Shown: positions 1-64,000 of the stretch, piece by piece
Layout of the letters: every line of letters begins with the position of its first letter
Numbering within the stretch: position 1 is the stretch's first letter
Assembly (NCBI GenBank): GCA_015075175.1
Contig: JABTUV010000001.1
Location: 1,103,677 to 1,167,676, forward strand
DNA length: 64,000 bases
Direction: 5' to 3'
Origin: a bacterium
GTDB taxonomy: Bacteria > Hinthialibacterota > Hinthialibacteria > H5-UNCL2
Program-made: the position numbers and the translations under genes
Notes under the pieces: model-generated
What the model saw: the letters and a program-made list of their open reading frames with translations, nothing else
The model's database searches: none
Told to the model about the DNA's origin: nothing

Positions 1-92
1 CCGACGGCGGTGGTGGCGATGAGTTCGATCTCGCCGTTGGAGATGTGGATGCAGTTGGGCCATCCGCCCCAGGTGGTCAGTGCTTGTTTCAT
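1..92 (-). CDS. 5' end of a hypothetical protein (partial; N-terminus MKQALTTWGGWPNCIHISNGEIELIATTAV, gene continues off the window)
   Basis: ATG at 92..90 on the minus strand with an open frame running to the window edge; no recognisable motif in this short stretch. Confidence 0.3.
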   Translation of the reverse strand, partial: MKQALTTWGGWPNCIHISNGEIELIATTAV

Positions 93-99
93 GCAGGTT

Positions 100-340
100 C
101 CCCCTCACCCGGCGCTGCGCGCCGACCTCTCCCTCAGGGAGGTGGAATCCTCTCCCTGAGGAGAGAGGTCCCTCTCCCTGAGGGAGGGTTAGTGAGGAGG
201 GTGCGACATCGAGGTTCCCCTCACCCGGCGCTACGCGCCGACCTCTCCCGGGAGGTGAAGAACGCGCTACGCGCCGACCTCTCCCTCCAGGGAGAGGTGA
301 AGAACGCGCTGCGCGCCGACCTCTCCCGTGGGGAGAGGTA
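100..340. repeat. Cluster of GC-rich palindromic REP-like repeats (family B: CGCGCCGACCTCTCCC-N3-7-GGGAGAGG, plus CCCCTCACCC units)
   Basis: At least 5 tandem imperfect copies seen directly. Each copy contains the inverted repeat CCTCTCCC/GGGAGAGG. The same family recurs at 28040-28200. Confidence 0.7.
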
Positions 341-1327
341 TCACTCCGCCGCGCGGCGGTGGCGCAGGCGATCCAGCGCCCCCGCCAACACGATGATAGC
401 ACCGGTAATGATCTCTTGCACCCAATTCGGCACGCCGCTCTGGGAGCATCCCGAGCGGATGACCTCCATGATGAGCGCGCCCACGAGCGTGCCCAGAATG
501 GAACCTTCGCCGCCCGCCAGGCTGCCGCCGCCGATCACGACCGCGGCGATGACCGGCAGCTCGAGGCCCTGCGCTACGGTGGGATCGCCGACCGTCAGGC
601 GCGAGAACTGCAGGAGGCCGGCGATGCCCGCAAATAGCCCCGAGGCGACGTAGACGGTGATTTTCACGCGCGGTACGGGGACGCCGCAAAGGCGCGCCGT
701 CTGCTCGTTGGAGCCGACGGCGAAAACATGCCGGCCCAGGCGCGTGTAACGCAAAAGCCCGGCCACCAGCAGCGCCAGCGCCAGCATGAGCCAGACGCCG
801 CTGGGCACGAGCATCCACCGCTGGCCGCCGCCCAGGGAAGCCAGGAGGTCGTCCAGCCATGCGAGCGACTCGGGCGGCACGTCGATCTTCTGCTCGCGTC
901 CCAGGCCCTTGGCGGCGCCGCGCACGATGAGAAGCGTGCCCAGCGTCACGATGAAAGGCACGACGCGCAGACCCGTAATCAAGGCGCCGTTGAAGAGGCC
1001 GCAAAGCGCGCCGGCCGTGACACCCGCGGCCGCCGCCGTCAACGGTCCGGCGCCGCGCTCCAGCATGGCCGCGATCACCACCGTCGAAAGCGCGATCATC
1101 GAACCCGCCGAGAGATCGATGCCGCCGGCAATGATCACCAGCGTCATGCCCAACGCGGCCGTGCCCACGATGGCGCTCTGCCGCAAGATGGTCTCGACGT
1201 TGCGCAGGCTCAGAAAGCTCTCCGGCACGACGAAGGCGAAGATGGCATAAACGAGCAGGAGACCCAGCAATGGAGCTAGGCGATTGAGCCAGCGCAGGAG
1301 CTCGGATGCCGGCGCGCCGCCGCTCAT
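341..1327 (-). CDS. ABC sugar transporter permease (RbsC/AraH family)
   Basis: About 330 aa with multiple TM segments and a GGIDLSAGS motif. ATGA overlap with the upstream ATPase gene. Confidence 0.8.
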   Translation of the reverse strand: MSGGAPASELLRWLNRLAPLLGLLLVYAIFAFVVPESFLSLRNVETILRQSAIVGTAALGMTLVIIAGGIDLSAGSMIALSTVVIAAMLERGAGPLTAAAAGVTAGALCGLFNGALITGLRVVPFIVTLGTLLIVRGAAKGLGREQKIDVPPESLAWLDDLLASLGGGQRWMLVPSGVWLMLALALLVAGLLRYTRLGRHVFAVGSNEQTARLCGVPVPRVKITVYVASGLFAGIAGLLQFSRLTVGDPTVAQGLELPVIAAVVIGGGSLAGGEGSILGTLVGALIMEVIRSGCSQSGVPNWVQEIITGAIIVLAGALDRLRHRRAAE

Positions 1328-2838
1328 GCCGCCTGCCCTCCCGTCGCCGCCAGCATCAGGCTGTGTTCGTCCCAATCGGAAACGGGTTTCGCCTCGCCCA
1401 GCCGACCGCGCGCCATCACGGCGATGCGGTCCGAGACGCCTAGAAGTTCCGGAAGATAGCTGCTGACAATGAGGACGGCGCAGGGGCGATCCCCCAGTCG
1501 GCCGGCCGCCAGGTCGTCGATGAGTTGATAGATGAGCGCCTTGCTGGCGACGTCGATGCCGCGCGTGGGTTCATCCAGAAGCAGCACGTCGGCGCCGTGA
1601 TGAAGCAGTCGTGCCAGGGCGATCTTCTGCTGGTTGCCGCCGGAAAGATCGCGCACGCGCTGCGACGGTCCGGCGCAGCGGATGCCGAGCCGCTCGATCC
1701 AACGTTGCGTATTATGGTATTGCCGTGACGGAAGGACAAGCAACGGCAGGCGCGAAAGCGTGGCGTTATCGGCCAGCGAAAGCCCGAGCGCCAGCCCCTC
1801 CGCCTTGCGATCCTCCGATAGCATCCCCACTCCCTGGTCCCAGCGCCGCGTCGGCGACGCAACTCCCGTGATCGCCTTGACTCTCACGCTCCCCCGGCGC
1901 ACCGGGTCCAGTCCGAACACGGCGCGCAGAAGTTCGGTGCGTCCCGCGCCTACCAGGCCCGCGATTCCCAGCACTTCGCCGCGCCGCAGCGACAGGCTGG
2001 CGCACTGCGGCCGCGCCGTCCCCGCCAGCTCGCGAATCTCCAGCACCACTTCTCCCGCTTTTCGCTCCGAGCGTGGGTAGAGTTGTTCGACGCGACGGCC
2101 GATCATGTGGCCGACGATGTCCGAGACGCCCGCTTCCGCCGTCGCGCCCGTCGCCACGCAGCGCCCGTCGCGCAGGACCGTGTAGCGGTCGGAGATGCGC
2201 TTGACTTCCTCGATGAAGTGGGAGATGTAAACGATGGCGTGTCCCTGCGACTTCAAGCGCGCGATGACGGCGAACAGGCGCTCGATGTCCTGCCGCGACA
2301 GGCTGCTGGTGGGTTCGTCGAGCACGAGAATCCGGCATCCCACGGCCAGCGCGCGGGCGATCTCAACCAGTTGCTGGAGCCCGACGGAGAGCCGTCGCAC
2401 GGGCAGGTCGAGCGGGATTTCGGGATGCTCCAGTTGGCGGAGCGCGTCCAGCGCGCGACGCCGGACCTCGCCTCGTTGCACGAGACCCCAGCGGCTCGGC
2501 TCCATGCCCAGCGTGATGTTCTCCTCGACCGTGAGGTGTGGGGCGAGCGAGAGTTCCTGGTAGATCATGGCCACGCCGGCGCGGCGCGCCTCCAGGGGAC
2601 GCCGGGGCGCAAACGCCGCGCCGTCGATCAGCATCCGTCCCGCGTCGGGGAGGATCGCGCCCGACAGCACCTTCACCAGCGTGCTCTTGCCCGCTCCGTT
2701 CTCGCCCACCAGGGCGTGCACCTCTCCGGACGCGACGGCGAAGTCCACCCCCTCCAATGCCACGGTGGCGCCGAAGCGCTTGCGGATGCCCCGCATCGCC
2801 AGCCGTGGAACCGTATCCTCTGCGCCTACAGCGTTCAT
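1324..2838 (-). CDS. ABC sugar transporter ATP-binding protein with two nucleotide-binding domains (RbsA/MglA-like)
   Basis: Walker A GENGAGKST plus a duplicated NBD architecture; 504 aa. Confidence 0.85.
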   Translation of the reverse strand: MNAVGAEDTVPRLAMRGIRKRFGATVALEGVDFAVASGEVHALVGENGAGKSTLVKVLSGAILPDAGRMLIDGAAFAPRRPLEARRAGVAMIYQELSLAPHLTVEENITLGMEPSRWGLVQRGEVRRRALDALRQLEHPEIPLDLPVRRLSVGLQQLVEIARALAVGCRILVLDEPTSSLSRQDIERLFAVIARLKSQGHAIVYISHFIEEVKRISDRYTVLRDGRCVATGATAEAGVSDIVGHMIGRRVEQLYPRSERKAGEVVLEIRELAGTARPQCASLSLRRGEVLGIAGLVGAGRTELLRAVFGLDPVRRGSVRVKAITGVASPTRRWDQGVGMLSEDRKAEGLALGLSLADNATLSRLPLLVLPSRQYHNTQRWIERLGIRCAGPSQRVRDLSGGNQQKIALARLLHHGADVLLLDEPTRGIDVASKALIYQLIDDLAAGRLGDRPCAVLIVSSYLPELLGVSDRIAVMARGRLGEAKPVSDWDEHSLMLAATGGQAA

Positions 2839-3814
2839 TCGGCCATCTTGGGGGCCAGCAGCGCCTGCGCCTCGGGCGTGTTCATGTTCCGGCGCGTCAC
2901 GATCATCACGCCCGTATCGATGCGCTTCTCCACCGCCGCGCCGGAAAGATGTGCGACCATCGTCTTCACGGCCAGATAGCCCATCTTATAGGGATTCTGA
3001 AGCGTCAGGGCATCCAGATGGCCCTGGCGCAGGGCGTCGACCAGTTGCGGCGAACTGTCAAAGCCGATGAAGCGCACCTTGCCGGCCAGACCGCCGTCGC
3101 GCAGCGCGCGCAACATGCCGAAGGTGGACGACTCGTTGGGGCAAAAGATGCCGTCGATGGTCAGCGAGCCGTCGCCCACGCGCAACGGGGCCAGGAGATT
3201 TTCGCTCGCCTTGTAGGCCGATTCGGTCGTGGGGCCGGCGTACTGATTGGCGCTGATGACCTGAATGCCGGGATGGGCGGCGATGGCCTCCAGGAACCCT
3301 GCTCGCGCTGGCTGGTGCTGTCGGAGCCTTCCTGGTAGCGCAACACGGCCAGCGTGCCGCTCACTCCCACCAGCCGCGCCATTTCTTCTCCTGCCAGCCG
3401 GCCTCCCATCCTGTTGTCGGTCGCCACGAAGCTGACGTAATCTTCGCTCTTGAGTCCCGAGTCGAAGATGACGACGGGAATGCCGGCCTTGACGGCATCC
3501 GCCACGGGCGCGCGCAGGGCGGTATCGTCCAGCGGCGCCAAGACGATGCCGGAGACCCGGCGCGAGATGAAGTCCTCGACGACGGAAATCTGCTGGTCCC
3601 GGTCGTCTTCCTTCAGCGGGCCTTTCCAGATGATCGCCACGCCCAGTTCGGCGCCCGCGTCGGCGGCGCCGGCGTGCACGGACTTCCAGAACTCGTGCGT
3701 CGTGCCCTTGGGAATCACGGCGATGGTGGTCTTGTCGGGCTTTCCCCCGCAGGAGGAGAACAGGCACACGCCGGCCGACAGGAGAGACGCGAGAAGGAGA
3801 GACTTGCGCATCAT
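2835..3814 (-). pseudogene. Periplasmic sugar-binding lipoprotein (RbsB-like PBP) with an apparent -1 frameshift near 3295
   Basis: The N-terminal part (lipoprotein signal LLLASLLSAGVCLFSSCGG and PBP N-lobe) and the C-terminal part (PBP C-lobe) lie in two different frames that join at ...REQG|FLEA. A single missing T in GGTTCC explains the break. Confidence 0.7.
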
Positions 3815-4065
3815 CGTGGGTACCGCCTGGATGAGATTACGTATCACGATACTAACGAGTCGGGGCGGCGTCAATGCGTTGCAAGGGTCCCGTATCCAGC
3901 TGCGGGAATCTCAGCAGTGAGGGGCTGAAGCCGCGGACGCCCGGGCGCATACTGGCGCGGCGGCCAGCAGCCGCACTCCACACTGGTTTCCGGCTTGACA
4001 GCGCCGCGGCAGCGTCCATCATGGCAGTCCCTCGCTCAAGTTCCACACCAGGTGGAGGTGCACTC

Positions 4066-4518
4066 GTGAACCTCGAGCTCTTCGCAGCCCTGCTCATGCG
4101 CTGGGCGCACATCCTGGCGGCCATCGTGGCGCTGGGCGGTTCGATCTTCTTCCGATTTGTGTTCCTGCCGGCGGCGGGCGCATGTCTAACCGGCGACCAG
4201 TCGGCGCGATTGCGGCAGACCTTCATGGTCCGCTGGAAGCGCATCGTGCACACCTGCATCGCCCTTTTTCTCATCAGCGGCCTTTACAATTATCTCGTCA
4301 TCCAGAGGCCCCAACACGAGGGGCAGGCGCTGTATCACGCCCTTTTCGGCGTCAAGTTCCTCCTGGCCCTGGCGGTGTTCTACCTGGCCCTGGCGCTCAC
4401 GGCCTCCGGCGCGTTCGGCTCGAGCTTGCGGCGCCGCGCGGCCTACTGGCTGGCGATGTTGGTCGCGTTGGCCGTGATCGTGGTCCTGATCTCGGGTTAC
4501 ATGCGCACCGCGTTCTGA
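4066..4518 (+). CDS. Hypothetical integral membrane protein (4 TM)
   Basis: Hydrophobic segments in ORF 3874..4518; the start is uncertain (GTG 4066 or ATG 4021). Confidence 0.45.
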   Translation: MNLELFAALLMRWAHILAAIVALGGSIFFRFVFLPAAGACLTGDQSARLRQTFMVRWKRIVHTCIALFLISGLYNYLVIQRPQHEGQALYHALFGVKFLLALAVFYLALALTASGAFGSSLRRRAAYWLAMLVALAVIVVLISGYMRTAF

Positions 4519-4593
4519 AACCGGCGAAAGCGCAAGATCCCTCAAATCCGCGCCAACCCTCCTATCAGTGGAACACTGACAGGAGGGACCTCC

Positions 4594-5829
4594 ATGCCCA
4601 AGCGCAGTCGCATCGCCCTGGCGGTTGGGGCGATTCTTCTCTTCTCCATCGTCGGGGGCGCGTCCGGCCTGATCCGCAAGGAGCAGATCGAGGACGCCTA
4701 CGTCCGCAAGCCGTCGGACGGCATGGCCGGCACGCTCACCGTCGCCCACGTCAAAAGCAGTACCGGGACCAATACGCTGGGCGGCAACGTCGATCTCGCC
4801 CACAGTTCACAACCCACCCTCACCTTTCGCTCCAACGACGCCGCGACCGCCCAGCCGGACGGCTTCATCAACTGGTACGGCGCGACCTGGGGCGCCGGCG
4901 TGGTCTCCAATCTGGCTCGCATCGTCGGCGGCAAGGACGGCACGACCGACAACCAGCAACGCGGGTTCCTTTCCTTCCACACGTTGCGGGACGGCGACAA
5001 CACGCTGTGGGAATGGGTCAGATTGCATCAGAGCGGCTTCTTGGAGCTGGAGGGGCGCGCGTCCGCCGGCGCCTGGTCCGTTCCGCTCGTCATTTCCAAC
5101 AAAGTCGCCGCCGACAACACCGGCGCGGGGCTGGCCTTCAGCCTGCGCGGAGACCTCGACCCCGCCCTCTACCAGAAGTGCATGATCGTTCTGGACGGCG
5201 TCAACGATGGTGGACTCGGTTGGGGCAGAGGATACCTCAAAATCCTGATGAACAACACCTCCTCAAGCGTCAATGCGACCCTCTCAGACGCGGTACTGAC
5301 CATCGACAACCTCGGCAATCTCTCGACCGTAGCCGACTACACGCTGGGCGACGCGGGCGGCGATCAGGGGCGGCTGCACGGCGGCGTCACCATCGGGACC
5401 ACGACCGGCGCGAACACCTGCAAGGTCGTGGGGCGGCTTGAGGGCTACGTCATCCCGCTGGTCTTTTCCACGACGGACGAGACGATCTCGGGCGGCGGTT
5501 ACGGCTACTACGGGGCGCTGCGCGGCGACGGCTCGCGGGGCTGGGTGGCCCCCGGCGCCGGTTCGGTGTGCGCCGTCTCCGGCAGCTACGCGACGACCGC
5601 GCTGGCCAACGACATCGAAGTGCGACGCAACGGCACGAGTCTCTGGTCCGTCGGCGTCCAGTCGGAACAGGCGCTGGCGGACGTATACAAGAGCCGGGCC
5701 AAGGACTCGGCGGCGTTTTCCAAGGGCGACCACATCGAAGTGTATTTCGGGGCCGGCGTCTACAACTCGGTCATTACGGTGTTGGTCGCAGTGGACACCT
5801 GGGACGACGACGGAGTGGAGGAGAACTGA
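4594..5829 (+). CDS. N-terminally anchored, Gly-rich secreted protein; possibly phage tail-fibre or receptor-binding-like
   Basis: N-terminal TM/signal segment RIALAVGAILLFSIVGGASG, 411 aa, Gly/Thr/Ser-rich beta-type composition; sits immediately upstream of a lysis-like cassette. Confidence 0.45.
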   Translation: MPKRSRIALAVGAILLFSIVGGASGLIRKEQIEDAYVRKPSDGMAGTLTVAHVKSSTGTNTLGGNVDLAHSSQPTLTFRSNDAATAQPDGFINWYGATWGAGVVSNLARIVGGKDGTTDNQQRGFLSFHTLRDGDNTLWEWVRLHQSGFLELEGRASAGAWSVPLVISNKVAADNTGAGLAFSLRGDLDPALYQKCMIVLDGVNDGGLGWGRGYLKILMNNTSSSVNATLSDAVLTIDNLGNLSTVADYTLGDAGGDQGRLHGGVTIGTTTGANTCKVVGRLEGYVIPLVFSTTDETISGGGYGYYGALRGDGSRGWVAPGAGSVCAVSGSYATTALANDIEVRRNGTSLWSVGVQSEQALADVYKSRAKDSAAFSKGDHIEVYFGAGVYNSVITVLVAVDTWDDDGVEEN

Positions 5830-6090
5830 TGAACAACCGGATCATGTTCGGAGTTGCGTTGCTGGTGGGCGTGGGGGTGTGGGAGGGCGTGTTCGCGCAG
5901 AGCCAGCGGCCGCGCGCGCTGGCTGAATCCGGCCTTGGCGGAGGCGCTCAACGCCGAGCCGGCGGACGTGGTGGTCGAATATCTCTTGTCGGCGATGTCG
6001 CCGGCGGCGGTCGACGAGGCGACGGCGGCGCTGGCGGCGCGCTATCTTGTCCCGCGCGCGAGCGTCTGGAAGAGCGCCGGCGGCGCTTGA
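5829..6090 (+). pseudogene. Small secreted hypothetical protein, frameshifted near 5900
   Basis: Signal peptide MNNRIMFGVALLVGVGVWEGVFA in one frame; a protein-like continuation WLNPALAEALNAEPADVVVEYLLSAMSPAAVDEATAALAARYLV in another frame. Confidence 0.3.
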
Positions 6091-6175
6091 GGAGACCGAG
6101 CGCAAGTTGGACCAGGGCGTGATCGTGTCCGACTCGACCCAGGACGCGACGGGCGCCGCCTCTCCCGGCTTCTCA

Positions 6176-6621
6176 ATGAGCGTGGAACTGGACTTTGCGC
6201 TTTCGCCGCACGTGCGCGCGGCGGAAACCGCCTGCTGCTGCGGGCGCTGTGGGTTGTGGCGCGTCTCCGCTGGAGGTGTTAAGCCTGTTCGAGACTTTGC
6301 GGGCGGCGGTCAATCAGGCGCGACGGCGCGCCGGCCGACGGCAAGCGGGCTGACCATCACTTCCGGCGTGCGTTGCGGCGCCCACCAGCAGCGAGTCAAC
6401 CCCGGTTCCTGCATCGCATGCACGTGCCCGGCTCGGACGGCCTGGGCCACGCCTTGGACGTGGCGGCGCCGCGCGACCTGCCGGTGGCGCGCTTTTTCGC
6501 TCTGGCGGAAGCCGTCGCGGCAGAGTTCCCGCAGGCAGGGTTGGGTTTTTACCCGCGCCGCGCCTTCGTGCACCTGGACGACGGCGCGGGCTTGCCGGCG
6601 GGCCGCAGGTGGACGGAGTGA
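6176..6621 (+). pseudogene. Peptidase M15 / DUF882-family cell-wall peptidase (endolysin-like) with at least 3 frameshifts
   Basis: Three fragments in different frames together rebuild the family pattern: FALSPHVRAAETACCCGRCG, then SPLEVLSLFETLRAAVN, then LTITSGVRCGAHQQRVNPGS, and finally S-HRMHVPGSDGLGHALDV...GLGFYPRRAFVHLDDG...RRW. This matches C-x-CG...itSGyRc..hN..vGG..SxH..G.A.D...GiG.Y...FvHvD.R...W. Confidence 0.5.
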
Positions 6622-6914
6622 AGGCGTTTCTCTCCCTCCTGTTTTCCGCGCTCATCGCGGCGGTGCAACGCTGGTGGAACGCGCGCCGGGAGTCGGCGGC
6701 GCGCGCGGAGGCGGAGCGGCTGCGCGATGCCCTGGCCTCCGTCGGCGATGCGCGCGCGCTGGAGGAGGACTTGCACAGGCGCGCGCAAGGCTACCCGCCG
6801 GCGAGTACTCCAACCGCCGGCCAACGGCGCGTCGATCTCGCCACGGGGCGCATTCAAGTCTGGACGGGAACCGAGTGGCGGGAACTCTCCGGCCACGAGC
6901 CATTCTTTCCATGA
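6609..6914 (+). CDS. i-spanin (Rz)-like protein: N-terminal TM followed by a coiled coil
   Basis: TM segment AFLSLLFSALIAAV followed by a charged helical region. Overlaps the peptidase stop and overlaps the next ORF start by ATGA. Confidence 0.4.
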   Translation: MDGVKAFLSLLFSALIAAVQRWWNARRESAARAEAERLRDALASVGDARALEEDLHRRAQGYPPASTPTAGQRRVDLATGRIQVWTGTEWRELSGHEPFFP

Positions 6915-7219
6915 AACCGCTGCTGACGGTGTGCCTCGCTCTCGCGTTGGCGGTCGCGTCGCCGGGTTGCGGGACGGCGCGCCCCGCGCGCATCGGACCG
7001 CTTCTACCCATCCTGCCGCATCCCGCAGCGCCCGCGTTGGCCCAGGTCTCCGCCGCCGAGCTGGCTTTAGTCTCGCCCGAGACCGCCGCCCGCCTCCTCT
7101 CCCGCGACGCCGCACTCCAGGAGCACATCGGCCGCTACCGCGACGTGGTGGAAACCTACAACACCTGGGCGCGGGAACAGAATCGACAGCATGGTTACGA
7201 AAGGAGCCATCTACCGTGA
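6911..7219 (+). CDS. o-spanin (Rz1)-like small lipoprotein or secreted protein
   Basis: Signal peptide ending LALAVASPGC (non-canonical lipobox), 102 aa, Pro-rich; the ATGA start overlap is typical of Rz/Rz1 pairs. Confidence 0.35.
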   Translation: MKPLLTVCLALALAVASPGCGTARPARIGPLLPILPHPAAPALAQVSAAELALVSPETAARLLSRDAALQEHIGRYRDVVETYNTWAREQNRQHGYERSHLP

Positions 7220-7398
7220 AACCCTGGTATCGACAGATGACCTTCTGGACGGCAATCGCCGCGATCGTGACGGCGGTCGGCGGACTCTGGTCCGGAGCGC
7301 TGACCGAAGAGCAGATCGACGCGCTGGTCCTGTCGTTGGTCGCTCTCTCGCAGATTTTCCTGCGACGCGCGGTCAACGAAACCGCCGGCGGCAAGTAG
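7217..7398 (+). CDS. Holin-like small membrane protein (53-60 aa, 2 TM)
   Basis: Hydrophobic segments TFWTAIAAIVTAVGGLW and ALVLSLVALSQIF with a charged C-terminus; position inside the lysis-like cassette. Confidence 0.35.
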
Positions 7399-7429
7399 CC
7401 CTCTCGCCGCCGGACGGTCGGACATGGGG

Positions 7430-7466
7430 AAGGCCCCGGGCGCCAACGTCCGGGGCCTTCTCTTGT
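7430..7466 (+). terminator. Rho-independent terminator-like hairpin
   Basis: GGCCCCGG-gcgccaacgt-CCGGGGCC followed by TTCTCTTG. Confidence 0.5.
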
Positions 7467-7617
7467 AGGGTCGGTTCCACCCACCAACGCCTTCCTGCCG
7501 GTGGTACGTAAGACCCCACCCTGCGGGCTGCGCAAGAATTGCGCGCCCCCTCCTGCCCCCCGTGTGACGTTCATGCGCAGCACCGGCGTAACACTCGAGA
7601 ATTCCATCCGTTAATTC

Positions 7618-7633
7618 TGGCACGAGGCTTGCT
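7618..7633 (+). promoter_or_regulatory. Sigma-54 (RpoN) -24/-12 promoter
   Basis: TGGCAC-gaggc-TTGCT is an exact GG-N10-GC match. It lies about 75 bp upstream of the 7710 start and reads toward the secretion cluster. Confidence 0.6.
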
Positions 7634-7709
7634 CCCATAAGACGGCAGAGCGGAGGACCCGATAGCCTGCCGCTCAATATTTTTACCCCTTGGGGGAGGA
7701 GAAGGTACG

Positions 7710-8282
7710 ATGGGCAAATTGATTCGCAGCAGTGTAGCGGCAGGGTTTGTACTGTTCCTGTGCCTGGCCAGTGGCGTGGCGATGGCACAGGAAGAGGGCC
7801 AGCGCGGGCAGCGCGGCCTGCGGGGCGGCCCGGGCGGCCAGTTCGATCCGCAGCAGATGCGCGAGCGCATGATGGAGAGTATGCGTGAGCAACTCGGCGC
7901 CACCGACGAGGCGGAATGGAACGTGATCCAGCCGCTTCTGTCCAGCGTGGTGGAAAAGCGTTTTGAGACGCAGCGCAATCGGATGCGCATGGGCGCGGGC
8001 ATGTTCGCCCGCGGCGGGCGCGGCGGCGGGCCGGCCGGTCCCGGCGGTCCTGGCGGCCCTCGCGGCGGCTTCTTCGGTGAACCCAGCGCCGAGCAGACCG
8101 CTCTCGGCAACCTGTTGGAGTCTCCCAACGCCAAGAGCTCCGACATCAAGAGCGCGCTCAAGAACCTGCGCGACGCGCGCAAGAAGCAGGAAGCCGAGCT
8201 GGAGAAGGCCTGCGAGGACCTCAAGAAGGTCCTCTCCGTCAAGCAGGAAGCCCAGCTGGTACTCATGGGAGTGCTGGACTGA
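7710..8282 (+). CDS. Periplasmic Spy/CpxP-family (LTXXQ-like) protein
   Basis: Signal peptide, all-helical charged composition, Gly-rich linker; 190 aa. Confidence 0.55.
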   Translation: MGKLIRSSVAAGFVLFLCLASGVAMAQEEGQRGQRGLRGGPGGQFDPQQMRERMMESMREQLGATDEAEWNVIQPLLSSVVEKRFETQRNRMRMGAGMFARGGRGGGPAGPGGPGGPRGGFFGEPSAEQTALGNLLESPNAKSSDIKSALKNLRDARKKQEAELEKACEDLKKVLSVKQEAQLVLMGVLD

Positions 8283-8335
8283 GGCGCGCCCGTAGTTGCG
8301 CAGCGCGCTGCGCGCGGCCTCTGCCGGCGATAGGG
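8283..8335. repeat. GC palindrome of family C (GTAGTTGCGCAGCGC|GCGCTGCGC)
   Basis: Perfect 9-bp inverted repeat directly after the stop codon. Confidence 0.5.
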
Positions 8336-8356
8336 CGAACTTTGCGCGGGGACAGC

Positions 8357-10096
8357 GACATGAGGGACGTGGACGGTATCATGCATGATCTTCTGGACAA
8401 AATGGTGGCGGCGCGGCAGCTCTCCTCCGCCGACGCGGTCGCACTGCAACGACAGTGCGCCGCTGGAGAGCTCCCCGCCCCCCAGTCCGAAGAGGATGTC
8501 CTGCGCTGGCTGGCGCGGGAATACGATCTGCCTTATACCGATCTGGACAACGTCGAGCCGGACCGGGCCCTCTTGTCGCTGTTCCCCGCGCGGGTCCTCT
8601 TGAAGGAGGAGATTCTCCCGCTGCAGAGGGTTAACGGCAGCGTCGAGGTCGCCGTCTCCCGCCTGTTTGCTACCGAAGGGTTGGACACGCTCAAGGCCCT
8701 CACGGGCCTCTCGCTCTCGCCCGTGCTGGCTCCCTCCGGCGCCATCGCCCGTGAGATGAAAAAGCGGCTCGGCGTCGGCGCGGATACGCTGGACACGCTG
8801 GAGGAGGAAACCCCCCTGCAAGTCGTCGACGAGGCGGCCTCCGACGACGCCAACCTGGACGAGGCCGCCGAGGACGCCTCCATCATCCGCTTCGTCAACC
8901 AGGTGCTGGCCGACGCCATCGCCCTGCGCGCCACCGACATCCACCTGGAGCCGTTTGAAGAGGAGTTTCGCATCCGCTACCGGATCGATGGGATGCTCCA
9001 AGAGGTGCCCGTGCCGGTGCAGATCAAGCGCTTCCAGCCCGCCATCGTGTCGCGCGTGAAGATTCTCTCGCATCTGGACATCGCCGAGAAGCGCTTGCCG
9101 CAGGACGGCCGCATCAAGGTGCGGGTCGAGGGCGCCGAGGTGGATGTGCGCGTCTCCGTCATCCCCATGCTCCACGGCGAGGCCGTGGTCATGCGTCTCC
9201 TGCGCCAGGGCACGACGCTTTTGGGACTCTCCGAACTGCGCATGGCCGAGCGCGAGGCCCGCATCTTCCGCCGCATTCTCTCCTTGCCGCACGGCATCGT
9301 GCTCGTCACCGGCCCCACCGGCAGCGGCAAGACCACCACCCTTTATTCGGCGCTCTCCGAGATCAACGACGCGGTCCGCAAGATCATCACCATCGAGGAC
9401 CCGATCGAGTACCACATGCACGGCGTCAACCAGATTCAAGTGTCGGAGAAGGCGGGGCTTACGTTCGCCCGCGGTCTGCGCTCGATCCTCCGGCACGACC
9501 CGGACGTGGTGCTGGTGGGGGAAATCCGCGACTCGGAGACGGCGCAAATCGCCGTGCAGGCGTCGCTGACGGGACACCTGGTGTTTTCGACGCTGCACAC
9601 CAACGACGCGCCGGGGGCGCTGACGCGCCTCGTGGACATGGGAGTCGAGCCGTACCTGGTCGCCTCCTCGCTGGAGGCGGTGCTGGCGCAGCGGCTGGTG
9701 CGGGTGCTTTGCCCGCGCTGCAAGGTCGAGGAGACTTCGCAAAAGGCGCTGGCCTTCCGCGCCGAACTGGGCCTGCCCGAGGACCGGCCCATCTATCGCG
9801 CCGTGGGCTGCCCCGCCTGCCGGCATACCGGCTTTCACGGACGCCGCGCGGTCTTTGAATTGATGGACATGAACGACGAAATCCGCTCCATGGTTCTGCA
9901 TTCATGCTCCTCGGGCGAGATTCGCGCCGTGGCGCGCAAGACCGGCATGAAGTCGCTGTGCGAGGACGGCTGGCGGATCGTGGCGGAAGGCGAGACCACC
10001 CTGGAGGAGGTGCTGCGGGTGACCCGCAGCGACCGCTCCGACGGGGCCTCGCGCCTGGCGGAGGACGCGCAGATTTCCACCACGGAGAGCGCGTAA
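8357..10096 (+). CDS. gspE: Type II secretion / type IV pilus assembly ATPase (GspE/PilB)
   Basis: N-terminal GspE_N-like domain, Walker A GPTGSGKTT, and a CPxC...CPAC tetracysteine motif; about 580 aa. Confidence 0.9.
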   Translation, partial: DMRDVDGIMHDLLDKMVAARQLSSADAVALQRQCAAGELPAPQSEEDVLRWLAREYDLPYTDLDNVEPDRALLSLFPARVLLKEEILPLQRVNGSVEVAVSRLFATEGLDTLKALTGLSLSPVLAPSGAIAREMKKRLGVGADTLDTLEEETPLQVVDEAASDDANLDEAAEDASIIRFVNQVLADAIALRATDIHLEPFEEEFRIRYRIDGMLQEVPVPVQIKRFQPAIVSRVKILSHLDIAEKRLPQDGRIKVRVEGAEVDVRVSVIPMLHGEAVVMRLLRQGTTLLGLSELRMAEREARIFRRILSLPHGIVLVTGPTGSGKTTTLYSALSEINDAVRKIITIEDPIEYHMHGVNQIQVSEKAGLTFARGLRSILRHDPDVVLVGEIRDSETAQIAVQASLTGHLVFSTLHTNDAPGALTRLVDMGVEPYLVASSLEAVLAQRLVRVLCPRCKVEETSQKALAFRAELGLPEDRPIYRAVGCPACRHTGFHGRRAVFELMDMNDEIRSMVLHSCSSGEIRAVARKTGMKSLCEDGWRIVAEGETTLEEVLRVTRSDRSDGASRLAEDAQISTTESA

Positions 10097-10102
10097 CCCC
10101 CC

Positions 10103-11327
10103 ATGTCGCAGTTCCGTTATCGCGCGCTGCAAGCGGATGGAGGAATCGCCGAGGGGGCGCTGGATGCGCCCGGCCGGCATGAGGCGATGCGGCTACTGGA
10201 GGCGCGCGGCCTGCGTCCGGTGGGACTCTTTGAGGCCGGCGAAGCCGCCCCCGACCGCGCCGCGCCCCAACCCGAGGTCGCAAAAAAGAAAATCCCCCGC
10301 CGCGTGGTCGAGGACTTCACGCGGCAACTCTCCAGCCTCCTGTCGGCGGGCATTCCCCTCGCCCGGGCGTTGCGCATTCTCTCCAAGGAGGCCGCCAGTC
10401 CCGCCGCCGGCGCCACCTGGCGCGCCGTCCACGACCGCGTGGTCGATGGCGCCGCCCTCGCCGACGCCCTGACTCAATTCCCCTGAGACCTTTCCCCGCG
10501 TCTACGTCGCCATGGTCGCCGCCGGCGAAAGCGGCGGATTCCTGGACGTGGTGCTCAACCAGATCGCCGATTTCCAGATGCGCGAACGCGAACTTCGCTC
10601 CCGCATCATCTCCGCCATGATCTACCCCGCGGTCCTCCTGTGTCTCGCCGTGGCCGTTCTTGTTTTTCTCCTGACGTTCTTCATTCCGCGTTTTCAGGCG
10701 ATCTTTGCCGGATTCGGCGCGCAGTTGCCCCTGATTACACGCATCATTCTCTCCGCCAGCGAGGTTGCGCGGCACTACGGCGTGCTGGTCGTGCTCGTGC
10801 TCGTGGTGGGAGGGTTTCTGGCGCGGCGGGTGCTGGAGACGGAGCGGGGGCGGCGCGCCTGGGAGAGCCTCATCCTGCGCCTGCCCACCTTCGGCAGGCT
10901 TTCCGCCCGCTTCGCCATGACCCGCTTCTGCCGCATGTTGGGGACCTTGATCGGCGCGGGCGTGCCGCTGGTCAACTCGCTTTCCGTCGCCCGCCGCTCC
11001 CTGGGCAACCAGATTCTCGTCGACGCCGTCACCGCCAGCATCGACCGCGTCAAGGAAGGCGAGTCGCTGGCCGCCAGCCTCGCCGACACGCCTACCCTCT
11101 TTCCCGGCTCCATGATCGAGATGATCTCCGTAGCCGAAGAGACGGGACGGCTGGACAGCGAACTGGTGCGCCTGGCCGACGCCGCCGACTCGGACCTGGA
11201 CCGCCAACTGCGTATGGCCGTCGCCCTGGCCGAGCCGGTCATGCTGTTCCTTCTGGCCGGTTTCATCGGAACCATTTTCATCGGCATGGTCATGCCCATT
11301 TTCTCTTTGCAGGACTATATCAAGTAA
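10103..11327 (+). CDS. gspF: Type II secretion system protein F (GspF/PilC) with an apparent +1 frameshift at a C4 run near 10485
   Basis: The two halves of a GspF-like protein sit in two frames: ...ALTQFP* and then ETFPRVYVAMVAAGESGGFLDVVL. An extra T after CCCC explains the break. Confidence 0.8.
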
Positions 11328-11344
11328 TTCCTGGAGGTGATGCC

Positions 11345-11842
11345 ATGAGAATAACATGTTCGCAGCCGCGCCGCCGCCAATTTGAGCGGGTGGGTCGGGC
11401 ACTCTTGCCTGACAAGCCGGGTCAGGCGACCCGGCCTATCCGCGCGGGCTTCACGCTGGTCGAACTCTTGCTCGTACTCCTGATCCTGGCGGTGCTTGCG
11501 GCCATCGTCGTGCCCAAGTTCGTGGGCCGCAGCGAGCAGGCGCGCATCACCGCTGCGCAGACGCAACTGGCCATGTTCGAGTCCCAGCTGGACGCCTTCG
11601 AGGTGGACAACGGGTACTATCCCAAAGGCTCGGACGGCCTCTTGCAGTTGGTCGAGGAGCCGCGCGACGCCAAAAACTGGCGCGGCCCCTACTAGAAGGA
11701 GATTCCCCTCGATCCCTGGGGCAACGCTTACGTCTACGAGTATCCCGGCCGGCACAACGAACGCGGCTACGACCTCATGTCGCTGGGACCGGACGGCCGC
11801 GCGGGCACGGAAGACGACATCTGCAACTGGAGGACGAAGTAA
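11345..11842 (+). CDS. gspG: Major pseudopilin GspG carrying an in-frame TAG at 11693-11695
   Basis: Prepilin motif [23 protein letters not shown]. The conserved W-GPY-L-...-DPWGN-Y-Y motif reads [21 protein letters not shown] in a single frame, so TAG takes the place of the Leu codon. Confidence 0.75.
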
Positions 11843-11846
11843 ACCC

Positions 11847-12326
11847 ATGAAGTCGCCTTCCCGTCGTCGCGGGCTGACCATGATCGAGCTCTTGATCGTG
11901 ATGGCGCTGCTCACCATGGTCATGGCGCTGTCCCTGCCGCGCCTTTCGCGCTTTATGGGCGGGCGCGCGCTGACCGAGGAGACGCGCCGCTTCATCGCCC
12001 TGTCCCGCTATGCGCGCAGCCAGGCGATTACCCTGGGCGTGCCCATGCAACTGTGGTTGGACGCCGAGAACGGCCGCTATGGGCTTTCTCCTCTCTCCGG
12101 TTACGAGGATGCCGACGACCGCCCCGTCACCTTTGGACTGGGCGAGGACCTGCGCCTCCAGTTGCTCGACGGCCTCGCCGACAAGTCCGGCATGGCGTAC
12201 CTGACCTATTGGCCGGACGGGCGACTGGACGAGTCCGGGCCGCAGCGGATTCTCATCTGGAAGGGCGACGAAGAGGTCGTCCTGATCACGCGCTCGGGAC
12301 GCGATTTCGAGGTCAGGGCGGAGTAA
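11847..12326 (+). CDS. Minor pseudopilin (GspH-like)
   Basis: Prepilin-type N-terminus GLTMIELLIVMALLTMVMAL; 159 aa. Confidence 0.6.
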   Translation: MKSPSRRRGLTMIELLIVMALLTMVMALSLPRLSRFMGGRALTEETRRFIALSRYARSQAITLGVPMQLWLDAENGRYGLSPLSGYEDADDRPVTFGLGEDLRLQLLDGLADKSGMAYLTYWPDGRLDESGPQRILIWKGDEEVVLITRSGRDFEVRAE

Positions 12327-12328
12327 CC

Positions 12329-12736
12329 ATGAAGCGGCGCGGCGCATTTACGTTTGCGGAGACGCTGGCGGCGATGGCGTTCGCCGCCTTCGTCGTGCCC
12401 GTGGCCATTCACGCGGTCGTCATCGCCAATCGGGCCGGCGTGGCCGCCGAGCGCAAGCGCGTGGCCGCCGACCTGGCCCGGCATTGCCTGACCGACATCG
12501 TGGTAGGCGGCGATTGGCGCGATGCCGACAAGCGCGGCGATTTCGGCGAGGACCGGCCCGGCTACCGCTGGCAGCTCTCTGACCAGGCCTGGAGCGAGGA
12601 CGCCATGCGCGAGATTACCGTCGAGGTGTTTTACACCGTGCAGGACCGCGAGTATCGCGTCGCGCTCGCCACCCTCGTGCCCGAGACGGAGGAGACGGTC
12701 TCCAGCTCCTCCGCGGAAGGGACGGCGGCGCCATGA
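12329..12736 (+). CDS. Minor pseudopilin (GspI-like)
   Basis: N-terminus RRGAFTFAETLAAMAFAAFVV is prepilin-like; 135 aa. Confidence 0.5.
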   Translation: MKRRGAFTFAETLAAMAFAAFVVPVAIHAVVIANRAGVAAERKRVAADLARHCLTDIVVGGDWRDADKRGDFGEDRPGYRWQLSDQAWSEDAMREITVEVFYTVQDREYRVALATLVPETEETVSSSSAEGTAAP

Positions 12737-12881
12737 CGCGGGCGGTAGGCGCCGTCTCAGGAAAGATTGCAGCGTGCGGCCGTGCTCTCGATACGCGGCC
12801 CGAAGGTGCATCTCGGTACGATGCGCTCCCTCGTCGGGCCGCCCGCGAGGACGTCAGTCTTGTTCTTCTCTCAACCCTTCT

Positions 12882-13577
12882 TTTTTGCCAGCTTGCGCAG
12901 GAGGCTTCACGCTCTTGGAACTCTTGATCTCCAGCGTCATGGTCGCCATCCTCGTGGCCGCGCTGTATCCCGTCTTTCGCGGCGTGGTGCAGATGGAGAA
13001 CACCACGACCGACATGCTGGCGGCGGGCCGTCCCCTCGCCGACCTGGCGTTGCCGCTGCGTTTGGACCTGGAGAACGCCGTCGCGCCCGGCGGCCTTCTG
13101 GCCGGTCCGCTGCTCTCCGAGAAAAACGAGGAGGCCCGCGCCCGCCGCGACCGGCTGGAAATCTATACCACCTCCGCGCGCATCTCCGACAGCAGTCCCT
13201 GGGGCGAAATCTGCAAGGTCGAGTACACCCTGGAAGAGCCGGAAACCGGCGGCCGCGACGCGGGCAGGGAACTCATTCGCACCGTGACCCGCAACCTGCT
13301 GGCTTCCAGCGATTCGACTCCCACGGCGTACCTGCTCATCGACGGCGTGGAGTCGCTGGCCTTCTCGTTCTTTGACGGCGAGACCTGGCAGGACAGCTGG
13401 GACGCCACCAGTGCGGACACGGTGATGCCGGAGGCGATCCGCGTGGACATCACATTCGTTGCCGCAGAGGCTGGCCGGCGCCAGCGGCCGCCCCTGTCGT
13501 GGACGTTCGAGATCGCCGCGCAGCCGGTCAGCACGCCGACAGCCGCGTCCAGCCAGGGCGGGGGAGGGGGACGGTGA
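12882..13577 (+). CDS. Minor pseudopilin (GspJ-like); the start is uncertain because of a possible frameshift in a T6 run
   Basis: Prepilin motif GGFTLLELLISSVMVAILVAA. The nearest ATG (12818) is in another frame, so the candidate start is TTG at 12882. Confidence 0.5.
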   Translation, partial: FLPACAGGFTLLELLISSVMVAILVAALYPVFRGVVQMENTTTDMLAAGRPLADLALPLRLDLENAVAPGGLLAGPLLSEKNEEARARRDRLEIYTTSARISDSSPWGEICKVEYTLEEPETGGRDAGRELIRTVTRNLLASSDSTPTAYLLIDGVESLAFSFFDGETWQDSWDATSADTVMPEAIRVDITFVAAEAGRRQRPPLSWTFEIAAQPVSTPTAASSQGGGGGR

Positions 13578-14953
13578 TGAAAGCGTCTTCCGTGCCCGCC
13601 AAGAGCAGGCTCAAGCCTGTACTCCGGCATCGACGCGCGCGCGGCGCGGTCCTCGTGATCGTGATGTGGATCGCCCTGGGATTGGTGAGCGTGGCGCTGC
13701 TTTTCGGCGGGTCGATGATGCTGGAGTATCGCGCGGCGGACAACGCGGTTGCGGCACGGCAGGCCGAGACCGCGGCCGCGGGGGCCGCCCGCTACGTGCG
13801 CTTCTTGCTCTCCGACCTTACCACCCCGGGCGAGCCCCTGGACGCCGCCGACTACTCCGCCGAGGCCGTCCCCGTGGGCGAGGCCCGCTTCTGGCTGGTG
13901 GGCCGCGATCCCAACGAGGACCCCGACGAGCACCCGCGTTTCGGCCTCGTGGACGAAGCCGGCAAGCTCAACCTCAATACCGCCACCCGCGAGATGCTCG
14001 AGCTTCTGCCCCGCATGACCGCGGAACTGGCCGCCGCCATCGTGGATTGGCGCGACGAGGACGACGACCTCTCCCCCGACGGCGCCGAGTCGGAGACCTA
14101 TCTCAAACTCGACCCGCCCTACAACTGCAAGAACGCCCCCTTCGAGAGCGTGGATGAACTGCGCCTCGTTTACGGTGCGGACCTGGAGATTCTCTACGGC
14201 GAAGACACCAACCGCAACGGCGTCCTGGACCCCAACGAGGATGACGGCGACGCCAGCCCGCCCAGCGACAACGCCGACGGGCGGCTGGATGCGGGCATCT
14301 GCGAGTATCTGACGGTGTACAGCCGGCAGTCCAACACGCAGGCGGACGGCACGCCACGCGTCAATATCAACGGCGGCCGGCGGCAGATTGAAGAGGTCCT
14401 GGTGGAGGCGCTGGGCGAGACGCGTACCGCCGAGATCATGCCACTGCTCGGCCCCGGCGGGCAGTTCAGGAGCCTCCTGGAGTTCTACTATCGCGGCCAG
14501 ATCACCCTGGACGAGGCGGCGCTCCTGGAGGACGTGCTCACCGTGTCCGACGGTGATGAAATCCGCGGGTTGGTCAATATCATCACGGCGCCCGAACCGG
14601 TCCTCCTGTGCCTGCCCGGGATCGGCGAGGAGGGCGCGCCCGCGGTCATCGCCTATCGCCAGAATAAGACCGCCGACGAGCTGGCCACGGTCGCCTGGCT
14701 GCTTGCGGCGCTCGCGCCTGAGCGGGCGCTGGAGGCAGGCCCGTATATTACCGTCAAGAGCTACCAGTGGACGGCCGACGTGGCCGCGACAGGCCGCAAT
14801 GGGCGCGGCCTGGCGCGCATCCAGTGGGTCTTCGACCTCGCCGGCGGGCAACCAACCACGCTCTATCGGCGCGACCTTTCCCATCTCGGCTGGCCGCTGG
14901 GCGTGGACCTGCGCGCGACCTTGACCGCAGAAGCACGGGAGGAGCAGCGATGA
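13577..14953 (+). CDS. gspK: Type II secretion system protein K (large minor pseudopilin)
   Basis: N-terminal TM (VLVIVMWIALGLVSVALLF), about 458 aa, Asp-rich region (calcium-binding-like) and a helix-hairpin-helix-like stretch. Confidence 0.65.
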   Translation: MKASSVPAKSRLKPVLRHRRARGAVLVIVMWIALGLVSVALLFGGSMMLEYRAADNAVAARQAETAAAGAARYVRFLLSDLTTPGEPLDAADYSAEAVPVGEARFWLVGRDPNEDPDEHPRFGLVDEAGKLNLNTATREMLELLPRMTAELAAAIVDWRDEDDDLSPDGAESETYLKLDPPYNCKNAPFESVDELRLVYGADLEILYGEDTNRNGVLDPNEDDGDASPPSDNADGRLDAGICEYLTVYSRQSNTQADGTPRVNINGGRRQIEEVLVEALGETRTAEIMPLLGPGGQFRSLLEFYYRGQITLDEAALLEDVLTVSDGDEIRGLVNIITAPEPVLLCLPGIGEEGAPAVIAYRQNKTADELATVAWLLAALAPERALEAGPYITVKSYQWTADVAATGRNGRGLARIQWVFDLAGGQPTTLYRRDLSHLGWPLGVDLRATLTAEAREEQR

Positions 14954-16374
14954 AAGCCGGATCCCTGCGTTCGGGTGCGCTTTTGGGACTGTCGCTGGAG
15001 CCGGGCAAGCTCTCCTGCGCCATGGTCCAAGTCAGAGGCGGCCGGGCGCAGGTGAAGAAAACGCTGGAGGCGCCCCTGGCGCTGGACCCGCTCTCGGATG
15101 ATCCGGCGCTGGTGGGACGGGAGATTCGCAATCGCCTCTCGGCGGCAGGCATCCGGGCGCGGCGCTGCGCGCTGGCCCTGCCCGCCCGCTGGGTCCTCAC
15201 CCTACGCACCCCCCTGCCTGCCCTGGCGCCCGCCGACGAGGCCAACTACCTGGCCCTCGCGGCCGAGCGCGGATTCCCCTACGCGCCCAAAGACCTCTTC
15301 TGGGCGGTGTCGCGCTTCTCGCCCGCCAAGGGCGAGCTGGAGGCCACGCTGGTCGCCATTCCCGCCAACCACCTGGCCGTCATCGAGCGCGTGCTGCGGG
15401 CGGCGCGGCTCAAGCCGGTAACCATCACCGTGGGCGCCACGTTGCTCCTGCCGCCCCTGGACGACGGCGGCGGCCATGCAGTTGCGCTGGTCCTTTCCGA
15501 GACGGCGCTGGACCTGGCGGTCGGCGCCGGCGGCGGGCTGGTGGCCCTGCGTGCGCTGGGCGTCGAGCACGCGGGCATCGGCGAGGCCGCCCCCAGCGTG
15601 GACGCCATCGTGCGCGAATTGCGCATCACCCTGGGCCAGGCGCCGACCGACCTGCGCGAGCGCATCGACACCCTCTACCTTTGCGGTTCGCCCGCCATCG
15701 TAGACGACCTGGGGGACGCCTTGCGGGCGGGTGTGGCCCGATTGGGATTGACGTTGAATGTGGGCGCTCCACCCGTCGCCGACGGGCAGGCGTGGAGCCG
15801 CGAGCCGGTCGCGCCGACGGCGGCCGCGGCCGCCGCCCAATATCTCCTGGGCCGGCCGCCCCTGATCGCACAGCTGCCTCCCCGCCCCAGCCGCCACGCC
15901 CACTGGACCGGCCGCCTCTCGACCCGCTCGACCGTGTTCTGGGCAGGCGCCGCCGCCGCCCTGGCCGTGGTCGCAGGGCTGGCCTTCTTCGTCCAGCATT
16001 GGCGCCTCTCCCGCCTGGAACGCCAGTGGAGCGCCATCGCCCCTCAAGCGGAAAAACTTGGCGCCCTACAGGAAACCATGCGCCAGGTCCGCCCCTGGTT
16101 CGACGATTCCGCTCCCAGCCTCGTCGCTTTGTCGGCTCTTACCGAAGCCTTTCCCCAGACGGGCGAGGTTTGGACCAAGACCGTCTCCATCAAGGGTTCG
16201 GTCGTAACCTGCGAAGGCAACGCCCGGAGCAACGACGCCTGGCTGGGGATGCTGGCGCGCCTGCAGGCAACCGCGGGCGTCCAGGACTTGCAGGTGCGCG
16301 AGGTGCGCGGGGATTCGCCCCTGCAATTCAAGTTCAGCTTTCGCTGGAGTCCGGGGGACGAGCATGGAGCTTAA
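14950..16374 (+). CDS. GspL / PilM-PilN-like assembly protein: cytoplasmic actin-like domain, one TM, periplasmic domain
   Basis: 474 aa with a single central TM (FWAGAAAALAVVAGLAFFV); position within the cluster. Confidence 0.55.
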   Translation: MKAGSLRSGALLGLSLEPGKLSCAMVQVRGGRAQVKKTLEAPLALDPLSDDPALVGREIRNRLSAAGIRARRCALALPARWVLTLRTPLPALAPADEANYLALAAERGFPYAPKDLFWAVSRFSPAKGELEATLVAIPANHLAVIERVLRAARLKPVTITVGATLLLPPLDDGGGHAVALVLSETALDLAVGAGGGLVALRALGVEHAGIGEAAPSVDAIVRELRITLGQAPTDLRERIDTLYLCGSPAIVDDLGDALRAGVARLGLTLNVGAPPVADGQAWSREPVAPTAAAAAAQYLLGRPPLIAQLPPRPSRHAHWTGRLSTRSTVFWAGAAAALAVVAGLAFFVQHWRLSRLERQWSAIAPQAEKLGALQETMRQVRPWFDDSAPSLVALSALTEAFPQTGEVWTKTVSIKGSVVTCEGNARSNDAWLGMLARLQATAGVQDLQVREVRGDSPLQFKFSFRWSPGDEHGA

Positions 16375-16897
16375 ACGGCGCGAGCGCGTGCTGGCCGTCC
16401 TGGCCATCGCCGTTCTGGCGATATGGGCCGCCGACCAGTTGCTCATCGAGCCGCTGTGGGGCCTCTGGAAGGCGCGCCAGGAGCGGCTCTCGGAGCTGTC
16501 GGCATCGATTCTCCACGGCCGCTCGTTGGTGGACCGGGCGGCGGCCATCTCGGAACGATGGCAGGAGATGCGGGGGCGCAGCCTGCCGGCGGACGAGCCG
16601 GCGGCCGAGCAGGCGGTCCTCGTGGCCGTCTCCCGCTGGGCGGGCACCAGCCGATTGGGCGTCTCGGCCCTGAAGCCCCGCTGGCGGGAGGATGAAGGCG
16701 GACGCCGCCAGATCGAATGGAACGCCGAGGCCCAGGGCGATATCGCCCAAATCGCCCGCTTTCTTTACGAATTGGAACGGGATTCGCTAGCCTTGCGCGT
16801 GGAGGAACTGGATATCACCGCCCGCGACAACCGCGGCGAGACGCTGGCCCTGAAGCTCCGCTTCACCGGGCTCGTCTTTGAGGAGAAGACGTCATGA
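16364..16897 (+). CDS. GspM / PilO-like bitopic inner-membrane protein
   Basis: N-terminal TM VLAVLAIAVLAIWAA, 177 aa; position in the cluster. Confidence 0.45.
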   Translation: MELKRRERVLAVLAIAVLAIWAADQLLIEPLWGLWKARQERLSELSASILHGRSLVDRAAAISERWQEMRGRSLPADEPAAEQAVLVAVSRWAGTSRLGVSALKPRWREDEGGRRQIEWNAEAQGDIAQIARFLYELERDSLALRVEELDITARDNRGETLALKLRFTGLVFEEKTS

Positions 16898-17505
16898 CGA
16901 CCACGGCGGCCATCCCGGCTCGACTGCTGGTGGCGGCGTTCCTGGCGCTCCTCTTGGTGGCGCTGTGGTCGCCCGCATGGGGTCAGGATGAACGCCGCCC
17001 GCGGGATGCGGGCTTCGAGCGCTTCCGCGTGATCGTGGAGCGCAACATCTTTGAACCCAACCGGGGTCCGGCGCGCGGACATCGTCCCGCCCAGGAGGTT
17101 CGCCGCGACGATCCGCCGCCGGTCGAGACCTTGGCGCTTCTGGGCGCCGTCGTCTACGACAGCACGGTCGTCGCCGTCTTCACCGGATCGCGTCCCGATT
17201 TCCGGGCGACGGTGCGGCCCGGCGACAATCTGGCCGATATGCGAGTAGCGGAGATCAGGATTGGCGGGGTAACATTTGAGGGGGCAAGCGGCCGACTGGA
17301 ATTGCCGGTCGGTTGGCATCTGCGCCGGGTCGCCGGTGGGGAGTGGCAGGTCGCGTCCGGGCCGCTCCCGCAGCAGGTGCGGCGCAGGGAAGAGAGTCGC
17401 GCGGTTTCCGCCTCCGGCTCGCAGCCCGGCAGGCCGGCCGGGGTGGTGGAGTCCGACACCGCGCGACGCATGAGGGAGAGACGCGAGAGAGAGGAGTCGG
17501 AGTGA
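16894..17505 (+). CDS. GspC/GspN/PilP-like periplasmic protein
   Basis: Signal or TM N-terminus, 203 aa, charged C-terminus; position immediately upstream of the secretin gene. Confidence 0.35.
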   Translation: MTTTAAIPARLLVAAFLALLLVALWSPAWGQDERRPRDAGFERFRVIVERNIFEPNRGPARGHRPAQEVRRDDPPPVETLALLGAVVYDSTVVAVFTGSRPDFRATVRPGDNLADMRVAEIRIGGVTFEGASGRLELPVGWHLRRVAGGEWQVASGPLPQQVRRREESRAVSASGSQPGRPAGVVESDTARRMRERREREESE

Positions 17506-19026
17506 TGAATATCAAAAAGTCGATGCTCAGAGTGGCACTTCTGGTCGCCCTGGCAGCCATGCTTCCGGTCGTCGGCGCGGCGACCGAAGCGCCACCGCGC
17601 CGCCCGCCGCCTGGTTTCGCAAAACGCCCCCCCCAGTTCCGCCGAGGGCCTGCGCCTCAATTTCCGCGGCGCGCCCCTCGATACCGTGCTCGACTACCTG
17701 TCCGAGGCGGCGGGCTTCGTGATCGTGCGCGAGGCCCAGGTGGACGGGACCGTCGATGTCTGGAGCCACCAGCCGCTTTCCCGCGAGGAGGCGGTGGAAT
17801 TGCTCAACACCGTCCTCTACCAGAAGGGGTACGCCATCCTGCAGCGCGGGCGCATCCTGACCATCGTCTCCCGCAATGCCGCCACCCGCAGCGACATTCC
17901 GGTCAAGACCGGCCGCAAGCCCGAAGAGATTCCCCGCACCGACCAGCTGGTGACCATGGTCATTCCCGTCTCCTACGCCGACGCCGACAAGCTGGTGGAG
18001 AACCTGCGGCCGCTTCTGCCGCCTGAGACCACGCTCTCCTCCAACCACGGCAGCAACTCGCTGATTATCACCGGCCCCCAGACCGACATCCGGCGCATGG
18101 TGGAGATCGTGGACGCGCTGGACACCTCGCTGGCGGCGGTCTCGACCGTGCGCGTTTTTCCGCTGCGCTACGCCGACGCCAAGCAATTGGCCAGCGTGGT
18201 CACGGAAATCTTCAAGCAGGAGGATCAGAGCTCGCGCGACGGCAATCGCATGGAGCGGTTCATCCGCGGGATGCGCGGCGGGCCGTGGGGCGGAGGCGAC
18301 ATCTCCCTGGACGAGGGCGGCCCGGCCGCCCTCCGCGGCAATGTCCGCGTCATCGCCGTCGCCGACGAGCGCACCAATTCCCTCGTGGTCAGCGCCCCCG
18401 AGGAAGTCATGCCCACCATCGCCGGACTCGTCGCCGAGGTGGACACCGTCAGCGAGGATCTGACCCAGATTCGCGTCTTTCCGCTGCAATACGCCAGTGC
18501 GGAGGAGATGGCGCAGGTCATTACCGACATCTTCCAGCAGCGGACCCAGACCGGCCAGACTACCCAGACCCAGCAGGGGCCGCGCTTTTTCGGCTTCGGC
18601 GGGCGTGGTCCTTTCGGCGGCGCCCAGAATAATCAGAACGCCGCCAACACCTCCGCCACCGGCCGTCGCACCGTGCAGGAAAACACCGTGCTGGCGGTCG
18701 CCGATCTGCGCACCAATTCGGTCGTGGTGCGCGCCGCCAGCGAGCTGATGCCGCAGGTCGAGCAGATGATCCGCGGCCTGGACGAGAACCCCGCCAAGGC
18801 CAAGAAGGTCCACGTCTACCGCCTGGAGAACGCCGATCCCGAGCAGGTCGCGCAAATCCTGGAGGGCATGTTGTCGGGTGAGTCCGGCACCTCCAGCTCG
18901 TCCACCGGCAATCGCAACCTGCGTTCGCAGAATACTTCCAACACCCGCGGCAACACGGGGACTTCCGCCAATCGCAACACCGGCACGCGCAATACCGGTA
19001 CGCGCAACACGGGATTCAACTTCTAA
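17505..19026 (+). CDS. gspD: Secretin N-terminal periplasmic domains (N0, N1, N2, N3-like), frameshifted in a C8 homopolymer
   Basis: The signal peptide MNIKKSMLRVALLVALAAMLPVVGAA is in frame 0. The N0 domain (LNFRGAPLDTVLDYLSEAAGFVIV...) is in frame +1, and the junction is the C8 run at 17627-17634. The C-terminus is a low-complexity NTGTRNTGTRNTGFNF tail. No secretin pore domain is present in this ORF. Confidence 0.7.
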
Positions 19027-19049
19027 CGCGGCAGGAAAGGGAAAAAGCA

Positions 19050-20195
19050 ATGCCCATGACATGGAATGGACGACAGGCGCAACCTACCTCGCGCGACAAA
19101 CGGGCAGGCTGGATCGCCGGGCTGCTGTGCGCCGGACTCTTCTGGGCGACCACCGCTTCCGCCCAGTTTTTCCAGCAGCAGTTCGGCGGGGTGCAGTCCC
19201 GCGCCCGCGCCTCGACTTCCGGCGCCGTCAACAAGGCCGGCCTCTCCGAGGATACCGTTATTCAGATCGATCCCGACACCGGCGCCCTCATCATCGTCAC
19301 CGACGAGGAGACCCACGGGCAGTTGTCCGAGGTGATCCGCGAGCTGGACCGTCCCGTCCCGCAGGTGCTCATCAACGTGCTCTTCCTGGAGGTCACGCAC
19401 ACGAAAGACCTCGACCTAGGCGTGGAGGGGAGTTTCGGCTTCGACGGCAGCAGCCCCGCCGACCGCGACACCCTCCGCAGCGCGTTCGGCGTGGCCGCGG
19501 AGACGCGCGGCGGCTTCTATTATCTGCTCGAGCGCAACCTCAACGTGACCTTGCGCGCCCTCTCCGGCGTGGGCAAACTGGAGGTGCTCTCGCGGCCCTC
19601 CATCCTCACCCGCAGCAATCGCGAGGCCGTCATCACCGTCGGTCAGGTGCTGCCCGTCATCCGCAACAGCCGCATCACCCAGGACGGCCAGACCCTCAAC
19701 ACCATCGAGGAGAAGGACGTCGGCATCATCCTGCGCGTCACCCCCTTCATCACTTCCGACGGCCTGGTCGAGATGGACCTCTCGCCGGAGATTTCCACCC
19801 TCACCGGCGACACCGTTCCCATTACCGAGACCATCAACTATCCGGTCATCGCCAAGCGTTCGGCGGAGACGCGCGTGGTCGTGCCCAATGGGCGCACGGT
19901 CGTCATCGGCGGGCTTATGGAGGACAGCAAGACGCAGGAGGTCTCGAAAGTTCCCGTCCTCGGAGACATTCCGCTTTTGGGGTTGGCCTTTCAGCGCCGC
20001 AAGGACGCCAAGTCCAAGACCGAGCTCCTGATCTTTCTGACGCCGCACGTGCTGATGCGCTCCAGCGAGCTGGACGCCATGTCGGAAGCCGAGACCAACC
20101 GCGCCGAGCTGGCCCCCAAGGTCTTCGACCGGCAGCAGATGCAGAAATACCTGGATATTCCCGCGGAGGAGCCGCAGGAGATTGAACAACCCTAG
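19050..20195 (+). CDS. gspD: Secretin C-terminal (pore-forming) domain protein with its own signal peptide
   Basis: Signal-like MPMTWNGRQ...GLLCAGLFWATTASAQ, an N3-like domain, then the secretin domain VLINVLFLEV...PVLGDIPLLGLAF...ELLIFLTPHVL. Its ATG is preceded by an AGGAAAGGGAAAAAG ribosome-binding site. Confidence 0.8.
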   Translation: MPMTWNGRQAQPTSRDKRAGWIAGLLCAGLFWATTASAQFFQQQFGGVQSRARASTSGAVNKAGLSEDTVIQIDPDTGALIIVTDEETHGQLSEVIRELDRPVPQVLINVLFLEVTHTKDLDLGVEGSFGFDGSSPADRDTLRSAFGVAAETRGGFYYLLERNLNVTLRALSGVGKLEVLSRPSILTRSNREAVITVGQVLPVIRNSRITQDGQTLNTIEEKDVGIILRVTPFITSDGLVEMDLSPEISTLTGDTVPITETINYPVIAKRSAETRVVVPNGRTVVIGGLMEDSKTQEVSKVPVLGDIPLLGLAFQRRKDAKSKTELLIFLTPHVLMRSSELDAMSEAETNRAELAPKVFDRQQMQKYLDIPAEEPQEIEQP

Positions 20196-20199
20196 GACG

Positions 20200-20460
20200 G
20201 CGCCGGCGCCTCAGCGCCGCCCGCGCGATTGCCCCGCAATCGCGCTCGTAATCGCAAGCGATTGCGATTTGTCATCGTGCTGTTACGGATGGAGCTGTCA
20301 TTTCGACCGAAGGGAGAAATCCATCTTGCTGTTACCGCGGGGCGGGCGCGATGCAGAAGATCTCTCGCTTCGGTCGAAATGACAGCTACGATTACAGGCA
20401 GGATTAAGGTTACGATTACGAGTGAAACGGCGCCGCAGCCGAGTGCCAAGCAAGGAGAGA
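20200..20460. repeat. Composite element, copy 1: hexanucleotide arrays (CGTAAT-like / ATTACG-like) flanking a 20-bp perfect inverted repeat with a 58-bp core
   Basis: Left arm AGCTGTCATTTCGACCGAAG and right arm CTTCGGTCGAAATGACAGCT. Flanks are cgcaatcgcgctcgtaatcgcaagcgattgcgattt on the left and ctacgattacaggcaggattaaggttacgattacgag on the right. Confidence 0.7.
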
Positions 20461-20470
20461 CGCAAACGTC

Positions 20471-22065
20471 ATGGGCGGAAAGCGCAGCCATCTGGTCTAC
20501 TGGCTGCTCCTCATCGTGTGGGTGCTGATCGACGTCTGGCAGGTGATCGAGCACGATCGGGTCAGGGAGTCGGCCAAGGCGGCCCTGCGGGGACGGGCGC
20601 GCGACATCTCCAACACCGTGGGGATGGTGATCCGCTCGCGCCGCCAGGTCGTGGACCGGGAACGCATCGAGGAAGCCCTGCGTGAGTTGATGGAGTCGGA
20701 CGTGCTGATCTCGGTCGCCCTGCTCAATCGCGCCGGCGAAGTGCTGGCCTCGGCGGGGGAGCCGGTTGACGACGTGCTCAGGCATCTGCCGGAGGGCGGG
20801 GAACGCTGGGAGCGCGACCGCTACGTCAACTTCAACCCGGTAGACCTGGGCGCGGCGGTCGACCCGCAGGACGCGACCGAGGCCACACCCATCCTGTTCG
20901 ACGACAACGAACCGCCGGATGAAATGCGGCGGCCGCGTGCGCCCTGGCCGCCGGGCGTCACCATCGAGCAGACCTCGTCGGAGTTGATCATCCGGCGGCA
21001 ACTGCCGCCGGGCTGGCCGGCACCGGCTACCGGCGTCTGGGACGGCACGGGCGAACGACCGGGCGGTTGGCGGCCCCCTCCGCCTGACGTGGCGTTTTCC
21101 ACTGCCGAGCGCCGCCCGCCGCGGGCCGGCTTCGGCGGCCCTCCGCGCTGGGGCCGCCCCCGCTGGATTTCCGAACAGCAGTGGGCTTCCATGCTCAACC
21201 AGCGAGGTCACTGCGCAGCTTCGTCCTCGTCATGTCCAATCGCCAACGAGGCGAGGAATGCGCCCGTGACTTCGGCTGCGCTGCGCCGTCTCCGCCATCG
21301 CCCTGGTCGCCGTGGCGAGCCTGGCGCGCCTGGCGCAGCGTCGTCCGCTCCGGCGAGCTCGAATTGCGTCTCGTCCGCGCCAGCGAGACCAACGCCCGCC
21401 TGCGCGAAATGAACTTGGCCGCCGCCGGCCTCGCCCACGAAACCCGCAATCCCCTCAACATCGTGCGCGGCCTTGCCCAACTCATCGCCCAGGACTCCGC
21501 CGCCCCCGACGAAGTGCGCGCCCGCTCGCGTCAGATTGCCGAGGAAGTGGACCGCGTCACTGGACGCCTGGTCGAGTTCATCGATTATTCCCGCCCCCGC
21601 GAACCCAAGCCCGCTCCCGTCCAGCTGGCAACCGTCGTGCGCGACGTCATGCGCACCCTGGACGGCGACCGCGAGGAAAAAGCCGTCGAGTTCTCGCTTT
21701 CCGGTCCTGACCTGGTCGTGGAAGCCGACGAATCCCTCTTGCGACAGGTCCTCTTCAATCTTATGCTCAACGCGGTCGAGGCCGTGGACCACGGGGGCCG
21801 GATCGAAGTCAAGGTCGAGAAAGCCGGCCCGGACGAGGCCGCCTTCGAGGTGCGCGACAACGGTCCGGGCGTGCCGGAAGGCCTGCGCGAGGCCATCTTC
21901 CGTCCCTACTTTACCACCCACAAGGAGGGGACCGGCCTGGGCTTGGCGGTGGTGCGGCAGATCGTTTTGGCGCATCGCTGGGAGATCGCCTGCCTGGCCG
22001 GCGACGGCTCCGGCGCCCGCTTCCGCGTCACCGGTATGAAGCTGGCTTCCCGATCCGCCGCCTGA
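20471..22065 (+). CDS. Sensor histidine kinase (PilS/NtrB-like partner of the downstream sigma-54 regulator) with at least 2 frameshifts around TM2
   Basis: TM1 WLLLIVWVLIDVW and a periplasmic domain in one frame; TM2 AVSAIALVAVASLARLA in a second frame; coiled coil, HisKA (LAHETRNPLN) and HATPase (DNGPGVPEG...GTGLGL) in a third. Confidence 0.7.
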
Positions 22066-22069
22066 CCTC

Positions 22070-22420
22070 GTTTGCGGAACGCAATCGTAATCGTAATCGT
22101 AGTCGATTACGGCTCGTCACCATGCTCGTGCTCGCAAGTCGTAATCGTACTCGTACGGATAGATCTGTCATTTCGACCGAAAGATGCTGTCATTTCGACC
22201 GAGAGATGCTGTCATTTCGACCGATGGATGCTGTCATTTCGACCGAGAGATGCTGTCATTTCGACCGAAGGATGCTGTCATTTCGACCGAAGGATGCTGT
22301 CATTTCGACCGAAGGGAGAAATCTTTCTCGCTGTTACCGCCGGGCGGGTGCGATGCAGAAGGTTTCTGCCTTCGGTCGAAATGACGGCTGCGACGACGAG
22401 TACGAACAAGATTAGGATTA
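22070..22420. repeat. Composite element, copy 2: CGTAAT hexamer array, then 7 tandem 22-bp copies of the left-arm motif (nnnGATGCTGTCATTTCGACCGA), then core and right arm, then hexamers
   Basis: Direct reading of 22158-22315. The core CTGTTACCGCCGGGCGGGTGCGATGCAGAAG is nearly identical to the core of copy 1. Confidence 0.75.
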
Positions 22421-22422
22421 CC

Positions 22423-23778
22423 ATGCCCAACCACGCGCGAATCCTCGTTGTGGACGACGACGCCAGCCAGCGCAGTCTCCTGGAATGCTTTCTGCGCGGG
22501 CGCGGTTACGAGGTCTTGACGGCGGATACCGGCGAGGCGGCGCTGGCGATCCTCTCGTCAGAGGCCATCGACATGGTGATCTCGGACGTGCGCATGCCGG
22601 GCATTTCCGGACTGGAGACGCTGCGGCGCGCGCGGCAGTCGCATGCGGTCCTGCCCGTGTTGTTGGTGACCGCCTACGCGGACATCCGCGACGCGGTCGG
22701 CGCGATGCGCGACGGGGCGGTCAATTACCTGGAAAAGCCCATCGACCTGGATGAGCTTCTGGCGACGGTGCAGGCGGCCCTTGGGCCGCGCGAGGCGCCG
22801 CCGCCGTGGCTGCCCGCCGGTCTCAGATTGCCCGAGCACGTGGTCGCCCGCAGCCCGCTCACGCGCGAGGTTTTCCGCCAGGCCGCCCTGGTGGCGCCCT
22901 CGGATGCCCGCGTGCTGATTACCGGCGAGAGCGGCGTGGGCAAGGAAGTGGTCGCCGACGTGATCCACCTTTGGAGTCCGCGCGCCCGCGGACCCTTTCT
23001 CAAAGTCAACTGCGCCGCCATCCCCGAGTCGCTCTTGGAGAGCGAATTGTTCGGCCACGAGAAGGGCGCGTTTACCGGCGCGGTGGGACGCCGCGCCGGC
23101 CGCTTCGAGGAGGCCGAGGGCGGTTCCATCCTCCTGGACGAAATCGCCGAGATGTCCCCGGCGCTCCAGGCCAAGCTGCTGCGCGTCACGCAAGACGGCA
23201 GCTTTGAGCGCGTCGGCTCCAACGAGCGGCAAAGGAGCAACGTGCGCATCCTGGCATCCACCAACCGCAACCTGGAGGCGGAGGTCGCCGAAGGGCGTTT
23301 CCGCGAGGACCTCTTTTTTCGGCTCAACGTGGTGGAGATTTACGTCCCGCCCCTGCGCGAGCGGCAGGCGGACATCCTGGAACTGGCGCACTTGTTCGCC
23401 GAGCGCTTCGCCAAGCGCAAGCTGCGCTTTTCGGCGGCCTTCGCCACCTGCTTGGAACTGTACGACTGGCCGGGCAACGTGCGCGAGTTGGCCAACGCGC
23501 TGGAGCGCGCCGTGCTGCTGGCGGGCAGCGAACTCCTCCTGCCCGAGCACCTCCCCCGACGCATCCAGAAGGCCGGCGTCGCCTCAACCGACGCCGATGC
23601 TCCCGCCAAGGGCACGCGCATGGTGGACATGGAGCGCTCCCTGATTCTCTCCACCCTGCGGGAGCACAACTTCAGTCGTACCGAGACCGCGCGCACCCTG
23701 GGCATGAGCCGCCGCGCCCTGCTCTATAAGCTGCGCCGCTATGCCGAGGAGGGTTACGACGTCGGCTCCCGCTCGTGA
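22423..23778 (+). CDS. Sigma-54-dependent response regulator (NtrC/PilR family enhancer-binding protein)
   Basis: REC domain (VVDDD...D-VISDVRMPG), AAA+ sigma-54 interaction domain (GESGVGKE, GAFTGA, ESELFGHEKGAFTGA) and a C-terminal Fis-type HTH. Confidence 0.9.
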   Translation: MPNHARILVVDDDASQRSLLECFLRGRGYEVLTADTGEAALAILSSEAIDMVISDVRMPGISGLETLRRARQSHAVLPVLLVTAYADIRDAVGAMRDGAVNYLEKPIDLDELLATVQAALGPREAPPPWLPAGLRLPEHVVARSPLTREVFRQAALVAPSDARVLITGESGVGKEVVADVIHLWSPRARGPFLKVNCAAIPESLLESELFGHEKGAFTGAVGRRAGRFEEAEGGSILLDEIAEMSPALQAKLLRVTQDGSFERVGSNERQRSNVRILASTNRNLEAEVAEGRFREDLFFRLNVVEIYVPPLRERQADILELAHLFAERFAKRKLRFSAAFATCLELYDWPGNVRELANALERAVLLAGSELLLPEHLPRRIQKAGVASTDADAPAKGTRMVDMERSLILSTLREHNFSRTETARTLGMSRRALLYKLRRYAEEGYDVGSRS

Positions 23779-23839
23779 TCGTGTCCCCATCCACTCCTCA
23801 GCGTTTGTTCGGAAGAACGGGCCTTGACGGATTCTTAGA

Positions 23840-23935
23840 AAAAGGAGCAAGCCCAGTCCTCGAGTAGCGGCCCGATGATCCCTGCGCCATGATGCACGAT
23901 GTCGCTTCGGGCCGCGTATCGGAAGGACGGCCTGA
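23840..23935. repeat. Structured repeat of family A (A-rich leader, TCCTCGAGTAGCGGCCCG, variable loop, CGGGCCGCGTATCG-AGGA)
   Basis: Sequence seen directly. It sits between convergent genes and may act as a bidirectional terminator. Confidence 0.6.
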
Positions 23936-24005
23936 CTGCGCCCGACCTCGCTTCAGCGTGGCCTCGGCGCTTGTCCTTTGTGCCTGAGGCGACGACCTGC
24001 GCCAA

Positions 24006-24515
24006 TCACCACCACCGACCACGCATAAGCCTCAATGCCTTCTCCAGGGTCTCCGCCTCGCACGCGAATCCCGCGACCGGCAATCCCTTTTGGCGGGCCG
24101 CGATCGTGGCGGCGGTGGCGCCGCGGATCGCCCAGTGCGCTCCCATCCCCGCCAACATGGCCCGCTCCGCGGGCGAAAGGGCCGTCGCATGGGGCACATC
24201 CGCGACGATCCCGTTCTCCCACTCTTTCAGCCCAAGCTCGTCCAGCAGCGCCCGCCCCAGATCAAGATCGTACGCATGATGCATGGCTACGAAGTGCGGT
24301 CCAATCAGGGCCGGTTCGCCTGCAAGCAGGCGAAGGTGGTCGTGCACCTGTATCGGTTGCGCCTGCGAGCCCAGCGGCGCGCCCGCCGCCCACCAGATGA
24401 CGGCCTCGGCGTTTTTTACCAGTCCCGCAAGGTCGGAAATCGCCGGATTGACCAAGGCCTCATCGACTCCCGCAATTGCCTCGGGAGTATAGAAAAGCAC
24501 GCGTCTGGCGGTCAC
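24006..24515 (-). CDS. Hypothetical protein (169 aa)
   Basis: Clean ORF with protein-like composition; family not recognised. Confidence 0.4.
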   Translation of the reverse strand: MTARRVLFYTPEAIAGVDEALVNPAISDLAGLVKNAEAVIWWAAGAPLGSQAQPIQVHDHLRLLAGEPALIGPHFVAMHHAYDLDLGRALLDELGLKEWENGIVADVPHATALSPAERAMLAGMGAHWAIRGATAATIAARQKGLPVAGFACEAETLEKALRLMRGRWW

Positions 24516-24820
24516 GAGTCCGTGTCCTTGATGAGTGCCGTGAGGGTTGCCGCGAGGCGCCGCGAGTCCGCGCCATGCACCTCCAGCGTCTTGTCGCGGC
24601 TGGTATGGCCGGCGACCACGGAGAGGCAGCGCGCCGGGCAGTCCAATGTCTCCGCCAGCAGCTCAAGCAGCTCGCGGTTGGCCTTGCCCTTCTCCGGCGC
24701 CGCATGGAGGGCGACTTTCAGCCGCTCGCCGACTACCCCGACAATCCCCCGCCGGGAGGACTTGGGAACGACTCGCACCGCGATGCGTATTCCTTCGGGA
24801 ATGATTGAGAGATATTTCAC
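24512..24820 (-). CDS. DUF167 / YggU-family protein
   Basis: Pattern AVRVVPKSSRRGIVGV..LKVALHAAPEKGKANRELLELLAETL...VVAGHTSRDKTL is characteristic of UPF0235. Confidence 0.7.
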   Translation of the reverse strand: MKYLSIIPEGIRIAVRVVPKSSRRGIVGVVGERLKVALHAAPEKGKANRELLELLAETLDCPARCLSVVAGHTSRDKTLEVHGADSRRLAATLTALIKDTDS

Positions 24821-24842
24821 CGCGACGCCCCGCTCACGCTGG

Positions 24843-24893
24843 CCATTCCCTTTCGTAATCGTAATCCTAATCGATTACGAGCACGACTCGCTG
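24843..24893. repeat. Solo hexanucleotide array (cgtaatcgtaatcctaatcgattacgagcacgactcgctgcg)
   Basis: Same CGTAAT/ATTACG motif as at 20.2 kb and 22.1 kb. Confidence 0.6.
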
Positions 24894-24907
24894 CGCGAAT
24901 CGTGGGA

Positions 24908-26663
<1,756 letters not shown>

Positions 26664-26674
<11 letters not shown>

Positions 26675-26936
26675 CAAACTTGCGGTCGATCAACGCTTGG
26701 ATGGCGTCCAACGCCTCGTCCGCGTCCTCCCCCCTCGCCAGAACCTCGATGGTCGAGCCGAACTCCGCCGCCAGCATCATCACCCCCATGATGCTCTTGC
26801 CGTTGACCGACTCCCCGTCCTTGGTGATGACGATCTCCGACTCAAAGGGCTGCACGGTCTCGACCAGCAGCGCGCAGGGACGCGCGTGCAGGCCCGCCTG
26901 GTTGCTGATGGTGAAGGTGCGCCTCTTTTCCTTCAT
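26664..26936 (-). CDS. ptsH: Phosphocarrier protein HPr
   Basis: MKEKRRTFTISNQAGLHARPCALLV... (HPr family, active His15 in the GLHARP context). Its ATG is preceded by a GGGAGCAGCGAGG ribosome-binding site. Confidence 0.8.
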
Positions 26937-27902
26937 ACCTCGCTGCTCCCTTCCGCCTGCGGCGGACGGTTCTTTCCCGATGACCTCGCGCAGGCGGTCG
27001 TCCAGCTCGCGGCTGGAGTGAATGCCCATCGACTTCAGGGTCTGGTTGAGCGCGCCCACCTCGATGATGGTCCCGATGTCCCGGCCCGGTCGAACCGGTA
27101 TGGTGATATGCGGCAACTCGACCTCCAGGATTTCAAACTTGTTGTCGTCGATGCCCAGCCGGTCCGAGAACCCCTGTTCGCCGCCTTCCACCAGCGTGAC
27201 CACCAACCGGATGCGCTTGCGCGGCCGCACCGCCTTGGCCCCGAACATGCGCTGCACATCAATTACTCCCAGCCCCCGGATCTCCATGTGGTGCGAGATC
27301 ACCGGCGAACAGGCGCCGATCAGGATCGAGCCTCCCAAGCAGCGGATGTCCACCACGTCGTCGGCGACCAGGATATGGCCGCGGGTGACCAGTTCCAGGG
27401 CGCATTCGCTCTTGCCCACGCCGCTGGCGCCGCGGATCAATACCCCCAAACCGTACACGTCCAAGAGCGAGCCGTGCACCAGCGTGCGCGGCGCGAACTC
27501 CGGCTCCAGCGAGTCCCACAGCCGCAGCGTCAACTTGGGCGTGGGCAGTGGCGTCACGAACACCGGTGTCGCGAACCGCTCCGCCAGCCCCAACACGAAC
27601 TCCGGCGGCCGGTAGCCCTTGGAGAAGATCACGCACGGTGTTGCGGGAGCGCCCAGGATGAACTCGCACGCCCGCCGCACCTGCTCGTCGCCCTGCGCCA
27701 GGTGCTCGTCCAGGTACGCCGACTCCCCGCTGCCGAAAATCTGAATCCGCTCCGCCCGGTAGCGGCTGTGGTAGCCCGTCAACTCGAGCGCCGGCCGATT
27801 CAGCTCCGCCGTCGTAATCTCACGTTCCAGGCCCTGGACCCCCGCCAGCAGCGTCAGGCCGAGCGCCGGTTCAGCCGCCAGGTTTGAGACTCGGTATGCC
27901 AT
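26937..27902 (-). CDS. hprK: HPr kinase/phosphorylase. No stop is observed before ptsH (an apparent read-through fusion, probably a 3' indel)
   Basis: Walker A GASGVGKSE and HprK family motifs. In the -1 frame a TGA overlaps the ptsH ATG (ATGA), which suggests a frameshift error near 26960. Confidence 0.75.
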
Positions 27903-28039
27903 AGTACCAAACGACGGAACTTCCTTCCCGGCCGATCTTCAGCTTCGACCTGACGTCACGGGCAAGATCATAGACGACTCCCGTGCGCCTGTAAATCACC
28001 CATGTCAGGTGGGTGCAGCCGTGAGATTCTGAGGCTGCG

Positions 28040-28200
28040 GCATCTTCACCTCTCCCTGGAGGGAGAGGTCAGCGTCCTGAGCGAAGACGAAGGGTGCCGG
28101 GTGAGGGGGAACGCCCGCCCGCCGCACCCCCTCACCCTTACCCTCTCCCCAAGGGAGAGGGAACTCCCACCTCCTCCCCTGGGAGAGAACACCATGTCAG
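28040..28200. repeat. Family B REP-like GC palindromes (CCTCTCCCTGGAGGGAGAGG; CCCCTCACCC...CCCTCTCCCCAAGGGAGAGGG)
   Basis: Same motifs as at 100-340. Confidence 0.6.
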
Positions 28201-28279
28201 GTCTGGCCAAACCCATCTCCGAGCGGTAGTCTTAAGCCTCGCGTGACGGCCCGCTTGTATCTACGAAGGAGGACGTGAC

Positions 28280-30322
28280 ATGAGTCATCGTCTTACCCGG
28301 CGCGACTTTCTGGCGACGACTGGACTGGCGACGGTCGCCGGACTTGCTCCCGCCTGGGTCCACGGGCGCGCCCCCGGCCCAATATCCTCATCATCCTGGC
28401 CGACGACTTGGGCTTCTCCGACATCGGCTGCTTCGGCGGCGAAATCCACACCCCCAACCTGGACGCGCTGGCGGGCAACGGCCTGCGCATGACGCACTTC
28501 TACAATACCGCCCGCTGCTGTCCCAGCCGCGCCAGCCTGCTCACGGGTCTCTACCCCCACCAGGCGGGCGTCGGCTGGATGGTCGCCGATTACGACAAGC
28601 CCGGCTATCGCGGCTTTCTCTCCGACCGCGTTGTGACCATCGCCGAGGCCCTGCGTCCGGCCGGCTACACGACCCTCATGTCCGGCAAGTGGCACGTCGG
28701 TGAGGTCCGCCCCCACTGGCCCGTGGACCGCGGTTTCGACGAGTATTACGGCATCGTCTCCGGCGGCAGCAACTACTGGAAACTGGACCGGGGCGCGTCT
28801 TCGCCCGCAACGACCAGCCCATCGTGCCGGACGCCCCCGGCTTTTACATGACCGACGCCTTCACCGACAACGCCCTCTCCTTTCTGGACCGGTACGCTGG
28901 CGGAGACAAGCCCTTCTTCCTGTATCTCGCTTACACCGCCCGCACTGGCCGCTGCACGCTTGGCCGGAGGACATCGAGAAGTATCGCGGCCGGTATCTCT
29001 GCGGGTGGGATCGGCTACGGCGGCGGCGGCATGAACGCATGATCGGCATGGGCATCGTCCGAAAAGAATGGCCGCTGACGCCCCGCGACTCCGTCGCACC
29101 CGCCTGGGACAGCCTGGGCGAAGACAGGAAACGCGACCTGGACCTGCGCATGGCCATCTACGCCGCGCAGGTGGATCGCATGGATCACAACATTGGCCGC
29201 GTGGTGCAACGACTGCGTCAATTGGGCCGGCTCGATAACACGTTGATCCTCTTTCTGGCCGACAACGGCGGCTGCGCGGAGGGCGGGCCGTTCGGCTTCG
29301 ACCGCGGAGAGGGACCCTTGGGAACCGCCGATTCGTACTCCAGTTACGGCCTCGGCTGGGCCAACGCCAGCAATACGCCTTTCCGCCGTTACAAGCACTG
29401 GGTCCACGAGGGCGGCATCGCCACCCCGCTGATCGCCCACTGGCCGGCAGTTATCAAGGCGCGTGGCACCCTTTCCGATCAGCCCGGCCACATCATCGAT
29501 CTCATGGCGACCTGCCTGGACGTGGCCGGCGCGAAATATCCCCGGGAGTTCGGGGGACATGAAATAACGCCGCTGGAGGGTAAGAGCCTCCTGCCTATCC
29601 TGGAGGGGAAGAAGCGCAAGGGGCACGAGGCCATCTTCTGGGAGCACGAGGGCAACCGCGCCGTGCGCGCCGGCGACTGGAAACTGGTGTCGCGCTTTCC
29701 CGGCAAGTGGGAACTCTACAACCTGCAAGAGGACCGCACGGAACTCCACGACCTGGCCGCCGAGCATCCCCGCAAGGTGCGGGAATTGGAGGCGCTCTAC
29801 AAACAGTGGGCGGAGCGCAGCCAGGTCCTGCCCTGGCCGGTGCGAACTCCGCCGTCTTCCGGCCGGCGCGAGTTCGTGCTCAAGGTCGGGGACCGGCTCG
29901 AGGGCGGGGAGGTTCCCAACATCGCCGAGACGGCGTTGCGCGTGAGTGCGAGCGTTACAGCAACGGGGGACGGCGTGATCGTCGCCCAGGGCGGTTCCCA
30001 GGCGGGCTTCGCGCTCTCCGTCGAGGATGGCCGGCCGGCGTTTACCGTGCGCAGCTGGCAAGCGACCACGACCATTAGGTCGGGACAGTCGATCCTGGGA
30101 CGCAAAGTGACGCTCCGGGCGCAGTTGGACGAAAACGGCGCCATGACGCTCTGGATCGACGACGAGAAGACGGCGAAGGGTTCCGCGCCTATTCTGATTC
30201 ACACCGTGCCCGGTGAGGGCCTTTTTGTAGGACGTGATCCCGGCAATCCCGTGGGCGCCTACGCGGCTCCCAGCGCCTTTGCAGGCACGATCCACGAAGT
30301 GCGCCTTACCCTCTTGCCGTAG
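28280..30322 (+). pseudogene. Arylsulfatase (formylglycine-dependent sulfatase, TAT-secreted) with 3 homopolymer frameshifts
   Basis: TAT signal RRDFLATTGLATVAGLA. Sulfatase motifs NILIILADDLGFSDIGCFGG and CCPSRASLLTG. The frame breaks fall at a C5 run (28371), a G4 run (28790) and a C3 run (28939). Confidence 0.8.
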
Positions 30323-30380
30323 TTGCGCCGCGCCTTGCCCTGAGTAGGCCGCAGGCCGCATCGAGGGGTGCTGCGCGTTG
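30323..30380. repeat. Hairpin repeat directly after the stop (family C/A variant: TAGTTGCGC..CCCTGAGTAGGCC..GGCCGCATCGAGGGGTGCTGCGC)
   Basis: Near-identical copy at 31229-31290. Confidence 0.55.
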
Positions 30381-30628
30381 CCGTGTTGGCGCAGCGTGCT
30401 GCGCGCGCGGAGCGGCATGGGTCCTATAGGACCTATAGGAACGATGGGACGACCTTCACGGCCGGCAATTTCCGCCGACGCCGTTCCATTCGTCCCATAA
30501 TCCTCATTTCGCCGGATCTTCCCTTGCTTCGCCCTTGACGCCGCCCGTGCCCTGTGCGAGATTATTGTCGCCTGCCCCGCTTCTACCGGAACTGTGTGCG
30601 CGTTTGGCGCGTTGGAGGCGCTTTGGCC

Positions 30629-31228
30629 ATGAACAGATTCCTCACCAGCCTCAGTACGTTGGAGACGCTGTTTCTTATTTCCGCCGTGCTGGGCGGCATT
30701 GCCTTTCTGGCGCGCATGGTGATGCAGTTCATGGGCGGCGCGGACGCCGACGCCGACCTGGACGCGGGCGGCCTGGACCACGATTTCGGCAGCCATGAAG
30801 CCGCCCACCACGCCGATTCCGACACCAGTTTCAAGATTCTCACCATCCAGGGCGTGACCGGCTTCTTCATGATATTCGGCCTGACGGGCCTCGCTTTTAT
30901 GCGCGCCACGCCGGTGGGATGGTTCTTTTCTACCGTGATCGCCTTTGTGGCGGGCTACGCCACGCTCTGGATCCTCGGCTGGCTGACCACGGTGATGCTG
31001 TCGCTGCAATCCAGCGGCAACGTGGACCTGCGCAACGCCATCGGCCAGGAGGCGACCGTGTATCTGAAGATTCCCGCCGACGGAACCGGCCAGGCCACGG
31101 TGTGCGTACAGGACCGGCTGCGCATCTTGGACGCGGTCTCCCAAAATCACGAGGAGATTCCCACCGGCCGGCGCGTCCAAGTGGTGGACGTGGGCGAAGA
31201 CAACGTGCTGGTCGTGAAGAAGTCGTAG
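30629..31228 (+). CDS. NfeD-family membrane protein (partner of SPFH/flotillin)
   Basis: N-terminal TM segments plus a C-terminal OB-fold-like domain; sits immediately upstream of the flotillin gene. Confidence 0.65.
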   Translation: MNRFLTSLSTLETLFLISAVLGGIAFLARMVMQFMGGADADADLDAGGLDHDFGSHEAAHHADSDTSFKILTIQGVTGFFMIFGLTGLAFMRATPVGWFFSTVIAFVAGYATLWILGWLTTVMLSLQSSGNVDLRNAIGQEATVYLKIPADGTGQATVCVQDRLRILDAVSQNHEEIPTGRRVQVVDVGEDNVLVVKKS

Positions 31229-31378
31229 TTGCGCAGCGCCTTGCCCCGAGTAGGCCAGAGGCCGTATCGAGGGGTGCTGCGCATCCGCGTACCCCCGCCA
31301 GCTTTGCCGGTACGGCGCAGCACGCTGCGTAACCACAGCCAGGCCTTTGGTACGGGATGATTGGCAAGGAGTGACATC

Positions 31379-32988
31379 ATGCAGTGGTTCGTTCTTCTGG
31401 GCACGGCGTTTTTCATCCTTCTGGTCGCGTCGCTCAGTTTTGTGGCCTCGCGCTACAAGCGCTGCCCCTCCGACAAGATTCTGGTGATCTACGGCAAGGT
31501 GGGGCGCGGGCAGTCGGCCCGCTGCATCCACGGCGGCGGCGCCTTCATTTGGCCGCTCATCCAGGACTACGCCTTCATGCGCCTCACCCCCATGACCATC
31601 TCCATCCCCCTCCAGAACGCCCTCTCGATGCAGAACATCCGCATCAACGTCCCCAGCACCTTCACCATCGGCATCTCGGTCGATCCGGCGGTGATGAACA
31701 ACGCCGCCGAACGCCTCCTGCACCTGGAGGTGCGCGACATCGAGGAGATGGCCAAGGAGATCATCTTCGGACAACTGCGTCTGACCGTCGCCTCGCTGAC
31801 CATCGAGCAGATCAACCAGGACCGCGAGAGCTTTCTGGAGGCGATCCGCAAGAACGTCGAGCCGGAGCTGAACAAGATCGGGCTTTACCTGATCAACGTG
31901 AACATCACCGACATCACCGACGAATCGGACTACATCGACAGCATCGGCAAGAAGGCGGCGGCGGAGGCCATCAATCAGGCCAAGATCGACGTGGCCCAGC
32001 AGGACAAGCTGGGCGCGATCAGCCACTCAGGGCCTGCGCGCGACGGACCATCAAGGTCGCCGAAAACACCCAGGCCGAGAAGAGGAAGGCGGCCAAAGCG
32101 GACCGGCGCGTCTACGATGCAACAGCAGGGAGACGACGGCCTCGGTGGGCAGGCGGCCGCCAATCCGACGCGAGATCAAGGTTGGCCGAAAACCTGGCTC
32201 AGGCGAGAAGGGCAAGAAGGCGGCCGAAGCGGACAAGCGCGTTTACGTCTCCGCCCAGGAGGCCGACGCGGTAGCCGGCGAGAACACCGCCAAGGCGCGC
32301 ATCGCCGACGTGGACGCCGAGCTGGCCGTCAAGCAGGCCGCCGCGCTGCAGCGCGCAGAAGTCGCCCGCCGCGAGGCCCAGGTCGAGATTCAGAAGGCCC
32401 AGTATCGCGCCGAGCAGGAGCGCCTCACCGCCGAAGAGGTGGTCAAACAGGAAATCTCCAAAAAGAAGATCGAGATCGCCGCCGAAGCCCAGGCCGAACG
32501 CCTCCGCCGCGAGGCCAGGGGCGAGGCCGACGCCATCCTGCTCAGGTACGAGGCCGAAGCCAAGGGCATCCGCCAGGTGTTGGAGTCCAAGCGCAGGGCT
32601 ATTCCAGCCTGGTCAAAAGCTGAGGGGCGATGCCAAGGCCGCCGCTACCCTCCTAATGATCGAGAAGATCGAGGAGATCGTGGCCCGCCAGGTGGAAGCC
32701 ATCAAGAACCTGAAGATCGACAAGATCACCGTCTGGGACAGCGGCGGCGCCAACGGGTCATCGACCTCCAGTTTTATCTCCAGTCTGATCAAGAGCCTGC
32801 CGCCGCTGCAGGAGATCGCGCAGATGGCGGGCGTCGAGCTGCCCGGCTACCTGGGACGCATGGCGGCGCCAAGCCCCCGCCAACCGGGCAGAGTCAGGCT
32901 GACACCGCTCATGATTTGCGCATTGTCATCTGGAATTGCGTGTCCCAAAATGGTTGCGGGAACAAGAAAAACCCGAGTCCGGCAGTAG
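31379..32988 (+). pseudogene. Flotillin-like SPFH domain protein (YqiK/FloA-like) with several frameshifts
   Basis: N-terminal TM plus SPFH domain (31379-32020) in one frame; the charged AEA.R/IKVAEN repeat region and C-terminus (DKITVWDSGG...GVELPGYLG) are spread over at least 3 frames. Confidence 0.7.
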
Positions 32989-32989
32989 C

Positions 32990-33720
32990 GGGAAAAATAA
33001 AAAACCCGAGTCCTCGAGTAGCCGGTACTCCGGCGTATCGAGAGGACGGCCGCGACGCGAGCAGGCCGGTGTTACGCCGCCGTGCCTCTCGATACGGCCC
33101 CGAAGTTACCTGTTGTCTCCATTGGAGGTGCCTCGCCGGGGCCTACTCGAGGACACGGCTCAGCTTTTCGCATTCCGGCTTGGAAAGAGTTGTTGAATAG
33201 AGCAGTTCCGAAAGAAAGAAAAACCCGAGTCCTCGGGTAGCCAGAAAAGAAAACCCGAGTCCGACAGTAGCGGGAAAAATAAAAACCCGAGTCCGGCAGT
33301 AGCGGGAAAAACAAAAAACCCGAGTCCTCGAGTAGCCGGTACTCCGGCGTATCGAGAGGACGGCCGCGACGCGAGCAGGCCGGTGTTACGCCGCCGTGCC
33401 TCTCGATACGGCCCCGAAGTTACCTGTTGTCTCCATTGGAGGTACTCGCCGGGCCTACTCGAGGACACGGCTCAGCTTTCATTCCGGCTTGGAAAGAGTT
33501 GTTGAATAGAGCAGTTCGAAAGAAAGAAAACCCGAGTCCTCGGGTAGCCGGAAAAGAAAACCCGAGTCCGGCAGTAGCGGGAAAATAAAACCAGTCCGGC
33601 AGTAGCGGGAAAAACAAAAAACCCGAGTCCTCGAGTAGCCGGTACTCCGGCGTATCGAGAGGGCGGCCCCGATGCGCCCAGCCCGCCTTCGGAGCGGCCC
33701 CGGTCTTTCATCCTCCAAGG
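32990..33720. repeat. Complex repeat block: a ~345-bp unit duplicated in tandem, each copy holding forward and reverse family A hairpins plus 24-bp AAAACCCGAGTCC-N3-AGTAGCGGG subrepeats
   Basis: Direct reading: 33000-33345 is almost identical to 33345-33690. Confidence 0.7.
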
Positions 33721-33773
33721 GTGCGGCGCAGCCTCGTGAGGGCCTGCCTCTCCTCAGTCGCGGCGGCCGCCGA

Positions 33774-34472
33774 TCAGCCCCGCGCGATACAACGCCCAGA
33801 TGAGGCTGCAGAATGGGCGATGGCGCCCGCCACGTAAGTCAGCGCCGCCGCCGTCAACACTTTGCGCGCGCCGTCCGCCTCCACGGTCGAGAGAAAGCCG
33901 TCATTCCGCAAGGCGACCATGGCGCGGCGGCTGGCGTCGAACTCGACCGGCAGCGTAATCAGGGTGAAGAACACGAACCCGCCGAACAGCGCCACTCCCA
34001 GATAGGCCAGCGTCGTGCCCAGGTACGTCTCCAACCCGAAGAGAACCGCGCCTACGATCACGAGCGTGATGCCGATATTGGTCCCCAGTCCCGCGACCGG
34101 CACGACCGCGTTGCGCAGGAACAGCGGCGCGTATCCGGTCGCCTGCTGCAGTGCATGACCCGCTTCGTGCGCCGCCACCCCCAGCGCCGAGATGCTGCTG
34201 CTGTCGTAGACGCTCTGCGACAGGCGCAGCACGTGCGACCTTGGATCATAATGGTCCGTCAGGTGGCCGCCCACCCGCTCGACCGCTACGTCATGGAGGC
34301 CCGCGCGGTCCAGAATCCGCCGCGCGACCTGCGCTCCCGTCAGCCCCCGCGCCGTGCGAATGCGGTTGAAGCGCGCAAACGTCCCTTGCACCAGGAGCGC
34401 CGCCGCCCCGGAGATCACCATCCCTGCCAGGATGACCATCAGGTATACGTGGTCATAAAACATGGGCCACAT
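33774..34472 (-). CDS. YugP-like neutral zinc metallopeptidase (membrane-associated)
   Basis: HEAGHALQ zinc-binding motif, N- and C-terminal TM segments; 232 aa. Confidence 0.7.
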   Translation of the reverse strand: MWPMFYDHVYLMVILAGMVISGAAALLVQGTFARFNRIRTARGLTGAQVARRILDRAGLHDVAVERVGGHLTDHYDPRSHVLRLSQSVYDSSSISALGVAAHEAGHALQQATGYAPLFLRNAVVPVAGLGTNIGITLVIVGAVLFGLETYLGTTLAYLGVALFGGFVFFTLITLPVEFDASRRAMVALRNDGFLSTVEADGARKVLTAAALTYVAGAIAHSAASSGRCIARG

Positions 34473-34613
34473 GGATCATCGCCTCCTTGTCCTCGCTCTT
34501 CCCACGTCGTTAGAATAGCACTTCGACCCGCCGACCGCATCTTTTTGCGGTCCTGCCCCTAATAACGCCGCCTAGGGCGTCCGCGACGAAACAACCGATC
34601 GCCGCAACCGCCG

Positions 34614-35464
34614 TCATTTCCAGTACTTGCCGAAAAAAAACTGGAACAGCTCGCGCTTGTCCGCCGGGATATGCTCGCGGCCGGTCAGGAGGGCGTTGGC
34701 CAGGCTGTTCTCGTATGGGCCGGGCCGGTCCGGGTCGATGCGCGGCACGAGGGTCTTGATCGCCCGCTTCACGTTCTCCACGTTCTTTAACAGATTGGCG
34801 ACCACCACCTCGACGGACACATGCTCCTCGTGCCAGCAATCGTAGTCCGTGCTGCTCGCGATGGTGGCGTAAGACATCTCCGCCTCGCGGGCAAGACCTC
34901 CGGCAGCGCCGTCATGCCGATCACCGACGCGCCCCAGGCCCGATGCATCGCGCTCTCCGCCTTGGTGGAAAACAGCGGTCCCTCCATGCACACGTAAGTC
35001 CCCCCCCGATGTACGGTCAGCCCGATCTCCTCCAAGCAGTCCGCTACCAGCTGGGACAACTCCGGACAGAACGGCTCGGCGAATCCGCAATGCACCGCGC
35101 AGGGATCGAAAAACGTGTTGGGCCGGTGCTTCGTCCGGTCGATGATCTGGTCGGGCACGACCATGTGCAGAGGCTCGATCTCGGGCTTCAGGCTGCCCAC
35201 GGCGGAGATGGTGACGAGCTTCTTCACCCCCAGCATCTTCAGGGCATAGATGTTGGCCTGGTAGGGCACGTGCGTGGGGTTGAACTTATGTCCGCGGCCG
35301 TGCCGGGGCAGGAAGGCAACCGATTGCCCGCCCAACCTGGCCAGCCGGATTTCGTCCGACGGCTTGCCGAACGGCGTGTCCGGGTAAAAGGCGTCATAAT
35401 ACTCCACGCCGTCGATCTCGTACACGCCCGAGCCGCCGATTACGCCGATGCCTGCCTGTGCCAT
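34614..35464 (-). pseudogene. mtnP: S-methyl-5'-thioadenosine phosphorylase (MTAP) with one frameshift near 34893
   Basis: VIGGSGVY...SAVGSL...TYVCMEGP in one frame and AREAEMSYATIASSTDYDCWH in another; a single missing base in GAGGTCTTGCC reconnects them. Confidence 0.8.
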
Positions 35465-35619
35465 GAATCAACCTCCGATGGGGTCGTAAAGATGGGCAGG
35501 ATAGCGGCAAACGAAGGGACAGTCACCCATTTTCCATGCAAGCTCCTGCGCCAACCCCACGTCCCACCCGAAAATGGGCGCCTCCTCGCAAAATCGGCCC
35601 TGACAGGGTTGCGGGAGAA

Positions 35620-35720
35620 AGAAGAACCGAGTCCTCGAGTAGCGGCCCGACGAGCTGGATGCGTCAGCGCGAGCTGTTACTTCGGGCCGCGTATCGAGAG
35701 GACGCCCTCTATGCGTGCAG
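35620..35720. repeat. Family A structured repeat
   Basis: gaaagaagaaccGAGTCCTCGAGTAGCGGCCCGacgag...cttCGGGCCGCGTATCGAGAGGACGcc. Confidence 0.6.
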
Positions 35721-35832
35721 GCCTCCTTCGGAGTGGCCTTCGTTTTTTTGCAGCGAATTTCCCCCGTGGACAAATCCCGCCGTTTCTCCTAAACCTCTGT
35801 CAATCATCCCCTGCATGGAGAGGAACCTCCGC

Positions 35833-37766
35833 CATGCCTCCAGTCAAACCGGCCAAGCTGGGACTGCTCGGTCAGTTCATCCGCTCCAGCGTCTTCCAGA
35901 ACTACGGCATGGTGTTCATTCTCATTCTCCTGGGCGGGGTGGTATCGGTCGCGACCTGGGAGCCGTGGGACTTCCACGCGGGCAGAAAGGGCGGGCGGTT
36001 GGCGGCGGAAGCGGTCGCCGCGGAAGGCGTCAAAGGCGAGGTATTCCTCCTGGCGATTGCCCCGCCCGACCGCGAGCGCGAGTACATCGATGCCTTCGCC
36101 GCCTTCCAGGAGAAGGCGACCGGCGTGCGAACCGCGGAGGCGCGCGTCTTCACCGACATGACCGAGGCCCCGCGGCAACTGCGGCTCCTCCTCAACCAGG
36201 CCGTGACCGCCGAGGCGACTCCCGCCGCTCTCGTCTGCTTCACGCAATCCGGCGCTCAGCGCGCCCGCGAAATCCTCCCTCAATTGGCGACCGCGCTGGC
36301 CCGCCCCGGCCTCGCTCAAGTCCCTATCCTCTCCCCTCCCATGACGAGCCGCTCCATCTTCCTCAGCTACGACAACATCATGACCGTTGTCCGCCAAAGC
36401 GCGCTCACCGCCATCATGGCCGTGGGCATGACTATGGTGATTATCACCGGCGGCATCGATCTGTCGGTAGGTTCGCTCTTGGCCCTCATCGGCGTGATCT
36501 GCGCGCTCGTGCTCAAGTCGGATTACGGCATTCCATGGTGGGGATTGGCGCTGGTGGGCTGGCTGGTGTTTACCGTGGCGGGCAGCCGGACCCCGCGCGT
36601 AGCCGCCCTGCGCCTGCCCGGCGCGCCCTGATCCTGGCCCGCTTGCGCTGGCCCGTGGCAAGTGCCTCCCGCTGACCCGACACCACATCCTCGGCATCGA
36701 GAAGGACGGCCGTGCGACCGCGCGGGCGCTGATCCACCAGGTCGGCGACTCGGGCAAGGTCGCCCTCCTCGTCGATTCGTCCAAGAGCGACAACCGCCGC
36801 ATGGTTGAAGACTTCAAGGCCGAATTGCGCGCCCATCCCGGCCTGCAAATCATCGCCGAGGAGGAGATCGCCGCCCCTGGATGGTACTGGCCGTGGGAAC
36901 GCGGGCCCAGGTTCCAGCGCGCCCACGACGCCGTCGGCCGACTTCTGGACGAGCACGACGACCTCGCCGCCATCGTGCCCGTGGACATCGGCGGCTACGA
37001 CGGCGCGGCCAAGAAACTGACCGAGTCGTTCGTCACCACCAAGGTCGTCTGGCCCGGCATGTCGGCCACGGGCCTGATCCTCTTCGCCATCTTCATGAGC
37101 GTCTTCTGCGGCGCCGTAACCGGCTCGGGCACGGGAGTCCTGGCCACGCGCTTTTCCATCCCGCCCTTCATCGCCACGCTCGCCATCATGCTCATGGCGC
37201 GCAGCCTGGCCATCTCCATGACGCGCTCGGAGGCGATCTCCAACCTGCCGCACGACTTCACCGCCTGGCACAACGGTTTCATCTTCGAGGCGCGCATCGG
37301 CCAGTGGCTGCCCGTGCCCGGTCTCTTCATGGCGCTGATCTACCTGGCCGGGCACGTGCTGATGACGCGCACGCAGTTCGGGCGTTACGTGTACGCCATC
37401 GGTGGCAACGAGGAGGCGACGCGACTCTCGGGCGTGCGCACCGGCAGGATCAAAATATGGGTCTATCTCATCAACGGCGCCCTGGCGGGATTCGTGGCCG
37501 CCCTCACCGCCGCCAAGCTGGCCGCCGGCGATCCCAAGACCGGCGTGCTGAAGGAACTGGACGTGATCGCCTCCGTCGTCGTAGGCGGAACCAGTCTTTC
37601 CGGCGGCGAGGGCAAGGTGCTGGGGACGTTGATCGGCGCGCTCCTCATCGGCGTAGTCCGCAACGCGCTCAACCTGCTGGGATTCCCGGACACGCTGCAG
37701 GACTTCGCCATCGGCGCGGCCATCCTGGGCGCGGTACTCTTGGACGTGGCCAAGAAGAGACTGTAA
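35833..37766 (+). CDS. ABC sugar permease (RbsC-like) with two inserted PBP-like (LacI/RbsB-type) segments; reading frame broken at 36631
   Basis: Permease motifs (N-terminal TM, FLSYDNIMTVVRQSALTAIMAVGMTMVIITGGIDLSVGS, IPPFIATLAIM, and C-terminal GG-S-GGEG--LGTLIGAL) are interleaved with PBP-like blocks: the N-lobe around 35990-36330 and the C-lobe GKVALLVDSSKSDNRRMVEDFKAEL...AAIVPVDIGGYDGA around 36700-37000. Confidence 0.45.
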
Positions 37767-37805
37767 GACGCCGAGTGGGGACGGGGTTTCCGCCAACGGC
37801 GCAAT

Positions 37806-39869
37806 TCACTCCGGCGGTTGAGCCAGCGTCTTTTCGGCTCGCGTGATGAACCCGCGCAGCCCCGACTGGCGGTCGATGTACTCGCCGAACTCGGCGTCGT
37901 AGCGCGCCCGCGCATCCTTCAAGGCCGCCAGCCGTGCCACGGCCTGCCGGCGCGCGCGCGGAAGGCGCGCGGCGGCGTTCTCATCCGGTCCGGCGTAGCA
38001 GGCATCCGCCGCCAGAATCCACGCCGAAAGGACCTCCTGCAGCGCCAGCCCATGTCGGACGTTCTCAAGCAGCCCCGCCGCGCGGCGCGGCTCGATGCGG
38101 GCGGCGACGCGCTCGGCCAGCCTCAGGCCCTCCTGCCGCGCCGCCAGCGCCCGCCGCGCGTCCCGCCGCATCTCCCCACGCCGGCTCCTGTAATGGTCAA
38201 AAATGTATTTTACCGGATCGTCAGTGGACACGCCGTCCTCGGAGGCGATCAGTTCGCCCGCGTAAAAGTAATTGCGGTAGACGGGAAACATGGGATGCCA
38301 GGGATTCTCGTCGCAGACGGCGCGCACGTACATGCCGCGGTCGCGCGCCTCTTCGGACAGCTCCATGATGCGGGCGTAGTCCGCCGCCGCCTCACGACCC
38401 ACCTTGAGCACGGCGAATTCCCGCAGCAACCGTCTCGCATCGGCCCTCGGCGTCCACGCCAGCCGACCGATGAGATAAACGTTCGCCTCGGTCCAGTCGT
38501 CAAAACCGTAGAAGTACGGCAGGCGGTATTTCCCGCCCGAACCGCCGAACTTGACCCACGCCCAGACGCCCGCGGGCCGCGCGCTCTCCAGCTGTCGGAA
38601 GCGCTTCGAGTAATGCCGCGCCGGTACCACGGGCACTGCGCCCATGCCGTCGTACTCGCGGCAACCCTGGTACTCGACGATCACGGGATGCCTGGCGGCC
38701 GCGATGGTGGGATTGAGCGGCTGGCCGCCCCAGAATTCATGTGTATTCTTGATACAAACCCAGCTGGATCCGGATCGCAACCGGGACACCGCGGTCGCGT
38801 ACATGGCGGGATCGGTGTGGATGCTGGGATGTCCCACCCACCAGGTGCGGGCGATGAACTGCTTGTCCAGCTCGCCCGCCACGAGGTTCTCCATGGCGCC
38901 GAAGAAGTCCGCCACGCGCTCTGGCTCGCCCCGGCGATGGTCGCGACCGACGGGCCGAAAGACGACCGCGCCCGGCTCGCCCAATTCTCCCACGCGAAAG
39001 AGATAGCCCGCCATCTGCGGATAGGTGCGCGCGAAATAGCGATATTTGGTTTCCAGCGCCTCCAAGAGCGCGGGATGCCGCACATCGGCGGCGGCCGCGC
39101 GCCCCCGGCCTTGCACCGCGCCGGCCCGCTGCAGGGACGCCATCACCGCCGGTGGAAACGTCACCTCGCTGTTCCAGAGATAGCAGCGAAACCCGTAGGC
39201 CGTCCCGATGTCCAACAGCCGCGCGTAGAGATCGCGCCAGGCGGCCAGCCTCGCGCGCTCTGTCGCGGCCACGACCACCCCGGGAAAAATCTCCGGGTCT
39301 ACCCAGCGGCTCTCGACCTGGATGAAGAGCAGGGCGTTGTAGCCGTTTTCCAGCATGATCTGGCAGTAACGCTCGAAGCGTTCGGGAATCCGGTTGAAGC
39401 GCGACAGGTCGAGATAGGGCGGCTGGTCGCTGTCGTACATGTTGCGGAAGCCGCCGAGCCAGTAGGGGCGCTCGGGGCGGGCTTCCGGCGGATAGAAGGG
39501 GGCTTCGACTTCGACCATGCGCAGGGGGTAGGCGGGCGATTCGTCGAGGCCCAGGTTTGCGGGAATTTTGCCGGCCAGGGTGATCTCGCGCGCCAGCCGC
39601 AAGGCGCCGTACGCGCGTCCGGCCGGCTCGCGCGCCTCGATGAGAAACGCCCCGCGGCGCCCGCGCGATAGGCGATAGCCCTCTCCCCCCGGTCCGCCCT
39701 CTGCGACCTGCACCGTGCCGCCGCCGTGCGCCTCCAGCGCCGACGCGAGCACCCGGTGCGCGTATCGCCACGCGGCTGACTCCCGGTCGCCCGGCGCCGC
39801 CTCGATGACGGTCGCCGCCAGTCCCGCGGAAGGCACGAGCAGCGCGAAAAGAAGAAGACGCCGGAGCAT
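37806..39869 (-). CDS. Secreted glycoside-hydrolase-like protein (family not determined)
   Basis: Signal peptide MLRRLLLFALLVPSAGLAA, 688 aa, Trp/Tyr-rich TIM-barrel-like composition. Confidence 0.5.
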   Translation of the reverse strand: MLRRLLLFALLVPSAGLAATVIEAAPGDRESAAWRYAHRVLASALEAHGGGTVQVAEGGPGGEGYRLSRGRRGAFLIEAREPAGRAYGALRLAREITLAGKIPANLGLDESPAYPLRMVEVEAPFYPPEARPERPYWLGGFRNMYDSDQPPYLDLSRFNRIPERFERYCQIMLENGYNALLFIQVESRWVDPEIFPGVVVAATERARLAAWRDLYARLLDIGTAYGFRCYLWNSEVTFPPAVMASLQRAGAVQGRGRAAAADVRHPALLEALETKYRYFARTYPQMAGYLFRVGELGEPGAVVFRPVGRDHRRGEPERVADFFGAMENLVAGELDKQFIARTWWVGHPSIHTDPAMYATAVSRLRSGSSWVCIKNTHEFWGGQPLNPTIAAARHPVIVEYQGCREYDGMGAVPVVPARHYSKRFRQLESARPAGVWAWVKFGGSGGKYRLPYFYGFDDWTEANVYLIGRLAWTPRADARRLLREFAVLKVGREAAADYARIMELSEEARDRGMYVRAVCDENPWHPMFPVYRNYFYAGELIASEDGVSTDDPVKYIFDHYRSRRGEMRRDARRALAARQEGLRLAERVAARIEPRRAAGLLENVRHGLALQEVLSAWILAADACYAGPDENAAARLPRARRQAVARLAALKDARARYDAEFGEYIDRQSGLRGFITRAEKTLAQPPE

Positions 39870-39886
39870 GGAACCGACCTCGTGCT

Positions 39887-40938
39887 TCAAGCCTGCCACA
39901 GGCCCTCCCCGTACTCATCCAGCGGCGGCTCGCCGCAGGCGGCGACATAGTCCTGGTTGACCCACACCGCGAAACTCGTGTAGTGGCGGATGCCGCGCTC
40001 TTTGTAGGTCGCCAGGTCCGCGCGGAACAGCTCGCCGTTCCAGGGCAGCGGCTTCGGCTGATTGCGCCGGTAGCCGCAGTGCAGCGACTCGTCCAGGCAG
40101 TATTCGAGGACCTGCGCGCCGTCCGCGCCGAACACGGCCAGCTGCGCATCCAGGTTCTCCAGTTGCTCGGACTGCGCCCGCATGGGAACGTCAAAACGAC
40201 GCCTGATCGGCGCCCACTCCAGAAAGAGGCCGCGCTCCGGTTTGACCTCCTTCGGCGGTTCCCAGGTCGTGCCGTAGGCCAGGTGCGCGAGCGTGGCGCG
40301 ACGGTCCGACTGCCGCAGCGCCGCGATCATCGCGTTCTCCAGGATGACGACCTGGTCCGTGTCCGAAAGAACCCTGCATTTCGGGCAGCGGCACATTCCA
40401 TCGCGTCGTCCACCCAGTAGAAATAGCGCCCCGTGGTGGGACGCAGAATCTCGCCGTACTTGACGGCGTTCTCGCAGACTACCGCAATCGCTTGCTTGGA
40501 ATGCACGCACAGGTTGTAATCCTTCGTGCGCTCGCCCTTTTCGTTCATGCGGAACATCTCGGGGTTTTTCTCGAACAGGCTGCGCGGCAAGAGATCGTAC
40601 ATGGCGTGCAGCTCGTGCTCGATCTCGATTCCCAGCCGGCGGCAATCGGCGTAAAATCGATGCCATTCATCCGTCATGGCAAAGCGGGCGACCTCGCTGG
40701 GGAACTTGTGCGTGGCGATGGTGGAGAGGCCGGCGGCGTGCGCCTTCTCGGGCCAGTTCCAGTTGGGAATGTCGTCGGGGGCGGAGATGACCACGCCGCG
40801 CGTGCGAAAAAAGGGCCTACGACGGGTGGTTCGGTTGGAGCGCGGGGACTGGCACGCCGTGAAAGCAGCTCCCAGCGCAAGCGTGGAGAGAAATCCGCGA
40901 CGCGGCACGGCGGCCACCGGCTCTCGCGTTAAGGACAT
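39887..40938 (-). pseudogene. TAT-secreted hypothetical protein with a frameshift near 40400
   Basis: TAT motif RRGFLSTLALGAAFTA; two frames join at YWVDD|GMCRCPKCRVLSD. Confidence 0.45.
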
Positions 40939-40984
40939 GAACGTACTCCCGTGTCGATATTGTGCGGCTTCTGGCAAAGTACTC

Positions 40985-41085
40985 GGCAAGAAAACAAAAC
41001 CGAGTCCTCAAGTAGCGGCCCGATGAGTCATGTCCATCCCACGGAGACGTAACGACGGGCCGCATATCGAGCGGACGGCTTCTTG
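40985..41085. repeat. Family A structured repeat
   Basis: gaaaacaaaaccGAGTCCTCAAGTAGCGGCCCGatgag...CGGGCCGCATATCGAGCGGACGGC. Confidence 0.6.
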
Positions 41086-41166
41086 CCGGCACTTTTCTCG
41101 AAGCAGACTTAATTGTACCATAGCATGCGTCGTTATCGCGTCCAATCGCATAAAGAGGGATCAGCG

Positions 41167-44100
41167 ATGCGTTCCGTGTTCATCTGCACATGGCTGTTGG
41201 TCTGGGGCGCGGCGGTCCAGACACACGCCGGTGATAGAACGCCGTACCCCGCCAAAGTCAACGCCGAGGTTCGACATCCGGCGCGGCCTCTCATTTCCCT
41301 GGACGGTGAGTGGGAATTTGCGACCGATGCGCGTGGCATCGGCGAAGTCCAGCGTTGGTATGCGGTCGATGCGGCTTGGCGGAATGCCCGCTCCATTCGC
41401 GTTCCCGGCTGCTGGGAGGCGCAGGGTGTGGGCGGGCCGGGCGAGAGCAACCCCACGACCCCCGAGGCGGCCCGGCGACGACTTCGCGGCTCCTATGTCG
41501 GCGCGGCCTGGTATCGCAAGCGCGTCGCCGTTCCTGCCGATTGGAAGAACCGTCTCGTGTGGTTGAAGGTCGGCGGGGTGAATTCGCAGGGATGGTTCTG
41601 GATCAACGGAGAGTTTGTCGCCCACGTCGACAGCTACTGCGGCAGTTACCGCTATGATATCAGCGAAGTTGTCGAGCCGGGCAGGGAAGCGGTCGTCGTG
41701 GCGCTGGTGCGCAATGATGTGCCCAGCCGCAAGGGCGTCTTCAACTGGATGCATCGCTTCGGCGGGCTGTACCGCGGCGTGGAGCTGGAGGCGACCGGCG
41801 ATCCGTTCATCGAGAGCGTGTACACCGTGGCCGATGCGACGCGTGGAGGCGTGGTGTGGTGCGCGCGCGTGCGTTCGCTGCGGCGGGCGGGTGCGGGAAG
41901 CCTCCGCTTCGCAGCCGATTTCGACGCGCAACCTGCCGGACGCGCCGAGGGCGCCCTGCGCCTTGCATCGGGGCAGGCGCTGGACGTGAGCGCCGCCATG
42001 CCCCTCGCCCCGCTTCGCTACTGGTCGCCGGAGTCGCCGCATCTCTACGCGGGGACGGCGGAATTGATCGTGGACGGGTCGATTGCGGACGGTCTGCCAT
42101 TGCGTTTCGGCGTCAAGACGTGGGAGGTCCGCAACGGAGACTTCTACCTCAACGGGCGCCCGTATTATTTGAGGGGTTACGGCGACGATTTCGTCTATCC
42201 CCTGACACTTTCTTCGCCCGCGTCAAAGATGTTTCACGTGAAACATTTTGAGATTGCCAAAGGTTTCGGTCTCAACTACGTCCGTTTGCATACGCACTGC
42301 GAGCTGCCGGAATACTTCGAGGCCGCCGACGAAGTCGGCATGATGGTTCAACCTGAGCTGCCGTACTACGGCGCCCGTCCCTCCGCCGGCTCGCGCGAGT
42401 ATTTCCTGCCCGAGGCCGATCTCCGCGAACTCATCGACCACTACCGCGACCACGTCTCGCTGGCGACCTATTGTACCGGCAACGAGGGATGGCTGGGATC
42501 TCCGACTGACGAACACGTGTTTCGACTGGGCAAGCAGGTGGACCCGACGCGGCTTTTCTTGCACCAGGACGGCGGGGTCAATCGACCGAACAATTCGGAC
42601 TACGACACGATCTTCGAGTGGGACGCGCGCCTGCGGTCCGCGACGTTCGCGCCCGCGCGGCCGCTCGTATTGCACGAGTATCTCAACCTGGCGCTGGACG
42701 AGGATCCGCGCCGCCATGCGCGCTACACGGGCGCGTTACTGCCTGCCGGCACGATGGACGACTTCAAGGCGGAGACGGCCCGCCGGCGGCTGGATTCCGA
42801 GTGGGGCTTGCGCTGCTTTGACGCCGGTTATCGCATGCAGAGCTATTGCCAGAAGGAGGGGCTGGAGAAGGCGCGCCGCGATCCACGCCTGGACGGGCAG
42901 ATTTTCTGGACCATCGTGGACGTGGGCGCGCCGTACTCGTCACAAGGTCTCTTGGATCAATTCTGGGAAGCCAAGCACAGCACGCCGCAGTTCTTCCGGC
43001 GGTTCAACGCGCCTACGGTAGTCCTGGCCGAGCTGCCGCGCGATCCGCCCATCTTCACGTCCGGCGAGCGCATCGACGTGCGCTGGATGCTCTCGCACTA
43101 CGAAGCGACGGAGGCGACGCGCGCGCACCTGGCATGGATGCTTGGCCGTGGCCGCAGCGTGGGATTCGGCGCCGGCAGCCCACCGTCCTTCACCCTCCAA
43201 GCCGGAGTGGGTGAAGTGGCGCGTACGCGATGCACGGTCCCGGTCGTGGGACGATCGGAGATACTGACGCTGTACGGACGCGTTGAGACCGAGGATGCCA
43301 CGCCGCCATGCGTGTGGGAGAACGCCTGGGACGTGTGGGTCTTCCCGGCCACGCGGGAGACCCTGCGCTCCGGCGAAGGAATCGCCGCCGGCGACGAGCT
43401 GTTTGCGCGTCTGTCGCCGCGCCTGCCCGGATTGCGCCGGGCAGGCGACACTGGAGCGGGTGACGCGCGCCTCTTGCTTTCGGAACGCTTCGGCGCGCGC
43501 GAACGCGCCTGGTTGAACGATGGACGCGACGTCTTGCTCCTGTCCATGCGCGGATGGCCGGCGGTTCGTCCCGGTGCACGCCCCGGTTGGTGGACGGTAC
43601 GCGGCCAGGCGGGGACCGCCGTCGCCTCCCATCCCGCCTTGGGCGATTTTCCCCACCAGGGCTGGCTTTCGCCCGTCTTTTTCTCGCTCGTGGATCGAGC
43701 CGTCAAGCGCGAGGGTGAGTTCATCAATACCGAACCGATGATCCTCGGACATGGACGGTACGGATACCTCCTGTATGCCTTTCAAGCGCGTGCCGCCGCC
43801 GGACGGCTGCTGGCGAATGGGCTTGATCTCCTTTCCGGTCGCGTGGAGGCCGACGATCTCTTGCGGCGCCTCATCGATTACGCGCTGAGCCCAGAGTTTG
43901 CTCCGCAGGCGACCCTGGAGCTGGCCGAGCTGCCCGACACGGAGCTCCTGAATGGTTGCGCTCGCATCCATGCCGACTCGGTGTGGGAACAAAGTTACGA
44001 CTCGTTTCTGGGACTCGGCCGGTTGTGCTTCGTCCGAGCGGGGGACGGCCGTCAGAGGTTGCGCTGGGAAACCGATCCGATTCCCGAGGATGCTGCGGAT

Positions 44101-44406
44101 GGGGTCTCGCTGCGCATGGTGGCGGGGATGGGATACGCCTCGCAACCGGCGGCGACTTTCACGCTCGCGCTCGACGGCGCTCCCCTACTGGATTTCGGCG
44201 TGACGCTCGCGGACGCGACGTGGTACAACCACGATCGATCGGCTGCGCTTTTTTATGACGTGAAGCAAAATGACCGTGAGGATAGCTCGGGCTTCTTGAT
44301 TCTCAACTTGACCTCGACGTACTTGACTCCGGGCAAGGCTCTTCAGTTGGAGATCCGTCCAGCCGGCGTCGGCAGTCGCCAGTGGTTCGGTTTGTACGAC
44401 TTTTAG
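41167..44406 (+). CDS. Glycoside hydrolase family 2 (beta-galactosidase/beta-mannosidase-like), secreted
   Basis: Signal peptide, GH2 sugar-binding and TIM-barrel segments (FYLNGRPYYLRGYGDD, NYVRLHTHCELPEYF...E); 1079 aa with an intact frame. Confidence 0.8.
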   Translation: MRSVFICTWLLVWGAAVQTHAGDRTPYPAKVNAEVRHPARPLISLDGEWEFATDARGIGEVQRWYAVDAAWRNARSIRVPGCWEAQGVGGPGESNPTTPEAARRRLRGSYVGAAWYRKRVAVPADWKNRLVWLKVGGVNSQGWFWINGEFVAHVDSYCGSYRYDISEVVEPGREAVVVALVRNDVPSRKGVFNWMHRFGGLYRGVELEATGDPFIESVYTVADATRGGVVWCARVRSLRRAGAGSLRFAADFDAQPAGRAEGALRLASGQALDVSAAMPLAPLRYWSPESPHLYAGTAELIVDGSIADGLPLRFGVKTWEVRNGDFYLNGRPYYLRGYGDDFVYPLTLSSPASKMFHVKHFEIAKGFGLNYVRLHTHCELPEYFEAADEVGMMVQPELPYYGARPSAGSREYFLPEADLRELIDHYRDHVSLATYCTGNEGWLGSPTDEHVFRLGKQVDPTRLFLHQDGGVNRPNNSDYDTIFEWDARLRSATFAPARPLVLHEYLNLALDEDPRRHARYTGALLPAGTMDDFKAETARRRLDSEWGLRCFDAGYRMQSYCQKEGLEKARRDPRLDGQIFWTIVDVGAPYSSQGLLDQFWEAKHSTPQFFRRFNAPTVVLAELPRDPPIFTSGERIDVRWMLSHYEATEATRAHLAWMLGRGRSVGFGAGSPPSFTLQAGVGEVARTRCTVPVVGRSEILTLYGRVETEDATPPCVWENAWDVWVFPATRETLRSGEGIAAGDELFARLSPRLPGLRRAGDTGAGDARLLLSERFGARERAWLNDGRDVLLLSMRGWPAVRPGARPGWWTVRGQAGTAVASHPALGDFPHQGWLSPVFFSLVDRAVKREGEFINTEPMILGHGRYGYLLYAFQARAAAGRLLANGLDLLSGRVEADDLLRRLIDYALSPEFAPQATLELAELPDTELLNGCARIHADSVWEQSYDSFLGLGRLCFVRAGDGRQRLRWETDPIPEDAADGVSLRMVAGMGYASQPAATFTLALDGAPLLDFGVTLADATWYNHDRSAALFYDVKQNDREDSSGFLILNLTSTYLTPGKALQLEIRPAGVGSRQWFGLYDF

Positions 44407-44670
44407 ACCACTCAAGAACACTATGTAATATACTTAATTTATTAAGCTTAAATAAAACAGCCGTAAAAAAGTGCTTTTTCGCGTTTTTTCCCTTGTGATT
44501 TCCCTTGGCTTCGACTATATATCGTATTGGATTGGTCCTATATGCCGGAGCAGCCCGCCGGGGTGCACTCCGGGGCGGAGTGCTCCAGCTCTGTCGGCAA
44601 CGCCCGCGCGCATGCCGCTCCGCTGGACCAAGTACCCCGCGACCAAGAGAGAATACGACCGAGGGAGCGT
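44407..44670 (+). promoter_or_regulatory. AT-rich island (suf promoter/operator region) with palindromes CTTAATttATTAAG and ATATA-N17-TATAT
   Basis: GC content drops sharply compared with the flanks; lies upstream of sufB. Confidence 0.45.
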
Positions 44671-46116
44671 TATGTCTTCATCGACGGAAACCATTCAGCA
44701 ACTGGCCGAAAAGGAATACAAGCACGGTTTCGTCACCGATATCGAGGCGGACACCGTACCCTTCGGCCTGTCGGAAGACATCATCCGCATGATCTCGGAA
44801 AAGAAGAAGGAACCCGAGTTCATGCTGGAGTGGCGCCTGCGCGCCTATCGCCACTGGCTGAAGATGACCGAGCCGCACTGGCCCAATGTGGAGTATCCGC
44901 CCATCGACTATCAGAAGATACGCTATTACTCGGCGCCCAAGAGCATGAAGGACCGGCCCAAGAGCCTGGAAGAGGTCGATCCCAAGCTCCTGGAGACCTA
45001 CAACAAGCTGGGCATTCCCCTGGCCGAACAGGAGCGCCTGGCGGGCGTGGCGGTGGACGCCGTTTTCGACAGCGTCTCGGTCGCCACCACGTTCAAGGGC
45101 AAGCTCAACGAGCTGGGCATCATCTTCTGCTCGTTTTCCGAGGCGGTGCGGGAGCATCCGGAGCTGGTGAAAAAGTATCTCGGCTCGGTCGTGCCCTATA
45201 CCGACAACTTTTTTGCGTCGCTCAACTCGGCGGTGTTTTCAGACGGCTCGTTCGTTTACATCCCCAAGGGCGTGCGCTGCCCGATGGAACTCTCGACTTA
45301 TTTCCGCATCAACGCGGCGGACACGGGGCAATTCGAGCGCACACTGATCATCGCCGACGAGGGCGCGTACGTCAGCTACCTGGAAGGTTGCACCGCGCCC
45401 ATCCGCGACGAGAACCAGCTGCACGCGGCGGTGGTCGAGCTGGTCGCGCTGGACAACGCCACCATCAAGTACAGCACGGTGCAAAACTGGTATCCGGGCG
45501 ACGCGGAGGGCCGGGGCGGCATCTATAACTTCGTCACCACGCGGGGCCAGTGCCGGGGCAGAAACTCAAAAATTTCCTGGACGCAGGTGGAGACGGGTTC
45601 CGCCATCACGTGGAAGTATCAGCTGCCTTCTGCTGGGCGAGAAACTCGGTCGGCGAGTTTTACTCCGTGGCCGTCACTGCGCTCAAGCAGCAGGCGGACA
45701 CGGGACCAAGATGGTGCATATCGGCAAGAACGCGACCAGCGATCGTCTCGAGAAGGGCATTTCAAGCGGGCCGGGGCAGAACCTACCGCGGGCTGGTGTC
45801 GGTCGCCCAGAAGCGCGGAAAACGCGCGCAACTACACTTGCAGTGCGACAGCATGCTGATCGGCGACCGCTGCGGCGCGCACACCTTCCCGTATATTGAG
45901 GTGAAAACACCACCGCGCAGGTGGAGCACGAGGCGTCCACGTCCAAGATCGGCGAGGACCAGATTTTCTACTGCGGTAGCGCGGCATCAGCAAGGAGGAC
46001 GCGGTCAGCGCCGATCGTGAACGGCTTCTGTAAGGAGGTCTTCGGCGAACGCCGATGGAGTTCGCGTGGAGGCGCAGAAGCTGCTGGGTATCACGCTGGA
46101 AGGCAGCGTAGGTTAG
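44671..46116 (+). pseudogene. sufB: Fe-S cluster assembly protein SufB; 5' two-thirds intact, 3' third spread over at least 7 frame changes
   Basis: SufB-like sequence is continuous to ...[18 protein letters not shown]. It then switches among three frames ([12 protein letters not shown] / [17 protein letters not shown] / [31 protein letters not shown] / VEHEASTSKIGEDQIFYC / IVNGFCKEVF / EAQKLLGITLEGSVG*). Confidence 0.8.
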
Positions 46117-46219
46117 CGTTGGAGGTTACCCCATGGACCTCGGAGTTCCGTGACTGTTCTAGCGTCGACGTCAAGGCCTCCGCAAGAGACGGAAGTCAAT
46201 CGACGCGACGTCAGAAGAG

Positions 46220-46612
46220 ATGGTGTCCGACTGGAAGAGGCGGCTTGAAGAAATCGTCAATCGTGGAAGTTCCGCGCCAAGTACGCGAGCGATTTTGCGG
46301 CGGAGCGTTTTGACGTCGAGCAGGTTGATGAATACTTGATGAGGACGAAAAAAAGATTAAACCAGGGCTGCCAGCCTGCCGACTTGTAAAAGGGGACACA
46401 TGCATCACGTTTGTGCCCAGCGCACTCTGGATCATCGGCGCCAAGGGTCGCGTCAACGTGTCCGCCGGCAAGAACCAATTCACGCTTTCGACATGGGAGG
46501 CGAGCAGGAAAGCCAAGCAATTGGCAGGTCGCCAGCCGAGACTTCGAGAAGGTGCTTGTACCGTTCAATGCCGACGCGTTTAAGCGCATCATCGGCGGCC
46601 AGATTGTATGAT
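46220..46612 (+). CDS. Small ORF(s) inside a lower-GC insertion (fragmented; possible antitoxin-like partner)
   Basis: Protein-like fragments: FRAKYASDFAAERFDVEQVDEYLMRTKKRLNQ and FVPSALWIIGAKGRVNVSAGKNQFTLSTWEASRKAKQLAG...DFEKVLVPFNADAFKRIIGGQIV. The last one ends TGA overlapping the next ATG (ATGA). Confidence 0.3.
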
Positions 46613-47060
46613 TGCCTTTAAGAAGATTTACGAGGCTTATTGCGTAGCGAATGAAGCCCTCGCGGAAAAAGAGTCGTCAGCAAGGAGCGCTGTGCAGAGG
46701 GCGCGCTGGAGCAGGAAGATGATTCTCAATGACCAGGCGTACTTTGTGATGCTCTTCGCGCAGCTGGAGGACCGCATCACGGGAAAATGCCGCGCCTTGA
46801 TCAAAAGAAAGAGCGCGACCGGCAAGTGGGGTTCGAGACGGTCATGGCAGATTCTAGACGCCCACGACGTGGAACGGATGCCCTTTACCAGGCGCGTTGC
46901 GCTGCTGCTCGAAAAGGGAACGGCTGATTACACGGAAGTTTGCGGCTTTTATAGAGATCGGTGCGCCATTGCACACGGACAATTGGGAAAAGTGAGTCCC
47001 ATAAACCTTCCGCACGTGGCGCGAAAGATACAGTATTTGGCAAGCAAGCTGCAATCGTGA
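46608..47060 (+). CDS. HEPN-like protein (candidate toxin or abortive-infection nuclease)
   Basis: 150 aa, helical-type composition, and an R-x4-H motif (RCAIAH within YRDRCAIAHGQL) in the C-terminal half. Lower GC than the neighbours. Located between sufB and sufC. Confidence 0.4.
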   Translation: MIAFKKIYEAYCVANEALAEKESSARSAVQRARWSRKMILNDQAYFVMLFAQLEDRITGKCRALIKRKSATGKWGSRRSWQILDAHDVERMPFTRRVALLLEKGTADYTEVCGFYRDRCAIAHGQLGKVSPINLPHVARKIQYLASKLQS

Positions 47061-47081
47061 AATGAGGAGAGCTTGGTGGAC

Positions 47082-47852
47082 ATGTTGGAAATCAAGAACC
47101 TGCACGCGAAAGTCGAGGACAATGTCATCCTGCGCGGCATCAACCTGTCAGTGAAGCCAGGTGAGGTGCACGCCATCATGGGGCCCAACGGCTCGGGCAA
47201 GAGCACGCTGGCGCACATTTTGGCGGGCCGCGACGGCTACGAGGTGACCGCCGGAGAAGTCCGCTACAAGGGCTTGGACCTCTTGGAGATGGCTCCCGAG
47301 GAGCGCGCCCGCGAAGGCGTGTTTCTCGCCTTCCAGTATCCGGTGGAAATCCCGGGCGTCAACAGCTCTTACTTTCTCAAGGCGGGCCTCAACGAAATCC
47401 GCAAGCATCGCGGCCTGCCGGAACTGGACGCGATCGACTTTCTGGCTTTGGTGAAGGAGCGGATGAAGCTGGTGGACATGGACGCCTCGCTGCTCAACCG
47501 TCCCGTCAACGAGGGATTCTCCGGGGGGGAGAAGAAGCGGAACGAAATCTTCCAGATGGCCGTTTTGGAGCCGACGCTGTGCGTTTTGGACGAGACCGAC
47601 TCGGGGCTGGACATCGACGCGCTGAAGATCGTGGCCAGGGGTGTGAACGCGCTGCGCAGCCCGGAGCGCGCGTTCGTGCTGGTGACGCACTACCAGCGGC
47701 TGCTCAACTACATCGTGCCGGACTTCGTGCACGTGTTGTCGAAGGGGCGCATCGTGCGCTCGGGGGGCAAGGAGCTGGCGCTGGAGCTGGAGGAGAAGGG
47801 TTACGCGTGGGTGGAAGAGCTGGCGGGTGCGGGCCAGCCGGTGGGGGCTTGA
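47082..47852 (+). CDS. sufC: Fe-S cluster assembly ATPase SufC
   Basis: Walker A GPNGSGKST, signature motif FSGGEKKR, D-loop; intact. Confidence 0.95.
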   Translation: MLEIKNLHAKVEDNVILRGINLSVKPGEVHAIMGPNGSGKSTLAHILAGRDGYEVTAGEVRYKGLDLLEMAPEERAREGVFLAFQYPVEIPGVNSSYFLKAGLNEIRKHRGLPELDAIDFLALVKERMKLVDMDASLLNRPVNEGFSGGEKKRNEIFQMAVLEPTLCVLDETDSGLDIDALKIVARGVNALRSPERAFVLVTHYQRLLNYIVPDFVHVLSKGRIVRSGGKELALELEEKGYAWVEELAGAGQPVGA

Positions 47853-47855
47853 GCG

Positions 47856-49205
47856 ATGGCGGCGACGGAAACCAAACCGGCCCCGGCCGTTTTCCAAGAG
47901 CATTTCGCCGCGCGGGAGGAGGCGCTCTCGGCGCGGGGAGGGCCGCAACTGCACGAGATACGCCGACGCGGGCTGGCGCGTTTCGTCGAGCTCGGCTTTC
48001 CCACCTTCAAGGACGAGGACTGGCGCCAGACGCCGCTGGCGCCCGTCTTGGACGTGGCCTGGACGCCCGCCGAGCCGCCCGCCGCCATGCCGTCCCCCGC
48101 GGCCTTGCGGCCGTTTCTCTTCGGCGACGAAGTTACAGCCCGGCTGGTCTTCGTCAACGGTTGCTTTTCGCCCTCGCTGTCGTTTCGGGGCGAGGTTCCC
48201 GACAATGTCTTCATCGGCAGCCTGGCGGAGGCGCTCTCGACTCAGCCGGACTGGGTGCGGGAGCATCTTGCGCAGCAACTGGGTTTTGAGAATCAGCCTT
48301 TCGCCGCGTTGAATACGGCCTTCATCGCGGACGGCGCGGCGGTATACGTTCCGCGCGGCGTAACGCTTCCGCAGCCGGTTCACCTGCTGTTTCTTTCCAG
48401 CGGGGACGCCGGACCATCGGTAGCGTATCCGCGCAGCCTTGTCGTGGTCGAGGAGAGCGCGGGGCTTTCGCTGGTGGAGCATTACGCCTCGCTCTCGGAC
48501 AGACCGACGCTGACCAACGCCGCCAGCGAGGTGGTGTGCGGGGAGAACTCGCGGGTGGATCATTACAAGGTTCAGTCGGAGGGGAAGGGGGCGCGGCACG
48601 TCGGCGCGATGCAGGCGCGGCAGGCGCGTGGCGCCAACTATACCCACCACTCGATTTCGCTGGGTGCGGCCTGGGCGCGCCACGATCTCTCCACGCTCCT
48701 GGCCGGCGAGGGCGTGGAGGCGCTCCTGCACGGCCTTTTCGTGCTCACCGGCGAACAACTCTGCGACCACCACACGCGCATCGAGCACGCCGCCCCGCAT
48801 TGCCGGAGCTTCGAGCTGTATAAGGGCGTCCTGGACCAGCGCGCGCGCGGCGTTTTCAACGGGCGCATCTACGTGCATCGGGAGGCGCAGAAAACCGACT
48901 CCAAGCAGAGCAACGGCAACCTGCTCTTGTCCGACGACGCGGTCGTCTTTACCAAACCGCAGCTGGAGATCTTCGCCGATGACGTTAAATGCACGCACGG
49001 GGCGACCATCGGGCGCCTGGACGAAGACGCCTTCTTCTACATGCGCTCGCGCGGCATCGGGCGCGAGGAGAGCCGCACCCTGCTCATCTACGCCTTCGCC
49101 AGCGAAGTGATCGACCGCATCAGGATCGAGCCTCTGCGCCGGCAGCTTCTGCGCGCCCTGGTCGAGCACCTGCCCAACGGCCGGATCATCAAGGAGGTCG
49201 CATGA
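47856..49205 (+). CDS. sufD: Fe-S cluster assembly protein SufD
   Basis: Operon position and family similarity (...FYMRSRGI...); 449 aa and intact. Confidence 0.85.
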   Translation: MAATETKPAPAVFQEHFAAREEALSARGGPQLHEIRRRGLARFVELGFPTFKDEDWRQTPLAPVLDVAWTPAEPPAAMPSPAALRPFLFGDEVTARLVFVNGCFSPSLSFRGEVPDNVFIGSLAEALSTQPDWVREHLAQQLGFENQPFAALNTAFIADGAAVYVPRGVTLPQPVHLLFLSSGDAGPSVAYPRSLVVVEESAGLSLVEHYASLSDRPTLTNAASEVVCGENSRVDHYKVQSEGKGARHVGAMQARQARGANYTHHSISLGAAWARHDLSTLLAGEGVEALLHGLFVLTGEQLCDHHTRIEHAAPHCRSFELYKGVLDQRARGVFNGRIYVHREAQKTDSKQSNGNLLLSDDAVVFTKPQLEIFADDVKCTHGATIGRLDEDAFFYMRSRGIGREESRTLLIYAFASEVIDRIRIEPLRRQLLRALVEHLPNGRIIKEVA

Positions 49206-50464
49206 GTCCGCTCGCTGTGGTGGAAAAGGACAGGCGCGGCCCCTCCGCCTACGACGTGGAGGCGGTGCGGCGCGATTTCCCTATTCTGTCGCGCATGGTC
49301 CATGGAAAGCCGCTCGTTTACCTGGACAACGCGGCGACCACGCAGAAGCCGCAGTGCGTGATCGACGCCGTGTCGCGCTACTACCGCGAGGAGAACTCGA
49401 ACATCCATCGCGGCGTGCATTATCTTTCGGAAGTGGCGACCGAGGCGTACGAGGCGGCGCGCATCAAGGTGCAGCGGTTTCTCAACGCGCCTCTGTTCTG
49501 CGAGATCATCTACGTGCGCGGCGCGACCGAGGCCATCAACCTGGTCGTGTCCAGCTACGGCCGGACGCATGTGGGGGCGGGCGACGAGGTGATCATCTCC
49601 GCCATCGAGCATCACTCCAACATCGTGCCGTGGCAGATGTTGTGCGAGGAGAAGGGGGCGCGGCTGCGCGTCATTCCCGTCAACGACCGCGGCGAACTGA
49701 TGCTGGAGGAGTACGAGAAGCTGTTTAATCCGCGCACGAAGTTCGTCTCCCTCGTGCACGTGTCCAACGCGCTGGGGACGGTCAATCCGGTGAAGGAGAT
49801 GATCGATACGGCGCATCGCCACGGGGCGCCGGTGCTGGTGGACGGGGCGCAGGCCGCGCCGCATCTGCCGGTGGACGTGCAGGAGCTGGATTGCGACTTC
49901 TACGTCTTTTCCGGCCACAAGGTGTACGGACCGACGGGGGTGGGCGCGTTGTACGGCAAGGCGAGCCTGCTGAAGGACATGCCGCCGTATATGGGCGGGG
50001 GCGACATGATCCGGTCGGTCAGCTTCGAGAAGACGACCTATAACGACTTGCCGCACCGCTTCGAGGCGGGCACGCCCAACATCGCGGGCGGCATCGGGCT
50101 GGGCGCGGCCATCGACTACGTGACGGCGCTGGGGCCGGAGCGCATCGCCGCGCACGAGCACGACCTGCTCGTGTACGGTACGGAGCGCCTGTCGGAAATC
50201 CCGGGATTGCGCCTCATCGGCACGGCGCGGGAGAAGGCGGGGGTGCTGTCTTTTACGCTTGAGGGCATTCATCCGCACGACATCGGGACGATTCTGGACC
50301 GGGAAGGGATCGCCGTGCGCACCGGGCATCACTGCGCGATGCCGGTGATGGAGCGCTTCGGCGTGCCGGCAACGGCGCGCGCCTCGCTGGGGCTTTACAA
50401 TACGCGGCAGGAGATCGACGCGCTGGTCGCCGGCCTCCACCGCGTGATCCGGGTTTTCTCGTGA
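49202..50464 (+). CDS. sufS: Cysteine desulfurase SufS (class V aminotransferase, PLP-dependent)
   Basis: SGHKVYGPTGVGALYG (PLP-lysine) and the catalytic HHCA motif; ATGA overlap with sufD. Confidence 0.9.
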   Translation: MSPLAVVEKDRRGPSAYDVEAVRRDFPILSRMVHGKPLVYLDNAATTQKPQCVIDAVSRYYREENSNIHRGVHYLSEVATEAYEAARIKVQRFLNAPLFCEIIYVRGATEAINLVVSSYGRTHVGAGDEVIISAIEHHSNIVPWQMLCEEKGARLRVIPVNDRGELMLEEYEKLFNPRTKFVSLVHVSNALGTVNPVKEMIDTAHRHGAPVLVDGAQAAPHLPVDVQELDCDFYVFSGHKVYGPTGVGALYGKASLLKDMPPYMGGGDMIRSVSFEKTTYNDLPHRFEAGTPNIAGGIGLGAAIDYVTALGPERIAAHEHDLLVYGTERLSEIPGLRLIGTAREKAGVLSFTLEGIHPHDIGTILDREGIAVRTGHHCAMPVMERFGVPATARASLGLYNTRQEIDALVAGLHRVIRVFS

Positions 50465-50919
50465 TGAGCGGCGATCTGCGCGAACTCTACCAGGAAGTGA
50501 TTCTGGACCACAGCAAGCGCCCTCGCAACTTCGGGGCGCTGCCCCAGTCCAACCGGCGCGCCGAGGGCTATAATCCGCTTTGCGGCGACCGCATCACCGT
50601 TTACATGCTGGTGGAGGATGGCGTGGTTGCGGCGGTGGCCTTCGAGGGGGCCGGCTGCGCCATTTGCACCGCGTCGGCCTCGATGATGACGCAGGCGCTG
50701 GTGGGCAAGACCGAGGCGGAGGTGGAGGGGCTGTTCCGGGGTTTTCACGCGCTGGTGACGGAGGAGACGGCGCTCAACGCGGACACCTCCAAACTGGGCA
50801 AGCTGTCGGTGTTTGCAGGCGTACGGGAGTTTCCCATTCGCGTCAAGTGCGCGACTTTGCCCTGGCACACCATGCGCGCGGCGCTGGAGAACCAGGCCGC
50901 TCCCGTGACCACGGAGTAA
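50464..50919 (+). CDS. sufU: SUF scaffold protein SufU (NifU/IscU-like)
   Basis: PLCGD...GAGCAICTASASMMT...CATLPW cysteine ligands. Confidence 0.85.
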   Translation: MSGDLRELYQEVILDHSKRPRNFGALPQSNRRAEGYNPLCGDRITVYMLVEDGVVAAVAFEGAGCAICTASASMMTQALVGKTEAEVEGLFRGFHALVTEETALNADTSKLGKLSVFAGVREFPIRVKCATLPWHTMRAALENQAAPVTTE

Positions 50920-50944
50920 GCGCGGACATGGAGGGGGCGAAGCG

Positions 50945-51379
50945 ATGAAGAACTTTCTCTCCAGGTTCCTGGCGCGACAGCGCGAGGGGAGCCTGCCGGA
51001 ACCCGAGCCGTTGATGCCGCCGCCTGCGCCTACGCCTGCGCCTGAGCCGCCACCGCCCGCCGAGCCGGTGGATGTCGCCAGTCTCCAGGACGGCATCCTG
51101 CGCACGCTCAAGACCTGCTACGATCCGGAAATCCCCGTCAACATCTACGACCTGGGGCTGGTGTATGACGTCAAGGTGGAACCGGACGGCGCGGTGCAAG
51201 TCGTGATGACGCTGACCTCGCCGCATTGTCCGGTCGCCGAGTCGCTGCCGGCGGAAGTGCGGGAGAAGATCAGCCTCCTGCCGGGCGTGCGCACCGTCAA
51301 GGTCGACGTGGTGTGGGAGCCGCAGTGGGGGCCGGACATGATGTCGGATGCGGCCAAGCTGGAGCTCAACCTGTTCTGA
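50945..51379 (+). CDS. sufT: DUF59 (MIP18/SufT-like) Fe-S assembly protein with a Pro-rich N-terminal extension
   Basis: IYDLGLVYDVKV...LTSPHCPVAE motif. Confidence 0.75.
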   Translation: MKNFLSRFLARQREGSLPEPEPLMPPPAPTPAPEPPPPAEPVDVASLQDGILRTLKTCYDPEIPVNIYDLGLVYDVKVEPDGAVQVVMTLTSPHCPVAESLPAEVREKISLLPGVRTVKVDVVWEPQWGPDMMSDAAKLELNLF

Positions 51380-51422
51380 CGCATGTGGAGTGCGGCAGCA
51401 GGCTGGCGCAGTCCAGAAACGG

Positions 51423-51896
51423 CTAGGCGCGCATCCCCAGTTCGCGGTCCATCAGGAAGATTCCGCTGGGGGCGTCTTTCACCAGCTTGAGCTTGGCGAC
51501 GATCTGCTGGGCCGTGTCCTCTTCTTCGACCTGCTCGTTGACGAACCAGATGAGGAACGACTCGGTGGCGTGGTCCTTTTCGGCCTTGGCCAGATTGACG
51601 AGATTGTGGATCAACGAGGTGACGTGAGCCTCGTGCTTGCAAGTCGCCTCGAAGACGGCCAGGGGCGATTTCCAGGCGGTTTCGGGCGCGTCAATCGCCG
51701 TCAGCGTGACCTTGCCGCCGCGCGAGTCGATGTAGTCGAAGATCTTCAGCGCGTGCATCAACTCCTCCTGCGACTGCTTCTTCATCCACGTGGCCATGCC
51801 GTTCAGGTTTTCGGCCTGAAAATACGCGGCCATGGAGAGGTAGAGATAGGAGGAGAAATACTCGGCGTTGACCTGCTGGTTGAGAGCGTCCTGCAT
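51423..51896 (-). CDS. ftn: Non-haem ferritin
   Basis: Ferritin-like di-iron ligand pattern (LNQQVNAEYFSSYLYLSMAAYF...EELMHALK...). Confidence 0.85.
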   Translation of the reverse strand: MQDALNQQVNAEYFSSYLYLSMAAYFQAENLNGMATWMKKQSQEELMHALKIFDYIDSRGGKVTLTAIDAPETAWKSPLAVFEATCKHEAHVTSLIHNLVNLAKAEKDHATESFLIWFVNEQVEEEDTAQQIVAKLKLVKDAPSGIFLMDRELGMRA

Positions 51897-52002
51897 TTTC
51901 TTGCTTAACACGGGCGTACTCCTTTGCGTCAGGATGTGTAGTGGGAGCGGGAGGATTCCCCCGGTCGTCAACAGGTTAATCTAGCATGACGGCGGGAGCG
52001 GC

Positions 52003-54318
52003 TCAAGCGCCTTGCGGACGGTGCGGGGTTTCCGCCAGCCGGCGCAGGTAGACGTACCAGGCCAGTCTGCCGAGGGCGGCCAAAGCCGCGACGCCGTGCA
52101 GGGCGTAGGCGATGGACAGCCAGCCGGGCATGGTCTCGGGCCGCAGCGCCAGGGTCGTCCCCGAAACCACCAGCGTCCAGAAAATGACCAAATCAATCGC
52201 CGGCCAGGGAAGCCGCGAGGGGCGGGCGGACAACCTCCACAGGAGGCCGTCTGCGCCCTTCCAGCGGGGGCTTTGCCGGTTGAACAACCACGCCAGTCCC
52301 AAAAGGACCGTCGCGGCGCCGAACACGATCCCCGCCGCGAGGTGTAACTCGACCGCCGAATGTTCGGCGAAGAAGCCGGGCCGCCAGTAGCCGTAGTTGA
52401 GCATGAAGCCCACGCCCGTCAGCGCCAGCGCGTAGAGACCGGCCAGGCCGGCCCAGCGCAGCCAGGCGACCGGCCATCCGCCCTCGGGCGCTACCGGCGC
52501 AGCGCGGCGGATGTGCCTGCGCAAGAAGGCGAAGTGCAGCAAGGCGGCCAAGATGGTTCCCAAGGTACCCAGGGCCACGGCGCGCGCCACCACTCCTTCC
52601 CGCGCCCAGACGGCCAGGTTGCCGAGCGGAATCGTCCAGGCCAACAGCCCCATCAACTCGTGCATGACCGGCGCGGCGGCCCGGTCGGCGGAGACCTTGC
52701 CGTAGAAGAAGCCGGAGTCGCCCGCGTGACAATCGCTGCAGCCGCCCGCGCCCAGCGCCAGGCCGGCGGAGCGCACATTATGGCCGAGCGGCCAGGCGAC
52801 CGGCTGCAAATCGGCGTCCGGCCTGCCCACCAGCGCCGGCGAGCCATCGACAAGCGTCCGCTCATAGGCAAGGCCGCCGCGTACGTAGGCGACGCGATCG
52901 CCGGGAGACTTGGTCAAAGCTGCCAGAACGTTCAGGATCATGGCATCCGTGAGCTCGGGCAGCGCCGTGGCGTCTTTGGCGGGAGGCGCGGGGAGATGCT
53001 CGCGCGCGGCTTTGAGCACCGCCTGCGGCGCGATGGGCGCAAAACGACCGTTCTCTTCGCGCGCCCAATACGCAGGCCAAAAGAGTTTGTGCGGCGCAAT
53101 CTCGCCTGAGGGATTCTTCATGAACACGGGCGCGACCACGGCCGGCGGCTGGAGCCGGCGATCTTCTTCCGTCGTCAGACCTAGTCCATGCGCCAGCGAA
53201 GTCTGGATGCGCGCGGCTTCCCCTCTCGGCCAGGGACCCGAGTGGCAGGCGGTGCACGTGAGCTCTTCCAGATGGAACTCGGGCAGGGCCGCGTGGCGGG
53301 GCCGCGGCGCTCCCAGCCGCCCCGCGATGCGACCATTTTCGCCCAAGTGGCAGCCCCGGCACGAAAGCGTGGCGTTGGCGGGATTGTTTTGGAGGTCCTC
53401 CGCGCTGCCGTCGCCGCGCGTGATCATGTGATTGATGCCGTTCCGGTGGCAGTCGGTGCAGGTCAAGCCCGCCGCCAGGTGCACGTCCGTGTCGTAGGGA
53501 TGAACCGGATCGGGTTCCACGACCGATGTAGTATGGCAGAAGAGGCAGCGATCGGGACCGGGGGACTTGGTTATGTTGAGATAGACGCGGTTGTCGGGAT
53601 TGAAGCGGCCGCGGTCGTAGAGGAGCGTCGGACCGGACCACTCGGGATGGTCGGGATTGGGGCCGAGCAGGGGGTCGTAATCGTCGGGCATGGTCTTGGC
53701 CGCGCCACGGGTGACGCCGAGACCGGCCGCGACGGTATGGGACCACTTAAGGTTCTGGTCCTCGCCGATCTGGCGGGCGCGTTCGATGGGATCGTGTGAG
53801 TTGTCGCCCGAGTGGCAGACGAGGCAGTCGATTTCGAGTTTGCCGGAGAAATTCCAGCGCGTGCCCGGCTCGGGTTCGCCGGGGGGTTCCATGACGCCGC
53901 CGCCCGGACGGTGGCGGCCGAAGGTGAGCGTGAACTCCCAGGCCTCCATGCCGGCGTCAGCGGGCGAAAAGACCCCCGGCCAGGGGCGATACGAGACGGG
54001 CAGCCAGGTTTGCGTGCGCGCGTCGTATAGGACGTGCGGCTCGCCCGGTCGGCCCGCGGCCACGCCCGCCCGCCCGGCGTTGAAATGCCAGCCCGTCGAG
54101 ATGGCCGCGTAATCGTGGCACTTGCCGCAGGTGCGGTTGGTACTGTACGGCTCGGCGGGATCGCTCCTCGGATCGATGATCTCGCCGTGCTCGTTGTAGA
54201 GACTGATGCGGTGCACGTAGCGGGATTGCCCGCCGGTGTGGAGGATCTCACTCCATGCCGGCGCAAGGGCGAACACAGCGGTGAGTGCGAGCCGGGGAAG
54301 GGTTCTTTTGTACACCAT
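52003..54318 (-). CDS. Multihaem c-type cytochrome (7 CxxCH) fused to a C-terminal polytopic membrane domain
   Basis: Signal peptide; haem-binding motifs CGKCH, CLVCH, CLFCH, CTDCH, CRGCH, CTACH and CSDCH; then about 6 TM helices containing conserved His. Confidence 0.7.
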   Translation of the reverse strand: MVYKRTLPRLALTAVFALAPAWSEILHTGGQSRYVHRISLYNEHGEIIDPRSDPAEPYSTNRTCGKCHDYAAISTGWHFNAGRAGVAAGRPGEPHVLYDARTQTWLPVSYRPWPGVFSPADAGMEAWEFTLTFGRHRPGGGVMEPPGEPEPGTRWNFSGKLEIDCLVCHSGDNSHDPIERARQIGEDQNLKWSHTVAAGLGVTRGAAKTMPDDYDPLLGPNPDHPEWSGPTLLYDRGRFNPDNRVYLNITKSPGPDRCLFCHTTSVVEPDPVHPYDTDVHLAAGLTCTDCHRNGINHMITRGDGSAEDLQNNPANATLSCRGCHLGENGRIAGRLGAPRPRHAALPEFHLEELTCTACHSGPWPRGEAARIQTSLAHGLGLTTEEDRRLQPPAVVAPVFMKNPSGEIAPHKLFWPAYWAREENGRFAPIAPQAVLKAAREHLPAPPAKDATALPELTDAMILNVLAALTKSPGDRVAYVRGGLAYERTLVDGSPALVGRPDADLQPVAWPLGHNVRSAGLALGAGGCSDCHAGDSGFFYGKVSADRAAAPVMHELMGLLAWTIPLGNLAVWAREGVVARAVALGTLGTILAALLHFAFLRRHIRRAAPVAPEGGWPVAWLRWAGLAGLYALALTGVGFMLNYGYWRPGFFAEHSAVELHLAAGIVFGAATVLLGLAWLFNRQSPRWKGADGLLWRLSARPSRLPWPAIDLVIFWTLVVSGTTLALRPETMPGWLSIAYALHGVAALAALGRLAWYVYLRRLAETPHRPQGA

Positions 54319-54382
54319 TCGTACCTGTGTGAACGGATATTGCGTGAAGCGCGGTCGCCGGAGTACAGGCTTTAGCCTGCAT

Positions 54383-54494
54383 GAATGCAAACTGAAGTTT
54401 GTACTCCGATGAACAAACTGAAGTTTGTACTCCGGTGAACAAACTGAAGTTTGTACTCCGATGAACAAACTGAAGTTTGTACTCCGGCGACGGA
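54383..54494. repeat. Four tandem 28-bp repeats, each holding a 6-bp-stem hairpin (tGAACAAACTGAAGTTTGtactccgr)
   Basis: Direct reading; CAAACT-GA-AGTTTG palindrome per unit; AT-richer than the flanks; lies in the 5' region of the cytochrome gene. Confidence 0.8.
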
Positions 54495-54549
54495 CGGCGC
54501 CCGGAAATCAGGGACAGTCACCGGTTTTGGGCGCAAGCACGCTGCGCAA

Positions 54550-55935
54550 CTACGCTTTGAACTCTTCCTTTTTGAAGGCGTAACTGTGGCCGTTCTTGAA
54601 GGCCGTGTCCACCATGAGGACCGAGACGGCGGTCTCGAAGGCCGCTTCCGCCGTGCAGTTCAGCTTGACCTTGCCGGGATCGCGCACGGCGGCGAAGAAG
54701 TTCTCCAGGTGCAGTTGATGCGGAGGCTTGTTGGCGTCTTCTTCTTCCTTCATCGCCTCCGCCTTCTGCTCGCCCTGCTTGCGGGAGGCGCCCACCTGGA
54801 GGGCGATCGCCTCCTTGCCCATGCTGTCCACCTTCTTGGCCTCGTCCTCCCATTCGCGCTTGGGCGCGGAGACCTCCTTGAAAAGAAAGCCCTTGGTGGG
54901 GTCCTCGCTGATCATCAGCGTGCCTTCCGTGCCCAGGAACAGCTCGTAGTAACCGTTGAAGCTGGAGGTGGAGACGACCTGGTAGTAAGCACGCACCTTG
55001 CCCCAAGCCGTGTCGTATTCATAGATGGCCATCACGTTGTCGGGGAACTCGCGGTCGCCCTGCAGGACGTCCATGCCGCCGGAGACGGTGACGCGGCTGG
55101 GTGCGCATTGGAAGTACCAATTGAAAATGTCCACCTGGTGGCTGCCGAGGTCGGCCATCAGGCCGCCGCCGAACTGGCGATACCAGCGCCAGTTGCGGAA
55201 GCGCTCCATGGTGTCGTAGCCCTGGGCTTTCAGCACGTCGGCGGGGATTTCACGGCCGGGCGGCCAGCCGTACATCTCCATCGCCAGGCGGTTCCATTGT
55301 CCATAAGCGTGGGTCACGCGGCCCAGGAACTTGTCCTTGTGCAGGAGCTTTTCGCCCAGAAAGTAGCGCGGATTGCTGCGCCGCTGATGGCCGATCTGGA
55401 GCAGCTTGCCGGTCTCGCGCGCCGCCACCACCATCTGCCGGCAGCCCTCCAACGTGTTGGACATCTCCTTCTCGCAATAAACATGGATGCCCGCGTGCAG
55501 GCAGTCGAGGGTCATGGGGGCGTGCAGGAAGTCGGGGGTGGCGATGAGGACGGCGTCCAGGTCCTTCTCTTTTTCCAGCATTTCCCGGTAGTCATGGTAG
55601 GTGTTGACCGGCTGATCGCTCTTCTGGCAGATGCGGGAGGCGTAATCCAGGCTGTAGTCCCAGATGTCGCAGAGGGCCACGAAGCGCACGTTGGGGATGT
55701 TGAGGGTGTTGGTAAGGAGCGTGCGGCCCTGGCTACCGGGGCCGATCATGGCGACGCGGAGTTCCTCGGCGGAATTGACGGCGGCGGTGGCGGAGGAGAT
55801 GACGGCCGGGGCGGTCGCCTCCTGGACGGCTTGGGCGGCGGCCAGGCGGGCGGTCGCCAGCGTCGCGCCTGCCGCGACCATGCCCGACAGGAAATCTCGA
55901 CGCGTCACTGGGGTTTTCTTCTCTTCCATCAGCAA
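54550..55935 (-). CDS. Gfo/Idh/MocA-family NAD(P)-dependent oxidoreductase, TAT-secreted
   Basis: TAT motif RRDFLSGMVAAGATLA; Rossmann motif MIGPGSQG; 461 aa. Confidence 0.85.
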   Translation of the reverse strand: MLMEEKKTPVTRRDFLSGMVAAGATLATARLAAAQAVQEATAPAVISSATAAVNSAEELRVAMIGPGSQGRTLLTNTLNIPNVRFVALCDIWDYSLDYASRICQKSDQPVNTYHDYREMLEKEKDLDAVLIATPDFLHAPMTLDCLHAGIHVYCEKEMSNTLEGCRQMVVAARETGKLLQIGHQRRSNPRYFLGEKLLHKDKFLGRVTHAYGQWNRLAMEMYGWPPGREIPADVLKAQGYDTMERFRNWRWYRQFGGGLMADLGSHQVDIFNWYFQCAPSRVTVSGGMDVLQGDREFPDNVMAIYEYDTAWGKVRAYYQVVSTSSFNGYYELFLGTEGTLMISEDPTKGFLFKEVSAPKREWEDEAKKVDSMGKEAIALQVGASRKQGEQKAEAMKEEEDANKPPHQLHLENFFAAVRDPGKVKLNCTAEAAFETAVSVLMVDTAFKNGHSYAFKKEEFKA

Positions 55936-55936
55936 A

Positions 55937-56872
55937 CTAGTCCTTTCGTGCGAAGTACTTGCCTATTCTATGTACGGCCAACCCCCCCGGCTCGTTATCC
56001 ACGAGGACGGCGGAAATCTCCGGTCGGACTTGACAATAAGTCTCAACCTCTTCCACCGTCAACAGGAGAAAGGCGGTGGAGAGGGCGTCACTGCGGCCCG
56101 CTGTGGGCGCCAAGACCCAGCTGGCGGGCCTCTGGCGGGCCGGCCGTCCGGTGCGCGGATCGACGACGTGACAGTCGCTGGGGCTGCCCGGTTCGGCCAG
56201 GAGCGCTCCGGATCCGCTGCACCCTTGGTTTGTCAGGATCAACACCTCCAGCGGCGGGCGGCCCTCTTCGGGATGGCGCAGCTCGATCGGCCAACCGTCC
56301 CAGCCGGGCGGCGCTCCCAGCGCGTACATGCTGCTGGTCCCGCCGTGGACCAATGCGGCCGGCGCGTCCCACGCCATCAGCCGCTCGATCATCTGATCGA
56401 CCGCGTAGCCCTTGCCCAGCGCCCCCAAGTCGATCTGGACGTGGTCGGCGAACACCTGCACGCTGCGGGAAGCGCGATCCAGGCGCAAGAGTTCGCTTCC
56501 CACCCGCTCGTACAGGCCGGCGAGGGTCACGTCCTCTACCTTCGCGTCCGGACCGACCTGGCGCCAGAAATCCAGGAGCGGGGCGATGGTCACATCCAAG
56601 GCGCCGCCGGTCTCCTGGAAGACTTCCAACGCCAACTCCAAGCACTCGAACGCCGCCGGGCCTAGACGCAGGCTGTCACCCGCCGACAGGCGGGCGATCC
56701 GGCTGACGGCGCTGGTGGGATCGAAGCGCGACAGCTCCCGATCCAGCCGGTGCAATACCTCGAAGGCCGCCTGGGCTGCACCGCGCGCCGTCAACTCGTC
56801 CATGCCGGCGATGCGCACCTCGAAGAGCGAGCCCATCGCCCGCTCCTCGTAGCGATGGACGGCCTGGCTCAT
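55937..56872 (-). CDS. FAD:protein FMN transferase (ApbE family)
   Basis: ApbE-like motifs (IDLGALGKGYAVD). Confidence 0.75.
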   Translation of the reverse strand: MSQAVHRYEERAMGSLFEVRIAGMDELTARGAAQAAFEVLHRLDRELSRFDPTSAVSRIARLSAGDSLRLGPAAFECLELALEVFQETGGALDVTIAPLLDFWRQVGPDAKVEDVTLAGLYERVGSELLRLDRASRSVQVFADHVQIDLGALGKGYAVDQMIERLMAWDAPAALVHGGTSSMYALGAPPGWDGWPIELRHPEEGRPPLEVLILTNQGCSGSGALLAEPGSPSDCHVVDPRTGRPARQRPASWVLAPTAGRSDALSTAFLLLTVEEVETYCQVRPEISAVLVDNEPGGLAVHRIGKYFARKD

Positions 56873-58422
56873 CGCCGCGCCTCCAGCATGGCCGCCCACA
56901 GGTCGTTCCGGACGTACAGCAGGAGGGGCACGTCCGGTCGAAGCCCGAAATATTCTTGATGATAGCCGTCTCCGAGCCGGGATTCAAGTTTTTGGGCGAA
57001 GACCAACGAAGTAATGTAAATGGGCGCGGCGAGGTCCGCGGCGGGCGGGCTGTGCCAATAACCGACCCGGTCGTAGGCTCGCAGGTAGAAGGGGAGCGGC
57101 CAGTACTCGGGCGAGATCACGGCGATGGGGGTACTGCGGCCATCGGGACTGTGGGCGGCGACTTCTGCAATGCGTTGCACCAGGTTGAGCAGGTCGGGGA
57201 CGGTCTGGGCGTAGACGTAGGGGTGGCGGCGGCTGGCGGGATACTTGAAGTTGAGCTGCCAGGACTGCCAGGCGAGATGCAGCGTGCCGGCGGCCAGGAG
57301 CGCGGCCAGCGCCATGCGCAACCCCTTGCGCCGGGCGCGTCGCCACAGCCAGGCGACGGCCGCCGCGGCCAAGAGGATGAAGCCGAAGTGAAAGTTCAGC
57401 GCCAGCCAGGGCGTCTTGTAGCGCAGGCCCGAGTAGATGAGAAACGTCGCCAGGCTATAGAGGGCGAGGAAACGCGCGAGCGGCGTGTTTTCATCGCCGG
57501 ATCTTGAAAGAAAGGCGATGCCCATACCGAAGAGCGCCAGGGCCAGGAGGAACGCCTCGCTCCAGACCGGCGCGCCCAAGTTTTTCGTGAAACCAAGAAT
57601 CGCGAGATAATAGTACCACGGCTGGTCGTGCAGGCTGGTGGCGCCCGTGCGCTGAAAGTAGAAGAGCAGCGCTGCCAGGCTGTCCAGCACCCCACGCGGG
57701 TTTCTGAAGAAGCTCGAGTAGAGGAGAAGTGAAATGAGAAACGCGGTCGCCAGCGTTCCCACGAGGACCCCCACGGGCAAGGGCTTGCTTTCGGCCTCGC
57801 GGGGGCGCGGCACGGGCCGGTAGCGGTCCCAGGCCATCGTCATCAGCGTGGCCAGTCCCATCACCGTCATGGCGATCAAGTAGGTTTCCTTGGTGGTCTG
57901 CATGGCGGCGAGGCTTGCGCCGGCGAGAAAAAACCACCAGGCGTGGCGATTCAGGTAGTAGCGCCAGCCGGCCAGGATGGCGAGCGCGGAGAAGAAGACG
58001 AAGTAGATTTCGTGGATGTAGTCGCGGCTGTAGTAGGTGAAGGCGGGGGAGACGGCGAAAAAGAACATGGCGGCGACGGCGGCGCCCCGCCCCAGTCCCT
58101 GCGCAAAGGGCGGCATGAGGACGACGAGCAGGCTTCCCAGAAGCGCCGGTACGCAGCGAAGCGTCCACTCGTCGATCGCTTCAAACGTGGTCGCGCCGGA
58201 CAGCTTCGCGGCTGCCAGCGTAAGATAGTAAAGCAGCGGACCGTGGTACTCCTCCGGGTCGTAAACGTATCGTCCGGTTTCCAGGAGCTCGGCGAACTTG
58301 AGGGCGTTGATGGCTTCGTCGTGATGCAGGGGACGCAGGGGGAGCTCTGGAAACCGCAGGGCGACGGCGACCGCAAGCGCAAGGATCGCCGCTGCGGCGA
58401 GGATACTGCTTCGTGGCTTCAT
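56869..58422 (-). CDS. GT39/ArnT-like integral membrane glycosyltransferase (TIGR03663-like)
   Basis: About 12 TM helices; N-terminal DE-containing loop (HHDEA); 517 aa. Confidence 0.6.
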   Translation of the reverse strand: MKPRSSILAAAAILALAVAVALRFPELPLRPLHHDEAINALKFAELLETGRYVYDPEEYHGPLLYYLTLAAAKLSGATTFEAIDEWTLRCVPALLGSLLVVLMPPFAQGLGRGAAVAAMFFFAVSPAFTYYSRDYIHEIYFVFFSALAILAGWRYYLNRHAWWFFLAGASLAAMQTTKETYLIAMTVMGLATLMTMAWDRYRPVPRPREAESKPLPVGVLVGTLATAFLISLLLYSSFFRNPRGVLDSLAALLFYFQRTGATSLHDQPWYYYLAILGFTKNLGAPVWSEAFLLALALFGMGIAFLSRSGDENTPLARFLALYSLATFLIYSGLRYKTPWLALNFHFGFILLAAAAVAWLWRRARRKGLRMALAALLAAGTLHLAWQSWQLNFKYPASRRHPYVYAQTVPDLLNLVQRIAEVAAHSPDGRSTPIAVISPEYWPLPFYLRAYDRVGYWHSPPAADLAAPIYITSLVFAQKLESRLGDGYHQEYFGLRPDVPLLLYVRNDLWAAMLEARR

Positions 58423-58425
58423 TGC

Positions 58426-58770
58426 CTCATCTTAATCTTAATCTTACTCTTAATCTTAATCTTGCTCTTGCTCTTGCTCTTACTCTTAATCTTAGTGATA
58501 ATCGGCAGTCCGATGCACCCATAGTGCCATTCGCGCTGACGACTACAATCCTTCACTACCAGTTTGGTGGGCACGCTGTACCGCCGGCATCCATGCCGGC
58601 GACCGCGTATGCTCGGTTAAGAGCGAGATTACTACGATTAGGATCAAGATCAAGATCGAGATCAAGATCAAGATCAAGATCAAGAGCAAGAGCAAGAGCG
58701 AGATTAAGAGCAAGAGCAAGATTAAGATTAAGATTAAGATTAGGATTAAGATTAAGAATTCCTTTTCACT
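58426..58770. repeat. Composite element, copy 3: inverted hexanucleotide arrays (CTTAAT/CTTGCT on the left; GATCAA/GAGCAA/GATTAA on the right) flanking a 120-bp core with a CGCCGGCATccATGCCGGCG hairpin
   Basis: Direct reading. The left array is at 58426-58500 and the right array at 58620-58770, and they are reverse complements in motif content. Confidence 0.75.
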
Positions 58771-59464
58771 TCGGCTTGCCGAAGACCTCCACCTCAATAT
58801 ACTGATTCTGCGCATCCGCCGTGTTGCCCTTGGAGTAGAGCCGTACATAACGCGCGGTCGTATCCTTGACGGGAATCAGCTTGCCCTCGAAGGTCTCGTA
58901 ATACTGTTTGTCCTGGCCGATACCGAGGCCCGTTTCGTTGGTGCTGTCATTGTTGAAGTGCGTCTTGACATTCTCAATGAAATCGGGATCGTCCGCGGTC
59001 TGGACCACGACGCCCCTGAAAACACGGGGGTCTTGATGGAAGTGCCAGAGCGCGACGGCGTAAATCTCGCAGGGCTTCTCCAGGTCGATCTGGACCCACT
59101 GCAGGCCGGGGCCGAGCTCGACAAAGGAGCCGTCCACGGTCGCCTTGTCGCCGTCGGTAATGAGTGAGAGCTCGCCGATGATGGGCTCCATGTCGCTGGA
59201 AGTGACTTTCTTGCCCCGGGCCACGTTGACGGTTCCCTCGGGGACGAAGAGGGGCGGGCGGGGGCCTTTGCGGGGCGGCTCGATGTTGGTCCCCGGCGGG
59301 GCGTTCTTGGGCGTGCCGGAAAACACCGGTCGAGGCAAGTCCAACTTCAGTTCCATCATGCCCTTGGGGGGGGCGGTCGCGGAATCCGCCGCCTGTACCG
59401 GTCGTGCCGATGCCCACAGCCCGATCAGGATGGCCGTGGCCAGGAGAATTTTTCCCGTCTTCAT
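58766..59464 (-). CDS. Secreted discoidin (F5/8 type C) domain protein
   Basis: Signal peptide MKTGKILLATAILIGLWASARPVQA; C-terminal discoidin-like beta-sandwich. Confidence 0.65.
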   Translation of the reverse strand: MKTGKILLATAILIGLWASARPVQAADSATAPPKGMMELKLDLPRPVFSGTPKNAPPGTNIEPPRKGPRPPLFVPEGTVNVARGKKVTSSDMEPIIGELSLITDGDKATVDGSFVELGPGLQWVQIDLEKPCEIYAVALWHFHQDPRVFRGVVVQTADDPDFIENVKTHFNNDSTNETGLGIGQDKQYYETFEGKLIPVKDTTARYVRLYSKGNTADAQNQYIEVEVFGKPK

Positions 59465-59541
59465 CGTTTCGATCTCCATGCGCATACGATTCTCTCACTC
59501 CTTAAAACCGATGGGACGCCGCCTTCGGCGTGTTTATTCGT

Positions 59542-62071
59542 TCAGCGCCCGCCGACGGCGAGGTCCTCGATAGGTTTACCGTGGTCGTCCAGGAAGCGGC
59601 AGAAGACGCCCCATCCGCCGCCGGCGTCCGACACCTTGAGCATGAGGGAATTGGTGCCGGCTTGCAAGCGGACTTTGATCTTGTCGGCATCGGCGACGGC
59701 GCCGCGCAGGACCGCCGCGGAATGCACGACCTGGCCGTTCAGCCACACCTTAAGGCCGTCGTCGCTGCCTACGGCCAGCGTCACCTCGCGGCTGCGCGCG
59801 CATTGGACGCTGGTTTTCAGGTACGCGACGCGTGGCAGCTCGCCGCCGACTCTGGCAAGGCTCACAAATCCGGGGGTCTCGCTGGATGCGGGCAAGCGCA
59901 ATTCCCGCCACTCGACCGAACCGCCGGTCTCGGGCGCAAACGGCGTGTCGATCAGTCCCACCGCGTTCCTGCCCTCGGCGCGGAAGGGTCCGGCGACCTG
60001 CCAGGTGGTCAGAAAGCCGCCCGCCTGGCGCAATTTCGAGAGCAGTTCCGACGCCGCCGCGCGCTCCTTGGGGTCGCGCAGCTTGGGCCCGTACTTCTCA
60101 AGCACCGGCATGACCGTCTCACGATGGCTGCCGGCGATGGGCTCGACGATGTCCATGGCGGCGGCGATGGCCTCGCTCCCGAGGGACTCGCTCTCGGTAT
60201 ACTTGAGCACCACGGCGAGGGCGGCGGGGTCGGGGATCTTGGCCAGTTCGGCGAGCACCATGCGGCGCTCCTCGTCGCGGATCGCCATGTCCATCGCCTC
60301 CTGCAGCCGCCGCACGGTCCCCTGCGGATCGGTCTTGCCCTCCATGCCGGCTTGGCGGATGAAGCCGCGCAGGGCAAGCACTTTGCGGCTGGTTCCGGCA
60401 TCGCTCTTGGCGACCTGGTAGAGGTGTCGCGGGGCCGGCGTCGTTCCATTGGAGGGCGCGCAGGGCGGCCAGGGACGTCCTCGTTGGAGTCGGAAGCGCG
60501 GCGTGAGGGTGGACTGCGCCTGCTGGCCCTGCAAACGTCCCAGGATGCGGGCCAGCGAGGCGCGATAGGCGCCCTCGGCGTCGCCCAGGCAGCCAGGACC
60601 GGCTGGACGCGCTCGGAAGGCGTCCTCGCTGCGGCGGGCGACAGCCACGATGGACTCTGGGCGGCGTCGCGCTCTTGTCGGTCTTGACGGCGTGGGGCCG
60701 CAGCAGCGGGCAGGTCGATGCGGGGCGACGTCGCCCAGGGCCTTCAGGGCGGCGGTACGCGTCAGCTTCGGATCGCGTTCTGCCAGGGCAAGGAGGGTCA
60801 GGACCAGCCATGAGGGCGCCGCGCGCAGCAGAGAGGCGCAAGTTCCGCGCCTGGGCGACTGCGATGCAAGCAGGAGACGATGGCGGCGTTCACGCCCTCG
60901 CCGGCGACGCGATCAGGCTGGCGCAGACGGCAGCGCTCGTGGCCTTGTCCTCAGCGCCCAAGGCGGCGACGAGGAGGGCACGCTGCCGGCGTCGCCCAGC
61001 GCAGGGCAACGAGCGCGGCGCGCCCTCTTCAACGCCTTTCTCCACGACCGTGGTTACGGCGGGCAGCGCCTCCCGGTCGCTGCGCGCCGACAGGCCGGCG
61101 ATGACGTAAGCTTGCAGCGTGGGCGGCAGCTTGGGCAGCTCGCTCGCCATCACCGCCGTCGTCTTGCGGCCGGTCAATGCGGTCATGGCCTGCACGGCGA
61201 TGCGCTGCGCCTCGGCGTCGCCGTGAATCGACTGCACCCAGAGCTTCTCGGCGCGGCTGCCGCCGGCGGTCGTCAACATGCCCAACAGCGCCGCGCTGCG
61301 CACGGTAGTCGGTTCGGCCGGACGGTGGAGTCTTTCATAGAGGCGATAGGCGCCGCTGCGGTCGCCGGAGCGGGCCATGCCTTGGGCCAGGGCCATGACG
61401 GCGTCAGCCAGCTCGCGGTGGACGGGGTCGCTGGGGTCGTCCAGACTGTCGAGGAGAGCGGCGCGAGCGGAGCGGCCGCCGATGCGGGCGAGCGCGCGCG
61501 CCGCCGTGACACGCGCGGTCGTATCGGCGTCGCCTGCCAGAATCCGGCTCAAGGGGCCGACTGAGGCGGGGTCGCCGCGCAGGCCCAGCGTCTGGATCAC
61601 GCCCAATCTTGCCCGCCCCTCGCTCGTGCTTAAGAGCTCCCGCAGCGCCGCGTCGGCCTCGCGCGAGGGAATGTCCTCCAGGGCCAGCAGCGCCATGTCC
61701 CAGAGGTCCTTGTCCTTGACCGCTTTCGCCAGCGCGGGGACGGCCTCGCTGCCGGAAATCTTGGCCAGCTGCCGGATGATCTCGCGCTTGCCCTCCGCGC
61801 CGGCCCAGTAGGCGTCCAGATAACCCAGCAGCGTGTAGCTGAACTGGCGCAGCGCCTTTTCGTCACGGCGGTTCTGCAGCGTGACGATATGGTCGGAGAC
61901 GACGGAGATGGGCAAACGGCTGTGACCAGTTTGGTACATGGCCATCTTGCCCAGCGCCTCCTCGAGCGACATCTCGACGGTCATGCCGGCCGGAAGGGGT
62001 TGCGCCGATGCGGCCAGCGCGAGCGCGAGCATTCCGCACGCACAGACGAGAGGGATGGTGGGCTTTGTCAT
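59542..62071 (-). pseudogene. Secreted HEAT/PBS-lyase-repeat protein with a C-terminal beta-sandwich domain; frame disrupted at 60650-60890
   Basis: Signal peptide MTKPTIPLVCACGMLALALAASA, repeated ...AL.AL..IGG... HEAT-like units, and two ORFs in different frames joined across a ~240-bp garbled zone. Confidence 0.55.
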
Positions 62072-62139
62072 GGTCTCGCTCCGTTCGTTAGTTTTTCCGG
62101 TCCCGTACCACCTGCATGTTGGGACAGCAGCAGGCTGAA

Positions 62140-62245
62140 GCCTGTAGGCCGGCGCAGCACGCTGCGCAACTACAGCCGCACGATATCCCAGCACGCACCG
62201 ATGTCACCTGTACGTCGGCGCAGCACGCTGCGCAACTACAGCGTC
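62140..62245. repeat. Two direct copies of the family C hairpin (GGCGCAGCACGCTGCGCAACTACAGC) 68 bp apart
   Basis: Direct reading; GCGCAGC-ACG-CTGCGC inverted repeat. Confidence 0.65.
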
Positions 62246-63546
62246 CAGGGGGCGCGCATGGGCCGGCTGCGCAGGCCGTCCGCCTCCGCGTCGCCGATGA
62301 AGGCCTCCCGCTGCGGGTCCCAGCGCAACTTGCGCCCCAGCCGGCACGCAATCAGTCCGAGATGACATATGGTGACCGAACGATGCCCGATTTCCACCGG
62401 CGCGGCGGGTTGTTGACGACTGCGCACGCACTGGATGAAATCGGCATAGTGGTTCCGGCTCTCATAGAGATGGATTTCACCCGGCGCAATCGTGCTCCGG
62501 GCCAGGCTCCGAGGCGTAGTCTCCAGCCAATTGCCGCGCGCGACCTTCACCGCGCCTTCCGTGCCGAAGAACTCGATGCGCGGATTTCCGCCGGTGGTGC
62601 AGCGCAGCGTGACGCCGTCCGAGTACGTGTATCGCACGTCAAACGTGGGCGGTGCGTCCCACAGGCTGTCGGGCGGAAAGTACCCCGTGCCTTCGATTTC
62701 GACGGGGCCGGAAAGTTCGGTTCCGTGGCCCCACTGGGCGATATCGATATGATGCGCGCCCCAGTCTGAGAGCATGCCGGGCGTGTAGTCCATGATCCAG
62801 CGGAAGTTCCAATGGACGCGCTCCTCACAATAGGGATGGGCGGGCGCCGGTCCCTGCCACATTTCATAGTCCAGTTCGGGCGGGACCGGTTGCGGCTGGG
62901 GCGTCTTGTTGAGCGTGGGACCGGCGGGCAGGTACACGTCGATGCGGGTCAGTCGACCGATGCGCCCGTTGCGCACCAGCTCGCAGGCGTAGCGGAAGTT
63001 GGCCTCCGAGCGCTGCTGCGTGCCTACCTGCAGCACGCGCCGGTAGCGGTTGACGGCCTCGACCATGGCCCGTCCCTCCGCGATGGTGGCCGACAGCGGC
63101 TTCTGGCAGTAGATGTCCTTGCCGGCCCGGCACGCGGCGATCCCGATCAGCACGTGCCAGTGATCCACCGTCCCGATGTTGATGGCGTCGATGTCGCTGC
63201 GCGCCAGCACTTCCCGAAAATCGGAGTAACCGCGGCAATCTTGGTTGCCGTAATGCTCGTTGACGAGGTTCAGCCCCTTCTGGAGCATCTTCTTGTCCAC
63301 GTCGCAGACGGCGACGACCTCGACACCCGGCAGGTTGAGGAAGTTCTGGGTGTCGTAACGACCCTGGCCGCCGGAGCCGATATTGGCCATCACGATGCGC
63401 TCGGAGGCGGGCGGGATGCCGGCCGCGCCCAGAGCGTTCGTCGTGATGACATAGGGCGCCAGCATGGCCGCGCCCATGCTCCCGATGGCATCTCCCAGGA
63501 AACGCCGGCGCGACAGTCTCGCTTGCTTTTTCATCCTTCCCTCCAC
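62236..63546 (-). CDS. Gfo/Idh/MocA-family oxidoreductase, TAT-secreted
   Basis: TAT motif SRRRFLGDAIGSMGAAMLA; Rossmann motif MANIGSGGQG; 436 aa. Confidence 0.85.
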   Translation of the reverse strand: MEGRMKKQARLSRRRFLGDAIGSMGAAMLAPYVITTNALGAAGIPPASERIVMANIGSGGQGRYDTQNFLNLPGVEVVAVCDVDKKMLQKGLNLVNEHYGNQDCRGYSDFREVLARSDIDAINIGTVDHWHVLIGIAACRAGKDIYCQKPLSATIAEGRAMVEAVNRYRRVLQVGTQQRSEANFRYACELVRNGRIGRLTRIDVYLPAGPTLNKTPQPQPVPPELDYEMWQGPAPAHPYCEERVHWNFRWIMDYTPGMLSDWGAHHIDIAQWGHGTELSGPVEIEGTGYFPPDSLWDAPPTFDVRYTYSDGVTLRCTTGGNPRIEFFGTEGAVKVARGNWLETTPRSLARSTIAPGEIHLYESRNHYADFIQCVRSRQQPAAPVEIGHRSVTICHLGLIACRLGRKLRWDPQREAFIGDAEADGLRSRPMRAPWTL

Positions 63547-63588
63547 GTCAAGAGGTTCATGGGCTATACGGGGGAGTCCCCTCTCCGG

Positions 63589-64000
63589 TCACCGTACCGG
63601 GGCCATGCGCAACGCGCCCATGGGCGGACCGGGCACGATCCAGATGTTGCGGTAGCGGACCTTGTCGCCGTGGTCCTGGAGCATGAGAGGCCCCTTATCC
63701 GCCCAGTCGGCGGCCAGGCCGCCGCCAGGTGAGTTTGAGATCGATGATGACGTTGTTGTGAATGCGCACTCCGTTGTGGAGCACGGAGATACGCGCGGGT
63801 TCAGCATCCGCCCGTCTTTCACCTTGGGCGCGGTGTAAAGATGTCGTAATTCTGCCACTGTTCGGGCGGCAGGCTGGCGCTGGCCTCGGGGGTCGCCACC
63901 TTGTAGATGCCGCCGCACGGGTTGTCGGCGGGCGCGATGCCGTGGCTGTCCAGGACCTGAACTTGTGGCGGCCCAGGAGATAGACGCCGGAGTTGGCGCG
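63589..64000 (-). pseudogene. DUF1080 (LamG-like, 3-keto-disaccharide hydrolase) domain protein, 3' part, with frameshift(s); continues beyond the window
   Basis: C-terminal GPLMLQDHGDKVRYRNIWI motif; the upstream portion lies in another frame. Confidence 0.45.

Follow-up and report, generated by a model that had tools for sequence, protein, structure and literature searches.

[quoted passage not shown] The locus lies in a stretch of 64,000 nt from the genome of a bacterium of the Hinthialibacterota; this whole stretch is referred to here as the window.

Genomic Setting

Both genes flanking the element are on the minus strand, which makes the element intercistronic in a same-strand cluster (F5/8C-PMT-ApbE-GFO) where ApbE and then a GFO/IDH/MocA oxidoreductase lie downstream of PMT. 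The initial annotation had placed it between the start of a GT39-like gene and the end of a discoidin gene, and this context was recovered as claimed. The GT39-like protein shows 100% identity to a database protein of 517 aa (P0001). The features of the locus, listed in sense-strand order, are as follows.

58766-59485, minus strand: upstream gene, F5/8-type-C (discoidin-like), 239 aa (ORF)
58766..58768, minus strand: TGA stop of the F5/8-type-C gene (ORF and database proteins)
58642..58757, minus strand: 5' arm on the sense strand, 19 pyrimidine-rich units (TRF, unit list and inverted-repeat arms)
58495..58641, minus strand: core between the arms, 147 nt, non-repetitive
58578..58601, minus strand: REP-like palindrome, sense CGCCGGC-AUGGAU-GCCGGCG and then GUAC
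58429..58494, minus strand: 3' arm on the sense strand, 11 purine-rich units (AAGAUU, AAGAGC, AAGAGU; TRF)
58420..58428, minus strand: GAGG Shine-Dalgarno (58425-58428) and ATG (58420-58422) of the GT39-like gene
56869-58422, minus strand: downstream gene, PMT / TIGR03663 (GT39-like), 517 aa (ORF)

Read on the sense strand, the locus consists of the TGA, 8 nt, 19 pyrimidine units, the 147-nt core, 11 purine units, GAGG, CA and the AUG, with the element starting 8 nt past the F5/8-type-C stop and ending 6 nt before the GT39 ATG, and with the purine arm ending 1-2 nt from the GAGG. A scan of the element identified no sigma-70-like promoter in or next to the arrays. An intrinsic terminator was rejected, as 0 terminator-like sites were found in 58300-58900 on both strands. 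No tRNA or tmRNA was detected by a scan of the window, and Rfam gave 0 matches in the whole window at the gathering threshold and 0 in 58350-58850 at E <= 10.

Anatomy of the Arrays

TRF delineates a period-6 array of 11.0 copies with 90% matches at 58429-58494 and a second one of 19.3 copies with 88% matches at 58642-58757, both of which are thus long simple sequence repeats (unit 5-11 bp). The units of the former are CTTAAT, CTTGCT and CTTACT and the latter is built of reverse-complement units; in a repeat search the two arrays are mutually inverted, with 65-nt arms of 89% complementarity, and when the register is moved in steps of 6 nt, several alignments still reach 84-89%. The pattern CTTRMT x4 has 13 matches in the window, every one of them inside the two arrays, and 0 in 100 shuffles. 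The description of inverted hexamer arrays around a perfect hairpin is therefore confirmed by TRF, by the repeat search and by the comparison with shuffles; the core, for which about 120 bp had been given, was measured at 147 nt (58495-58641).

On the sense strand the 5' arm is composed of CUUAAU (6-7 units), CUUGCU (4-5 units) and CUUGAU (7 units) together with the variants CCUAAU, CUCGCU and CUCGAU, and the 3' arm (58429-58494) holds nine A-R-N triplets in succession. The CTT..T core is invariant across the array units, the 6-bp periodicity is perfect, and nine GATC sites are found in a (GATCAA) block of the arrays. The GC content of the arrays is 31-35%, against 65.6% for the window. At either edge of the core (58616-58641 and 58495-58504) there are degenerate, array-like transition zones.

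It should be noted that an assembly artefact was ruled out. Two contigs of an independent short-read assembly (SRR11593520), each carrying one of the two flanking genes, end 31-38 nt inside each array and are identical in sequence to the window up to these breaks, which means that the arrays are real and that they break k-mer assemblies. A coding dipeptide repeat was also discarded, since the arrays sit between stop and start codons and the gene ends are confirmed by database proteins. In the CTTAAT/ATTAAG units one frame per strand reads TAA.

Predicted Folding of the Element

The sense strand of the element folds at -160.2 kcal/mol (z = -12.7 versus shuffles) and the antisense strand at -158.7 kcal/mol (z = -14.8 versus shuffles), with a predicted stem of ~65 bp on either strand. 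Sense is slightly favoured over antisense (-156.5 versus -151.0 kcal/mol, with 10 versus 5 G-U pairs), an advantage that was seen in 7 of 11 loci and is not significant as an RNA-level signal. Since the CUUxxU / AxxAAG frame is common to all units, complementarity between the arms is retained whatever the register. The order of the unit variants is no more collinear between the two arms than in shuffles (57/66 versus 55.6 +/- 1.4, P = 0.26), and it thus offers no sign of compensation position by position. As the predicted stem stops just short of the GAGG Shine-Dalgarno, occlusion of the GT39 ribosome-binding site does not follow from the fold.

Orthologous Spacers in Relatives

Two relatives that were identified via the PMT protein, L002/L003 (73% identity) and L004 (62% identity), have kept this gene order; their spacers of 504 and 287 nt are both without arrays. 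The comparison of orthologous spacers that had been suggested for this locus showed the hairpin to be present in L002 and the arrays to be absent from L002 and L004. In L002 the orthologous hairpin copy is located at 9582-9604 in the same orientation as in the window, with GCCGGCAGGGATGCCGGCGATAC...GCGTGCC aligning to GCCGGCATGGATGCCGGCGGTAC.AGCGTGCC of the window, and the only hexamer repeat of this spacer is (GCAATC)x2 just past the stop codon; the L004 spacer contains neither hairpin nor arrays. The presence of the hairpin in a spacer without arrays indicates that the hairpin is older than the arrays, which expanded around it in this lineage. Since neither of the two closest relatives found has the arrays in its orthologous spacer, any function of the arrays is dispensable or recent.

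Arrays confined to this locus would have pointed to a local slippage product. They are not confined to it, given that a (TACGAG)x4.8 array in L002 ends 2 nt before the ATG of a different gene and that inverted hexamer arrays occur in many phyla (see below). The L002 array shows that hexamer arrays are a trait of the wider lineage.

Sister Elements in the Window

The window contains three further elements built from hexamers.

20236..20425, plus strand: short CGTAAT-type inverted segments around the hairpin GCTGTCATTTCGACCGAAG...CTTCGGTCGAAATGACAGC
22083..22420, plus strand: (AATCGT)3.8 / CGTACT arm, hairpin core as in the preceding element, purine arm
24853..24886, no strand assigned: core-less mini hairpin of CGTAAT / ATTACG-type units

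The 20.2-kb element is located between a secretin-like gene and the next gene. In the case of the 22.1-kb element the upstream stop lies 17 nt before the first arm and the purine arm ends 2 nt before an ATG. The 22.1-kb element also contains 6.9 tandem copies of a 22-nt unit, and tandem repeats with periods other than 6 (22, 26, and 30-42 nt) are unusually frequent between the genes of this genome. In the predicted folds of the 20.2-kb and 22.1-kb elements the hexamer segments pair as an outer stem around an inner hairpin core, in agreement with the architecture that these elements had been said to share with the one at 58.4 kb, and this inner core is unrelated to the 58.4-kb core. What had been listed as a solo CGTAAT array at 24.85 kb is in fact a small inverted pair, (CGTAAT)2 CCTAAT C|G ATTACG AGCACG, and folds into a hairpin. 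The proposal of a family of related elements, be they homologous or mobile, could not be upheld, as the cores are unrelated, the hexamers differ, the core hairpin at 58.4 kb is found in the orthologous spacer of L002 without arrays, and neither a second copy in the 64 kb nor, on reading the flanks, a target-site duplication was seen.

The Core Hairpin and Its Palindrome Family

The core carries a perfect 9+9 palindrome with a 2-nt centre (58582-58590/58593-58601, CGCCGGCAT-cc-ATGCCGGCG), whose sense-strand loop AUGGAU resembles AYGGAY and the CsrA consensus (CAUGGAUG). In the 64-kb window there is one copy of this hairpin at up to 3 mismatches. A metagenome scan with GCCGGCANGGATGCCGGCGRTAC returned 90 stretches with 99 copies of the hairpin, including many contigs from the same samples and some with tandem copies 49-66 nt apart; a contig had at most 2 exact matches to the pattern, with diverged copies nearby. 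The consensus of this family is aAGA-GCCGGCA(A/G)GGATGCCGGCG-GTAC, sister variants include AGCCGGCTGGAAGCCAGCGCTAC, and the loop reads CARGGAUG, identical to the core of the RUACARGGAUGU consensus obtained for CsrA by SELEX. Here and in the 99 metagenome copies the palindrome is flanked by the tetranucleotide GTAC, in place of which sister variants have GTAG; a GC-rich palindrome beside a constant tetranucleotide recalls the REP pattern, in which the tetranucleotide is of the GTAG/GTGG type. No Rfam family was found for the metagenome hairpin copies, and their orientation with respect to genes, as judged with a crude gene caller, was unbiased (5 sense versus 7 antisense in tandem contexts). 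None of the 99 metagenome copies is flanked by hexamer arrays, and the 539 kb of unrelated GC-rich metagenome DNA around these copies held one hexamer array of at least 30 nt, which was GC-rich. Arrays are therefore rare in general and are not part of the hairpin family, and the AT-rich 6-bp arrays of the window are as exceptional as had been supposed. The triplet GGA occurs in the core 3 times on the sense and once on the antisense strand (counted by eye), compared to ~2.6 expected from base composition by a hand estimate, and no core GGA overlaps the GAGG Shine-Dalgarno.

Some of the arrays identified in other genomes (see below) are found close to the TwoAYGGAY motif (RF01731), which Rfam places in clan CL00106, presumably the Csr/Rsm clan. 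In Pseudomonas, matches to this motif lie 38-66 nt from arrays in L056, L083, L086, L088 (two matches), L091 (two matches) and L094, with the match in L035 and a second one in L094 lying further away. On the motif strand the order is 5'-(CTTKMT)n, a linker of ~50 nt and the AUGGAU hairpins; Pseudomonas loci also show hexamer arrays abutting classical ...GCTCCTAC REPs. Membership of the window hairpin in TwoAYGGAY was rejected, as there is no match at the gathering threshold of 43 bits (Pseudomonas controls score 43-64 bits) and none in 58350-58850 at E <= 10. A pattern scan of the window for a second AYGGAY hairpin returned 58582-58601 only. Homology of the core to the Pseudomonas element of array plus TwoAYGGAY was likewise rejected, since a profile of the Pseudomonas units matches nothing beyond a 16-nt hairpin (E = 0.39).

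Inverted Hexamer Arrays in Other Genomes

A scan for CTTRMT x4 with one genome per species identified at least 116 stretches. Among the matches listed, ~33 belong to the PVC superphylum, 17 to Pseudomonas, 11 to Desulfobacterota and 8 to Acidobacteriota, and the other hosts include Ignavibacteria, Sumerlaeota and Hydrogenedentes. Many of the single arrays are probably coding dipeptide repeats (KS, EQ, DQ); a test based on stop-free stretches proved too noisy in GC-rich DNA to classify single arrays. A sizeable subset of the matches listed has the paired design of the window, usually with a loop of 3-50 nt, and the paired architecture is present in at least 19 loci from Verrucomicrobiota, Planctomycetota, Desulfobacterales, Ignavibacteria, Hydrogenedentes, Acidobacteriota, and Chthoniobacterales. 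Paired arrays of other hexamers are GAACGT/ACGTTC in L017, GTACTC/GAGTAC in L034, and the CGTAAT type in the window.

Among the matches listed, the pyrimidine arm comes first in 15 cases and the purine arm in 3, with 1 case unclear (binomial p = 0.0075). An inverted repeat reads alike on both strands, and this bias therefore means that it is the purine, Shine-Dalgarno-like arm that is turned towards the downstream gene. Of 140 arrays, again among the matches listed, 28 have a start codon no more than 45 nt beyond the 3' end of their purine strand, and 7 have one at that distance from the 3' end of their pyrimidine strand. Bridging, defined as an upstream same-strand stop within 45 nt together with a downstream start within 50 nt, was found in 15/30 hairpins among the matches listed, which fits the suggestion of a common structural function at gene boundaries. 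In 13 of the 14 hairpins with an inferred sense strand, the distance from the stop to the hairpin is -3 to +30 nt and that from the hairpin to the start 2-29 nt, and the 22.1-kb element of the window (17 and 2 nt) conforms to this. In L102 (Verrucomicrobiota) the arms are predicted to form a stem around a tRNA-Ser with the cloverleaf kept, in the manner of a processing stem, and in L009 two inverted Acido-Lenti-1 matches (RF01687) lie just inside the arms, as part of a nested palindrome of -201.7 kcal/mol. The Desulfobacterales HSG2 loci L076 and L108 share a larger palindromic element, with the arrays at its centre.

Proposed Mechanism and Alternatives

The observations to be explained are the anatomy of the element, the complementarity of its arms, their stop-to-start placement, the orientation bias and the recurrence across phyla. 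The reading towards which we tentatively lean is that of an intercistronic RNA "zipper", i.e., a transcribed hairpin grown by slippage which may affect coupling, processing or stability; what we infer is that the element is transcribed, and that it may be cleaved or influence expression. The hexanucleotide arrays probably grew in place by replication slippage. With the arms ending 8 nt from the stop and 6 nt from the ATG, a stem of ~65 bp would bring the stop and start codons together and would loop out the 147-nt core with its older REP-like AUGGAU hairpin. A ribosome terminating on the upstream gene could then open the stem at its base and expose the sequence beside the downstream ribosome-binding site, resulting in translational coupling across the 340-nt spacer, and/or an RNase III-type enzyme could cut the long duplex and thereby uncouple the stabilities of the two mRNA segments. 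Coupling and segmental stability are proposed because they are established behaviour of such structures. This zipper is favoured by the stability of the stem, the lack of a promoter or terminator, the conserved same-strand cluster and the stop-to-start placement, as well as by the recurrence in several phyla, the 15:3 arm order, the 28:7 start bias, the 15/30 bridging hairpins and the tRNA stem of L102. It is weakened by the non-collinear units, the small folding advantage of the sense strand, the position of the Shine-Dalgarno outside the stem and the arrays missing in the nearest relatives found, and also by the fact that tight margins to stop and start are expected from in-place growth in a short operon spacer. 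A more far-reaching version, which we consider quite unlikely, would see convergent duplexes across phyla that tie a stop codon to the next ribosome-binding site and double as RNase III excision cassettes for the content of their loops. This cargo may be an RNA of ~150 nt with a CsrA-type hairpin here, and tRNA-Ser (L102) or Acido-Lenti-1 (L009) elsewhere. The stem being a microsatellite, its length and register could shift by slippage and heritably tune coupling or release.

The alternatives differ in whether the arrays, the core or neither of them would be functional. A neutral by-product, in which slippage microsatellites arose beside a REP-like palindrome and intrastrand template switching (quasi-palindrome correction) copied expansions between the arms to give a tolerated structure that does nothing, is a serious competitor, although it appears somewhat unlikely to us. 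Such an origin agrees well with arrays that are lineage-specific (the hairpin and (GCAATC)x2 only in L002, neither in L004), with arms that are unequal (11 versus 19 units), not collinear in unit order and able to pair equally well in many registers, with the richness of the genome in intergenic tandem repeats (periods 22, 26, and 30-42 nt), and with the 5 sense versus 7 antisense orientations of the hairpin family. However, a DNA process that treats both strands alike predicts neither the 15:3 arm order nor the 28:7 excess of start codons downstream of the purine strand; arrays this long that are still 84-89% complementary have to be recent or under constraint, and the paired architecture arose in many phyla. 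The core itself could be the functional part, as a CsrA/RsmA-type hairpin in the GT39 leader or as an excised small RNA, with the arrays only presenting or releasing it. This is suggested by the sense loop CAUGGAUG and the metagenome loop CARGGAUG, by the presence of the hairpin, in unchanged orientation, in the corresponding spacer of L002, and by at least 10 cases in Pseudomonas of arrays 38-66 nt 5' of TwoAYGGAY, in the order and orientation found here, a motif which has been proposed to bind CsrA (PMC4333381). We nevertheless regard a functional core as improbable in view of the lack of an Rfam match at E <= 10, the match of 16 nt only (E = 0.39) to the Pseudomonas profile, the single hairpin in place of two, the GGA count close to expectation with none on the Shine-Dalgarno, and the 0/99 metagenome copies flanked by arrays, of unbiased orientation.

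An element acting on the DNA, either through a DNA-binding or nucleoid protein recruited to the AT-rich arrays or through a cruciform or slipped-strand structure that would alter expression with each change in unit number, in the manner of phase variation, is to our mind equally improbable. The contrast of 31-35% GC with 65.6% in the window, the perfect 6-bp periodicity with its invariant CTT..T core, the nine GATC sites of the (GATCAA) block and the slippage-prone nature of such arrays are all compatible with it. It is opposed by the lack of a promoter-like site in or beside the arrays, by a position inside a same-strand cluster and not upstream of a divergent promoter, by a 6-bp period that is out of phase with the DNA helical repeat, and by the biases in arm order and at start codons, which point to the RNA level. 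The inverted arrays with their fixed inside/outside polarity also recall a MITE with terminal inverted repeats of hexamer transposase-binding sites, comparable to the subterminal hexamers of Ac/Ds, and the larger palindromic element shared by L076 and L108 and the nested palindromes of L009 could be taken in the same sense. A MITE was rejected and is, in our opinion, very improbable, in that no target-site duplication was seen when the flanks were read, neither core nor hairpin recurs in the 64 kb, and the orthologous site has the hairpin but not the arrays; in addition, arm lengths and unit mixes differ locus by locus, and many loops have only 3-20 nt.

Implications

If the element acts at the RNA level, it would represent a simple and repeatedly invented way to couple two cistrons across a long spacer, or to process them apart, and since its building material expands and contracts by slippage it would link microsatellite dynamics to operon expression. 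The phyla concerned include Verrucomicrobiota, Planctomycetota, Acidobacteriota, and Desulfobacterota, in which post-transcriptional control is little studied. If the element is neutral, the arrays would remain the mark of a lineage in which slippage and the growth of palindromes are unusually active. On a practical note, such arrays break short-read assemblies exactly at operon junctions. TwoAYGGAY in Pseudomonas and Acido-Lenti-1 sit in or beside these repeat structures, and this matters for the interpretation of both motifs.

Comparison with Known Systems

The core hairpin has the appearance of REP/REPIN sequences, the repetitive extragenic palindromes that are served by RAYT transposases. 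Its 20-nt GC-rich palindrome is flanked by GTAC on the other strand here and by GTAG in variants like GTAGCGCTGGCTTCCAGCCGGCT, and the hairpin family is extragenic, dispersed in many copies per metagenome and sometimes tandem. It differs in that the 64-kb window holds one copy and in that described REPs are without hexamer arrays. Intergenic palindromes which act on mRNA include the Correia/NEMIS elements of Neisseria, which are cut by RNase III, the ERIC sequences of Yersinia, the stabilising REPs of malE-malF and the processing stems of rRNA and tRNA. All of these are long hairpins between cistrons or around stable RNAs, and their mode of action is that expected of an RNA duplex of ~65 bp; they are, however, conserved in sequence and either mobile or ancient, whereas the stem described here is a microsatellite whose hexamer mix differs from locus to locus. 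Intergenic short tandem arrays are also known as the STRR heptamer arrays, with 7-nt units and in cyanobacteria only, and to our knowledge these have not been described as pairs bridging a stop and a start codon.

The likeness to TwoAYGGAY (RF01731; Weinberg, 2010, PMC2864571) consists of a GC-rich hairpin with an AUGGAU loop, in which 16 nt (CCGGCATGGATGCCGG) are identical to the first Pseudomonas hairpin, and of a CTTKMT array ~50 nt 5' of the motif in Pseudomonas, in an order and on a strand that match the window. There is one hairpin here in place of two, the phylum is another one, and no similarity extends outside the hairpin; judged by sequence, the window hairpin is a case of resemblance and not of membership. 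Long simple sequence repeats of prokaryotes have one aspect in common with the element described here. The closest described phenomenon is that of the TAACTGA heptamer repeats, which are direct and not inverted. These were reported from Beggiatoaceae, Cyanobacteria and Bacteroidetes and proposed to be sites of a post-transcriptional regulator, with no known mechanism, and the survey comprised 169 direct sets and one indirect repeat (MacGregor, 2015, PMC4679880). The two have in common that arrays of a short unit, almost all of them intergenic, point to a start codon and end a few nt before it, and that they are found in distant phyla. The arrays described here differ by a 6-nt unit with variants, by being inverted pairs that form a hairpin, and by also abutting the upstream stop. 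No description of inverted hexamer arrays bridging cistrons was found in the literature searched, and from their sequence the elements would thus appear to be of a known kind, that of intergenic repeat hairpins and microsatellites near start codons, to which the bridging of two cistrons by inverted hexamer pairs would be a new addition.

Tandem repeats of the window

Intergenic tandem and palindromic repeats are unusually abundant in the source genome, and the following arrays lie in the window:

126-327 (window start), two tandem arrays with periods of 23 nt and 42 nt
22165-22315, 6.9 head-to-tail copies of the 22-nt unit CTGTCATTTCGACCGAAGGATG
32956-33630, a ~300-nt repeat present three times
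54388-54486, 3.8 copies of the 26-nt unit CAAACTGAAGTTTGTACTCCGATGAA

The hairpin element GCTGTCATTTCGACCGAAGGGAGAAATC...CTTCGGTCGAAATGACAGC, with one further occurrence in the window at 20284-20391, has the 22-nt unit as its left arm; at 22165-22315 a single arm of a palindromic repeat has been amplified by itself. Hairpin-like units (CCTCTCCC..GGGAGG) also make up the two arrays at the window start, and every 26-nt unit of the array directly downstream of the GFO/IDH/MocA gene forms a small hairpin on its own. This last array is followed by a half copy of the GGGACAGTCACC..TTTTG hairpin element, of which there are two occurrences (2060-2130 and 9925-9950) in L002, the relative with a 73% identical PMT protein. 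Each ~300-nt copy is composed of A-rich tandem units of 30-32 nt (AAAAAAACCCGAGTCCGGCAGTAGCGGG) and then a conserved GC-rich segment, and the whole looks like a non-coding module duplicated in tandem.

Hexamer arrays at other loci

Among the retrieved loci, hexamer arrays were found together with palindromes, structured RNAs and REP sequences (repetitive extragenic palindromes):

L076 2300-2470 and L108 2700-2930 (Desulfobacterales HSG2), outer inverted repeat ATACCATAAGTGTAAACTTAAAGATTTCC ... CCCTAAGTTTACACTTATGGTAT
L102 4871-5214 (Verrucomicrobiota MAG), tRNA-Ser(GGA) gene between inverted ATTAAG/CTTAAT arrays
L009 3189-3531 (Verrucomicrobia MAG), two inverted matches to Acido-Lenti-1 (RF01687)
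L088 6717-7480 and L091 5300-6450 (Pseudomonas), composite repeat, conserved and about 300-400 nt long

The two HSG2 loci have the outer inverted repeat in common and differ in the length of the CTTTAT/ATAAAG hexamer arrays at its centre. They represent a dispersed palindromic element with a growing microsatellite as its middle. In L102 the inverted arrays fold into a stem around the tRNA cloverleaf, which looks like a processing stem built from a microsatellite. The Acido-Lenti-1 matches of L009 pair together within a nested palindrome (-201.7 kcal/mol) that is closed by hexamer arrays; this raises the question of whether this Rfam "sRNA" is, at L009, the arm of a palindromic repeat.

The Pseudomonas composite repeat consists, in order, of a hexamer array whose hexamer varies from copy to copy, a ~50-nt linker (GGCGCCCCGTTAAACCACGCTGGCCGAACGCAGG...), two TwoAYGGAY (RF01731) hairpins and a conserved tail, and is arranged as divergent pairs with REP sequences between. 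What Rfam matches as TwoAYGGAY in Pseudomonas is therefore one component of a larger, dispersed element. AAGATC/AAGAGC arrays immediately adjoin classical REP sequences ending ...GCTCCTAC in Pseudomonas and Janthinobacterium (L010, L029, L032, L098, L109), in some cases on both sides (L109).

Hairpin series in metagenomes

The hairpin GCCGGCA(A/G)GGATGCCGGCGGTAC, related to the palindrome in the core of the main element, stands in tandem series with a spacing of 49-66 nt in metagenome contigs L270 (5015-5140), L326, L249, L306 and L328, where it alternates with a second hairpin, GGGGCGAGCGTCC(C/T)CGCGAGCC. No Rfam family matched these series. Their several loops in succession with the CsrA consensus resemble sponge RNAs of the CsrB/RsmZ type.
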